The notes below the pieces were generated by a model that ran no database searches, was not told the origin of the DNA, and worked only from the letters and a program-made list of their open reading frames with translations. DNA of 64,000 nucleotides from Octopus sinensis (taxonomy: Eukaryota). Each line of letters begins with the position of its first letter. The first letter of the stretch is position 1. This document shows, one piece after another, positions 1 through 64,000 of this stretch. Position numbers and translations under genes: made by a program. The DNA is taken from assembly GCF_006345805.1 (NCBI RefSeq), contig NC_043009.1, positions 50,530,001 through 50,594,000 on the forward strand, in the 5' to 3' direction.

Positions 1-562
1 CTTGGCTCCCGTTGAGAACTGACAAGTTAGATCATGCAACTCAGGTTAGTAATTAAATTGAGTCCTTCACCATCATATTATCCTCAAATTGTGAGGCGCA
101 AAACCAAACAGCACATATTCATGGCTAGAAAGAACTATTTCTTCAAACAGGATGCTGTTGAGTGAAGGAAAGCTGTCAATAAACTTCACTGTGCTAATGG
201 AACTTAATTGTAATGAGGATCTTCCTTTTCAGTTACACTGTTGCCGTGTTAGTTTGATTAGGAAACGCGTAATATTGATTCCTTTGAACCAGGCATAAGG
301 CCAATTTCTATAGAAGAGGAATATAGTTGATTGAATCAACTTCATATTATATAACTTAACTAATACTTGGTTTACTGACCCCTGTAGCATGAAAGGCAAC
401 ATAGTCAGTACTGGTAGGGTTCGAACTGTGAATGAATGTAAAGGGACAAACTTAAATAAAGCATTTAGTGCAACACTCTACAGTTCCCTATCGACTGCTG
501 TCGAGGAGATAAACATATTGATTTAATGTTCAGCAACAAGATGAGTATATGGTTCAGTGAAT

Positions 563-947
563 TTACTCTCTTTACTCTTTTACTCTTTTACTTGTTTCAG
601 TCATTTGACTGTGGCCATGCTGGAGCACCGCCTTTAGTCGAGCAAATCGACCCCGGGACTTATTCTTTGTAAGCCCAGTACTTATTCTATCGGTCTCTTT
701 TGCCGAACCGCTAAGTGACGGGGACGTAAATACACCAGCATCATTTGTCAAGCAATGCTAGAGGGACAAACACAGACACACAAACATATACACACACATA
801 CATATATATATAACGGGAAGCTTTATGAAAATAAACAAAAGACGAAGGCAGGTGGAAAACAAACGAACAATTGTATTAGTATGGCGCTCAGGAAATATAA
901 ATAAAACAAGTCTTTAACGTTCCGAGCCTACGCTCTTCAACAGAAAG

Positions 948-1002
<55 letters not shown>

Positions 1003-1184
1003 ATATATATATACATATATACGATAGGCTTCTTTCAGTTTCCGTCTACCAAATCCAATCACAAGGCTTTGGTCGGCCTGAGGCTATAGCAGAAGACACT
1101 TGCCCAAGATGTCACGCAGTGGGACTGAACCCGGAACCATGTGGTTGGTTAGCAAGCTACTTACCACACAGCCACTCCTGCGCC
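563..1184 (-). mobile_element. SINE family A (tRNA-derived head, internal microsatellite, LINE-type tail), interrupted by an insert at ~811-950
   Basis: Minus strand reads GGCGCAGGAGTGGCTGTGTGGTAAG (A-box-like) ... GGTTCAGTCCC (B-box-like) ... CTTGGGCAAGTG (CORE-like) ... GGCGGTGCTCCAGCATGGCCACAGTCAAATGACTGAAAC (AGTAAAAG)n; near-identical copies elsewhere in the window. Confidence 0.9.
811..950 (-). mobile_element. Penelope-like element terminal fragment with degenerate hammerhead-like motif
   Basis: Non-SINE 140-bp insert inside the (TA)n of SINE A; minus strand TCTTT-CTGTTGA-A-GAGC-GTAG-GCTC-GGAA-CGTT-AAAGA resembles the minimal hammerhead of Penelope-like elements. Confidence 0.5.
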
Positions 1185-2040
1185 TATATTACTGGTACTT
1201 ACCACACAGCCATGCAGTGGGACTGAACCCAGAACCATGTGGTTGGTTAGCAAGCTACTTACCACACAGCCACTCCTGCGCCTAATTACTGGAACTTATT
1301 TTATTGACCCTATAGTGTATTATCAAAGTAAGTGGGATTTAAGGTGTAAAGCAACAAAACTAAATACAAGGCTTGAAAAAACAAGGAGTGGTGACAAAAA
1401 GTGCACACAGCTGTAGAAAAATACCCAAAGTCTTGTCCAATATACACCAGTATGGTAAAAAAAAAAAAAAAAACGGATGTAAAAACAATGATAATGGAAG
1501 CATTTTGTGTGATTCTCTTACAGTTTTTCTGCTTCACCAACTTCAGTTTTATTTGTTGTTATTGCTATTATTATTATTTATATACATTTAAACATCTGTT
1601 CCCCATATGAACACAAGCCAGAAGACATTTCAAATAGATATTTACATGGATTGTTTGAGCAGATGTTTCATAATGGCTTTATGCTAACCACTCGAGTATG
1701 AAGTGGAAATGGTAATTAATTTTGAGAGAAATATGCTAAGCCAAGGAGTGTAATGTACAATGCTCAGGGTCTTAACACAATACCAACTGTCTGAGTTGAA
1801 ACTGTGACTGATGGATAAGTATTTCAGTGCTTTAAGCAGTCAAGCCATCATTTCAGCAACAACTGTTTTTGTTTGGAATTTAAGTACATCTTAAAATTTC
1901 ATTGTTATGTACCTTAATACTTATAATGATAAGATGTAATGTAAGATATATACATAATTAGCAAACTTGCTAATTAAGGTGATTTGTGGCATATAGTCTG
2001 ATGCCAAACATTCCAAATAATGTTCTACGTATTTTTAACA

Positions 2041-2734
2041 GAACCAGTTGTTCTGGTTGTTGTTTAGCCCCTGGTCATACCTGATTAAGCTGACATATGA
2101 TCAAAGACATACCAACTATGACCATCCCATCTTTTTCCCATGTGAAAGTACCATGGTACCACATTTTCCAATGAGTCCTTTTTGTAAGACAATGTGGTGT
2201 GATATGAGGGAATTTTAACTGATATTTCTGGCAGGCTGAACTATCACACAGAGACTCCCTCATTTGACTCAAAAGAACCACCAGTTGTTCTGGTTGTTGT
2301 TTAGCCCCTGATTAAGCTGAAATATGATCAAAAACATACCAACTATGACCATCCCGTCTTTTTTCTATGTAAAAGTACCATGGTACCACATTTTCCAATG
2401 TGTCCTTTTTGTAAGACAATCTGGTGTAATATGAGGGAATTTTGACTGATATTTCTGGCAGGCTGAACTACCACATAGAGACTCCCTCATTTGACTCAAA
2501 AGAACCACCAGTTGTTCTAGTTGTTGTTTAGCCCCTGATTAAGCTGAAATATGATCAAAGACATACCAACTATGACCATCCCATCTTTTTTCTATGTGAA
2601 AGTACCATGGTACCACATTTTCCAGTGTGTCCTTTTTGTAAGACAATGTGGTGTGATATGAGGGAATTTTGACTGATATTTCTGGCAGGCTGAACTATCA
2701 CATAGAGACTCCCTCATCTGACTCTAAAGAACCA
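2041..2734 (-). repeat. Three tandem copies (237, 227, ~227 bp) of an old SINE-like family E element
   Basis: CCAGTTGTTCT restarts at 2044, 2281 and 2508; diverged relatives at ~7415-8045, ~12290-12420 and ~41780-42110. Confidence 0.9.
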
Positions 2735-3030
2735 TCGTTAAAATAAGGTTTCCTACATATATGGAAACAATGAAATAGAAGTGACATATTTGAGATTATG
2801 AGCCATTAGCAGGTAGTTTCAATACTTTATCAATTAAGCTATCAATTCAACCACACAGTGGGTCAGGAGTCAAACTATAAGATCAAGCAGTTACACAGCA
2901 CAATGAGACTTTAGATTTATAGATAGATGCCAGTCCAAATGGAGTTTAACAGAATGGTGTTCTCAATACTGCTATTACATGAACATATCATATTGTATAA
3001 TAAATGGATTCATAATTCTTCACTCTTCTT

Positions 3031-3328
3031 AAATACACTTCAGTAGAATAGCAGTAATTATCATTGTTTTAACGTCCACTTTTCCATGCTTGCATGGGTT
3101 GGATAGGATTTGTTGAGGCAGATTTTCTATGGTTGTATGTTCTGTCACCGGTCCTTACCTGTTCCTAAGAAAGGAATATAAATACACTTCAGTAGAATAG
3201 CAGTAATTATCATTGTTTTAACGTCCATTTTTCCATGCTTGCATGGGTTGGATAGGATTTGTTGAGGCAGATTTTCTATGGTTGCATGTTCTGTCACCGG
3301 CCCTTACCTGTTCCTAAGAAAGGAATAT
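3031..3328. repeat. 149-bp tandem duplication containing an RTE-type tail remnant
   Basis: AAATACACTTCAGTAGAATAGC starts at 3031 and 3180; copies differ by about 3 substitutions. Confidence 0.95.
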
Positions 3329-3449
3329 TTCCCCTTCTTGACCAAATGTTTTCTTAGAAGATTGGAAATGAATGACAATGCTTGCATGACAGTGGTACTT
3401 ATTTATGATTATTAAGTGAAATCAAGGTAAGAAGGCAGTAAAACGCAAA

Positions 3450-3625
3450 TACACACACACACACACACACATAGAGGACAGGCTTCTTTCCGCTTCCATC
3501 TACCAAATCCACTCACAAAGCTTTAATCAGCCTGGGGCTACTTGCCCAAGGCACCATGCAGTGGGACTGAACTCAAAACCATGTAGCCAGGGAGTTAATT
3601 TCTTACCTCACAGCCATTCTTGTGC
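3450..3625 (-). mobile_element. Old SINE A 5' half
   Basis: CTACCAAATCCACTCACAAAGCTTT ... CTTGCCCAAGGCACCATGCAGTGGGACTGAAC. Confidence 0.75.
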
Positions 3626-3655
3626 CTATCAATGGGAATTTTAATTTCCATGTAA

Positions 3656-3657
<2 letters not shown>

Positions 3658-3691
<34 letters not shown>

Positions 3692-3864
3692 GTTTAGCGT
3701 CCACTTTCCATGCTAGCATGGGTTGGACAGTTCAACTGGGGTCTGGGAAGCCAGAAGTCTGCACCAGGCCCAGTCTGATCAGGCAGTGTTTCTACGGCTG
3801 GATGCCCTTCCTAACGCCAACCACTCCGTGAGTGTAGTGGGTGCTTTTTATGTGCCACCGGCAC
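3658..3864 (-). mobile_element. Family C non-autonomous retroelement (RTE-type 3' end with (GAT)n tail), 5'-truncated
   Basis: (CAT)n CGTTTAGCGTCCACTTTCCATGCTAGCATGGGTTGGAC; GTAATT on both flanks (possible TSD); homologous copies at 4900, 12690, 15801, 21940, 60690. Confidence 0.8.
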
Positions 3865-4005
3865 GTAATTATTAATTTAACTATGACAATCACAAAATAT
3901 GTACAATTAACTAAGATCTATGAAATTAACAGCTCCTAAATAGACACCTAAGATTCACATAGAAATTGAGGTTGTTTTACATGAAAGTTTGACCTTTAAT
4001 TATAT

Positions 4006-4240
4006 ATTTCTTACCACCCACAAGGGGCTACACACAAAGGAGACAAACAAGGACAGACAAACGGATTACGTCGACCCCAGTGCATAACTGGTACTTAATT
4101 CATCGACCCCGAAAGGCTGAAAGGCAAAGTCGACCTCAGTGGAATTTGAACTCAGAACATAATGGCAGACGAAATACAGCTACGCATTTCGCCCAGCGTG
4201 CTAACGTTTCTGCCAGCTCACCACCTTTGCCAGCTCGCCA
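4006..4240 (-). mobile_element. SINE family B, young subfamily B1
   Basis: Minus strand GAGCTGGCAGAAACGTTAGCACG ... GAGTTCAAATTCC (B box) ... GTCGACTTTGCCTTTCA ... TGTCCTTGTTTGTC ... CCCCTTGTGGG. Confidence 0.9.
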
Positions 4241-4899
4241 AAGCTGAAAATAAGTGAGGACTGAGGCAATTGCTACCATCTGGTGCTTGAAGATTAAATA
4301 ACTCTGATATGTATGAAAATTATTATTTATAAGTAAATTATTCTTATTAGAAAGAGGTGACTTAAAAGAGTAAGTGAAGTGTGAGCACTATGAATTAGTC
4401 AGCAGCTGTATTTAAAATGAAAAAAAAAAAAAGGAAACTGATTCCATATTAAATTATTCCAGCTTGGGATCAATAAGGAAATGTGTTGCTAGTATTAGCT
4501 GACTTTCTGTAACAGCTAGATAATCAAATAATATCATCTACATAATTAGCAAAATTTAAAATTCAAGAAATTCTTTTCTTCAACAAAATAAGACAATAAG
4601 AATCCAAGTAACAGATCCAGTGTTATATTTGGTGGAGGGGGTGGACATTTGAATGCATTCTAGAAATGATGGTGCTAATTAAAAATTGAAAGGCATATTC
4701 TCTTCACTATTATATATATGTTGTGATGTAAATAATTCACAAAGATATAACAACAAATGTTTTAAATGAAGATCTGTTATATAACAGACAAAATACAATA
4801 TATAACAAAAGGTTAAGGAGCTCTTTGACTTTATGAAGCTGTAAACCATCTTGTCTTCTGGACTGCAAACACTCACTGTCCCATCTCGTTAGATGTCTG

Positions 4900-4933
<34 letters not shown>

Positions 4934-5110
4934 TTAACATCTGTTTTTCCATGTAGGCATGGGTTGGACAGGTTGACTGAAAACTGGTAAGCTGGGGAGC
5001 TGCACCAGGTTTCAATCTGATTTGGCTTGGTTTCTAAAGCTGGATGCTCTTCCTAACCACTCTAAGAGTGTAGTGGGTGCTTTTTAGTGGCACTGGCATG
5101 GGTGCCAGTT
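4900..5110 (-). mobile_element. Family C (RTE-tailed) copy
   Basis: (CAT)n TTAACATCTGTTTTTCCATGTAGGCATGGGTTGGAC ... GTGTAGTGGGTGCTTTT. Confidence 0.75.
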
Positions 5111-5148
5111 GTGAAACACCAGTGTGTTAATAATCCTTTCTATTATAT

Positions 5149-5381
5149 ATTTCTTTGCTGCCCACAAGGGGCTAAACATAGAGGGGACAAACAAGGACAG
5201 ACAAAGGGATTAAGTCGATTACACCCCCCCCCCCAGTGCGAAACTGGTACTTTATTTATCAACCCCGAAAGGATGACAGGCAAAGTCGACCTCGGCGGAA
5301 TTTGAACTCACAACGTAACGACAGACGAAATACCGCTAAGCATTTCGCCCGGCACGCTAATGTTTCTGCCAACTCGCCGCC
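5149..5381 (-). mobile_element. SINE B1 inserted in the tail of an older B2 copy
   Basis: Full B1 sequence flanked by the 13-bp direct repeat CCTTTCTATTATA (5135-5147 and 5380-5392). Confidence 0.9.
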
Positions 5382-5592
5382 TTTCTATTATAAGCACAGG
5401 ACTTGAAATTTTGGAGGAGGGGACTAGTTGACTACATCAACCCCAGTGTTCTACTGGTACTCATTTTATTGACTGTAAAAGGATGAAAGGCAAAGTCGAC
5501 CTCAGTGGAAATTGAGCTCCGAATATAAAAATGGACGAAATGCTGCTAAGCATTTTGTCCTGTGAGCTAAGGATTTTGCCAGCTTGCAGCTT
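5382..5592 (-). mobile_element. SINE B, older subfamily B2
   Basis: Same head and body as B1 (AAAGGATGAAAGGCAAAGTCGACCTC) but a different tail; flanked by GTGTGTTAA at 5122 and 5597. Confidence 0.8.
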
Positions 5593-7213
5593 TTGTGTGT
5601 GTTAACAATGAAAAATCATAAGTAATAACAGCATTGTTTCTTATCTTAGTTATATACAAATATAAGAGAGTCTTTGAATTGTCTTACAGAAATGAAATGA
5701 AATGCAGCTTCAAGCATTTTGTCTACACGTCTAGCACTTGAGAGTCAATCTTCATATCTCTTAGACAGTATTCCATTTCCGTAGGGAAATTCAAAACCCT
5801 TTTATACCTGTATATAAACCAAGAAATGATACTTTCATTGCTTCTGACTAATTTTTCTTTTCATTATTAATAATAATATATTATTCTGAACACTACCAAG
5901 AACTTTTCAGTTTTGTATATATGTGTGTGTGTGTAGGGGGGGGGTGTATATGTGTGGGTGGATGTGAATGTGTGTATGCAGTGTACACATGTTGGAAGGG
6001 AAACATATTCAGACTGATAGTTTTGAATTTCATATTAACAGTTTCCTATTTCTCCATAACACTATTATCTTCACAATATAAATTATAGAATTTGGAACAA
6101 TAATAGAACAGAATTTTCACCGAGATGGTCAATTCTATTCTACACTTTGAAATTCACCTGCTAACCAAAAATGATAAAATACTTTTCTGTTGCTTCTTTT
6201 TTTTTGTTTTTGTTTCTAATTTCCTTAGAAGCTAGTTATCATAACAGTAAGCAATACAACTGAATATAACAGAGAGAGAGACAAAAGAAAGCAGAAAGAG
6301 ATCATAGCTAAAGAAACGGATCATAGCTAAAATTACTGAATAACAAAAATATATACTTTAAAATTTCAATCTCATATTCATGTCATAATTATAATTAAAA
6401 TATACTTTATGGCACATTTCACTGAACCTAGATTTTATTTGTTATTTATTTATTTGTTTGCTTTTTTACTTGATATAAAAGTAATTTTGAATATATCAGT
6501 CAATAAGAAAATAATAGTTATGTTTTTGTTGTATAAATGCTTTTAAAATGATTTTCAGTTTTATCTCAGAATATAAGCATCTGAGTAAATTTTAAGACAG
6601 AATCAGTAGTAACAGTAGATTCAGACTTGTACAGTACTAACAATAAATTTCTCTCTATTTTCACCACTTGTGGTTGCAGCTCATTGAGGAAAAAACATGT
6701 TTAAAAATAGAAAACAAAAGAATCAAGGAAAAATTTATTATAGTACATACATGGTATTTGTAACATTTTATATACATTAATGGTAGGAGGGGAAAAAATC
6801 AGGTTACATACAGTATTTTATATAAACAAGATATATTGAATGTTGACAACTGGAGGTTGTTTTAAGACAACTTCAGGCAACATGAAAGAAGATAAATTGT
6901 GTGTTAAGCATCAAAATCTTACAAAAATCAATCAGATTCAAAATAGAGAATATATATCTTTTCAATCCCAGTCTTTCGTTTATCAATAGTTTAGCACTTC
7001 TAACAATACAATACCTTGCAATTTAAAGTTAAAATGTCGATAATTGTCAGACATTTTTATTATCTGTGCTAATTTTATGGCATTACTACCTAAAACATTA
7101 GTATGTTTATTAAGAAATTAAAAGAAGTGAAAGTCATTAAGTTATACAATTAAAGTTTGAAAATAATAGTCTTTTTATGAGGAGAAAACAAAATAATCTG
7201 TATATATATATAT

Positions 7214-7332
7214 GCTTACGGCCATATCACGTTGAAAGCACCGGTTCTTGTCTGATCACCGAAGTTAAGTAACATCGAGCCTAGTTAGTACTTAAATGGG
7301 TGACCGCTTGGGAAAACTAGGTGCTGTAAGCA
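7214..7332 (+). pseudogene. 5S rRNA-derived sequence (full length, mutated), head of a putative 5S-SINE
   Basis: GCTTACGGCCATATCACGTTGAAAGCACCGG...GATCACCGAAGTTAAG...GTTAGTACTT..ATGGGTGACCGCTTGGGAAAACTAGGTGCTGTAAGCA is recognisably metazoan 5S; helix I GCTTAC/GTAAGC pairs; CpG-type decay (CTTGTCTGA, AACATCG); isolated copy with no T-run directly after. Confidence 0.9.
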
Positions 7333-7403
7333 TTCCTCATTCAGCGGTGGTGCCCCAGCATGGCCGTGGCCTTCGGGCTAAAACATTTTTAAGGATTTAA
7401 GGA
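7214..7403 (+). mobile_element. Putative 5S rRNA-derived SINE (SINE3) with LINE-type tail
   Basis: 5S followed by GGTGGTGCCCCAGCATGGCCG-hairpin-AAAC and (TTTAAGGA)2; tail matches SINE A and the LINE end at 28780-28842. Confidence 0.65.
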
Positions 7404-7511
7404 TATAGCAAATCAGAGAGACTGTATATTGCCACTCAATCAACTTGAAATGGTCATCATATACTCTCTGAAATCACACCCTACTATTTTTAAAATAAAG
7501 GGCTACATTAA

Positions 7512-7943
7512 CCCTTTAGCATTTAAACATGCCATATCCAGCCCAATTATTCTCCCTGTTTTATGTTCAAACCAGCCAGATCAGGCCTTTTACATCAGCC
7601 CTACAATGTTGTTCTAAAAATAATTATCTATTTCTTTACTACCCACAAGGGGCTAAACACAGAGGGGACAAACAAGGACAGACGAACGGATTAAGTCGAT
7701 TACATCGACCCCAGTCCGTAATTGGTACTTAGTTTATCGACCCCGAAAGGATGAAAGGCAAAGTCGACCTCGGCGGAATTTGAACTCAGAACGTAACGGC
7801 AGATGAAATACGGCTACGCATTTCGCCCGGCGTGCTAACATTTCTGCCATAAATATCAAAGCTATGAGACAATACAAATTTAATTCAAAACATTGTTAAT
7901 AAATAAGTATTACATCTGACAAAGTAATCTGAATACTAATAGT
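7512..7943 (+). mobile_element. TTAA-CCCT (piggyBac-type) MITE interrupted by SINE B1
   Basis: Starts TTAA|CCCTTTAGCATTTAAAC; both halves match the reverse complement of 53205-53427. Confidence 0.65.
7630..7849 (-). mobile_element. SINE B1
   Basis: Near-identical to 5149-5381 and 30088-30317. Confidence 0.9.
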
Positions 7944-8747
7944 GTAATCTGAGATATACAAACAGATGAGATAGTCACAGCTAGAAAGCCTTTTGAAATA
8001 TATGTTTGATCAGGACCGACTTAGGGTTAAATAACAACAACAACATTAACAATTGTATACCTACAGCAACAGCTGGCTATGTTGATTGTGTTGGAAGCAA
8101 CTTGGCAAAGGAGTCGATAATTCCTATTCTGTGATGAAAGATGTGCTATATCACCGAGAACTACATTCAACTCTAAATGACCTGATCCACATAGCTATAA
8201 ATAGGTACCATTGATATGAACGTACAATACACTCCTATAAGTAGCAGAGGTACAATATAGTACTTTACTAGGTTTGTAAATCATGTGTAAATCTTTATAT
8301 ATGCTAAATAACTTTGTTAACTCTAGTTTAGTAAGAATATTGTTGCCAAAGAATAACCTCTACAGTACTCATAATGTACAATGCCTGATAGAAATTGCAA
8401 GAAATCAACACTACTCTTGCCATTAAAGAAGAAGAAAAAAAGAGAGAAGAAAAGAAAAGCTTCTCTTTCAGCCATTATCAAAATGGCTGATGTCTTACAT
8501 AAAAGCTTTTAAAGTGATTCAACACTTTATCTTCAAAAATCAACACCACAGGAATTTAAAGCAGACCTAGTAGCAACTATAAATTTAGATTTGCTTGTTG
8601 TTACTATGATCAAAGTAATATACAAGGAATAAAGCTGTTTGTATTATTTCTTTCTCATATTTTGACACTCATTGACACAAAGATTTAAAAAAAAAAAAAA
8701 AGCAATGCTCGTTTATGTCAAATCGTTATTGTTATCATCGTTAAAGT

Positions 8748-8998
8748 GGAGAACTGGCAGAACTAATTAGAGTATCAGAGAACAATATCGGATTGATTTT
8801 TTGCAGAAATATTGCCAAAAAACAGATATATTAGCAATATTTCTTCCCATTACATTCTGAGTTCAAATTCTGCCAAGGTTGGCTTTGTCTTCCATCCTTA
8901 CAGGGTTGATAAAATAAATACTAGCTGAACACTGGGACAGATGTAATCAACTTAACCCTTGCCCAAAATTTGCTGGATTTGCTCTAAAATTTGAAATC
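8748..8998 (+). mobile_element. Old SINE B2
   Basis: GAGAACTGGCAGAAC ... TTCTGAGTTCAAATTCTGCCAAGG ... GATAAAATAAATACTAG ... AAAATTTGAAATC. Confidence 0.7.
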
Positions 8999-9794
8999 AC
9001 TATCATCATCATGATCATCATCATCATCATCATTGTCACTGTAGTTTTAGCACAATTTTTTTTTCCATACTGACTTACACTGAATAAGGTTTATTTTACA
9101 AAATTTCTCATGACTTCTTGACTCTGTTCCATCCTGTTTGTTTGGGGCCAATAGTCTCAGGTCTACTCTAACTTTTTGCATGAGCTACTTGGTAACAGTA
9201 TATTAAGGAAACACAAGACTTCTTTTGTCTATATTCCTCACAAGCATATTCCATTATTACTTCACAGCACATTTCCATTCATGGCATAATATGCATATAA
9301 GAGAGTTTGGGGATATGTGTGTGTGCATGTGTATGTAAGAAAAAACAAAAACGTGTGTTAGAGAGAGAGAGAAAGAGAGAGAGAAAATGTGTGTATAAGA
9401 GAAAGGATGAGAATAAGTATATATGTTATATGTGCGAGAGAGAAAGAGTGAAAGTATATATGAGAATGAGAGGAGATCACGTGTGCATGTGTGTGTGCAT
9501 GTCAGCTTTGAGAGTATGTATGTGCTTGCAAGGGAGAGAGCATCCATGTGAGTAAGAGAGTGAGAAAGCATATATCACATGCTTGTGTTTGAGTGTATGT
9601 GCTTCTGCTTTTGTGTGTGTGTGTGTGTGTATGTGTGCATGCACATGTATGTGCGTGTGTGAGAAATTGGTAGTGTCAGTGAATGTATATGAGGGAATGA
9701 GAATGTATGTGTACAGATGGAAGTAGTACTCGTGTTTGAACATACTCTCATTGTTATTTTAATGTGTTTTTCCTTCCTGCATGAAAAAAAAAAG

Positions 9795-10015
9795 TCGTGT
9801 GTCTTGTCTGTAAGGCCTAACTATCTTAGATCTGACCTCACCACCTCTTCCAATGTCTTCCTTGGTTTTTCCTTTGCCAAGGGTGTTTTCCACTGCTAGC
9901 ACGTCAGCTTTTCACCCAGCAGGTGTCGATTATACACATTACATGTCTGTACCAGTACAACCACCTTTCCTGCACACACCAACTAATGCCTTGTCATCTC
10001 TCGTGCACTCCATCT
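9795..10015 (-). mobile_element. Degenerate RTE LINE C-terminal fragment
   Basis: Minus strand resembles RTE GRPRKTW..VV..DL (forward AGATCTGACCTCACCACCTCTTCCAATGTCTTCCTTGG). Confidence 0.5.
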
Positions 10016-11177
10016 TTCATACAAGTTTGTATTATCAGAATGAATACCAGAAAAATATAAAAGTTAACAAATTCAAGTTCAATTTACAAGTAAACATTAT
10101 TCAAACCTGTTTTTCAATGTGTGGGGAAACTAACGACTCAACATAATGACTTAACTATTAGGCTATGTTACCTCCTTTTGGTTTCTATTAACTATTAAAA
10201 ACTTGCAGATAATTTTGCAAATTAGTCTTGACGGTGCAAAAAAAATAAATAAATATAAAAGAAAAATAACACTCTAAAAAAAATTCCAAAATCTTCTCTT
10301 TGAATTTCCTCAAAATATGTTTTTGTTATTAAAAAAAAAAGTGCATTGTTGCCACTCTCCACCACTTTCTTATTCCCCTCCTCTCCATCATCATCATTCT
10401 CCTCCTCCTCATCATCATCATCATTGCCATCCTTATCACAAACCTTATTGCTTTTTCAACATTATTCATTTTCTTTATAGCCATTAATTATAAATAATGA
10501 TCATGTTAAAGAAAGGGGGCGGAGCAAAACAGAGAAAGAAAAGAACATAATAAAGAAAATGGCAAAATGCTGTAGTTGGCATCCAACAAAGCTTACCACA
10601 CCTCTGTCTGATAATGATGACATTATGAAAGTTTTAAAATTGGATTATAACATTATATCACAGGAAAAGCTATTGGCTAGGTTCAGAGGTTGGAAAGAAA
10701 CTTTTTTGTCTACCTAATGGACACACATCCTCAATCAATTTCCTAAATTTCTTTGGGGAAATCCTGACAGCTACCATAAATAAATAAATAAACGACTGAC
10801 TGAATGACTGAATGAATAAATAAATAAATAAATGCATAAATAAATTATTAAATTCTTCTTCATGCAGGCAAATACCTAAAAAAATATTCCAGCAAGTTAT
10901 ACTTCTTTAATGAAAGCAGAGCATTTTTTCCAATCCTTCTCTATGCTTTCCCATCACCCTATCAACACCTCATTCTGTTTATCACAAAACACACCCCTAC
11001 CCAAGGTTTCTGCTACACCACTAACAAGGCTGGATCTATTGCAACCACTTTATTCCTTGGTGCCAAGTGAAGCGATATTGAGTTATCTTCCCTCCTACCA
11101 TTATTAGCAAGCAAAAACTGGAGGAGAGTAATGAATTAATTTCGGCAGTTTTTGCAAAGGTCTCTCAGCTTTAGTCT

Positions 11178-11915
11178 TCTTCCACTTCCAAGACAATGAA
11201 TACTTCATAGCTCCTCACACACACACACACACAAAACTTCCACCACTAAAACAATGATTACTCCACAACCATACATATAATTTCCACCTTCAAAACAAAA
11301 GTTACCCTACACATACACACACACAGGCGCAGGAGTGGCTGTGTGGTAAGTAGCTTGCTAACCAACCACATGGTTCCGGGTTCAGTCCCACTGCGTGGCA
11401 TCTTGGGCAAGTGTCTTCTGCTATAGCCCCGGGCCGACCAATGCCTTGTCAGTGGATTTGGTAGACGGAAACTGAAAGAAGCCTGTCATATATATATATA
11501 CATGTGTGTGTTTGTGTGTCTGTGTTTGTCCCCCTAGCATTGCTTGACAACCGATGCTGGTGTGTTTATGTCCCCGTTACTTAGCGGTTCAGCAAAAGAG
11601 ACCGATGAATAAGTACTGTGCTTACAAAAGAATAAGTCCCGGAGTCGATTTGCTCGACTAAAGGCGGTGCTCCAGCATGGCCGCAGTCAAATGACTGAAA
11701 CAAGTAATAGAGTAAAAGAGTAAAAGAGAGTATAGACACACACACAAACACAACTTCCACTTCCAAAACAACGAATACTCCACAACTAGACACAAAACTT
11801 CTACCTGCAAAAAATACTCTATAACCAACCATTCACATAACTTCCATTACAAGAACAATGATTACAACTACATAAACACACACACATACACACACATGCA
11901 CAAAACTTCCACTTT
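11178..11915. repeat. Degenerate ~44-bp minisatellite (about 7 units) split by a SINE A
   Basis: Recurring AACTTCCAC...AAAACAATGA(A/T)TACTCCACAAC units on both sides of the SINE. Confidence 0.7.
11326..11732 (+). mobile_element. SINE A, full length
   Basis: GGCGCAGGAGTGGCTGTGTGG ... GACTGAAACAAG (AGTAAAAG)n. Confidence 0.95.
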
Positions 11916-12689
11916 ATATTCAGCATGTTAGTAAAACAGAAAATCTGAAGCTAAGTATGGAAGAGACAGGTGTTTATTAATAAGCAAAAGCATTATCGAA
12001 TCTCCATCAGGTATTAATTAAATTTTAATGAGGGAAAGTAAATAAATGGCTTACATCCAAAGAAAACATATAAACCAGTTCCTGTCTCTTTAGAAGCAGC
12101 AGAATATTCTGTATCAAAACGACATGATTAAATGATAAGTGTATACTGAAACTACTTGTCACTGCTACCATAATGGTAAAATAAATCAGACTTTGATAAA
12201 TTTACAAACATTTTATATGGAAACAAATAGAATAAAATAAAGGAAAAATAAACAGTTTTAGAAAACTTCACTTGAAGCTTTGGTGAGCTAATGAAGGAGA
12301 CTCTCTCTGTGGATGTTGAATCTGCTAGAAATAGCAACCAAGTCTTGCTTAAATTGCAGTCTCCCTCTTTTACTCTTAAATATAGAAAAGACACAGATAA
12401 TGTAGTCCAAGATATTCCCAAAGAGTATCTCATCAGCAACTGAACACAGCACACATCCATTTTGTTTATAGACAAACTGTAAGTAGAGGGAGATTTTGGC
12501 TGCCATTTCTAGCACATGAAGCAAGTGCATTAGGCATTCTCCTTGATTTGGTGAACATGCAGGTTAATGTAGATATATTGTGTTTAAAAACAAAATGGGA
12601 ATAGGAAGGACCTTTGATTGTGAGTCTACTGGATCAGGATAACGTGGTTAGATAGCAAAAACAAAAGGTCTGGCAAACGACCACGGTCG

Positions 12690-12876
12690 GATTGTGCTTT
12701 TTACGTGCCATCGGCACAGGGGCCAGGCGAGTGTTTAGCTGTAGAAACTCTGCCAAATCAAGATTGGAGCCTGGTGCAGCCATCTTGTTCGCCATCCCTC
12801 AGTCAAAATCGTCCAACCCATGCTAGTATGGAAAGCGGACGTTAAACGATGATGATGATGATAATGATGATGATGA
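12690..12876 (+). mobile_element. Family C (RTE-tailed) copy
   Basis: CCAACCCATGCTAGTATGGAAAGCGGACGTTAAAC(GAT)n. Confidence 0.8.
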
Positions 12877-13270
12877 GTGATGGAAGAATACCAAAAGGGA
12901 CATGAACAGTGGGGAAGCTGGCAAAGATGCTTTTAAAAGATAATCTAAATTGTAACTAAAGACTTGTGAAACTGGTGGTAGTCCAGAGTGAGAAATTGTA
13001 GGTGTGGAGAGACCATCTTCAATACTGAATTGTTACAAAGTAAGGGCTAAAGAAAAAGTTGAAGATGAGCAGTTTTATTAAATAACTTAGTGTTTAGATT
13101 TTCCAATTATTGATTTTTGTCTTCTAACTGAAGCAAAGAAAGTCTTTGATATAACTAAATAGTTATGTTTATTTAATATTTCCAACAATATATTGGTTTA
13201 ACTTTAACTTTTCTTCTCTTGGTTAAAAAAAACTATGCATTTTACATGCTGCTTCTATTCCCCATTCCAG

Positions 13271-13301
<31 letters not shown>

Positions 13302-14082
13302 AAACACACACACAAACATACGTCTTTACTTTTTACTTTCCTCTATATTCATTTGTGTATCTGGTCAGCCATCAATACAAAGAGAAGAAACTTCAACATG
13401 CTGAGCTAAGATTACGATTCTGCTTTTATTTTTTTGCAATATTAAATTATTGCTATTGATTATTATCAATTATTTGATTATTGATAAATTTCCTGCAAAA
13501 CCCTTGTTTTAACTTTTCTTCTCTTTAAGTTCAACTCGTGTAATTTACCTTTAATGTACCTACTCACCACATGTTTCTGCAAAGCCAACTATGATGCACA
13601 TCTTTCTATATATATATTTAGTGGTATCACGGCACCATACCACCAACTTCACTCTGAAACTTCCCCCATAAAATTTCTAATTCTATACTTACATCTCTAC
13701 AACTTTCATATGCTCATCTGAGCACAATATATTATATTACTGATATATGAAAATACACAATCATTAAAAAATCTGACAAATTCATAGTCCAAAATGGTTC
13801 CAGTCCCAAGTATCTTGGATAAAGGTTTATCAGTTGCTTACTCTAAGAAAGTTGATCTCCTTATAAAAATTACAGATACATCAAAAAGACATTCACCTTC
13901 CAATATTTGTTTATGATAATGTATTGCTTGCTGAATGCTTTGTAGAATTTTCTATGATTAACACTGGTGCAAAAAAATACCACAAGCTAAACTCGGTACA
14001 TGAAAGGCAAAAAGGTGTCTAAAATGTGTCTGTCATTCTTGTGAATCACAGCAGCAATGATATTCAGCTTGCTCTGATATAT

Positions 14083-14221
14083 ACTCTTTTACTCTTTTAC
14101 TTGTTTCAGTCATTTGACTGTGGCCATGCTGGAGCACCACTTTTAGTCGAGCAAATCGACCCCGGGACTTATTATTTGTAAGCCCAGTACTTATTCTATC
14201 GGTCTGTTTTGCCGAACCGCT
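14083..14221 (-). mobile_element. SINE A, 5'-truncated
   Basis: 3'-most ~138 bp of SINE A only. Confidence 0.9.
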
Positions 14222-14526
14222 ATAAATTTTTTAACACAACATCTCTATAGAGAGATTTCAGTGTTTCATGATTTTCTATGTATACTTAGTATGGTACTCA
14301 GATGGTAATTTTAATTTAATGCTGTTTCAATAGCATATATCAAGATTTCTGCAGTCTGTTATACCAGCAAATGTTTTATTCAGTTTCTTAATTATATCAG
14401 AGCACGAATTTCTCTTAAGTAGGTGACAATCAAGTGCAGGGCATTGAAAAGCCTCAACAGAACTGAAATGATTCTATCATTCTTGTGAGTCACTGAAACA
14501 ACAGTGTTTGTCTAGCTCTGATATAT

Positions 14527-14949
14527 ACTCTTTTTCTCTTTTACTCTTTTACTTGTTTCAGTCATTTAACTGCGGCCATGCTGGAGCACCACCTTTAGTC
14601 GAGCAAATCGACCCCAGGACTTATTCTTTGGAAGCCCAGTACTTATTCTATCGGTCTCTTTTTGCCGAACCGCTAAGTGATGGGGATGTAAACACACCAG
14701 CATCAGTTGTCAAGCAATGCTAGGGGGTCAAACACAGACACACAAACATACACACACATATATATATATATATACATACATATATACGACGGGCTTCTTT
14801 CAGTTTCTGTCTACCAAATCCACTCACAAGGCTTTGGTCAGCTCGAGGCTATAGTAGAAGACACTTGCCCAACATGCCACACAGTGGGACTGAACCCGGA
14901 ACCATGTGGCTTGTAAGCAAGCTACTTACCACACAGCCACTCCTGTGCC
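14527..14949 (-). mobile_element. SINE A, full length
   Basis: Matches the other copies end to end. Confidence 0.95.
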
Positions 14950-15035
14950 TATCATGTTTTTAACATTAAGTCTATGAAGAGATTTTACCTCAGACAATAC
15001 CACAGCTTCATGCTTTCTAACACTTATGTAAATTT

Positions 15036-15250
15036 AGTATGATACATAGACGGTGATCTCGAGTTAAGTCTTAAATACTGCGAAAAATTACACAAAATTT
15101 CCACATTCATCACTGATGCTTATTTCATCATCATCATCATCATCATCGTTTATGATGATGAAATAAGCATCAGTGATGAATGTGGAAATTTTGTGTAATT
15201 TTTCGCAGTATTTAAAACTTAACTTGAGATCACCGTCTATGTATCATACT
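15036..15250. repeat. Long inverted repeat: 99-bp arms, 2 mismatches, 17-nt spacer
   Basis: 15036-15134 is the reverse complement of 15152-15250. Confidence 0.95.
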
Positions 15251-15800
15251 TATTTATTACAACTAAATATAAATAAACAAATAATTATGTAATTCAAATG
15301 AAATGTTATATCTCAACAACTAAGGATTTAATTAGGTTTACTTCTAATCACTAATTAAGCTTTTTATTGATCATTATTTTAGCTGACACCTGCCTTTCTT
15401 TATAACTTCTTTAAGAGTGAACTTTTGTACTCCTTAACACTTTCTACAAAAATTGTTAATGTTGAAAATTCCTTTCAAGTTAGCAGCAGGTTAGCAACTG
15501 CTTAATTCTTTCATTTTATATTTCTAACCAAAACATTGTTCCAAGAAAATTCCAAAATAATTACCAAGAACTTTGACTGGTTTTGTAACTTTTATGTTTA
15601 TTAATACATGCCTGCAATGTCAGGAATATAAAATATGATTGTATTTTCTCTAAAAACTAATCACATTTAAATTTGGTGAAATGGATAAAATTAATAAAAT
15701 GTGTTATTAGCCAATAATCAGCTGGAATGAATAACAGATGTGAGTTCTGAAGAACTGTGCACAATACTGAATTTTCAGTTGAACTTGAGTGCATATAAAA

Positions 15801-16025
15801 CATCATCATCATTTAACGTCTGTTGCCCATGCTGGCATGGGTTGGATGGTTTGACCAGGGCTGGCAAGCTGGAAGGCTGCACCATACTCCAATCTGATTT
15901 GGCATGGTTTCTATGGCTGGATGCCCTTCCTAATGCCGAACACTCTGAGAGTGTAATGAGTGCTTTTATGTGCCACTGGCTCTGGTGCCATTTGCATGAC
16001 ATCAGTATCTGTCACAACTGCGATT
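15801..16025 (-). mobile_element. Family C (RTE-tailed) copy
   Basis: (CAT)n TTAACGTCTGTTGCCCATGCTGGCATGGGTTGGATG ... GGATGCCCTTCCTAATGCC. Confidence 0.8.
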
Positions 16026-16202
16026 TTACAGTTGTGGCAGATACGTGCACATTAAAAGTAAAACAGCAAGAAATATTGAAATTCATCAAAATTTTCCAAG
16101 AAAACTACAAAATGAAATAAACTCACTCGCACATACATAAATACATTCACATACATGTACCATTATAATTCACTAATATAATTAATCAGAATTTTTCACT
16201 CA

Positions 16203-16422
16203 TACTCTTTTACTCTCTTTTACTCTTTTACTTGTTTCAGTCAGTTGACTGCGGCCATGCTGGAGCACCGCCTTTAGTCGAGCAACTCGACCCCGGGACT
16301 TATTCTTTGTAAGCCCAGTACTTATTCTATCAGTCTCTTTTGCTGAACCGCTAAGTGACGGGGATATAAACACACCAGCATCGGTTGTCAAACAATGCTA
16401 GGGGGACAAACACAGACACACA

Positions 16423-16470
<48 letters not shown>

Positions 16471-16635
16471 TACTACGGACTTCTTTCAGTTTCCGTCTAC
16501 CAAATCCACTCACAAGGCTTTGGTCGGCCCGAGGCTATAGTAAAAGACACTTGCCCAAGGTGCCATGCAGTGGGACTGAACCCGAAACCATGTGGTTGGT
16601 AAGCAAGCTACTTACCACACAGCCACTCCTGCGCC
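16203..16635 (-). mobile_element. SINE A, full length
   Basis: Matches the other copies end to end. Confidence 0.95.
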
Positions 16636-16749
16636 TCAGAGGTAAAATTTTTAAATTACAGGTAAATGAAATAATAAATAGTAAATTTGAAAACAAAATA
16701 TTTTATAAAATTAGATAATGTGTGCACAAATTAAGTAATATTACATATT

Positions 16750-17860
16750 ACTTTGATGGAAAGTTGCAGCTTTACAGAAAGCACACGAGAAAGTCATTTC
16801 AATCAACTGACCAGTGGGAGCTTTCCTTTTCTGGTGTTAATATTCTCTGCGCTGTCTCTTGTCACCATGAATTTCTTTTATGGGGATCAGTTTTTGCCTT
16901 TCTTTCAACTGTTATATGTTTTTGGATAAATAGTTTACCCTAAACTTCTGCTTAGAACTGAAGGTAGTAATACACTTTTGAGTCCCTCTTGACTTGGCAT
17001 AAAGAAAAAAAAAATATTAATAGTATTCATATTTACTTAATACCAAATCAGTTAGCAGACTTATTACTCAATGTAAAAAAAGCCATCATGTGGTTCATCC
17101 AACCTACATCACCTTTGCAGCTGCTGTAAGTGAGATAGGTTTACAAAAGGTATACCATTAATATCCACATGAGTTGAGCACAAGTGGCTGGAAAATTAAT
17201 TTGCTTTTTGTCACTATGTAGTTGCCAGAAACTTACCTTTCTGATATATTATTTCACCTCTTCTTTTTAATTTTACTATGTTATATCCAACAGCAGCTCT
17301 TTTCTGTCTTCAGTCATTGTAACACAAGAATATGACTCTACAGATAAATCAGCCACAAGTTTGATCAAGCTGATCATAAATATATGGTATGGAAGTGATA
17401 ATTATCCAGAGTACATTAGACACAAGGCCATAATGATTATATTTTTTCTTTGCATAAGAATTAAAACAGCAGTACCCAGAAATGAAACCTTACATACTTT
17501 CATATTTTACTTTGTGAGTTTGCCTGGCATGTATTGCTGGAATGTATCTGGCCTTTATATCTTACCATTTGTTCCTCAAATGGCAGGCTTGTTCCTGGTA
17601 GGTGATGGGACTTTAATATTCTTTGTATGTGTCCAGGAAGGCTCTTACTTTAAATTAGGGTCTTTTACATACTGGTGCACTTCTACCTTATCCAGCCGTT
17701 AGTAATTCTGAGCAGTTTCTTAACGGAAACTCAACACCTTACTTACATTTTATCCAGTCAGGCATGGTAACACTGTCGGTTTTTTTTTCTCCATTACTTA
17801 TATATTCCGCCTAATGAGTTTTTTCTGTAGTTATTGTCAGGAGTAACTCAATGGGCAAAA
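16750..17860 (-). pseudogene. Degenerate piggyBac (PGBD4-like) transposase relic
   Basis: Minus-strand reading across stops and frameshifts gives, in piggyBac order: FKVRAFLD, LPGTSLPFEEQMVRYKG, FQQYMPGKLTK, PYHIFM..IKLVADL..YSCVTM..RKEL, KGKFLAT..DKKQINF, then a C-terminal KRKAPTGQLIEMTFSCAFC Cys-rich remnant. Confidence 0.75.
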
Positions 17861-17896
17861 AAACAAAAGAAAATGAGCAATTGGTTTCACATCATT

Positions 17897-17993
<97 letters not shown>

Positions 17994-20778
17994 TATCCAA
18001 TATTACATTCTGTATTTCTCATAGAGCCTAATTTAAAACTGAAAAGTACTCCCAATATTATGGAAAGGTTTATATAATTTTATTTAGAATATTTTTAATA
18101 ATGTATTCCTCATAAAATTCATAAACTTCATTCCTATGCATGAAACATTATTTTTAATAACAAACCTTATTTAATTGTAACAACAGGGGGTACGGCAAAT
18201 TATTGTTTTTATAATTATGTGTCATTTCTTCAGTATTGTTCCACACATTACTTTCTCATGACAGTTAGACCAGCTACATTATTTATGACCAGCAAATATA
18301 ATTCATAAATGGCTTTCCTTATTCTATTCTAGCTTTCCAATAAAGAAAAATAACAAATTAAAAATAAAATTTAAAAATATTCCAATCATTTTAAACAAGT
18401 TTAGTAAAAATTCCTTTTTTTATCACATGCAAAACTATTTTTTACTTTTTAATTCATTTTAATCACAGAACATGTTTAATAAAAAAGTTAATTATAATCA
18501 TAAACTATTTGTAACAAAACTAATTATAATCATAAGACATGTGTAGCAAGATTAATTTTCATCTTATATGTTTAACAAAATGGCTTCAATTTTTCAGCAT
18601 ATATTTCAGACATCTTTCTTACATTTTTTTTCTTTTTCTCTAGTTTCAGAGAAGTTGATTACTAAGTATGCAGTGACATGAATATATGTTTGAAATTATA
18701 AGCGCAGTTCCAGGTGTATACACATGCACCAAGTTTGTATGTGACATGCATGTGTGTTGCATATGTACATATTTGAAGCCATCAGTGTGGCTTATGCCTC
18801 ATGTGTGTGTATACATATATGTGTGTGTGTGTATTTATTCATGAGTATATATTTGACATTGGAGTGTGTGAGTAGCTTAAGAGTATAGCATAGGTATATT
18901 TGTGATGCATGTGCATCTATAATATTGTGAGTGTGCATGTGAAATGAAGACATGCACACACATGTGAATGTGTGTAATATTTGTAAATGATTTAAAAGAT
19001 CAAATGAAGACTTAAAGCAGGAAATTTAAAATTTCAGTCATGCACCGAATGCACCCCATCTACACCTTTCAGTTCTCTCCTTCCTTACAGAAGAAAAAAA
19101 AAAGAAACAGATTTAAATAAAAACTAAAAAAAAAAAAAAATAAAAAGACGTTCCACTTGATAATTGTAAAGGTAGAAAAGGATTAATTGATTCAGTTAAA
19201 AATATTTAAAAAAAAAAACTATTTAAGATTAAATGGACAGAAACATTGTTGAATACAGGAACATATAATAGAAACTTAGAGAATTGTTTCATTCTTTGAT
19301 GCTATACACATCTATACAATAAACAGTAGCAAAAACAGGAGATGGTGTGTGTGGAATATTTCTAAAAACATCCTGTCTCACCTATTCCTTTTGACTGTGT
19401 CCCTCATGCATATATTATTGCATTTTATTATTAAAAGGTACATCAAGACATTTGAAAGAAAATCTTATATAATGTTTTCAGTGAATTATTTTCCAATGAA
19501 ACTCAATCTTTGTTATTATTATTATAACTAGTATTGTTGTTGCTGTTGTTGTTTTTAAATCTAAATAAACCTAATTCATTAAATCAAATTTGTCAGTAAT
19601 AGATTCAGTTAAGAATTTATTAAATTAGATGTGGTTGTTAAAGAGTGTGTGTATGAATGAAAAATAAATAGTATTTGTATGTGTGTTTTTTGCATGTAAT
19701 AGAATAAGGAAAACAAGCTGGAAGAGAAAAATAGAAAAAGGAAAAGATGGAAAAGGACAGAGAGAGAGAGAGAGAGAGAAATGGTAAAGAAAAATAGAGA
19801 GAAAGCACAGAGAGAGAAGGAATGTCGGGAGAAAAGAGAATGCAAAAGAGGAATGAGAAAGCAAAAGGAGGAAACAAGAAAAGAAGAGATGGAAGTAGTA
19901 AAAACAGAGATGTAAGAGAAGGACAGAAGAAAAAAATTGATAAAAAGTGATGGAAGGAAGAAAAAGAGAGGAAAATAAGATGGCAGAGAGAAAAAGAATA
20001 AATCAGCGAGATAAATTAATAAAGATAGAAAAAGGAGAAAAACAGAGAGAGAGAGGTGGTAGGGAAGGAGAAATAATTGTGGGACAAAAGGCAAGACAGA
20101 CAGAGAGTTTATTACTGAAAACTGAGTTTACCTTATTCATTTTAACATAAGTAATACAGAAACCTTTTGAAAAGATTCACTGAAAGAAGTCACTGACATT
20201 ATAATCTTGCTGCAGGGGTCTAATAACGAGCATTAAATTCATAGATCGTTACCAGAATCTTAAAACTTTGTTTCCATGCAGGAAAGGGAGAAAAATAACG
20301 AAACAAATAAATACATAAATAAGAATGGGAAGTGAAAGAGGCCACAGGGATTAAGGTAAGTTCAAATCAGATGCCATCTGCTCCTTGTACTACAGTGACA
20401 ACTTAGCAGTGAAGGCCTCAAATACCAACCTCTCGGTCTCCATTGCTTCCAGCGAGACAGTCAACATCTGTCAAAGCGCCAAAGGATTATTGAATGTCAC
20501 CAAGGAACTGTGTTGAACCCACTTCGTGGCCGCAAGTCATTTAATTAACAAGCACAGGGGTCAGTGGATTATGCATGTTTCGAATAGTTATCAGTGAATT
20601 AGGAATTGTAATAGTATTTTGTCCTTGTTATTTTTGTTGGAAAACATTTTTTTTTTCATTTCATTAGTCATCGACCAAACTTTCTCTATATGCTGTGACA
20701 GCAAGGGAATAATGTTTGTTTCCCTACTCAGCCCAGATATTCAATGAGGAATTTCAAAGAGGCAAAAGAAAGCTCAGC

Positions 20779-21231
<453 letters not shown>

Positions 21232-21937
21232 CAAATAAATATGTGTGTGTGTGAATTTAAAAGGAATTTGGCAGGCAAGATATAAGCTAACAAGAGCTTG
21301 CTTATTACTGCCTAACTACATTTATGTGAAATCTATGAAGAAAGGTAATTAATTAAAAATTGTAAATCCCAGTAAATATTTCTTATAAAATATAATTAGA
21401 AAAAAATTTCAAATTTGAAAGAAAATTGGATTTCAAATTGGCAATCCCAATATACATGAGGTTGTGTCTAGACTTAGCTCCTAAGCTGTGTGTGAGAGAG
21501 AGAGAGAGACAGAGAGAGACAGAGAGAGACAGAGAGAGGGAGGGAGGGAGGGAGAGACAGACAGACAGACTGAGTATATGTATGTGTTTTGCATCCCAGC
21601 CCAAGGAATAAGTTTCATACAAGATATCTACTTCAGAATATGATCGATGTGAAATGATTTACATAAACTGAAGTATCAACCAAAGGTTTTCATTTCCTTC
21701 TTGAATTATCACTGTCAAAACTGAAAATAATATAATTATTTTTGCTGAAAAAGTTTAAGAATAAAAAAAATTTCTTTGATCAAGCTTAAAGGGTTTTTAA
21801 TTAGACACATACACAAACATATATTTCATATTATCAAGGTATCAACCAGACTATCAGACGTTGCTATACATTACTGGTCAAAATGCTCTTCACATTGCTT
21901 TCAAATGATGCCATCCTGCTGGCTAGGTGAGTAGGCT

Positions 21938-22060
21938 GTCATCATTTAACAACCGTTTTCCATGCTGGCACAGGTTGGACAGTTTTATAGGTGCTGGAAA
22001 GCTGTCTAAGCTACAATTGTTAGTTTTGGCATGGTTCTATGGTTGGATGCCCTTCCTAAT
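21938..22060 (-). mobile_element. Family C remnant
   Basis: CATCATTTAACAACCGTTTTCCATGCTGGCACAGGTTGGAC ... GGATGCCCTTCCTAAT. Confidence 0.65.
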
Positions 22061-24589
22061 ATAAACATCACTGAGTTGGAAGATAACTGCTCTAATGAAG
22101 ACGATATATTCAGATATTTTGTTTATCTTATAATCAGTTCAATCTTCATATAATTATAATGACAATAAGCAACGTATCTGAAGTATACTAATAGTCTATC
22201 ACTTACAATAAACGTTATTTACAGAAATATTTCCATCATAACATGGTACATTACATCATAACATGGTACTATCTATTGGCTGAAAGAGGTATATCTTATT
22301 TCTGCTATCCAACAGTGAATCATACATATTCTCAGTGGTACAAATTCTGGTTATATACTCTCTGAATGAAATCCTAACTACCATCTTATTTTCTGCCTGA
22401 CTCAAACATTCATAATCTCAGTTAGGAAACAAAACCCACATCAATGTGTTTCTGATAACTTTTAGTCATTCTGAATATAAGTGACTCTTACTATAAGCAT
22501 GGCCACTTTCAATATGTAAACAAAACAAATAAGGAATAAATATGAAGCAATTCTATTAAACAGCTTTTAATTATGAGCTAATTTAAAAGAAAGCAATTTT
22601 CAATCTACATTCCCTTCTGACAGCACAAATTCCTGAATAATACAGTCCTTGATATATCATCTGTTTCATACAAGACGGCTATTATGCAAGGGAGAATTAA
22701 TAACAAGAAATTCATCAACGAATCATCTGTTAACATTCATCTGTCCATTTTTCTCTTTCTCTACATCTCCTTTAACAAATAAACAAAATAAAAAGCTACC
22801 ATTGATTTTGTTTAAATATGTTGTTGGTATTTTAACAGTTCAACCAACATTAAGAATTAATGAAAGCTTCCAGAATGAAATCATTGACCAGTCATATGAC
22901 AGCTGGTATTCAGTCCAATGATCTTTGAAGACTATCCAGTGGTCAAGCAATAAAGATGAAAAGGGCACGAAAGGTGAAAGCTATTGTCTTTCCTCTCAAG
23001 AGAAAAAGAATTGGAATAATGATTTTGACAACCACCTCTTCTGACCCTTTTGCCAACGACAAATGGAACACCAGTTACCAAAACAAATAGAAATCCACTC
23101 TTTATGTGATTAGTAGATTGTATGTGCTTGACAGAAAATCAGAGAAAACCAGATTAAATTGGGTCAAAAGGTCACAGAGATTCACTTCTTCCTTAAAGTA
23201 GCTGTGCATGGATATGATCAAAAGATGAGCTACACATGATAGAATTTAACAATAATAATCAACAGAAGATTACAAAGACTTCCTCTTCCTCTTGTAGTAT
23301 TAATGACATCAAAGACCAACTAGAATTATCAGTAAATCAATATGGACTTTTGTATCACTATTGGTACCAAAACAATAGAACAAAAGAAAATAATGAACAA
23401 CAGTTTAAGAGCATTGGTCAAAGATAGCGTCTTTGATCAAAAACAAAAATGCCACACGATATTATATCATTTCCTACGGCAAATGATTTGATAAATACTC
23501 ATTTTCTGCCAGCTAGTGTATTTAGCATATTTGATACAAAAGATATCATTTGCATGAAAATTCTGATGCAAATGATACAAAATATTTTAGCCAAATTTAG
23601 TTTTAAAAAACTATAATTTATTTAAATTATTCAGAACTGCCATACAGTTATGTACAATATATGGAATAGAGCACAAAAGTACTTTTTACAATTGTTTTCA
23701 AAGAACACAACAAATTAGTCAAATTTTTTATTGAATTTTAGATGGGAATATATATTTCATATGCTACTCACCCTCCTTTCTTAGAAAAATAAAAAGTTTG
23801 ATACTTGAACAGAGAGATGTGGAAAAAAAGAAAAGTTAATAATTAAAGTGAAATTGAATACTAAAACAATATTATAATTTAAAAAGAAAACATTGTTGGA
23901 TTTCAGATGAAAATGTAAAATATGATAATCTAAATTACTTTAAAGTTTTTCTTTGGGTGAATTGCTTGCTGAGCTGTGTACATAGAGAGATGATGTTGAC
24001 TATGTTAAGGACAAAATGGTAGCAACAAAGGCGGAGGTTGCCGTAATGCTGTTGGATGAAGTTGGTAGGTCTCTACGTGGCTGCTGTGGTGGTATTATCT
24101 GACATTGTCACTGAAACTGGTTGTGTCTTTGTGGTCAGTGGTTAGCCCTTAAAAGATCTGGAACCAAAGACTTCAGAAAGAGGAAAAGCTGGGTTTTTAT
24201 AAGGAACTGTAGGCTGAAAACAGGGTGGTAAACAGGCTGTCCCATGTGGTCCTATTTAGGGCCTCTAACTGGTTATACATGGCAGTTGGCGCAATCGAAT
24301 AAGAGACAAATTGCACCAATACCAACCAATCAGAGTAGTGGATATAACAGGATCCAAATAGCAGCCAGAGGCTAGATGTTCCCTGCTGCATTCGAATGCA
24401 CGTATTTATAATAAATAGGAGAGAAGAATTTCACCCAAATCTATGCAACACATCTGTAAAGTAGTGGAAGTAATCAGTCTACTTTAACAATCAAAACTGT
24501 TACTCTAACCAAGAAGCATATTATAGTAATTTGTCAACAGAAGATAGAAGAATTCATGAAAATTACATTGCCCTGGAAAATATTGACTC

Positions 24590-25080
24590 CAAATTTTGAC
24601 ACAAGGCTAACAATTTTAGGGCAGGGGCTAGTCAATTACAGAGACCCCAATGTTCAACTGGTGCTTATTTTACCGACTCCAAAAGGATGAAAGTTGACCA
24701 TGTCAGAATTTGAACTCAGAACATAAAAACAGACTAAATACCAATAAGCATTTTTGCCCAGCGTGCAAAGGTGCCGTCAAGCAAATCAACATCACTACTA
24801 ACTTTTTGAAGCCTGGTACTTATTCTTTCTGTCTCTTTTCCTACCTTACTCAGTTATGGGGACATAAACAGACCAACACAAGTTGTCAAAGACAATTACA
24901 CACACACACACACACACACACGAGGTGGGATTCCACACAATTTTTATTTACCAAAGTAACTCACAAGATATTGGTTGGACTAGGACTATAATAGAAGACA
25001 CCTGCCCAAGGTGCAATGCAGTGGGACTGAACCTCAAACCATATGGTTGTAAAATAAGCTTCTTAACCACACAGCCACTT
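24590..25080 (-). mobile_element. Adjacent old SINE B2 (~24590-24765) and old SINE A (~24770-25080)
   Basis: Diverged matches AAAAGGATGAAAG..GAATTTGAACTCAGAAC and CCTGCCCAAGGTGCAATGCAGTGGGACTGAAC. Confidence 0.7.
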
Positions 25081-26642
25081 AAAATGAAAATGAATTTGAA
25101 AAAAATATCAAAATTTTTTATGATAAAAAACATTTTATTGACACTAGGTGGCAGAGTGGATGAAGGAGAATAAGTTCAATCCCAATTTGAAAATGACATA
25201 TTATGTATGTCTGACTGAGCAGGAAAAACAAATGCTGACAGTTAACTGAAATTAATGACACAGGTTAATTCAAGATGTTTTAAAACTAAAGAATTAATCA
25301 GAAATGAAGGAAAGTGAATCAAAACAAAACAAATGATCAGGATGAAGATATTCATTCTAAATTATAATTAATAATTCGGAAATAAATTGATGCAAATCAC
25401 ACATTGCAATTTTTAATATTTCTGAATGAACGAAAATTAATGGACTCAAGAATATTGAGGGTCACTAAAGCTAGAAAATAATTTTTCCAGAACTATCCAT
25501 TTTGTATCCAACACTCACCTTTATATTCCAGATAAAAAGTGTATATAAGAAACTGAAAGTCAATAAACTGCTAATAACAAGGCACTTGATTGCAATACCT
25601 AAATGTTGGTATTATATAAAAAAATAAGATTAGATAGAATATGCAAATTTAGAAATTGGTCCAGTTTCACTGATATTAAGCAATTTATAAAACATTAAGA
25701 ACACAGTCAAAGAAAATGAAGATAAAGATTCCTTATATTTCCTGTGAATCTAAGCTTAAATTGTTAATCACCAAATAAGACCTCTTTAACTATCTCAAAA
25801 TGGCAATCAAGTTCACAACATAGATTGATCTCTCCCTCACTTTCAAACAAAATGCAAGTTTACTATTTAAACTAATCACCAAATCAGGAAACTACCAACT
25901 CTTAGAAATGACTTCACTGCCAGTTTTATGCCAGCTTACAAGAAGCAGTTGACTAATGACTTAATAATTTTCTGTCCATAGATGTTTTGTTATTTAGAGA
26001 ATAGTAGTAGATTGTTATTTGTCATGAGGAGTACAGATGTAATCCTCTTTAAGTCACAATGTCTTCTTAACAGATCTCCTAATGGTGCCATTTACGATAC
26101 TGTAGTTTATTCTAAATATATGTTTTGAGTTTTGTTGCTATTTATCAGAGAAATATGGTGGCTAAAGCCAAACAACATTTTTGAAAAAAAAAAAAAAGAG
26201 AATGTTACTGAGACTATTCAAAATATGAATGATATGCATCTATTTCCATAAGCAAATAAAAACACAAAGGGGAAATATATTGTTTCATATATGATTAAAA
26301 GACTGAATAAATACATATGTGTACATACACAAACACCCGAATATATGCGTGAGTATCTTTATTCATATATTTACATATATGCACATATATACTTACATGT
26401 AATATTTACATACATGCACATACGTGTATGAGAGAAAGAGGAAAATAGTTCTTACTAAACCAGCAGCGAATTCGATAAAAATACTAGTAAAGAAAATTAT
26501 AATTAAAATTTGTAATGTGGGTAAACTTTGAAATTTGTTTAAAATTTTCTTCACGGCTACTACCAACCATTATTTCAGATTCTTAGCACTACACACAAAC
26601 ACACACACACACCACACACACACACACACATACACACACACA

Positions 26643-26710
<68 letters not shown>

Positions 26711-28779
26711 ACGAAAAAAAATACAAATGAGATTGTTTTAAAATTAATATTCTTTAAACAGTTTTTGAAAAATAATTTCCACAGAAAATTCTTTTTGCAA
26801 TCTAGTTATTAAAATGTGCATGTGAAACTGGAGCAGGTTTTGAACTTTTTAACCAATCAATTGAATTGTGAAAATGGAAAACTGCCCTTTAAAGTATAAT
26901 ATTTCAATATGATTTCTGTGGAATTTTAAAAACCAAAATCTTTACCAAGTTGATGTATGAATACAGAATGGATATATGGCATTCAAAGTAATATAAATTA
27001 ATAATATTATCTATCAAAATTTTCATTTGAAAAGACGACAAGGGGGAGAAAAAAAAATTGTCTTTTTAAATTGGAATTTTTCAATATAATAGAATTAGGA
27101 TTTTATTTTGTTGCAGTTTTTGTACAGCCATTATATTTACTATGGTAATAAACTAAACATTTGGCAATTTCAGACATATCTAGCTTACAATTCACTCACT
27201 CAATGTAACTTTTATTTTCATGAAAATATTAAAATAATTCTGAGATTGGCATGAAAGTAGCATAAAATATATTTAACAACAATAATAATAAAACTAACAA
27301 TGACAAAAAGAACATTATAATTAAAATAACAGATAGTAACATAACAGCAACAACAACAGCAGCAGTAATAAAAATAATAACAGTAATCTAAAATAACAAA
27401 TAGGTTCTGTGAATTTTCTAATAATATTTCGAAAATGGAGAACAGAAAATAAAAATCTTCTTTTATATTCAGAGTTACTGTTTTACTTATGTATTTAATT
27501 TATGAGTTATTCTTTCAAATAAACAACCATATAACATAAAGGCTTTTCAGAACATACATCTCAGAAATATAAAATCTAGATTTTTTTTTTTATAAACGTA
27601 GAAATCCTTTATTATAAGAAGATGTTAACTATGCATTAAAGCTAGTGATATTTTCCCTTAACTTCAGCAGCGAAGTAATGCACATGGAAAAATTACATTT
27701 ATAAATATTCTAATGACACAGCAATAAACAGAATACTACACAACTAATGTTTGCACTTCTGAAAACAGTAAACAACAGATAAAGAAGGAAATGACAAATA
27801 GCACACAAATGACAGGGGTATCAGCTTGAAGTTGAAGGTTTTATATTCCATCATTGGTTTGAGAGCAAGAGAATTAACTTTCTAAGATCATTTATCTGGA
27901 AATTAAGACATCAATGGCTAACAGACTTGGTGATAGGACATCAATAAATGAAGAAAATAAAGTAGCCAAGAGGATAAATTATTGCACAGTAAATATATGC
28001 ATTTTTTTTCTGACTTAAAATCTGTTGAAAACACTATGTTGTGTTTTGGGAAAGAATTTTATTTTACATTGTTTGCATGCACCAAGCTCTTTGAGGAAAC
28101 AAATTACCATGAAGCATTACCTATGTGGCTGTGGTTAAGACGTTCACTCAGCAGCCATCTGGTTTCATACTCAACTCTACTGCATGGTTTCTTAGGAAAA
28201 CATCTACCATAGCCAAACAAATGTTTATGAATATGTGGTGTCCACTAAATATCATTTCATCACAATATATGGTAGAATTAGAACTTGAAATTGAAATTAA
28301 GTTGCAGAAAACACACATTTGTTTATTTTATTTTGTTTATTTATTTATTTTTTGCTGCTTATTACGAAATTCTCAAAATTTCTAATCAACAATAATGGCA
28401 TATAGCACTATTTCATTCTTGTTTAGAAATCATCAGTACGCTATACCCTAAGAAATACTTATTAAACATTTTATGAAGCAAAACCTTTCTTATAGATGGA
28501 AAATAATTACATCCTGGAAGAAATTTGTGGAATATATGTTCACCAGTTTCTTTCTTTTCTTTTTTGTTTCAGAGAACATTAGTAGTTTAGCAACGAAGAG
28601 AGTTCTGTCTGCTCTCGGTAACCCATAGAGGTAATATCTCCTTGGACTTTTCTACACAAATCTCAATCTGGCAACTATGCTCTTGTAACACCCACCTCCC
28701 CCAGGGGCATAAGCACTACCTAGGATCTCGTTTTTATTGAGATTTTGGCAACAACAAATATGAAATCAAGTAATTTAAT

Positions 28780-29035
28780 ATTTTATTTTATTATTTTATC
28801 TAGTTTCAGCTCACGAGCTGTGGCCCTGCTGGGGCACCGCCATTTGGTGTTGCTACATGATTTTACTTCACGAATGCGTTTTAGCAATTGCCATTTGGTG
28901 CATGAGAGAGTTCGATGCAGCTGCCCTCATCTGCACCTCCTGCCGTGAAGTTGGTTCATCTGGGACACCTGACAGGAAGAGATCCAGTTTTATTTTAAAG
29001 ACATCTGCATCCACCCCATGTAGGTCTCTCAGGTT
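28780..29035 (-). mobile_element. LINE 3' end (CR1-group-like ORF2 C-terminus, short 3' UTR, A-rich tail)
   Basis: Open frame 29035-28868: NLRDLHGVDADVFKIKLDLFLSGVPDEPTSRQEVQMRAAASNSLMHQMAIAKTHS*; the FK..LD.FL..PDEP...RAA.SNSL motif is typical of invertebrate non-LTR ORF2 ends; followed by GGCGGTGCCCCAGCAGGGCCACAGCTCGTGAGCTGAAAC. Confidence 0.8.
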
Positions 29036-29491
29036 AGTATTTTATGCATAAATAGCAGAGATACTAAAGAATAATATGATTTGCGTTTATTACACCACAG
29101 GCCTTGTTTGAAATTCTGTGGAACTAATATTAATCCATTTTACCTATTACATATGTCTTAAAATTGGCCTATTTGTGAAAATAGATTAAAATGATTGCCT
29201 ACAAGGATGGAGATTAGTTCTCAGCACCCAAAATTAGTTGGAAAGCTTGCATAGGCTATTCAACTAATTCTGAAAGAGCATTAAAAATTGTGAAGTTCTT
29301 CTTTAACTCAAAAATTCACATTTAACAGTAAACTGACATTGTTTACAGAGCCATTGACTTTAATTAAATTTGCAACATTCAATCACATTACTAATTTATT
29401 TGGAAGAAAAATTGACATTGCAAATGTTTTTGAATGCTTTAAGATTGAGTCAAGTCTTGAATAGTAAACGTCTACAAATTCATTGACATAC

Positions 29492-29890
29492 GCGCAGGAG
29501 TGGCTGTGTGGTAAGTAGCTTGTTTACCAACCACATGGTTCTGGGTTCAGTCCCACTGCGTGGCACCTTGGGCAAGTGTCTTCTACTATAGCCTCAGGCC
29601 GACCAAAGCCTTGTGAGTGGATTTGGTAGACAGAAACTGAAAGATGCCCGTCGTATATATGTATATATATGTATGTGCGTGTATGTTTGTGTGTCTATGT
29701 TTGTCCCCCTAGCATTGTTTGACAACCGATGCTGGTATGTTTATGTCCCCATCACTTAGCGGTTTGGCAAAAGAGACCGATAGAATAAGTACTGGGCTTA
29801 CAAAAGAATAAGTCCCGGGTCGAGTTGCTCGATTAAAGGCGGTGCTCCAGCATGGCCGCAGTCAAAATGACTGAAACAAGTAAAAAGAGA
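29492..29890 (+). mobile_element. SINE A, full length
   Basis: Matches the other copies. Confidence 0.95.
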
Positions 29891-30087
29891 AAAAAAAATA
29901 CAACGGAGCTGTGGGCCATCAATTGATATTAGTTAACATCTGAGGTGCATGCACATGCATGCCGATATGTGTCTAGGTACCTGCTCTGCTAAATGTATTA
30001 CAAAAAATATTGGTTCAATTCTCTTCTTTTTAATGTTTTTGGCCCTCAAACTCTAACATGTGTGTGTGCACACGCACACACAATATA

Positions 30088-30317
30088 ATTTCTTTACTAC
30101 CCACAAGAGGCTAAACACAGAGAGGACAAACAAGGACAGACAAACGGATTAAGTCGATTACATCGACCCCAGTGCGTAACTGGTACTTAATATATCGACC
30201 CCGAAAGGATGAAAGGCAAAGTCAACCTTGGCGGAATTTGAACTCAGAACGTAACGGCAGACGAAATATGGCTACGCATTTCGCCCGGCATGCTAACGTT
30301 TCTGCCAGCTTGCCGCC
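30088..30317 (-). mobile_element. SINE B1 with 12-bp TSD
   Basis: CACACACAATAT at 30075-30086 and 30323-30334. Confidence 0.92.
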
Positions 30318-31461
30318 TTACACACACACAATATTTGTAGTATTCAGCATTAAAATGATTGTTGAATATTAAGTGAAAAGTTAGGCATAAATATGGAACT
30401 AAGTGCAAGTGTGTGTATGTGTAGCTTTATTGTGTCAATCACACATCATTTTTATTTTACTAATGCCTTCCAACTAGTAGAATAGTTTACCTTTTTCTGT
30501 TTCTTTTATTTATTTAAAGTAAAAATAACACTTTATTGTTCAATGCAAAACATAAGTAGAAAGTTCAAATCAAATTAAAATTTAGTATATTTAGTATACA
30601 TTTCCCATCATCTGTATTAACCTTTAATGTAAAAATAAAATGAAGGTTCAAATCTAATTAAAGTTAACTATTCTATATTAATTTTTTCTCCATTATCTGT
30701 TGATGCACACTTTGATATCTTTACATCTCATCAATACAGCTCATGGACAATTATATGTGTAATATTGATGAATTTTCAATTAAATTAAATTTTCCAAAAT
30801 CATGTATTAAACAGATGTATAGAAGAATTGAAATTATATAGAGAAACAAATATGTCTACCAAGGAAAGTCTACAGTAAATTGGTGAAGTTTTGTTTGGTA
30901 AAGACAGAACCTCAACATCTATAGTGTCGTAGAATTATTTTACTATGTAACCTGTTCCCATCTTCAAGTGAAAATCTGTTTATAGTCAGAAATTAACTTT
31001 CTTGGTGAAAAACATTTATATATTTCATGACAGGTTGACTCAGTTCTACATTACATTATTACATTTCTTTGAAATTCTTTCTACTCTGATTCCGTATATC
31101 TAATGATGTGGACATTTTCTAAGCCAATGAAACTAAGCAATGTGGAGTAAATTAACCTGTTATTAAATAAATACATCTCCAACTAAATGTGTTAAGTGTA
31201 ACTCTTTCATTTGTTCACACATACACACAAAATTGTCTGGTTAGCTGCATTTGGGTGTGCATTGAATACAAATGAATAAATACTTAAACATATATCAATT
31301 TCTTCTGCAGAATTAACATAACCTCAAGGGCTGACAATTGATTAAGATCTTTCTGGACGCTTTCTACTCTATAAACAAGAATCTGACAAATATGAAAATT
31401 CTTCACACCAAAATTTAGCACCTTATCTGTAAAACATGCACACACATACATGCATATGTGT

Positions 31462-31494
<33 letters not shown>

Positions 31495-31501
31495 CAATAT
31501 A

Positions 31502-31731
31502 ATTTCTTTACTACCCACAAGAGGCTAAACACAGAGAGGACAAACAAGGACAGACAAACGGATTAAGTCGATTACATCGACCCCAGTGCGTAACTGGTAC
31601 TTAATATATCGACCCCGAAAGGATGAAAGGCAAAGTCAACCTTGGCGGAATTTGAACTCAGAACGTAACGGCAGACGAAATATGGCTACGCATTTCGCCC
31701 GGCATGCTAACGTTTCTGCCAGCTTGCCGCC
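31502..31731 (-). mobile_element. SINE B1 (duplicate of 30088-30317)
   Basis: Identical copy inside the tandem duplication. Confidence 0.92.
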
Positions 31732-34700
31732 TTACACACACACAATATTTGTAGTATTCAGCATTAAAATGATTGTTGAATATTAAGTGAAAAGTTAGGC
31801 ATAAATATGGAACTAAGTGCAAGTGTGTGTATGTGTAGCTTTATTGTGTCAATCACACATCGTTTTTATTTTACTAATGCCTTCCAACTAGTAGAATAGT
31901 TTACCTTTTTCTGTTTCTTTTATTCATTTAAAGTAAAAATAACACTTTATTGTTCAATGCAAAACATAAGTAGAAAGTTCAAATCAAATTAAAATTTAGT
32001 ATATTTAGTATACATTTCCCATCATCTGTATTAACCTTTAATGTAAAAATAAAATGAAGGTTCAAATCTAATTAAAGTTAACTATTCTATATTAATTTTT
32101 TCTCCATTATCTGTTGATGCACACTTTGATATCTTTACATCTCATCAATACAGCTCATGGACAATTATATGTGTAATATTGAGGAATTTTCAATTAGATT
32201 AAATTTTCCAAAATCATGTATTAAACAGATGTATAGAAGAATTGAAATTATATAGAGAAACAAATATGTCTACCAAGGAAAGTCTACAGTAAATTGGTGA
32301 AGTTTTGTTTGGTAAAGACAGAACCTCAACATCTATAGTGTCGTAGAATTATTTTACTATGTAACCTGTTCCCATCTTCAAGTGAAAATCTGTTTATAGT
32401 CAGAAATTAACTTTCTTGGTGAAAAACATTTATATATTTCATGACAGGTTGACTCAGTTCTACATTACATTATTACATTTCTTTGAAATTCTTTCTACTC
32501 TGATTCCGTATATCTAATGATGTGGACATTTTCTAAGCCAATGAAACTAAGCAATGTGGAGTAAATTAACCTGTTATTAAATAAATACATCTCCAACTAA
32601 ATGTGTTAAGTGTAACTCTTTCATTTGTTCACACATACACACAAAATTGTCTGGTTAGCTGCATTTGGGTGTGCATTGAATACAAATGAATAAATACTTA
32701 AACATATATCAATTTCTTCTGCAGAATTAACATAACCTCAAGGGCTGACAATTGATTAAGATCTTTCTGGACGCTTTCTACTCTATTAAACAAGAATCTG
32801 ACAAATATGAAAATTCTTCACACCAAAATTTAGCACCTTATCTGTAAAACATGCACACACATACATGCATATGCGTACACACACACACACACACACGCAC
32901 ACACACAAAACCTCTTCTTCCTTTCTTTCTTGTTATCTCTCTCTGGTTGACCAGTTTCACAACCAACCACTTACAAAACCAACAATCCGAGTTGGACAAG
33001 TAATCTTTCTTGAATATTCCTGAATGGGCAGGTGATGCCAGTCAGGTGTACTAATCAGAGATGCTCTTGATAAGTGGATTAAGAAGCTTAGAGAAATGGG
33101 TAGTGGGTTGCTAGAATGCAAAAGTCTTCCAGCTTAGCTCCTATTGGACCCTGAGAGAACAGCATTAGGAAATCAAAACTGGCAGCACACAATTTTGCCA
33201 ACATTTTTAAGAACTAGAAAAATAAACAAATATATGCACAAGAAAATTAACTGTCACTTTTTCTTTTCCCCAGCACCCTTCATGGAAAGAGACAGAATTA
33301 TAGTGAGAATATGGTATAGTGCAACATTTTTTTTTTTACACATTTTGTAATCCAATCAGTTGTAACAAGTGACAGCATAAAATTAATTATTCAAAAATGC
33401 AACAATTACCATTTGTTAAATTCTGTCTTGCTAATAGAATTTCACAGTTGCATAGCAACAGAAAGAGAAACAACCATTCTTTAAAATATATTTATGTGTG
33501 TTTGTTTTTCTGTGAATGAGTGAGTGTCTGTGCGTTTCAGTAAAAAGTTGCATAGATATTAAAACACAAACAGAAAAAAGATGCGTTTGTATGTATGTGC
33601 ATGCATGTGTGTGCGTGCGCACGTGAACGCGTGCATGTGTGCATACGTGCTTGCACACATGTGTGCTCTCTCTCTCTCGCACACAATTTTCTGTTGTTGA
33701 CTATTATGAAAACACAGCCGTCTTACTCTATATTCTTCAACCAGTAATCAATTTACCTGGGAACTAAAAACGTTTCTTCTGTGACCAATGTGTTTGTTCT
33801 ATTTGTTTATTTTTGCATGTGTTTCTGATAATGTTTTCACATGCCAACAAATGAAATTTTGTTTTAGACTACTAACAAAACAGATACAGCCACAATGCTC
33901 ATGTAAATGTGCACACACACACACACACACACGCGCGTGTGTGTGTAACTTGATAAGTATCACAATGACAAAATTAGTTAATAAAATATATCTGTTGAGA
34001 CCTTGAGACTATTCAGTTGTTATTCCAAGTAAAGTTACAAAGAAATTTAATCCTTTAGAAATGAGTACTTAGTGCTCTATGTTTGGGGCAATGTACAGAA
34101 AAATGGCGCAAAAATCTATTTGAAAGTCGAACAACATCACTTTACCTGTTGATAGGCATAGAATAAGAAAACAAAATAATGAAATTAAAGATGAAATAAG
34201 AACCAAATCTGTGCAATATTTATATATGTTAACCAGTTCCTATCATTGTCTTCTAAAATGCAAATATTTTCTATCAAGAGTTCACTTAGTTCTTATTCAG
34301 AGATTTTTCTGCTAATATTTACCACCAGCAACACCACAAAAATAATGGTTTACAATCTTTTCTCCACTCATCTTCCAGTTTTCAGCCAACAGCTAAGCAA
34401 TTCATTATAAAAATAGGGAGAAATGAGCCACCTGGTTTAGTGATGCCAACCCCCTTATTAAGTTGCAGATAACATTTTTTTAATCCAAGACAAAGAGTTC
34501 CAGTTTGCTGTGAAGACTAATCAAGGCTATCTCTTGAGAGTACATGGCAAACCGCACATGAAAGAAATACCAAGTAATTAGCAAAAATCAACTGATAGGG
34601 TCAACCGTTTAGAACAAGAGTAAGGGTATATAAGATTTCAAGTGCCCTCTTAGATAATGGCAAAAGAAGCAAAATCAAAACAAAAAGGAAAAAAAAAGAA

Positions 34701-35376
34701 CCGAACATATGTTGGCCATCAGGCAGCAGTTCTGAGAACCATAAATTGAAACTAGTAATAAATATATAAATAAATATTACAAGAGAACAGTTCTGGTTCT
34801 CTTTATTATTTATTAGCAGTTCTTGGCTATATTCCACAATTACCTTCCATTATCATCTCCTCATTAATTTAACAGTATTTCCATACGGGTATTGATTAGT
34901 TTCAACACTGTGATCGAAAGAACAATATATAACCTCAACCAACAGATGACTAGCAAGTTAAAGCTTCAGTGCTTTCGGGCAATGAACTCTAAAAGAAATC
35001 TAAAATAAACTAATAACCAAGGAGTAAATCTGTGACATTCATATGAAATATTAACCCTTTTTAACTACTTTCTTTTTTTATAATAATAACAAAAATAATT
35101 AGCTTAGGTTTTACAAGGTAAACTAGGTAGAACTTTAAACAATATAAGATGGTGAAATCATGTGACACTTTCTTATTGAGAAGTTTATGCCAAATTTTAC
35201 TTTTAATATATAACCACTACTATAGCACAACTAATTACGTATAACCTACATATAATCTACATATAATCTACCATATAGTCTACATATTTACATATAATCT
35301 ACCATATCAATGAAATGCTGAGTTGTATTTGAGTGAATCTATTACATGCCCACCTTGGGGCTGAAAGAGTGTTAGT

Positions 35377-35767
35377 TACTCTTTTACCTGTTTCAGTAAT
35401 TTGACTGCAGCCATGCTGAAGCACCGCCTTTAGTCGAGCAAATCAACACCAGGACTTATTCTTTGTAAGCCTAGTACTTATTCTATCGGTCTCTTTTGTC
35501 GAACTGCTAAGTTACGGGGATGTTAACATACCAGCATCGGTTGTCAAGCGATGCTGGGGGGGGGGGAACAAACACAGATACACACATACACACACACACA
35601 CATATATATACATATATACGATGGGTTTCTTTCAGTTTCCGTCTACCAAATCCACTCACAAGGCTTTGGTTGCCCCGAGGCTATAGCAGAAGACCCTTGC
35701 CTAAGACTGAACCCAGAACCATGTGGTTGGTAAGCAAGCTTCTTACCACACAGCCACTCCTGTGCCT
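35377..35767 (-). mobile_element. SINE A with small internal deletion
   Basis: Matches the other copies; short deletion near 35703. Confidence 0.9.
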
Positions 35768-37779
35768 ATAAAATCTATGGAACAGGAGAATTAAAAAAAA
35801 CTAAAATTAAAAGGCTGCTTAGATATACAAAGGACAGTTCCCAACCTAGTCCTTAGCACTATACAAATACTACCTTCAAACATCCAGAGCTCTACTACAA
35901 GATCTTAAAAGCACTATCTTACCCACTTAATTAAAAAATCTAAAAATACCACTCATGCACACATAGAAATATCTGCAGCGTTCTATAGCCTCACTAACCC
36001 CAAATACTATCTTGATATGCATACCACCAACTATAAATGCCAAAGAACAGTCAGCCAAGACCATCTTACCAGCCTCTTCTACTGTGACCACTAACATGAT
36101 CAGATACTCTTACAGTGTTGGGACATATTAGAAATGCTCACATCACAGATCTACAGAACCAATACTATAACTGTCATGTCAAAGTAGTCTACAATAGGAT
36201 TGAATTAAACAAACACATTTAAATCTATAGCAAAATGATAACTTTCTAACTCCAAATTTTACCATACAGTCTGAAAATTTAAATAATCAGAGTGTTTAAA
36301 TAACTCTACAAACAATACAAATTCTCACCAACTTCAATAAAGCAAAGAGGAGAAACTTTTCTTTCCTTTTTTTTCTTTATCTTAGTGTCTGTTAAATACA
36401 TTCAAAAATATTTGCTAATTAACTGCTTAGAAATTTCCAATGATAAATATTGTTTTAGAAAGTTCAGTTCATTTCTGGCTGAATTTTATGTGAAAATTAT
36501 TTTGATCTAAACAAATATTAAAACAAACTATGATCATTAATTTACATTTCAGACTGAAAAATATTAAGACAACAACAAAATAATAAACCTATTGCAAAAT
36601 AAAAGCTTTGACTTTGAACTGAGGCAAAAACAGCCTTGACCCTTCTTTCTTAGCTGACTCCAGTATCTAACTGGTATCCTGGAAGGATAAAACTTCAGCT
36701 TTGGCTAAACAAAATCCACTGAAGCTAGAATACTTACCATGGGTGCAAATAACAGTATCAGAGGTGATGCTAGTTGCAACAGTGGGATGTTGAACTACTA
36801 GCCAATGTTGCAGAGTATTTAAAAGAAAAACTGTTAAGCATAATAATCAGAAGCTTCACTATAAAACTGTTAGATATTTCATTGATCTATAATACTGAGT
36901 TCAATTCTTCTCATGGAGTATAAGCTGAGAAAGTATCTAATTTTCACAGCAACTTGCTCAAGGTATAGCGCACATAAAAAATTGTCTTTAGTTGTACCTC
37001 TGTAATCCAATGGAATTATGACAAAACACCAAATAAAGAGATAATATATTTTTACAAAATGTAGAATATGTCAGCTCTTGCCTTGGTATATATAATATGA
37101 CACTCAATCTACACCAGATATGACAGTGATAACCGTGCACCAATACATAGCAAGAATGTCAAAGAATAAAAAAAATAAGTTCAGGATTATACAAAAAAAA
37201 GAAAAAAAGCTGTTGGAAATAAGTTAAAAGTGCAACTTGCTCAGCAACAACTAATTTATATTGACATATTTTAATGTTGTTTTCTTTGGGAGATACTGAT
37301 ATAACTCATCACCTTTTCAACAATACTTCAAAATGGCAGATATCCGCAATACAAAAATAAACTCAAGTAAATTAGAGAACTTAATTATCTAACATAAAAG
37401 TTCTAAAGGAAAATAAAATAAAATGTAGCAAATTATAAAAACTAGAATGAACAAAAGTCAGGAAAATCTGATAACAGTGTTACAAAGTAATAATACAAAG
37501 TACTAGAATAATATGAAGTAAAGAACTGCAATATTTTAAACTCGACTAAATTTAATTACAATAAGGGCAACACCTATACTTGAGGCTCATGGCACTTTTG
37601 AAAACTTCGTATTTATTTATTTTCTTAAAATGTGAAGTCAGAAATTCTTATTGTTATTGACAATGAAGTTCTGAACATGCCATATCAATAGTATGATTGT
37701 GAACTTGTGACTGTAAAAGAGCATTCATTTTAGAGAATATACTCGACATTTCAGGTCTCAGACCAGAATTGTGGCTAGT

Positions 37780-39780
37780 ACAATGTCTCAACTAGACAGA
37801 CGGTGAGAGAAATAGTATGGTGGATAAAACCATAGAGGCTAAGTGACAAACCTGGAAAGATCGGGAGGAAGTGGAACTGCAAAAAGCAGTGTCAATAGCT
37901 AGACAACATTGGATATACTTAGCAAGAGAAAAGGCTGAAAGTGAGAGGTTGGCACATGTTCAGTGTCATGAGTATCAGAGGCATGACATGTTTCAAACAG
38001 CAAAGCAGTAAACGTGAAAGAAACAAAACACTGTCGGGAAGAAGTTTGTGTAGAATGATAGTAATGCACTTGTTCTTAGTGATGCCAAAAAGAAAGAAAT
38101 GCAAAAATGAAAAGAATGTATGAATGAAAAAACCCTTCAGTAAATGCAACAGAGATGCCAACCATTAATATTAATAGTTGAAGAGTAAAAAGTGTGATTT
38201 AAGGATACAAAGGTAGTTACATCATCAAGTATAGGGACTGAGATGCTGAATATATCTGAAAAGATAGGTTATACCCTAGTCACTAAAAAAACTCATTCAT
38301 GTAGTAAAGAGATGAATCCTAACCAATGAATGAAAAACTCTTCAGTAAATGCAACAGAGATGCCAATCATTAATATTAATAGTTGAAGAGTAAAAAGTGT
38401 GATTTAAGGATACAAAGGTAATTACACCATCAAGTATAGTGACCGAGATGCTTAATATATTTGAAAAGATAGGTTATACCTCTAGTCACTAAAAAAACTC
38501 ATTCAGGTAGATAGTAGAGAGATGAATCCTAACCAAGGTTAGTATAGTAATATCAACTGATATAAAAGTAACTTAGCTGCACTAGACAGAGGCAACAATA
38601 GAAATATCAAATTGACATGCCAAGTTATGAAACTGAAAATGTTATAGTGATTTGGAAGAGAATTATTTCACACATGATGAAGTTCAGTTTTGTGCTAGGA
38701 AGACAACTGCATGAATAGTACTTAGGAAGAATCCACTTTTATAAGAATCCTTATATTTTTAACCTGGAGAAGGCTAAGTTCCATGCTCTGTAGTCTGGTG
38801 GTTGCTAAGGTAATTAAGGATGGATGAAAAGTCTGTGGGGGCCATACAAGCCATGAGCAAAGGTACACTCGGCAAGATGAAAATTAGCTAAGTGTTGTTC
38901 AGTGAAAAATTTAGAATGCAGGTAGGTGTCCATCAAGAGTTGATCCTTAGCCCTATCCTATTTATCATAACCTTTCATTTAAAACCAGCTGTTCTTGGGA
39001 AATACTGTATGCCAAAGGTCTCATTTTAATAGCTAAATTTGTGAAATATGTAGAGAAAAATTTCAGACATGGAAACAAAACCTAGACTGAAAAAGCTTGT
39101 AAAGTTTCAGTGAATAGGAAAGAAGACAGGACTCTACTAGCAACGACAATGAGAGTACACATGAAATAAATTCTCTGAAATGCCTGGAAGTTTCCATAGG
39201 AGCTGGTGAACTAGACCTAATTTGCACTAGCCATGAGTGAACATGGCAACCTGATTTAGAATGGTGTAGGAAATGTTCAAGAAGCAATTATATCTACTGG
39301 CAGCAAAGAATTTTTCTCTCAGAATGAAGAACAGATTGTATGATGTTTGTATACAATGTGAAATATTGCTTGGTAGTTATACATGGATCTTGAGTGCAGA
39401 GGATTTGTGAAGGCTGGAAAGAAATGATGTTAGCATGCTCCAGTGGATGTATAAAGTTAGTGTGCATGAAAAGGGTACAAAAGAGTACAAAAGAGCTGAG
39501 AGAAAAACTGGGTATAAGAAGAGTTACATGTAATGTGCAAGAGAGAAAACTGCACTGCTTTGGACAACGATATGAGCTAAAAGACATGCCAAATGCTTGG
39601 AATGAAGGGATTCTGTGGAAGAGGGAAACTGAAGAAGACATAAAATGCCATGGTAATTGGATTCATCGCAGGAATCTGAATTTCATGAAAGAGATGGCAA
39701 AGAACTGTAATGAGTAGTAACATGCAATACAGGAGAACTGCCTGCCCATGAAATGATGGCAAAACAGATGTTAAACGGGT
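37780..39780 (+). pseudogene. Highly degenerate RTE-clade LINE (reverse transcriptase region)
   Basis: Decayed motifs in RTE order: AEML.ISEKIGY.LVT (~38240), ALDRGN.RNIKL..QVMK (~38580), LEKA (~38765), GVHQ..ILSPILFII (~38926), WEILYAKGLIL (~38997), KSTKELREKLGI (~39480); ends CCCATG..ATGG..AACAGATGTTAAAC like the family C tail. Confidence 0.75.
38120..38536. repeat. ~206-bp tandem duplication inside the RTE relic
   Basis: ATGAATGAAAAA..CTTCAGTAAATGCAACAGAGATGCC starts at 38120 and 38326. Confidence 0.92.
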
Positions 39781-40563
39781 TGTATTTAAGGAGACTGAAA
39801 TGTACAATATATCTTCATTTCAGTCTCTTACCCATTACTTATTACTGACATCTAGTATTCTTTTCTCTTCCCATTACTCTGTCTCTTTTACATTACAACT
39901 TCCTGTGTGACTTATTGTTGACATATATCACTTTTTCCCACTCTTTTTCACTTCCATTAGTCTGTTTTCCTTCTATCACTCAAATTTTCCCCCCATCACT
40001 CTTCTCAAACTGTTTGTCTTTTAACTCCTCATTGCCAACAACTAACATGTAGTTACCTATCACAGTCTTTCTTCCATTACTCCCTCCTCTGTAGAATAAT
40101 GCTTCTCTTGATACACAAAGAGCAAGACAAGACAGTCATGATTAGAATGTTATTGATGAAAGATTTGGTAGATTCTACTATCTAGTAAAAAAGATATAAA
40201 AACTTGTTTCCAAATTGAAGTTGTAGAAGTGTTAAAAATTCTGAACACATATAAATGAGTAAGAAGAATTCTGAGGTTGTGCTTCTGAGTGAAAGACAGT
40301 ACATAAACATACTGATGTGATCATGCTCTGAACTACATTGTTTCACTGTCTTAAGGGACAATTATTATTTTAACAAAGCAAAAAAAGAAAAAAAACTGCA
40401 GAGTGTGACACATTGGCGTATCAGCAGCGTGCACTATTGTAAAAACATTGCTAGAGTTATTTTTCTGCCAACTGTCTTACATTTTTTTTCCATCATTTTC
40501 TCAGTGCACACACATGCAATATAGAGTTGTATTTTGCTAACCACTGCATATTTCAAGCACGTC

Positions 40564-40598
<35 letters not shown>

Positions 40599-41111
40599 GA
40601 GAAAGAGAGAGAGAGAGAGAAATAGAATTGAAGCACACAATTTTTCAAAATTGAATGAATAAATGAATTATTGTACATGTCAGCAAATATGACAATATTT
40701 GAGGCTATGAAAAAAGAATATTATGTTAAATCATGTTATAACACTAGTTTTAATATTTGAACCATTAAATTTAGTGGTGAAAAAATATGTATTAAGGGTT
40801 GTTGTAGCACTTATAACGATGTGTTTGCATCAGTTACAGTACATGAAATTGTGGACTGGTATAAACAATTTTACTGATTACCTTATATAGGAAAACAATA
40901 TTTAGGAATTATAATAAAAAAAATCTTGCAGTGATAATTATATGTCAACATTATATGAGAGAGGTAAACATAATCTGTTAAGGTTCTTAGTATAATTAGT
41001 GTGAAATTTGTCATTTTGTGCAGCATATCAAGCAAATATGGCACAAAATAAATATTTTGGGAAGTAACTTTTAGAGTTGTCTAATGCACCAATTGCATTG
41101 TACACTGGTTA

Positions 41112-41291
41112 TACTGTGTGGTAAGATGCTTGCATCTCAACCACATGATTCCATGTTCAGTCTCGCTACATGATATCTTAGGCAAGTGTTTTTTTACTAT
41201 AGCCTCAGGCCAACCAAAGCCTTGTGAGTGGATTTGGTAGCTGGAAACTAAAAGAAGCCTGTTGTGTGTGTATGTATATATTTATATATAC

Positions 41292-41378
<87 letters not shown>

Positions 41379-41625
41379 TAGATAGATAGATATAGATATA
41401 TGTGTGCGTGTCTTTGTGCTTGTGTTTGTCCCTCACCACTGCTTGACAACTGGTGTTTGTGTGTTTACATTCTTGTAACTTAGCAGTTTGGCAAAAGAGA
41501 CCAATAGATTAAATACTAAGCTTTAAAAAAAGTCTTGGGGTCAAATTGTTTGCCTAAAACCCTTCAAAGTGGTGCCCCGGCATGGTCGCAGTCAAATGAC
41601 TGAAACATGTAAAAGATAAAAGATA
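41112..41625 (+). mobile_element. Older SINE A with expanded (TA)(GA)(GATA) core
   Basis: CTGTGTGGTAAG ... GTGAGTGGATTTGGTAG ... GTGGTGCCCCGGCATGGTCGCAGTCAAATGACTGAAAC. Confidence 0.85.
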
Positions 41626-41779
41626 GAAGATTAGTAATTGACAGCATTAAAAGATAACTAATGTGCTGTGCATTTCTTGACTTGACCATTTTAAGCAATG
41701 TAATTCGAAGCTGAACATGTCTTCCTTACCAAATTGGACCCTAATGAAATAAATAAAACTGAAGCAGCTAGATTAAATG

Positions 41780-42110
41780 CAGTTGTGATATAGCCCAGGT
41801 TAGCTTTGACAGAACAAGCTTTGACCAATGTCTTGACCAACTTCTTGACTTTTATATAGGCATCAAGAAGCTAGGAGAATGTTATCCATTTGAATAAGTT
41901 ATGCCATACATTCTCAATGAGCTGGATCCGCCCACTATCAGAACACATGACAACAACCCACAGACTGTAGTCAAAGTGCATCCAAAAAACTGACTTATCA
42001 AAATTTATCTCTGAGTCCTTCCTTTTTTCTAAGGCAGAAAGATATGACTTTTGGGATATTTGGCTGCTAATTCTAGCAGGGCAAACAACCACATAGGGGC
42101 TCCTTCATTA
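41780..42110 (-). mobile_element. Old family E copy
   Basis: GATATTTGGCTGCTAATTCTAGCAGGGCAAACAACCACATAGGGGCTCCTTCATT resembles the end of the 2041-2734 unit. Confidence 0.5.
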
Positions 42111-42149
42111 GCTTGCAACTACATCGATGTAAATGATGAGTGGAAAACA

Positions 42150-43000
42150 AACTTTTCAGAACTTGGGGAACTCAGAAAGAGAGTATTTTAAATTTGAAAA
42201 TAGCTTTTGTCAACAGCCACATCATTGTACAGCTGTGCTGATTGATGTGTCTGGGTTATGCTCAGAAAAGAGTAGAATATTTGAGAATGTCAGTCTATAA
42301 TCAATACCTGACTACACAGAAAAGAAGAAAAGAACATTTTTGCTGTTTTAAATGACCATTCAAAGCAAATAGTTGAACTGTGTTTTAACATTATATCTAT
42401 GGATGAAAGATCTAATTTAATAGATATTGCTTAATGTCTCGTATCTAACAGGAACTTAAATCCCTAGTGGAATGATAAAATATATGAATTATGATTTGAT
42501 ATTTGATTTTACAAACTTTGAAGTCATTTGTGTTTCTGAGGTAACAAATATATGAGGAGAGTATGTAAGAGTAAAAAAGATATTAAAATGACTGGTTTTC
42601 CTGACAAATTTATCAAAAGGAAAATATACTAACATATTTATAATAGTATCTCTCAACATGTCATATTAGTCATAGCTTTGATGTTATACTATATTTGTTC
42701 TAAACAATTAATATGTTCAACCTTTCAAGTCTAAGAGAAGATAGTATAATTTGACTTTTTTCTTATGCATCAAATTGAGGTGGTTAAGTTAAAGAAAAGA
42801 ATTACAGTTTTATGAGAAGATATTTCAAAATTCTTAGAAAATAAACCAATTCCACTAGCTTGAAAATGAGAGGAGAATAATGACCACTACTTTCGTGATA
42901 TTACAGTATCAATGGAAAGATCAGATCTAAATGCCTTAGAACTGCAAAAAGCTACAAAATTACACGAAAACCATTCCAAGATCAATTGACAAAATCTGAA
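42150..43000 (+). pseudogene. Degenerate hAT (SPIN/Charlie, GTF2IRD2-like) transposase relic
   Basis: LCSEKSRIFENVSL (~42258), ISMDERSNLIDIA (~42395; cf. LDESTDITDTAQ), LRWLS (~42776), RDIT (~42895). Confidence 0.55.
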
Positions 43001-43299
43001 ATATATCATTTTCTCATTATGTAAAACTTAGAGTAACAGTGCCCAATGAGAATACAGAAAGTCAAGTGGTCTTCTGATTGAAGAATTCAGTACTAAAGAC
43101 CAAAGATTATTTCTACTTTGATCCAGACAAAGTATTTGTAAATTTATAGGAGCATCCCTAAGCCTTTATGTTTGGAAGTTTACTGAAATAAGCACAAAAA
43201 TTAAATAGACAAATGTCATTGAAATGACAATCAAATCATTCAGTAATCTCAGAAGTGCTCATTCTCTACCAAGTAAAATGTATGTAATATTTTTCTATA

Positions 43300-43472
43300 A
43301 GTTGGCAAGCTGGCAGAATTGTTAGCACATCAGGTAAAATGTTTAGCAGTATTTCATTAGTCTTTATGTTATGAGTTCAAATTCTACTGAGGTCGACTTT
43401 GTCATCCTTTTGGAGTCAATAAAGTAAGTACCTCCAAAATAACTGGCCTTGAACCAAAATTTGAAACCAATA
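43300..43472 (+). mobile_element. Old SINE B2
   Basis: AAGCTGGCAGAATTGTTAGCAC ... GAGTTCAAATTC..GAGGTCGACTTTG ... GGCCTTGAACCAAAATTTGAAACCAAT. Confidence 0.75.
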
Positions 43473-44678
43473 TTCTTTTCTAATAAATTGAAGACCTTTT
43501 GAAATTATTCACTTCAAATATTGCTCCAGCACCACAACGAAATATGTGGGGTAAGTCGGTAAGATATATATTTTGTTACTTTTACAAAGTAGCTTATTCA
43601 AGAAGAAATGTTTTTACTAAATAGAACAGCTGTGGCTCAATATATAAATGAAAATATCTATAAACAGTATTCATTATAGCACTACTTAACCAACCAATAA
43701 CATGCAACAAATTCGCCTTACAGTAATATCAGTCCACATTACTATTTGTGTCAATATGCACACCTGTTATATTATACAATATTTTAGGAAGGGTATTAAG
43801 GGTATATTGTTTTCAAGAAAATCATACATATGTGACTCTTTGAAGTTCATATTTCTAATGAAATACATTGCCTATATGTTTCAGATAATTTTGAAAATAA
43901 ACAAGAATTCAGATATTTAATATAATACCAAATTCAACATTAAGTTGGTGTTTTGAACATTTCTTAACAGAAAGCTGTTATATAAAATTATAATTATCAC
44001 ATCACAAAGGTTTTAATTTAAATATGAACAAAGTCAGTTTCTGGAGGGATAGAGTCAAAAAGGTTAAATACATAAAGCCTGAGCAGAATTTGATGCTGGT
44101 ATTATAATATCCTATCATGAAGCCCATCAATACATCTCCAGATTATATAATTATATACTTCAAATAGCAGTGTGAATAAGCCAAAATATCATGTCATTAC
44201 TTAAGTGTTAGATCATTCATTCTGTCAACAAAGTGGTACTTCAAATAACCATGGCTTATTAAAATATGTAATCTGAAATCAAGAGATATAAACTATGACG
44301 AGAGTTGAGTGGAAAAGCTCAATATTTACTAACAATAATTATTATTATTAAATACAGTTATACTATGTAGGAATGCAGATATGCATGTTTGTATAAAATG
44401 AAGTGCAGAACTTGAGTAGTGAAGATGTGTCACTACAGAAAATACAGATTATATATTCAAGTCCTGTTGTAAACATTTGATTGTGTCCATGGAAACTGCA
44501 CATATTTAGCTTTATCATTCTAATGTATTGCAGGTTACCATTACCACTTCACAGTTAAGTGATTAAATGTAAAATGAGCACCCAAGTGTGTATAAATTGG
44601 CATGAGTGTATATAAGCTGCATGTACAATACGTTAAAAAAAAAATCATCTACCAACACTGATACAACAAAAACCCAAA

Positions 44679-45460
44679 TCTTTTACTTGTTTCAGCTGTT
44701 AGACTGTGGCCATGCTGGGGTACAACTTTGAAGAATTTTAGTTAAATGAATCGACCCCAGAACTTATTATTCTTTGTAAAGTCTGGTTCTCATTCTAAAG
44801 ATCTCTTTTGCAGAACTGCTAAGTTACTGGGACACAAACATACTAACATTAGTAGTCAAGCCGTGGAGGGATACAAACACAGACACACATACATGGATAT
44901 ATATATATATATATATAAAAGAAGTGTGTATAATTATGAATAAATCACAATTATAATGGAGAGGATTGCCAAAACCCTTACATGTCTAGAAATAGCAGTG
45001 AAAACCACTATAAACACTCATATTTGATCTCTTCACCATAAAGATGTTGGAAGGCAACATGACATAAAATTCAAAACTTAAATAAAAGGTTAATTCTCTA
45101 TTGCAATTTCAAAGTTAGTACTCAAATGGTTCCACTCTCTTCCAGAGAACATTCCTGTAGATACAAATTAACACAAAAAAAGCTTACATGTGTCCCAACC
45201 GGCTAGAATAATGTGTCAACCTCTATCTACACATTCAAATTCTGAATTCCAACGTCATGCACAGCGTTTATAAGAAAATCGAGCCATGGTGATACACCAG
45301 ATATGAGTGAAAAGTTAAATAATTAAAGAGGAATGTAAAAATATATATGATGGGCTTTTTTCAGTTTCCACCAACCAAATTCGCTCACAAGGCTTTGTTC
45401 AGCCTGAGGCTGAAGTGGAAGACACTTTCCCTTCTTACCAAACAGCCACATATGTGCCTT
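44679..45460 (-). mobile_element. Old SINE A in two pieces (44679-~44915 and ~45343-45460) separated by unrelated sequence
   Basis: Tail CTTTTACTTGTTTCAG..GACTGTGGCCATGCTGGGG and head-side TTTCAGTTTCC..ACCAAATTCGCTCACAAGGCTTTG. Confidence 0.65.
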
Positions 45461-46162
45461 GAAGCTTCTAATAATTTCACAAAATAGTGAAGTTTTAGCT
45501 GAAGAATGGGTTCAGTATCAATGTACAACTCTATGTATATTAAGTTATGAATGCACAAGAACAACCAGAGATGCACACACAAATCGATGATGTAAACTCT
45601 AAGTCTTCACCATATTGAAGATTTCATACTGAAAAATCTATTTTCATTAGTGAATAAGAAAAGCAAAATTATCATTTTGCCATCATGATGGGTAATTTTC
45701 AATAATTAGAAGTGTAACAGTAATTTAGCATTTTAATCATCAATAGAAAACAAACGTGAACTTTAACAACACAAGATTAAGAAGTAACCACGTTACTTTA
45801 CATACTATCCCACTGAGTTTAGTACCTTGGGCAAGTGTCTTCTACTACAGCCTTGATTCAACCAATTAAGCAAAATTTGGGAGACAAAAAACATTTTAGA
45901 AGTCCATCTTGTGTGTGTGTGTGTGTGTGTGTGTGTGCATGTATTTCCACATGTTTTCATAGTTACTAGTTGATCAAGACTAAAGACAGTGTATATGTCT
46001 CTTGTAAACAATATTTTTTATGTACTGAAAGATTTCATCACATGTGAAGACCAATGAAATAAATATAACTTTCTTAAAAAATGAAGATTAGCGACAGCAA
46101 GACCTTCTAGCAGTAGACTACTGCCTAGAACAAGTCTCATCTAACCCATGCCATGAAATCGA

Positions 46163-46195
<33 letters not shown>

Positions 46196-47104
46196 TGATG
46201 GCTAAAGTAACATCAAATTAGACTGGCAGGAAATAGTGTGTACCTTCTCTGAGCAACTCAACTTACTCTCTTAGATATCATGACAAAAATATTAGCATTT
46301 AAGACTGGTATTCAACAAAGGAGTAACCACATCAGATTTTTCCTACATATACCAGCTTGAAAGTAAAATGAAATTAGTACAACAAAATAAATTCCCAAAA
46401 AGTTTATAAGGTCCTAAACATTCCACCCAGTACCCCACTGCTAACAAGGATCAAGACAACCTAACTATAATATAATTATTATTATCACCCTTGATTATCT
46501 TAATTGGTTTTCTGTTCCAAGTTCATAGTGATAAGAGTAAAATAGATGAATTAGAATTTAAGGTCTAGTTGTAATCCAATAGACATTTAATTGATAATAT
46601 TGAGTAGCCAAAAGAAAGCAATTCCCAAAGCTGGTAAGATAAGGCTGGAAAGGGCTAAACACACAGCTGTTGTAGAACACACACATACTCACATTTCTAT
46701 AATAAATAAATAAATAAATAAAAGGGAAGTGTTAGAAGATTAGCTCTCCTAAGTTAAGTCAATTTTCTTCAAAAGAAAGAATGTATTTCAAATACTTCAT
46801 TCAATAATAGTTTGAAGAGACAAGATTTTGAAGCATATCAATACGACAATACATAAAAATAAGTTGACTGATATGTATCATGGACAGTTTTATACTTTGC
46901 ACAGATCTTAGATAGTCCATTCAATTTACAGCCTATTTCGATGCATATAAGATAAAACGCAGAAAGGATTTTAAAGAGGGTGGACTTTAAAAAGAAAAGA
47001 AAATGCATAGTTTGAGAACTAAAATATAATATTAATATTGATGAAAGTAGAACTTTCAGACATCTAATGATTATTGGCTAAATATTTTAAACAATTATAC
47101 ACAG

Positions 47105-47513
47105 CCACACAGGAGTGGCTGTGTGGTAAGTAGCTTGCTTACCAACCACATGGTTCCGGGTTCAGTCCCACTGCGTGGCACCTTGGGCAAGTGTCTTCTA
47201 CTATAGCCTCGGGCCAACCAAAGCCTTGTGAGTGGATTTGGTAGACGGAAACTGAAAGAAGCCTGTCGTATATATGTATATATATATATGTGTGCATGTA
47301 TGTTTGTGTGTCTGTATTTGTCCCCCTAGCATTGCTTGACAACCGATGCTGGCGTGTTTATGTCCCCGTCACTTAGCGGTTCGGCAAAAGAGACCGATAG
47401 AATAAGTACTGGGCTTACAAAGAATAAGTCCTGAGGGCGAGTTGCTCGATTAAAGGCGGTGCTCCAGCATGGCTGCAGTAAGATGACTGAAACAAGTAAA
47501 AGAGTAAAGAGTA
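47105..47513 (+). mobile_element. SINE A, full length
   Basis: Matches the other copies. Confidence 0.95.
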
Positions 47514-48875
47514 TCTACTGAAACACTTCAATGTGTTTTATACATCATTTTGTAAGTGGGTGGGTGTGAATGTGTGTGCGAGCGTGTGTGTGTTATGTGT
47601 GTGTAATATTTAATTGAAACTAAAACTTTTCTATTACGACTGAATTTAACATTTTTATTTAGGATGTGGTAAATCTCTACAGCTTAAATGAATGAACAGA
47701 AAGAAACAAAACAGAGTTATAGCAGTGAAGTTTCTTCTTTATTTGAATATTAAGTTACTTCAGTCCTTGTATTTAATACATTGTTTTTTTCATATATTAG
47801 CTACCAACAGGAGTTCACTCCTTATATAAAATAATATTACATGTGTCCCTGTAGTCAGAGACACAATAAAATGCAGAAGCATGTGGTTGGGAAGTAAGCT
47901 TCTTACCACACAGCCACTCCTTTATGTTATCAAAGAATATTACCAACAACCAAATACAATTTTTTTTACTCGTAGCACTCATCGAAAAAAATTTTCTTTG
48001 TGTTTTCTATAAAAATATATAAATATCAAAACCTACTCATTTATTTTTTATTTATAAAGTATAAGGGCAATTTTCAGAGGAGAAGGGGTTAAGTAGAATG
48101 AATCAACTTCAATATTTTACTAGTGTTTTGTTGTTTTGACTGAGTGATTGAGAGGTGTAAAAATCTAATCTTAACTGTAACAGATTTTTATACTAATAAC
48201 TAATCAATTTGGAAATGCGAAGCTTGAGTAGACAGTAAAAAAAGAAGAAAATAATTGAATGAACAATGTCAAGGAGTTATACAAAGATTTTGAACCAGAG
48301 ATCTTGCAGTGAACATCTGGCACATTATACTCAGTAATTTTATCACAAGATACAAATGTATCTCCTCTTTTAGGAATAAATTTCATGAACTGGAAAGGAC
48401 ACATGTATCCTTCAAGACAAGTTGTGTTATATGACATCAGTAGCTTGCCCCATCTTAGCTTATTATTGGTTGTAATAGTTCCATCTCATTACTAGATACT
48501 GGACAATTAAGTGAAATTGATTCTACAATGGATCTTAGAATTGAACTCATTTTGTTTCCTTTGTAATTGAATGGCAGACTAGTTTTCCATGTTGATCTCT
48601 TTAATTAAATTATCATCTTTAAAAGCAATTTTCCTCAGTTCAGTAAAGGCAAATTAATGCAGATGAAATAGAGAAGATAATGCATTTACATTTTCAGTCT
48701 GACCTCTGTGGTCTCAATTGAATTGGGATGTTAGCATGATTGGTGTGGCATCATATTGCACTGTATTCAATTCTAGCTCTCAAATGTGATTTCATTCTAT
48801 TGAAAAGACTATTTGTAGTAAAATTTAGCAAGAAATACTAAACTTTCAAACAGAAATACAAGTAAATTATTTTAC

Positions 48876-48931
<56 letters not shown>

Positions 48932-49829
48932 CATATATATGTATATATTTTAAGTTGATAACATAGCACAGCAGAAATGAGTTTTGCACCTGTAAATGTT
49001 GTTTCAAAAAGAAAAAAAAAACACACTAACTTTGTTATTGTGAGTGAAACTTATTAAAATGAAAAGTGTTGAGAAGTGGATAAAAAAATAATGATAGGTG
49101 ATACAAAGAAAATAAATTGGAGAGTTGAATTCAAACCATACAAGAGATAAAAAAATAATGTAATATTAGTATTACTACATCAGATTACATCTTTAACTTT
49201 TCATGAAATTCACATTTTTAGACTCGTATCTTGTTCTACTAATATCTCATCCATACATTCATGTAGGATGATTACCATAGCATTAAACATGAAGTTGTCT
49301 GAGCGGTTTTTTGCCAATGCATCAGAAGCTCTGGATTTTCTCAGTTATCTATTTTGTTCAGCTTCTTTGCCTTGTTCAAGCTTTATGATACTTTTCTTTA
49401 TGAGACTATGTAGATTTCAGAAGCAATGTTCTTCTACAACTCTGGATTGATGCTGAAGTAATTTAGAAAGACCTTGAGAGGGCTCGTCACATTATGTAGT
49501 TTGTTATCCAGTCTGCTAATGGGATCAAGGCAGTGCAGATGGCACAGGAGAATATGAATGTGATATAATACAATGTAATTGAAGAACTCAATGTCACAGG
49601 CCTTGTATTGCAGCACATATTGCAGACAGTTTGGAAAAATCTGTTTAGCTTTGGGATGCCTGCTGTAAACAGTCTATCAATATATCTATGTAGAGAATGT
49701 CTGAAAATCATCTCTTTATATTACAAAGATCCTATTACCCTGAGATTTATTTGTAGTTGAGAAAACAAAACCAACTGGCTCATCAATGAAATATGTATCT
49801 AAAATGACAGGTGTAATATGTATATCTGC

Positions 49830-50047
49830 AAAGGTGGTGAGCTGGCAAAATTGTTTCCACCATGCTGGGCAAAATGCTTAGTGGCGGTTTATCTGTTTTT
49901 ATGTTTTGAGCTCAAATTCTGCCATGGTTAACTTGCTTTTGTCTGCACAGGGCTGATAAAATAAGTACCAGTTGAACATTGGGTTAATGTAACTGACTTT
50001 ATCCCTCCCCTCAAATTGCTGGCCTTGTGCCAAAATTTGAAATCAAT
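49830..50047 (+). mobile_element. SINE B2
   Basis: GGTGGTGAGCTGGCAAAATTG ... GATAAAATAAGTACCAG ... AATTGCTGGCCTTGTGCCAAAATTTGAAATCAAT. Confidence 0.8.
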
Positions 50048-50862
50048 ATGTATACCTACATATCTTTGCATGTAGTCAATGGCAAGTACAAAGAAGGAAT
50101 GATAATGTTCACAAAACAATGATGAAACCACTAAGTTTGTTCAGTTACAAGACACTCAAGATGAGAAACTGTAATCTTGAAATTACTAAATCACATGTTG
50201 TACTAAAAATTCGGATTCTCAGTGCTATAGTAACACCACCTTCCCCTGACACATGAAAACGCAATTGGACAATTAGAAGAAAAAAAAAGAAAAAATGAAC
50301 ATTTTATTTCCTAAATCGATTACTTAAAAATAAAAATTACCAGCTAATAATTTTGTGATAATTTGCTAAAAGATAGTGTGTGTGTGTGCGTGTGCGTGTG
50401 TGTGTGTGCGTGTGCGTGTGTGTGTGTGTGTATGTTTAGGTGTTTATATGTGGGTGTGTCAAATAATAACAGCTTTTTGCTGTTTTTTTCTTCTTGTTTT
50501 GTTTTTCTTAAGTTAGAATTATTTAAAAACAACAATCACCAACAATCTGGAAAATATTACTTCAAACAAACACTAAAATATAATTTAGAAAATTAACATG
50601 GCTTGGAAATAATTATAGTTGGGAAAGAGGCTGGAATTTTGAACATCATTTTTATATGCATAGCACTTCTCTCATCTTCTAGTCTTCAACCATCCAAAAT
50701 ATTAGCTTCTGCTAAACTAACAAACAAACAAAAATAATGTTTAAATGGGTTTTACAACATTTCAAAATTTAAAGTTTTGTTATTTTTATTTACTTATTAT
50801 AATTGTCGTTATCATCATCATCATCATCATCGTCATCATCATTGCAATTATTGTAATTATTA

Positions 50863-51350
50863 GGATGATAAATTAGCAGATTCGTTAGTACATCAGACAA
50901 AATGGGTTGCAGTATTTCTTCTACCTTATTACACTTTGGGTTCAGATACTGTCAGAGTCAACCTTGTGTTTTATTCTTACAAGGTCGATGAAATAAAGTA
51001 CCAGTTAAGTATTAAAATTGATGTAATCAACATACGTCCCCCTCTGACAAATTGCTGACTTTGTGCCAAAATTTGAAACCCTTATTAATATCATTATTAT
51101 TTGAAATATGATAATCATGAAGATGGAGGACCAGCAGAATCATTAATTCATCAGATAAAATGTCTTACGGTATTTCTTCTAGCTCTTTATAATTTAAGTT
51201 CAAATTTTCACCAAGGTCAACTTTGCCTTTTATTCCCCTGGGGCCAATAACATAAAGTACCAGTCTAATACTGAGGTTGATGATATTGATTAATCCTCTA
51301 TGCTCAAAGATGCTAGCCTTGTACCTAAATTAGAAACAGCTATTATTATT
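50863..51350 (+). mobile_element. Two consecutive old SINE B2 copies
   Basis: Two runs of GCAGA.TC.TTA..ATCAGA.AAAATG ... AAAGTACCAG ... TTGT.CC.AAATT.GAAAC. Confidence 0.7.
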
Positions 51351-53204
51351 CATTTTTTTCTTTATTTTTGGTGGGGGGAAATGAAAAAAAAAAATAAAGT
51401 AGAAAGTGGGGAAATAAAATAAATGAAATAAATAAATAAATAAATAAAAGTCATTTCTCTCTCCCCACTCACTGCAAAATAAAATGAAATTCTTTCTGGA
51501 AAGAGATGAGAAAATGTTAAAATGTTAAGAGAAATGTGGCAATAGATGAGAATGTAAAAAGAAAGGAGGTGACACTAGCAATGGCAATGGATGATGGTTG
51601 TGGAAAGATGATGTGTGGAATAAAGAAGACTAAATGAAAAATTTTCTAATGGAGGAAGAATAAGTTTCAAAATATAACAAAACAAACATGGCAATTGTTT
51701 GCGATAATATGCAGTTGAAGCGATACTGTATTTGTTGAGAAAATCGACCCAACCAAGCTGAAGACAATCATTGCCAATTTCAATAAACCAACTACTGCAC
51801 ACATGCTCACACACACACAACACAACGCACTCACACACACACACTTTCCTCACCACCCCTTAAGAAATATTTGAAATCTTCATTTTTAATTTCAAAATTT
51901 GAATAAGATGTATATATATACATATACACACACATACACACACACAAATACACATACACATGCATGAAATCCTATTATTATTATTATGACATTTTCTTTA
52001 ATGTTTTTTGTGTTTACAATTTTTCTTATCGCCTTTCCACTAGTTTATAACAATTTATTGCCTAAAGATTCAAACTGAAGAATTTCATGATTAAATGAGG
52101 AAAAACAAAGTTCAAGAGGCTTTGATCTATTGTCACAATTAAACTTAGAATTTCTCAATATAAAGTGGCAAGTTGCTTCATTAGAGAATGTCTTTAAAAT
52201 TTTTCGAGATATCTATCATCATCACTGCTATCTTTCTAAGTATTTATTTTTATTATTATTGTCATCATCATCATGATCATCTTCATCGCCGTCATCATCA
52301 TCATCACCATCATTATTATTATTAGTAGTAGTAGCATTTCCAAACATTCAATTCAATTCCTATTAAAAATTAATATTTCAAATTCATCACCTTTATACTG
52401 GAGAGCTCATCAGACAATGAAGCAATTTATATTAACTCTACTCCCCTAACGATCTCAGCTATCCCTCCCCATCCCCAATCTTATTCTGCCCTCAGTGCCT
52501 TCTTTGTTACAGAAGATTCAATATCATGTGCCCGAAAAGACAATTCATCTTCAACTAATTGTTCTGTAGAAATGGACGTTAAGCTCATACTTAGATGAAA
52601 CATTACAATGTCACCATAAAGAAAACTTATTAAAAATTTAAATTACAAGAAAAAAAGTCTGCAAAATATATTCAGAAACCAGGGTATATTTGAAAAACTA
52701 GACAACTTAAAATCAGTATTAAGATTTAAGTAGGATGGGTGATTTGGCATAATTAGTAAAGCGCCAGACTTAAATTCTTTACAGTTTCTGTTTTGGAATC
52801 AACAAAATATTCATATTACCCTACGGTAAAGAGTTAGAATTGATCAGAATTGAATAGAAGGAAGCCCTTTGCTACATGGGTAGGAATTAGAATAAAAGAG
52901 CACTACAGATTTTGCTTAAATTTTAATTAATTTTTCTCCATTTGAATCCATTGAAATAACTGGATATTTCAAGTACAACCATCACTTTCAGTTAGATACA
53001 GTTGTGTAAAAGAACAAAATATTAAATAATGTCATCATCATCATCGTCATCATTGTTACCATCATCAATGTCATTGTTATCATCATTATCATCATCATCA
53101 TCATTTTTTTCTTTGCAAACACAGTATGAGCAGATCTACAGAATAAGCATCATTCTGTTCCTCCTTGCAGTTCATTTCTGCCAAAATGTTTCAAGTATAT
53201 CCTA

Positions 53205-53427
53205 TTCTAAGTTAGTGTTCAGATTACTCTGTTAAATGTAATAATTTTTCACTCAAATTGTTTTGAATTAATCATACATTATCATATAGCTTTGAGGTTT
53301 CAATGATGTGATTGTTTGTTTTTAGAATATCAATGTAAGTTAGGTGTGAGAGGCTAGATATCGCCTGTTTGAATGTAAAACATGTAGAATATCTGGGCCA
53401 GATATGGCCGGTTTAAACACTAAAGGG
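53205..53427 (-). mobile_element. TTAA-type MITE (same family as 7512-7943)
   Basis: Ends TTTAAACACTAAAGGG|TTAA; reverse complement similar to the 7512 element. Confidence 0.65.
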
Positions 53428-53744
53428 TTAAGAAAGGAGACTTACAGCTGGCCAGTACAATAAGAATTATATAAATTATTTGTATTCCTATTCTATATTC
53501 TTTGTCAAAATGCACAACTTACAAATGGTCCATTGCAACTATTTATAAATGCATACAATGAAAAGCAAATTTCATTGCTGAAAGTAATAAGAGCAATGTA
53601 TAGAGGAGATTTTCTTTATTTTAATATCTTGGTTTCTAATCATTATTTGACTATATCTTCATTAGGGTCAGAGGACTGAATTAGCATAGAAAAACTATTT
53701 CAAATTTAATTTTTCAAATGGAGTTCCTGTAGCTCAATAGGTTC

Positions 53745-54085
53745 CAAAACACACCTTAACTGGCAATCCGTCAGTTATGATGACAAGGGTTCCAGTTGAT
53801 CTGATCAATGGAACAGCCAGCTCATAAAATTAATGTGAAAGTGGCTGAGCACTCCACAGCTACATGTATCCTTAACATAGTTCTCAGGGAGATTCAACAT
53901 GACACAGAATGTGACAAGGCTGGTCCTTTGAATTACAGGTACTACTCAGTTTTGCAAGCAGATTTGACTGGAGCAACGTGAAATAAAGTGACTTGCTCAA
54001 GGACACAACACACTGCCAGTAATCAAACTCATGACCTTATGATTGTGAGCCAAATACCCCTAACCATTAAGCCACATGCCTTCAC
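53745..54085 (-). mobile_element. SINE family D (tRNA-derived, CORE/V-like domain)
   Basis: Minus strand GTGAAGGCATGTGGCTTAATGGTTAGG (A box) ... GAGTTTGATT (B-box-like) ... TGTGTCCTTGAGCAAGTCACTT. Confidence 0.75.
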
Positions 54086-54316
54086 ATCTAAGAGTGTCAG
54101 TAAAGCATAGCATTAAGATTTGGTAATGTTTATAGTGATATGTGCTGTTATTTTATATTGTACATAACACTATTACTTTATAAATAAAAGAAAGTGGTAT
54201 GAACCAAGGAATGTTAAAAAAAAAAGCTATATTTGGTTATGTTTAGATGAGACAATTCTTTATTATTGTTATATATTTTCTATACTCCAACAAAGAAAGC
54301 TACTTTCATTCTTTAA

Positions 54317-54537
54317 CCCTTTCGTTATCAACCCGGCTGAAACCGGCTCTAGCTCTTTAGTACAAATGTCTTGTTTTCATAAGTTTTGAACTAAAATTTT
54401 CCACCAAACCTTAGTCACAATTTATGTTCCTAACATTAGCTTAATGATAACTAAGTTATTTTACTAAATTCTTTGTTATATTTAAAGTAATTGAAAGAAA
54501 CACAGAGCATCTCAAAATAAATACAGTAACAAAAGGG
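54317..54537. mobile_element. Intact 221-bp piggyBac-type MITE
   Basis: TTAA|CCCTTTCGTTA ... TAACAAAAGGG|TTAA: terminal inverted repeats with TTAA on both sides. Confidence 0.85.
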
Positions 54538-54601
54538 TTAATTCTTAATTGGAGAGCAGTAACAAATGTTATAGATAAGAATGTGGCATAATCCAAAAGT
54601 C

Positions 54602-54900
54602 AGTAGTAGTAGTAGTAGTAGTAGTAGTTTCTTTATTATTACCTGAAAGGCAATGAATGATGGGACATTACAAGGACAATTTACAAATTGTGTGAAATAT
54701 AGGACTGAAGTCGTGGGTACAGGGGTTAAGGATTCAAGTATGTTAGGAATTGGTGCGGTCAGAAGCAGTTTAACTAGTCTCGGTCTTCAGAATACAAACC
54801 AAGTTGGTATACTTTGGATACAATTTGTTTTTTTACAACTATCTGCAAAATTTCTTAAGGAAGATAGCATCAACAAATTGTAAGGAAAGCGGATAGGAAG
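54602..54900 (-). mobile_element. Probable non-LTR element 3' end with (TAC)n tail related to the SINE B1 tail
   Basis: Minus strand TGTCCTTGTAATGTCCCATC...GCCTTTCAGGTAATAATAAAGAAA(CTA)n versus B1 TGTCCTTGTTTGTCCCCTC...GCCCCTTGTGGGTAGTAAAGAAA; 5' boundary uncertain. Confidence 0.45.
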
Positions 54901-55099
54901 TTAAAAACAGAATTTTAAGCCAGAGAGAAGAGAAAATTTTTCATTTACTGTGAAGTGGGGGTAAATCTTATATATTATCTGCCATGTGTGGGACTGTGTC
55001 ACGCAGTTATCACAAGTTGAATTGAAATACGACAATATGATTATCCACTTAAATCAGAATTAAGGAGAAAACACTTGTTATCATGAGCACTAAATTACC

Positions 55100-55700
55100 A
55101 ACAGATATTGTTGACAATGTTCAGTAAGTAACTAACTTTATTGTATCATGAAATATTGTGCATGCTAAACACCCACATTCTGATGGTGAAGTTCCTAAGG
55201 GAAATACAGCTGAAATTGTTGTAGTGTTAAATACAAAATAAACAAACAGGCTCACACAACACTAGAGAGAAGTATATCTCCCACATCAGTGCTGATGTTG
55301 CAAGCAAAATGTAAAATGATTTAAAGATCATGTATGGCAAAAAATGAAGCACTTAAAAATGGTGTGGGAAAATGCAAGATTGGTTGCACTTTCGGAAAAA
55401 ATTATCTACGCTTTGCAGAGTTTCTCCCTGCCCATTTCTGAACACTTGGTAACTGGATACTTCAATTATGAAATCTGTCCTTGAAATTGTCAATTTCATA
55501 CTCGATAAGATACAACAACTTTATTGAAGGACTGGAGTTTGAGGATTAATATAGTTATGTCTCATTGTAAGATGGCTGTCAATGGTAGATTTCTCGTAGC
55601 AGATTATTGCTTTTCATTAAAAAAATGAAAAATATCCTATCACCAGAAAAATAGAGAATAGATGCAATTTTTGACATTCTTTACTGATAAAATTAATTAC
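55100..55700 (+). pseudogene. Degenerate hAT (GTF2IRD2/Charlie-like) transposase relic
   Basis: NFIVS*NIVHAKHPHSDGE (~55135), SHISADVASKM*NDLK (~55280), IVRWLSM (~55565), FLTFFTD (~55670). Confidence 0.55.
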
Positions 55701-58479
55701 CTATGGATCCTCAGTTTGGCACTCCAGGAGAAGGGAAAAATTGTTTCTAATCTTACTCCTGCAATTGGTAAACATCTCCAGTCACATTTCCCTACCATCT
55801 TAGTAAAAGTGTAAATATATCCCCCCGATGCTAAAATAAATGGCCACAAACTGGAAGAGTACTAAGATGAATTACAAGAATTACTTCATAATTTTCTATC
55901 CAGGTTTGATGACTTACAGAAGCTGAAGCCTTGATTTGCTCTTCTTGTAAATCCATTCATGGTTGCTATAGTCCAGTTCTTGCATCTCTGGTTACCAAAT
56001 CATCTGCTGTGCAAATAGAACAGGTGAAAGTACAGAAAGCTCTAGATTTAAAGACGATCTGTACATTCCAGCCTGAGCTTCGGAAAACTAGTGTGCAACC
56101 CAGCTTTTAGCACAACATACTGCTGTGAATTACTTGCACCCTGTAATGTAGTTTGTGAAGTCAAAACACCATGCAACCCTTAAAAAAAAAAACATCAGCA
56201 AAAGATCATTTGCACAACTTTAACAACATACTAACCAGATTTTAAATGACTTAGAACTAATAAGGAGACCCACAAGATCTCAACTAGCAGTAAATAGTGG
56301 TTTTAATGACCTGATAATTATAGCATAGTCTGTATGCCAAAATAATTTAAGATTTTGAAGGTAATATCTTATCAAAATATCTTATATTTTATTGATTAGA
56401 TATTTATTAAAATAGATAATATTTAAAAGACTGTTTTTTCTTGCTTTTAAATTTGCTTTTGGCAGTTTAAATTTTATATTACAGAAATACAAATTTTCAT
56501 ATGTTTTTTAAAATGTTTCTGAAGTCCATTACTATATTAAATACACTCAATACAGTTGAAAAAATTATTTGTCAAGATTTTGAAAATATTTGATATATGT
56601 GTGTGAGATTGTACGAACTAATACAAAATAGCTGTTTAAAAACTACATACACAAATAAATATTATTGAATACATGTATATTTTAATATTTATATGAAAAA
56701 TTTTTCTATGTGTAAGCAACAATAAAAAAAATGTTAAAATTTTTTTCCTGTTTTGTGGCTCTCAAATACCTGAAATCTAACATATGCAACTCTTACAGTG
56801 TGTGTGTGTGTGTGTGTATGCATGTGCATGCATCTGTGTGAGTGTGCTTGTATCTGTGTGTGCATGTGTGTATGTGTATATGACTTTAACAGTTATGCAT
56901 TTATGTACACAAACAATACAGTTACTTGAGAAATATTTTCCTTGATTCAATCATAAATTTATGTATTTCTAAGGCATGAGGATGCGAGTTATTGTTGTAA
57001 ATAAATCAAGTCATTTACCCACAATTACAAGAAACAGTATGGTTTCAGTTTGCTAGCATACGTGGGAGCATTGCTATATATAATTATATATACTGGACTA
57101 AGATCTATATTAGAAATCTAACAAACAGAGGATAGTATGAATTTTGGATGATGGCTTCCAGTTCAGTGAACAAACAAAACGGTTGTTAAAAAAGAAACTG
57201 ATGAAAAATACCAAGTTCAGGACTTTGGGCGAGAAGAAAAAAAGAAAGAAAGGTCATGAGAAATATCCAAATAATTTATTTTTGACTTGAGAAATAAACA
57301 AACAATTGAGAAAAAGAAGAAAAAAAAATATGGAGAAAAAGTGATGATAAAAGAACAACTATAGAGAAAAGGAAAACAATGAAGGAAAATGAAGAGAATG
57401 AGACAAAGATGAAGAAGATGAAGAGGATAACTGAAATGTAAAGCATAAAAAAATAAAGGAAGGTAGTAAAAAAAACAAAAGTTGTTAACAATCTGAAATC
57501 AACTGTTGTAAATCTTTCTAGTGACCTTTTCCAACTGATTTAGGGAAACACTCTAAAGCAAGGGGTAAAATATCGGATGACAGCTAAACTTTGGGGAATT
57601 AGAGATGAAGGTAGAATTCCAAGTCTCTGATTATTACTTAGACTGATATTAGAACCAAACAAACCAATCTATGTTCTTGACATTTTCTCGGAATCTATTA
57701 GCTAAAACATCACACAGTTGAATAGAAGCAATATTTTAACTACAAGAGTTTCCACAGGATATCATGAAGACTTATTTTTCACTGATAATAAAAGCCATAT
57801 CTTATATATGCCGCAGCAACTTATGCAGGATTTCAGCCATAACACTTTTGCATTGAAACCAGATAAAACCAGCTGCTATAAATGCAGCAATGTTTATTCA
57901 AAATGAATATATTCAGCTATTTTGTTGTTACATTATGTGGCACAAGAAAAAAAAAAATCAAAGTTTTTTTTGTTGTTGTTACTTTTTTTTTTTTTTTTAC
58001 TCTGATGATGATGTTCTGAGAATACATCACCATTTCTGAAACCATTAGTATTGAAATACTAATGGGTTAATAGCATATAAAACTGAGAGAAATTTGATTA
58101 ATTTATCACATCACTTGTATATAGACTGAGTTTAATAGCATCTTCTTATACTTTCGAGATGATAAGAAAAAAGGAGAAAAATTAGTATTTTATCAGGTTT
58201 ATGGTTTTCGTCCTATACATCAACATGCAACACACAAAAACTCCTCACCATCTAATATTTAAAATAACTTCATGTTACATGCCCTGTTTTAGAACATATA
58301 TATTTTAATTACAGTTTTGTAATTGGTGTTTATGAACATCACCTTGTTCATCACATTATAACTGTATAGTATCAAATAGCTGCGTCAACTTCACTTCTAA
58401 TGGTCAAATTGTTAAAGTGCGGTACTTTGTCAATTTAATAAATTCAAAGGGAAACCACTTATTCATTTTTGTTTTTTAG

Positions 58480-58932
58480 TATATAATAATAATAATAATA
58501 ATATAATAATAATAATAATAATAACAACAACAATAATAATAATAACAATAATGATAATAATAATAATAATGAAATGATTGTATACAGTGCTCAGGTGCAC
58601 TACAACTTGTCAAAAGTGCGTATAAAGCATATGCAGTAATGTACAAATGTCTGAAAAGTGAACAGTGTATGAGTCAGATACATGCTTGTGTGTGTATGGA
58701 GGGGAGAAAATCAGGTATAGTGTTGGCAAATCTCAGGAAGCAAGGAAGTTTTGAAGGATGCCGTGCTTCGACAACTAATAACTGATGCTGGCAGTTTGTT
58801 CCATACTTCAGCAACTCTTAGTGTGAAAAAATGTTTCCGAAAGTCATTGGAGCTGTACTGTTTTCTGACTTTGTAAACATGTCCACGGGTGTTAGACAGG
58901 TAGAGTTTGAAAAGGTGCTCAGAGTTATTGTT
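58480..58932 (-). mobile_element. CR1-clade LINE 3' end with (ATT)n tail
   Basis: Open frame 58932-58711: ...LSNTRGHVYKVRKQYSSNDFRKHFFTLRVAEVWNKLPASVISCRSTASFKTSLLPEICQHYT*, the classic CR1 TRGH..K/FF..RV...WN.LP motif. Confidence 0.88.
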
Positions 58933-59034
58933 TGCTGTGGTGCACCTCTAAACAGAAACATTTCTTTATTCTATATATTATACTTTGGTGAAAACATTTT
59001 GTTTTTGTTTTTACAAGATAATTAGAAGAGAAGA

Positions 59035-59345
59035 AGAGCTTTCAAGACTGGAGAGATTGAGGCAGATAAGTTTATCTTGAACATCTATAGGAAAAACAAA
59101 GAAGGTAAGAATTTCAGAAGATTACATTTCTGGGGAAGAAGGCTTGGTCTAAGTGCTTAATGCAGGAACTGGGAGGCAAGACACTGCAAGGGTGACAAAA
59201 AAGCTAATGTATGAGGAACAAGTGGGCCTGAGAAGAGAGATTATACAGCAGGCTAGTTCAGAAGAACATTCTATGAAGATCAGGTCACTGATCATCATGG
59301 TTTCCTTGTGTTTATATGAGTCAAGATGACTACAGATCAACATCG
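59035..59345 (-). mobile_element. Degenerate CR1-like LINE C-terminal fragment
   Basis: ECSSELACCIISLLRPTCSS and, in another frame, AFFPRNVIF*NS (cf. SFFPRT..LWNSLP). Confidence 0.55.
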
Positions 59346-60312
59346 GCCAGTTTTACTATAAAAAGTCTTGAAAATATCTAAATTAAAAATAAATAAAATA
59401 AATAAAATCAAACAAACTAAAAAATTTTAACTTTAATTATAAACTGTCATTTGATAATTTTAGATGATTTCATGAAAAATTAGTTATTAGTCTCTTAACG
59501 AACATGCAGGTTTTCACCAAATGTCAGATGAGAAGTAACTGGAAATAAAGGTTGCCAGTTTAATATTTTTTTCTGAGGAAATGGATAATTCAATGTCTTA
59601 ACATAGCATATCATGACATTCCATAAATGTTAGTCAGTTTTAATAAAATTAGATTTGATAGGTGAATTAAAATATAAATAAATATGCAGAGGGGAGAGGA
59701 TAATTCCTAATTACAGAAAATATTCTAAATTCCAGTTAATATTGGCAGATTATTTACGTTTAGTTTATTTAGTTTTTTGTTTTTAATTGTTACTTTTTAG
59801 TTAAACCTTTGTTTTTTTAGCTGTCATTATTTTCCATAATCTGTCAATGAATTTTAAAGCATTTAACAAGGATAACCAACGAATGAATGAGAAACTGATG
59901 AACTGTTATAAACTGGTAGTGATATTGCTGTTATTAAGTGATGACTTGTGGCAGTACTGCAGTAATGACTCATGGGGATATTATTGTAGTCACTGTTGAT
60001 GGTTAGTGATGATACTGTTATCATTATGGATGGCTTGGAGTGATATTATTGATATTATAGTTATGGCTGGAGGTGATATTGTAATTATTTCTTTTTTTAA
60101 TGTCTTAATGAAAAGAGGAAGGCCACTAATTATGACCTTTTTTCAGGGGTTCTCCAAAACTAGCAGGAAAAAAATTGTTTCTGGAGATATTTGTTTTGCT
60201 TCTAGCACTGTAGCTTTACAGCCTAGAAGTGCACACACATTAGCTGGCTGATACCTATTGTGTGTGTGTGTGCATGCATATGTGTGTGTGTGTGTGTATG
60301 CTTTAGACAGAA

Positions 60313-60566
60313 ATAACTACAGGGGTATAAAATGCTGGATCAGGTGATGAAGGTAACAGAGAGAATCATAGCCCAACTAATTAGGGAGAGAGTCTGCTTA
60401 GATGAGATGCAATTCTGTTTTGTGCCAAGCAGAAGACCACTGATGCTATATTCCTGGTATGGCAACTGCAGGAGAAATACCTAGCCAAAGACAAACTCCT
60501 ATAATTGGCTTTTGTGGACATTGACAGGGTCCCCCTTATCTGGTGGGCGATGCAGAAACTAGGGAC
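60313..60566 (+). mobile_element. RTE LINE reverse transcriptase fragment
   Basis: NYRGIK / LDQVMKVTERIIAQLIRERVCLDEMQFCFVP / TTDAIFLVWQLQEKYLAKDK..LAFVDIDRVP.IWWAMQKLG. Confidence 0.85.
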
Positions 60567-60689
60567 AAGTGTCACATAACCAGCCCACTTAAAAAAAGTA
60601 TTTTTGGATCGTCGGGCCACATGCCATGCTTGAGGAAACCTCTTGAGTCAAGTATATCAAAATCAAAATAAAATCAAACCACAATCAAA

Positions 60690-61066
60690 TGGAAATTGTA
60701 GTTGTGGCTGATGCTAGTGCCGTCTGAGTGGCTCCCATGCTGGTGGAATGCAATAAGCACCATTCATGCATGAGTCATTGCCAGTGCCGCCTGACTGGTT
60801 CCCCATGCCAGTGGCATGTAAAAAGCACCATCCAAACATGGACGATGCCAGCCCCCTTGCCCTGACTGCCTCCTATGCAGGTGGCACTGAAAAGCACCCA
60901 CTACACTCTCAGAGTAGTTAGCATTAGGAAGGGCATTCAGCTGTAGAAACATTGCCAGATCAGATTGGAGCCTGGTGCGGCCTCCTGGCTTGCCAGACCC
61001 TAATCAAACTGTCCAATCCATGCCAGTATGGAAAACAGACATTAAACGATGACGATGATAATGATG
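60690..61066 (+). mobile_element. Family C (RTE-tailed) longer copy
   Basis: Repeated ..AAAAGCACC units, GCATTAGGAAGGGCATTCAGCTGTAGAAAC, and CCATGCCAGTATGGAAAACAGACATTAAAC(GAT)n. Confidence 0.8.
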
Positions 61067-61148
61067 AGGATAAACCTGCAAGATGATAAATCAGGTCTGC
61101 TGGTGAGACTTGAAACCAATAATTTATATATATACATACATATATATA

Positions 61149-61205
<57 letters not shown>

Positions 61206-61569
61206 AATATTTATAGCTAGTGGTAACTGTATAGATACTATTGGTTAATGATAACATTGCAGTTAAGTATAGTGATGTTGCTGTTATTGTTAACAGTTTG
61301 TGATGTACTGCAGTTATTGTTACTACTGATGCAGGTAATGCACTTGCAATGGTGTTGACATAATACATTTGTGATCATGAAGTACCATATTTACTACCAT
61401 TCAAGGCTAAATTCAGTCATAGTGGAATTATTGATAAGGCAGTGAAAAGAAATTAATGCAGGTGATGGTGATCAGAGGGTGATAGTAGGGATAATGGTAG
61501 CGAAGCGGGTAAGACTGCCACAGAGATGCAGATAAGACAGTGGTGAGAGAGCAGCGATAGTAGTGATGG

Positions 61570-61980
61570 TGATAAGGTAGTTATAATAGGAATGGCAATA
61601 GTAATAATACAACCATAATACAGATAGTGATAATACAGCCATAATGATGATGGTGATAAGACAGCCATAGTGCTTATGGTAATAAAACAGCCAAAGTGCC
61701 AATGGTGATAAAACAGCTATAGTGTTGATGGTGATAAAATAGCTATGGTTGTAATGGTGATAAGACAGCTATAGTTACAATGGTGATAAGGCAACGATAG
61801 AGGTAAAGGTTGTGGTAATAATACAGTTATAGTGGTGACAGTGATAAGGCAGATATACTGGTAATGGTGATGAGACAGGTATAGTAGTCATTATAATAGT
61901 AATAATATAGTTAGTGCTGATGGTGATAAAAAAAAAACACAGTGAAGATGGTAATAAGGCAGTTATTATAGCATTGGCAG
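61570..61980. repeat. Degenerate 26-bp minisatellite (GTGATAAGACAGCYATAGTG.TGATG)
   Basis: About 13 diverged head-to-tail units. Confidence 0.75.
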
Positions 61981-62577
61981 TAATGTCAAAGTGAGAAAGT
62001 AGTGATGATGGCGTGAAAAGTAGACTCTGATAAAAAGCTGGTGATATCATAACTGAGCAATGATGACACTGGTGATGACAGTAGTGATGACATAAATAGT
62101 TCTAGTAGTAATACAAAAATGAAAATAGATATTGCACAAATTTTTGCTATTCATTTTTGATATCTACTACTGTAACAATTATTATCAATACAACACTTTT
62201 CAGTTTTCGTAACAATAACAATTGTTTTCTTTCACATTATCAACAACTAAAAATATTAATAAAATATAGGATTTTTGTATATATATGAATAAAAAATTAT
62301 ATATATGTGTGTGTGTGTATATTTTACATATGTATGTATACATATACATTATCCACAAGTTTTATAAAATTTTAATATTGAAGACTATAAAAACATTTAC
62401 AATTTTTCTTTTCTTTTATATGACCATCATCACTACCACTATCATCATTAACATGATTGTCATCAGCATTTCTTAGATGTATTAAAACTGTTTCTCTCCA
62501 ATAAACAAAATAGAAATACGCTTTCAGTATGTACTTTGACAAAATAATTTTAAGAGTTTCCTAATACAAACTACTCA

Positions 62578-62630
<53 letters not shown>

Positions 62631-62787
62631 GAGGAGAGAGAGAAAGGGAGAAAGAAATAAGCATGTGTGTAAATATATATATATAATGTATGTATGTGTA
62701 TGTGTGTTGTATGTGTGTGCATATATATTCACATATACATACATATGTATACACATATATATACACATACATATATATACACATACT

Positions 62788-63091
62788 AATTTACAATTGA
62801 AAAATAGGATAAAATCTTTATAAGAATTTATGAAGTAGTTAGCGTGAAAAACCTCATAAGAGTGAAAAACCTCATAAGAGTGAAAAACCTTATAAGCATG
62901 AAAATCCTCATATGGTAGTTTTGACTTTAAGAGTCCCTCCTAGCGTGAGGCATTTATGTATACTAGTGCCCTTAACATAAATAAATATATTTAAGAGGAA
63001 AAATTGATGGATTTTTCCCTTATGAGGTTTTTTACGCTAACTACTTGATAAATTCTTATAAAGATTTTATTCTATTTTTCAATTGTAAATT
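62788..63091. mobile_element. MITE-like foldback element with ~73-bp terminal inverted repeats and internal 18-bp repeats
   Basis: AATTTACAATTGAAAAATAGGATAAAATC...AACCTCATAAG is mirrored at 63018-63091; (AGTGAAAAACCTCATAAG)-like unit about 4 times. Confidence 0.7.
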
Positions 63092-63426
63092 TAACCAGAA
63101 TATATACAGTGCTCAATTTTATTCCAAATAAACACATATTACTGAGATGCAATTCAAAAAGCTCGCCTTTTACATAGATATATAAGGGTGAACAATTCTG
63201 TGTACTATGCTGGATACATTTGGTGTTCGTCTGGTATGTTGATATTTTGTTCATTTTTATGTATCATGAATTAAGCTTGCACTGAAGATTAAAAAGTGCA
63301 TTTTGTGCACTAATTATGAAATCATATGATATGCAGCTGAATTCTGTTTTTAAAATGCTCACTTCGAGAGTTGCATTCCCTCGAATTTGGTACAATTGTT
63401 TATTTATTATTACAATTGTTTATTTA

Positions 63427-63587
63427 TTAAGAGTCCCTCCTAGCGTGTGACATTTATGTATAGTAATGCCCTCAATATAAATAAATATATTTAAGAGGAA
63501 AAATTGTTGGATTTTTCCCTTATGAGGTTTTACACGCTAACTACTTGATAAATTCTTATAAAGGTCTTATCCTATTTTTCAATTGTA
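63427..63587 (+). repeat. 161-bp direct repeat of 62927-63087
   Basis: TTAAGAGTCCCTCCTAGCGTG ... TTTTCAATTGTA recurs at offset 500. Confidence 0.9.
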
Positions 63588-63650
63588 TACACACATATAT
63601 ATCTATATATACATATACACACACACACACATATATCTATATATACATAT

Positions 63651-63687
<37 letters not shown>

Positions 63688-63712
63688 CATACATATATAT
63701 ATGTATATATAT

Positions 63713-63981
63713 GGATTTCCACCTCTTTCGATCATTTTCAAATGCTATGTGTGGAGTTTCATTCAATACTGATACAGAATTGAGAGCTTGGCTAGATCAA
63801 TTTTACGAGATGAAATTGGGTGATTTCTACCAACGAGGTATTGAAAATTTTGTTGAATGCTGGGAAGAAGTTGTTAACAAGGGTGAATACATTGTTGACT
63901 AATTAGTTGTTATTTTTTATTAAACCTTTTAAAAAATTAAAATTTTTAAAAATGAAGGGAACTTAGTTGCCAACCAATTAT
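63713..63981 (+). mobile_element. Mariner transposon 3' end (transposase C-terminus plus TIR)
   Basis: DFHLFRSFSNAMCGVSFNTDTELRAWLDQFYEMKLGDFYQRGIENFVECWEEVVNKGEYIVD* matches the mariner DYHLF..FY..GI..L..RW C-terminus; ends ACTTAGTTGCCAACCAAT-TA like mariner TIRs. Confidence 0.88.
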
Positions 63982-64000
63982 ATACATATATATACACACG

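What the first reader, a model, noticed from the sequence alone, without database searches (positions are those of the whole stretch)
7214..7403. Candidate 5S rRNA-derived SINE (SINE3) using the same LINE tail as the dominant tRNA SINE
Seen: a complete 119-nt 5S sequence lacks an immediate oligo-T terminator and runs through a 13-nt linker into GGTGGTGCCCCAGCATGGCCG-TGGCC TTCG GGCTA-AAAC, then T5 (7386-7390) and (TTTAAGGA)2. That tail aligns with SINE A (GGCGGTGCTCCAGCATGGCCGCAGTCAAATGACTGAAAC) and with the LINE end at 28803-28842. Known: 5S-headed SINE3s exist (for example in zebrafish) but are rare, and SINEs borrow LINE 3' ends for mobilisation. Inference: a minimal ~190-nt 5S-plus-tail retroposon. 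Its hairpin and terminal repeat differ from both SINE A and the LINE, which favours a real family over a one-off chimera. I do not recall such an element from cephalopods but cannot confirm novelty.
Basis: partly seen in the sequence, partly recalled or inferred. Interest (0 to 1): 0.8.

Follow-up and report, generated by a model that had tools for sequence, protein, structure and literature searches.

The report
Small RNAs captured by LINE tails
This 5S rRNA copy fused to a jumping-gene tail is not a self-copying SINE family but one of many separate fusions in this genome, likely made when the jumping gene's enzyme copied only its own 60-base tail and then jumped onto a cellular RNA, which would be the step by which new SINEs are born.

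Summary
The element is real, dispersed and was inserted as one unit, but it is not a SINE3 family. Its tail is the 3' end of a third young LINE family (1,429 exact tail matches). All 26 5S copies found with this tail have different junctions. The linkers are 3' trailers of ordinary 5S genes, and 59 of 105 match a true gene's trailer.

The pattern is genome-wide. In an unbiased sample, 55 of 58 dispersed 5S ends are joined to a retroelement. So are 18 of 22 non-cluster U6 loci, all 15 7SL hits that are not gene-like (of 25) and one U2.

The unusual feature is a fixed join 3-6 nt before the tail's conserved stem-loop in six tail families. Tail-only insertions make up 29 of 70 copies of this LINE, with none of intermediate length. 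A real tRNA SINE here carries a tail starting at the same boundary.

Best reading: repeated reverse-transcriptase template jumping from a minimal tail RNA onto small-RNA 3' ends (0.85). This is a new variant of known small-RNA/LINE chimeric retrocopies. No RNA-level or biochemical test was possible.

The parts
7214..7332 (+). Full-length 5S rRNA copy, starting at +1 with no gene upstream element
   Evidence: Rfam 104.7 bits. Five differences from a true gene, one of them a known gene allele. True genes carry a TAGAATAAA element about 25-35 nt upstream and this copy does not.
7333..7341 (+). 3' trailer of a pre-5S transcript; 7336-7341 also match the LINE (6-nt microhomology, so the join lies between 7335 and 7342)
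   Evidence: The same trailer stands before another tail in L027 and L260, and before this tail with one more T in L011. LINE parent sequence. The source gene of this exact trailer was not found (3 exact hits, all chimeras).
7342..7403 (+). Minimal 3' tail of a young APE-RT LINE family (class 1): stem-loop 7344-7367, hairpin 7368-7379, T5 7386-7390, terminal repeat (TTTAAGGA)2 7388-7403
   Evidence: Matches the ends of LINE copies that share 1.5 kb or more upstream at 94-98%. 1,429 exact matches, control 0. RT and endonuclease domains. Fold and covariation.
7201..7213 (.). (TA)n target site, left side; a short AT duplication continues at 7403-7407
   Evidence: Orthologous empty sites in runs X10 and X13 read through a short AT run. 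The duplication length cannot be fixed inside the microsatellite.
28798..29060 (-). Comparator: 3' end of a different LINE family (class 2) with the same core and another hairpin; not the donor of this tail
11325..11730 (+). Comparator: full-length tRNA SINE A; its 5' end, an internal site and its tail type are all joined to small RNAs elsewhere in the genome

Best explanation
This is a chimeric retrocopy, one of many independent ones, likely made when a LINE reverse transcriptase copied only the last 60 bases of its RNA and then jumped onto the 3' end of an unprocessed 5S rRNA before the product was inserted. Shown: the tail belongs to a LINE family; junctions differ in every copy; heads carry trailers of different cellular genes; head and tail are both absent at the orthologous site in two relatives; the join sits 3-6 nt before a covarying stem-loop; tail-only insertions ending at about that point are common. 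Inferred: target-primed reverse transcription starts at the terminal repeat, stops just past the recognition stem-loop, often adds 0-2 bases, and either closes as a tail-only insertion or continues on whatever RNA 3' end is at hand (5S, U6, 7SL, U2, pre-tRNA). The fixed stop is most likely the 5' end of a short tail RNA left by 5'-to-3' decay that halts at the protein-bound stem (about 0.5). Otherwise the enzyme lets go once it has copied its own binding site (about 0.4). The product is probably dead: it lacks the upstream element of true 5S genes, and T5 would stop Pol III before the terminal repeat.
For: 26 of 26 class-1 5S chimeras have distinct junctions; among 105 chimeras there are 100 distinct linker-plus-partner combinations; of the 5 repeats one is a tandem duplicate and four differ in hairpin or terminal repeat. 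59 of 105 linkers begin with 7 or more bases of a true gene's trailer (10 trailers; shuffles mean 1.3, max 5). The four head variants that look diagnostic (40T, 61G, 73C, 112A) are all in the gene-like locus L204. Unbiased sample of 58 dispersed 5S ends: 33 minimal CR1-type tails, 18 at the 5' end of a tRNA SINE, 2 minimal RTE-type tails, 2 inside other repeats, 3 unassigned. U6 18 of 22 non-cluster loci, 7SL 15 of 25 hits with the other 10 gene-like, U2 1 of 30. Match to the parent upstream of the core is 0-10 nt in all 80 5S/U6 chimeras, 3-6 nt in 69. Class-1 LINE ends: 29 of 70 minimal, 0 at 11-60 nt, 41 at 70 nt or more. Class 2: 9 of 30 minimal, 5 a SINE with the same boundary, 0 at 11-60, 16 longer. 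Empty orthologous sites in X10 and X13, 5S head present in X2 and X5. Apparent serial jumps in L111 and L387. Joins to intact SINE 5' ends and extra junction bases fit jumping better than RtcB ligation, which needs a cyclic phosphate and a 5'-OH (PMC6789731).
Against: No RNA or enzyme evidence. Head type and partner class are not independent (chi-square p=0.005); the sample was biased by tail-led searches and age matching could explain it, but I did not test that. 100 of 105 chimeras lack the 102C allele found in 72 of 82 genes, which could be read as a shared diagnostic; I read it as recent turnover in the gene cluster, and some true genes do carry A102. The source gene of this copy's own trailer was not found. 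The tail's folding energy is no better than shuffles (z -0.47). The target-duplication signal (mean 4.6 against 3.1, p=0.001) is driven by TA microsatellites. Only 105 of roughly 250 dispersed 5S copies were classified.
Confidence: 0.85

Rival explanations
1. A true SINE3 family: one or a few master 5S-plus-tail genes are transcribed by Pol III and copied by the partner LINE.
For: About 26 dispersed copies at 85-95% with the same tail. Intact internal 5S promoter region. Tail start is constant. Head type and partner are associated. Most chimeras share A102.
Against: No two of 26 share a junction. Linkers are gene trailers. The same heads sit on many different partners. The same tail sits behind U6 and 7SL. 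LINE ends outnumber chimeras about 50-fold, the pattern that PMC4494074 expects for independent chimeras. T5 precedes the terminal repeat.
Confidence: 0.05
2. The small RNA and a LINE tail fragment are ligated as RNA (RtcB-like), and the fused RNA is then retrotransposed, as shown for human U6/L1.
For: Demonstrated for U6/L1 (PMC6789731). U6 chimeras are common here. A fixed 5' end could come from an endonuclease cut that leaves a 5'-OH; an A at position -3 is invariant in 11 aligned tails.
Against: Heads include pre-5S, 7SL and U2, which that paper says do not normally end in a cyclic phosphate (5S and snRNAs) or for which I recall a 3'-OH (7SL). 18 of 58 partners are intact 5' ends of Pol III SINEs, expected to be triphosphorylated. 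Many junctions carry extra bases. Three-part chimeras exist.
Confidence: 0.07
3. Two DNA-level events: dispersed 5S copies came first and short LINE or SINE pieces later inserted just behind them because the T-rich trailer is a preferred target.
For: These LINEs favour AT-rich microsatellites. A 6-nt microhomology lies at this copy's junction.
Against: Almost no dispersed 5S copy lacks a partner (3 of 58 unassigned). Heads begin at +1 or inside the RNA with no gene flank. Empty sites lack both parts. None of the 82 gene-like copies was seen with a tail behind it in the outputs shown (one search was cut).
Confidence: 0.03

Closest known systems
U6-L2 and U6-Mon-1 chimeras of platypus; U6 chimeras with L1, L2, RTEX and AnolisSINE2 in lizard (PMC4476161; passages and section 10 read)
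   Same: Small RNA 5' of a short piece of a stringent LINE or its SINE, same orientation, short target duplications, no solo or poly(A) pseudogenes, ascribed to template switching.
   Different: There: 40 U6 cases, almost all with 5'-truncated U6, and no fixed join reported in the section read. Here: 5S dominates, 44 of 105 heads are full length, gene trailers are kept, 7SL, U2 and tRNA take part, and the join is fixed across six tail families.
Human small-RNA/LINE-1 chimeras, including 5S/L1 (PMC11838501 and PMC6789731; passages read)
   Same: Each is a unique event that does not self-propagate; 5S makes up 10.5% of 253 candidates.
   Different: Human 5S parts are often antisense and truncated, and L1 parts vary in length. 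U6/L1 forms by RtcB ligation. Here 5S is sense, has its 3' end intact, and the LINE part is minimal and fixed.
SINE-like 5S rRNA retropseudogene of Dictyostelium (Szafranski et al. 2004; title only, seen in a reference list; paper not held)
   Same: By its title, template jumping by a LINE enzyme producing a 5S-headed SINE-like copy.
   Different: The title speaks of one retropseudogene; here there are many, with several RNAs and several LINE families. Its details could not be read.
SINE3 families (zebrafish SINE3, HaSE3, MEG, Ped-1, OS; listed in PMC10946416, passages read)
   Same: 5S head with internal promoter, LINE-derived tail, dispersed.
   Different: Those are amplified from master copies. 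This is not: no shared junction and no diagnostic change absent from cellular genes (SINEBase criteria, PMC3531059). That review lists 5S SINEs for reptiles, insects, fish and mammals only.
[quoted passage not shown]
   Same: Jump from a template's 5' end to another RNA's 3' end with untemplated bases.
   Different: Shown in vitro for another LINE clade; here inferred from genomic fossils of APE-type LINEs.

Membership tests
SINE3 (5S-derived SINE) | 5S rRNA-derived head with internal Pol III promoter region | tested here: met
   Full RF00001 match
SINE3 (5S-derived SINE) | Dispersed, non-tandem, with a LINE-derived 3' tail | tested here: met
SINE3 (5S-derived SINE) | At least 100 copies with the same modules (SINEBase) | tested here: not met
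   26 found with this tail, a lower bound; one search's ranking moves to other tails after about 26
SINE3 (5S-derived SINE) | Common origin: shared junction and diagnostic changes absent from the cellular RNA gene | tested here: not met
   26 of 26 junctions distinct; apparent diagnostics present in gene-like locus L204
SINE3 (5S-derived SINE) | Pol III transcript of the element reaching the terminal repeat | not testable with these tools
   Only contigs were served. T5 at 7386-7390 and the missing upstream element argue against it by inference
Small-RNA/LINE chimeric retrocopy | Cellular small RNA 5' of a retroelement 3' end, same orientation | tested here: met
Small-RNA/LINE chimeric retrocopy | Both parts inserted in one event | tested here: met
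   Empty orthologous sites lack both parts in X10 and X13; duplication length ambiguous
Small-RNA/LINE chimeric retrocopy | Each copy a unique join; donor LINE ends far outnumber chimeras | tested here: met
   100 distinct of 105; 1,429 tail matches against 26 chimeras
Small-RNA/LINE chimeric retrocopy | LINE part variably 5'-truncated (as in U6/L1) | tested here: not met
   CR1-type tails join within a 10-nt window; this is the variant feature. RTE-type partners do vary
Small-RNA/LINE chimeric retrocopy | Formed by template switch or by RNA ligation | not testable with these tools
   Inferred from junction anatomy only
CR1/L2-group LINE (tail donor) | AP endonuclease and RT domains upstream of the tail | tested here: met
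   PF14529, PF03372, PF00078 in L268-L270
CR1/L2-group LINE (tail donor) | Clade placement by RT phylogeny | not tested
   No reference set at hand; the CR1 and RTE labels rest on recalled protein motifs
5S rDNA gene or spacer | Upstream element and oligo-T terminator as in the true genes | tested here: not met
   True cluster at G000:C4:131.78-131.98 Mb has both; this copy has neither

The most novel reading that the evidence does not exclude
LINEs of this type produce a discrete 55-60-nt tail RNA whose 5' end is set by the enzyme-bound stem-loop. It acts as a portable adaptor: it yields about 40% of the family's insertions, lets the enzyme jump onto any small-RNA 3' end, and hands new SINEs an exactly trimmed recognition tail. 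The genome is then a SINE nursery with proto-SINE1, -SINE2 and -SINE3 elements, and a fossil record of germline RNA 3' ends, including post-transcriptional A/G tails.
Probability: 0.4. Interest if true: 0.8.

Novelty: new variant of a known kind. Interest (0 to 1): 0.6.

Why it matters
How SINEs acquire exactly the LINE's recognition tail is usually explained by an assumed template switch. This genome shows that step many times over, with a fixed boundary that an amplified tRNA SINE shares, so the model becomes directly testable. It also warns that automatic repeat annotation would likely collapse these independent chimeras into a false SINE3 family. The captured trailers trace copies to single source genes and preserve past 5S alleles and RNA 3' ends.

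Tried and rejected
A pattern count of 5S-to-tail junctions (138 matches, control 15) was swamped by an unrelated repeat and is not used as a count.

No RNA holder listed for the locus. Laying two runs guessed to be RNA gave only contigs, which cannot show ends, strand or level.

A search for mature tRNA joined to the class-2 tail gave 2 matches, both SINE-like heads. It is too narrow to rule tRNA capture out, and two cases turned up by other routes.

Rfam named no RNA upstream of the solo tails in 14 loci.

Self-cleaving ribozyme at the boundary: no Rfam match in the window and no hammerhead or HDV core by eye.

Boundary set by the stop codon: the core lies 15, 16 and 26 nt after the stop in classes 1, 4 and 2 (read by eye), and the non-coding SINE A tail has the same boundary, so this is disfavoured.

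Folding energy alone is not significant. Folding around the SINE A internal join site was inconclusive. The bacterial promoter scan does not apply.

Earlier notes held nothing on this sequence or genome. Whether the same chimeras occur in organisms D and E is only hinted by low-agreement loose ends and is not counted as evidence.

Full report
Observation. The 20-nt tail core recurs in SINE A copies and in the LINE end at 28822-28841. A genome search scored 40 of 1,494 candidates. About 26 dispersed loci matched nearly the whole element at 85-95%, and the rest matched only positions 1-152, that is, the 5S plus the core with another hairpin.

The tail donor. An exact 32-nt tail pattern has 1,429 matches, control 0. 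Among the first 30, seven share about 1.5 kb upstream at 94-98%. Longer stretches encode RT and AP-endonuclease domains. The label CR1/L2-group rests on recalled motifs, not on a tree.

The head donors. The true 5S genes cluster at G000:C4:131.78-131.98 Mb. They have an upstream TAGAATAAA element, an oligo-T terminator and many different short trailers (I fetched 200 kb and saw the remaining 30 kb only through search loci). Of 105 chimeras with an assignable partner, 59 begin with 7 or more bases of a true gene's trailer, from 10 trailers; shuffles give 1.3 on average and 5 at most. One trailer type with four linked head variants occurs about 45 times and is matched by one gene-like locus, L204, which has the upstream element, a long T run and all four variants. 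That trailer is cut at different lengths in different copies. The source gene of the window copy's own trailer was not found.

Independence. All 26 class-1 5S chimeras have different junctions. Across 105 chimeras there are 100 distinct linker-plus-partner combinations; one repeat is a tandem duplicate and four differ in hairpin or terminal repeat. 14 further dispersed copies had no assigned partner in that call and are not in the 105. Against simple independence, head type and partner class are associated (p=0.005), in a sample biased by tail-led searches. Also, 100 of 105 chimeras lack the 102C allele of 72 of 82 genes. I read both as age effects, untested.

Scale. There are 361 exact 5S 3' ends, of which 114 lie in the cluster, leaving about 247. 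The first 59 listed outside the cluster give 58 distinct ends (one tandem pair merged, one near-identical pair kept). Of these, 33 run into a minimal CR1-type tail, 18 into the 5' end of a tRNA SINE, 2 into a minimal RTE-type tail and 2 into the interior of another repeat; 3 are unassigned, one of which shows the first bases of a tail. U6: 18 of 22 non-cluster loci examined are chimeras, two with this very tail (44 of 48 hits fetched). 7SL: 10 of 25 hits are gene-like and the other 15 are chimeras, three with this tail. U2: 1 of 30 fetched (of 48 hits), the rest gene-like. Two loci look like serial jumps: tRNA-Gln, 5S, SINE A start in L111, and tRNA-Gly, SINE head, tail in L387; separate insertions are not excluded there.

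One event. Contigs from organisms D and E (X10, X13) cross the site without head or tail, through a short AT run. Contigs from organisms B and C (X2, X5) run from the left flank into the 5S head. Summed depth on the class-1 tail is hundreds of times higher in B and C, which suggests the family expanded after that split. A target-duplication test on 26 copies is positive (4.6 against 3.1 nt, p=0.001) but driven by TA microsatellites.

The fixed boundary. In 80 5S and U6 chimeras of six tail families, the match to the parent extends 0-10 nt upstream of the core, and 3-6 nt in 69, although the parents differ in sequence there. The same boundary appears without a head. Of 70 class-1 LINE ends on contig C1, 29 stop between -6 and +6 of the core start, none at 11-60 nt, and 41 at 70 nt or more (shorter products are invisible to the pattern). 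For class 2 (4,966 exact matches), 9 of 30 are minimal, none intermediate, 16 longer, and 5 are an amplified tRNA SINE whose LINE tail begins at this boundary. The tail folds as two hairpins. Across 11 tails 93% of cells pair and 6 of 13 pairs show compensatory change, above shuffled and slid controls (related sequences can beat such shuffles, and the structure was drawn from these sequences). The folding energy alone is not significant. The join lies a few bases 5' of the first stem.

Mechanism. The best reading is target-primed reverse transcription that ends just past the recognition stem-loop and then either closes as a tail-only insertion or jumps to another RNA's 3' end. In 36 junctions with a known trailer, 12 are flush, 14 have 1-2 extra bases, 5 show microhomology and 5 have more, partly through mutation. 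Joins to intact SINE 5' ends and heads without a cyclic phosphate do not fit RtcB ligation as described in PMC6789731. An enzyme pausing at structure should stop on the 3' side of a stem, not the 5' side, so I slightly favour a short RNA left by 5'-to-3' decay that halts at the bound stem. That argument uses recalled properties of XRN-type nucleases. The window copy is probably dead: it lacks the upstream element, and T5 precedes the terminal repeat whose need for priming I recall from work on eel LINEs. 30 of 105 linkers also keep a T4 run.

Comparison with what is known. Small-RNA/LINE chimeras are described: U6 with L2 and Mon-1 in platypus and with several clades in lizard (PMC4476161; passages and section 10), 5S/L1 in human, mostly antisense and truncated (PMC11838501; passages), and a 5S retropseudogene in Dictyostelium (title only). 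Template switching is the proposed route to SINE modules (PMC4824008, PMC4758252; passages). PMC4494074 gives the test that separates a family from a sum of chimeras (passages), and PMC3531059 gives the SINE definition (passages); this element fails both as a SINE. PMC10946416 lists no mollusc 5S SINE (passages). PMC10886601 and PMC6740152 were read in passages only. Nine searches of the held library returned no paper on 5S chimeras in cephalopods or on a fixed join at the tail stem. Subscription papers, supplements, Repbase, Dfam and the SINEBase sequence banks were not seen, and any of them could already list these elements.

Verdict. Observation confirmed, interpretation partly supported. 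It is a new variant of a known kind: recurrent small-RNA/LINE chimeric retrocopies with an unusually fixed, minimal tail and very high penetrance among dispersed small-RNA copies. Interest 0.6.

Noticed in passing
L380, L378, L383, L375, L384 (7SL junctions); also L035, L112, L178, L284: A-rich runs, often with interspersed G and up to about 30 nt, lie between the small RNA and its partner. They resemble post-transcriptional mixed A/G tails (recalled, not tested), captured in DNA.
   Followed up: partly
L204 = G000:C5:50223185: A lone variant 5S gene outside the cluster matches about 45 chimeras, a large share for one gene; it may be germline-expressed or poorly processed.
   Followed up: partly
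5' ends of full-length 5S chimeras, e.g. L003, L004, L027, L029: An extra G precedes +1 in 22 of 44 full-length chimeras against 1 of 80 genes, usually as ATG; likely an untemplated base added at run-off.
   Followed up: no
L223, L225, L284, L374; SINE A position about 247 of 407 (window about 11570): U6 and 7SL join SINE A at nearly the same internal site in four independent events, a second preferred boundary.
   Followed up: partly
G000:C4:131.78-131.98 Mb (L151-L170): 5S gene cluster with mixed orientations, very varied trailers and a 102C allele in 72 of 82 genes that only 5 of 105 chimeras carry; chimeras may record older rDNA states.
   Followed up: partly
L111 1500-1710 and L387 1500-1700 (minus strand): Three-part arrangements with a full tRNA and its trailer at the front, suggesting double jumps.
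   Followed up: partly
L386, L387: tRNA-SINE heads ending in a T run are joined to a different family's minimal tail, which looks like tail swapping in progress.
   Followed up: partly
L024:1330-1440 and L228:1950-2070: Unidentified T-ended sequences precede class-2 minimal tails; they could be unannotated small RNAs or just target DNA. Rfam named neither.
   Followed up: partly
G000:C1:141.83-141.96 Mb (L229-L248): A tandem array of about 20 variant U6 genes, 95-96% identical to the main U6 and with a different 5' end.
   Followed up: no
window 30069-32907: Tandem duplication of 1,425 bp at 99.4% identity; recent duplication or assembly artefact.
   Followed up: no
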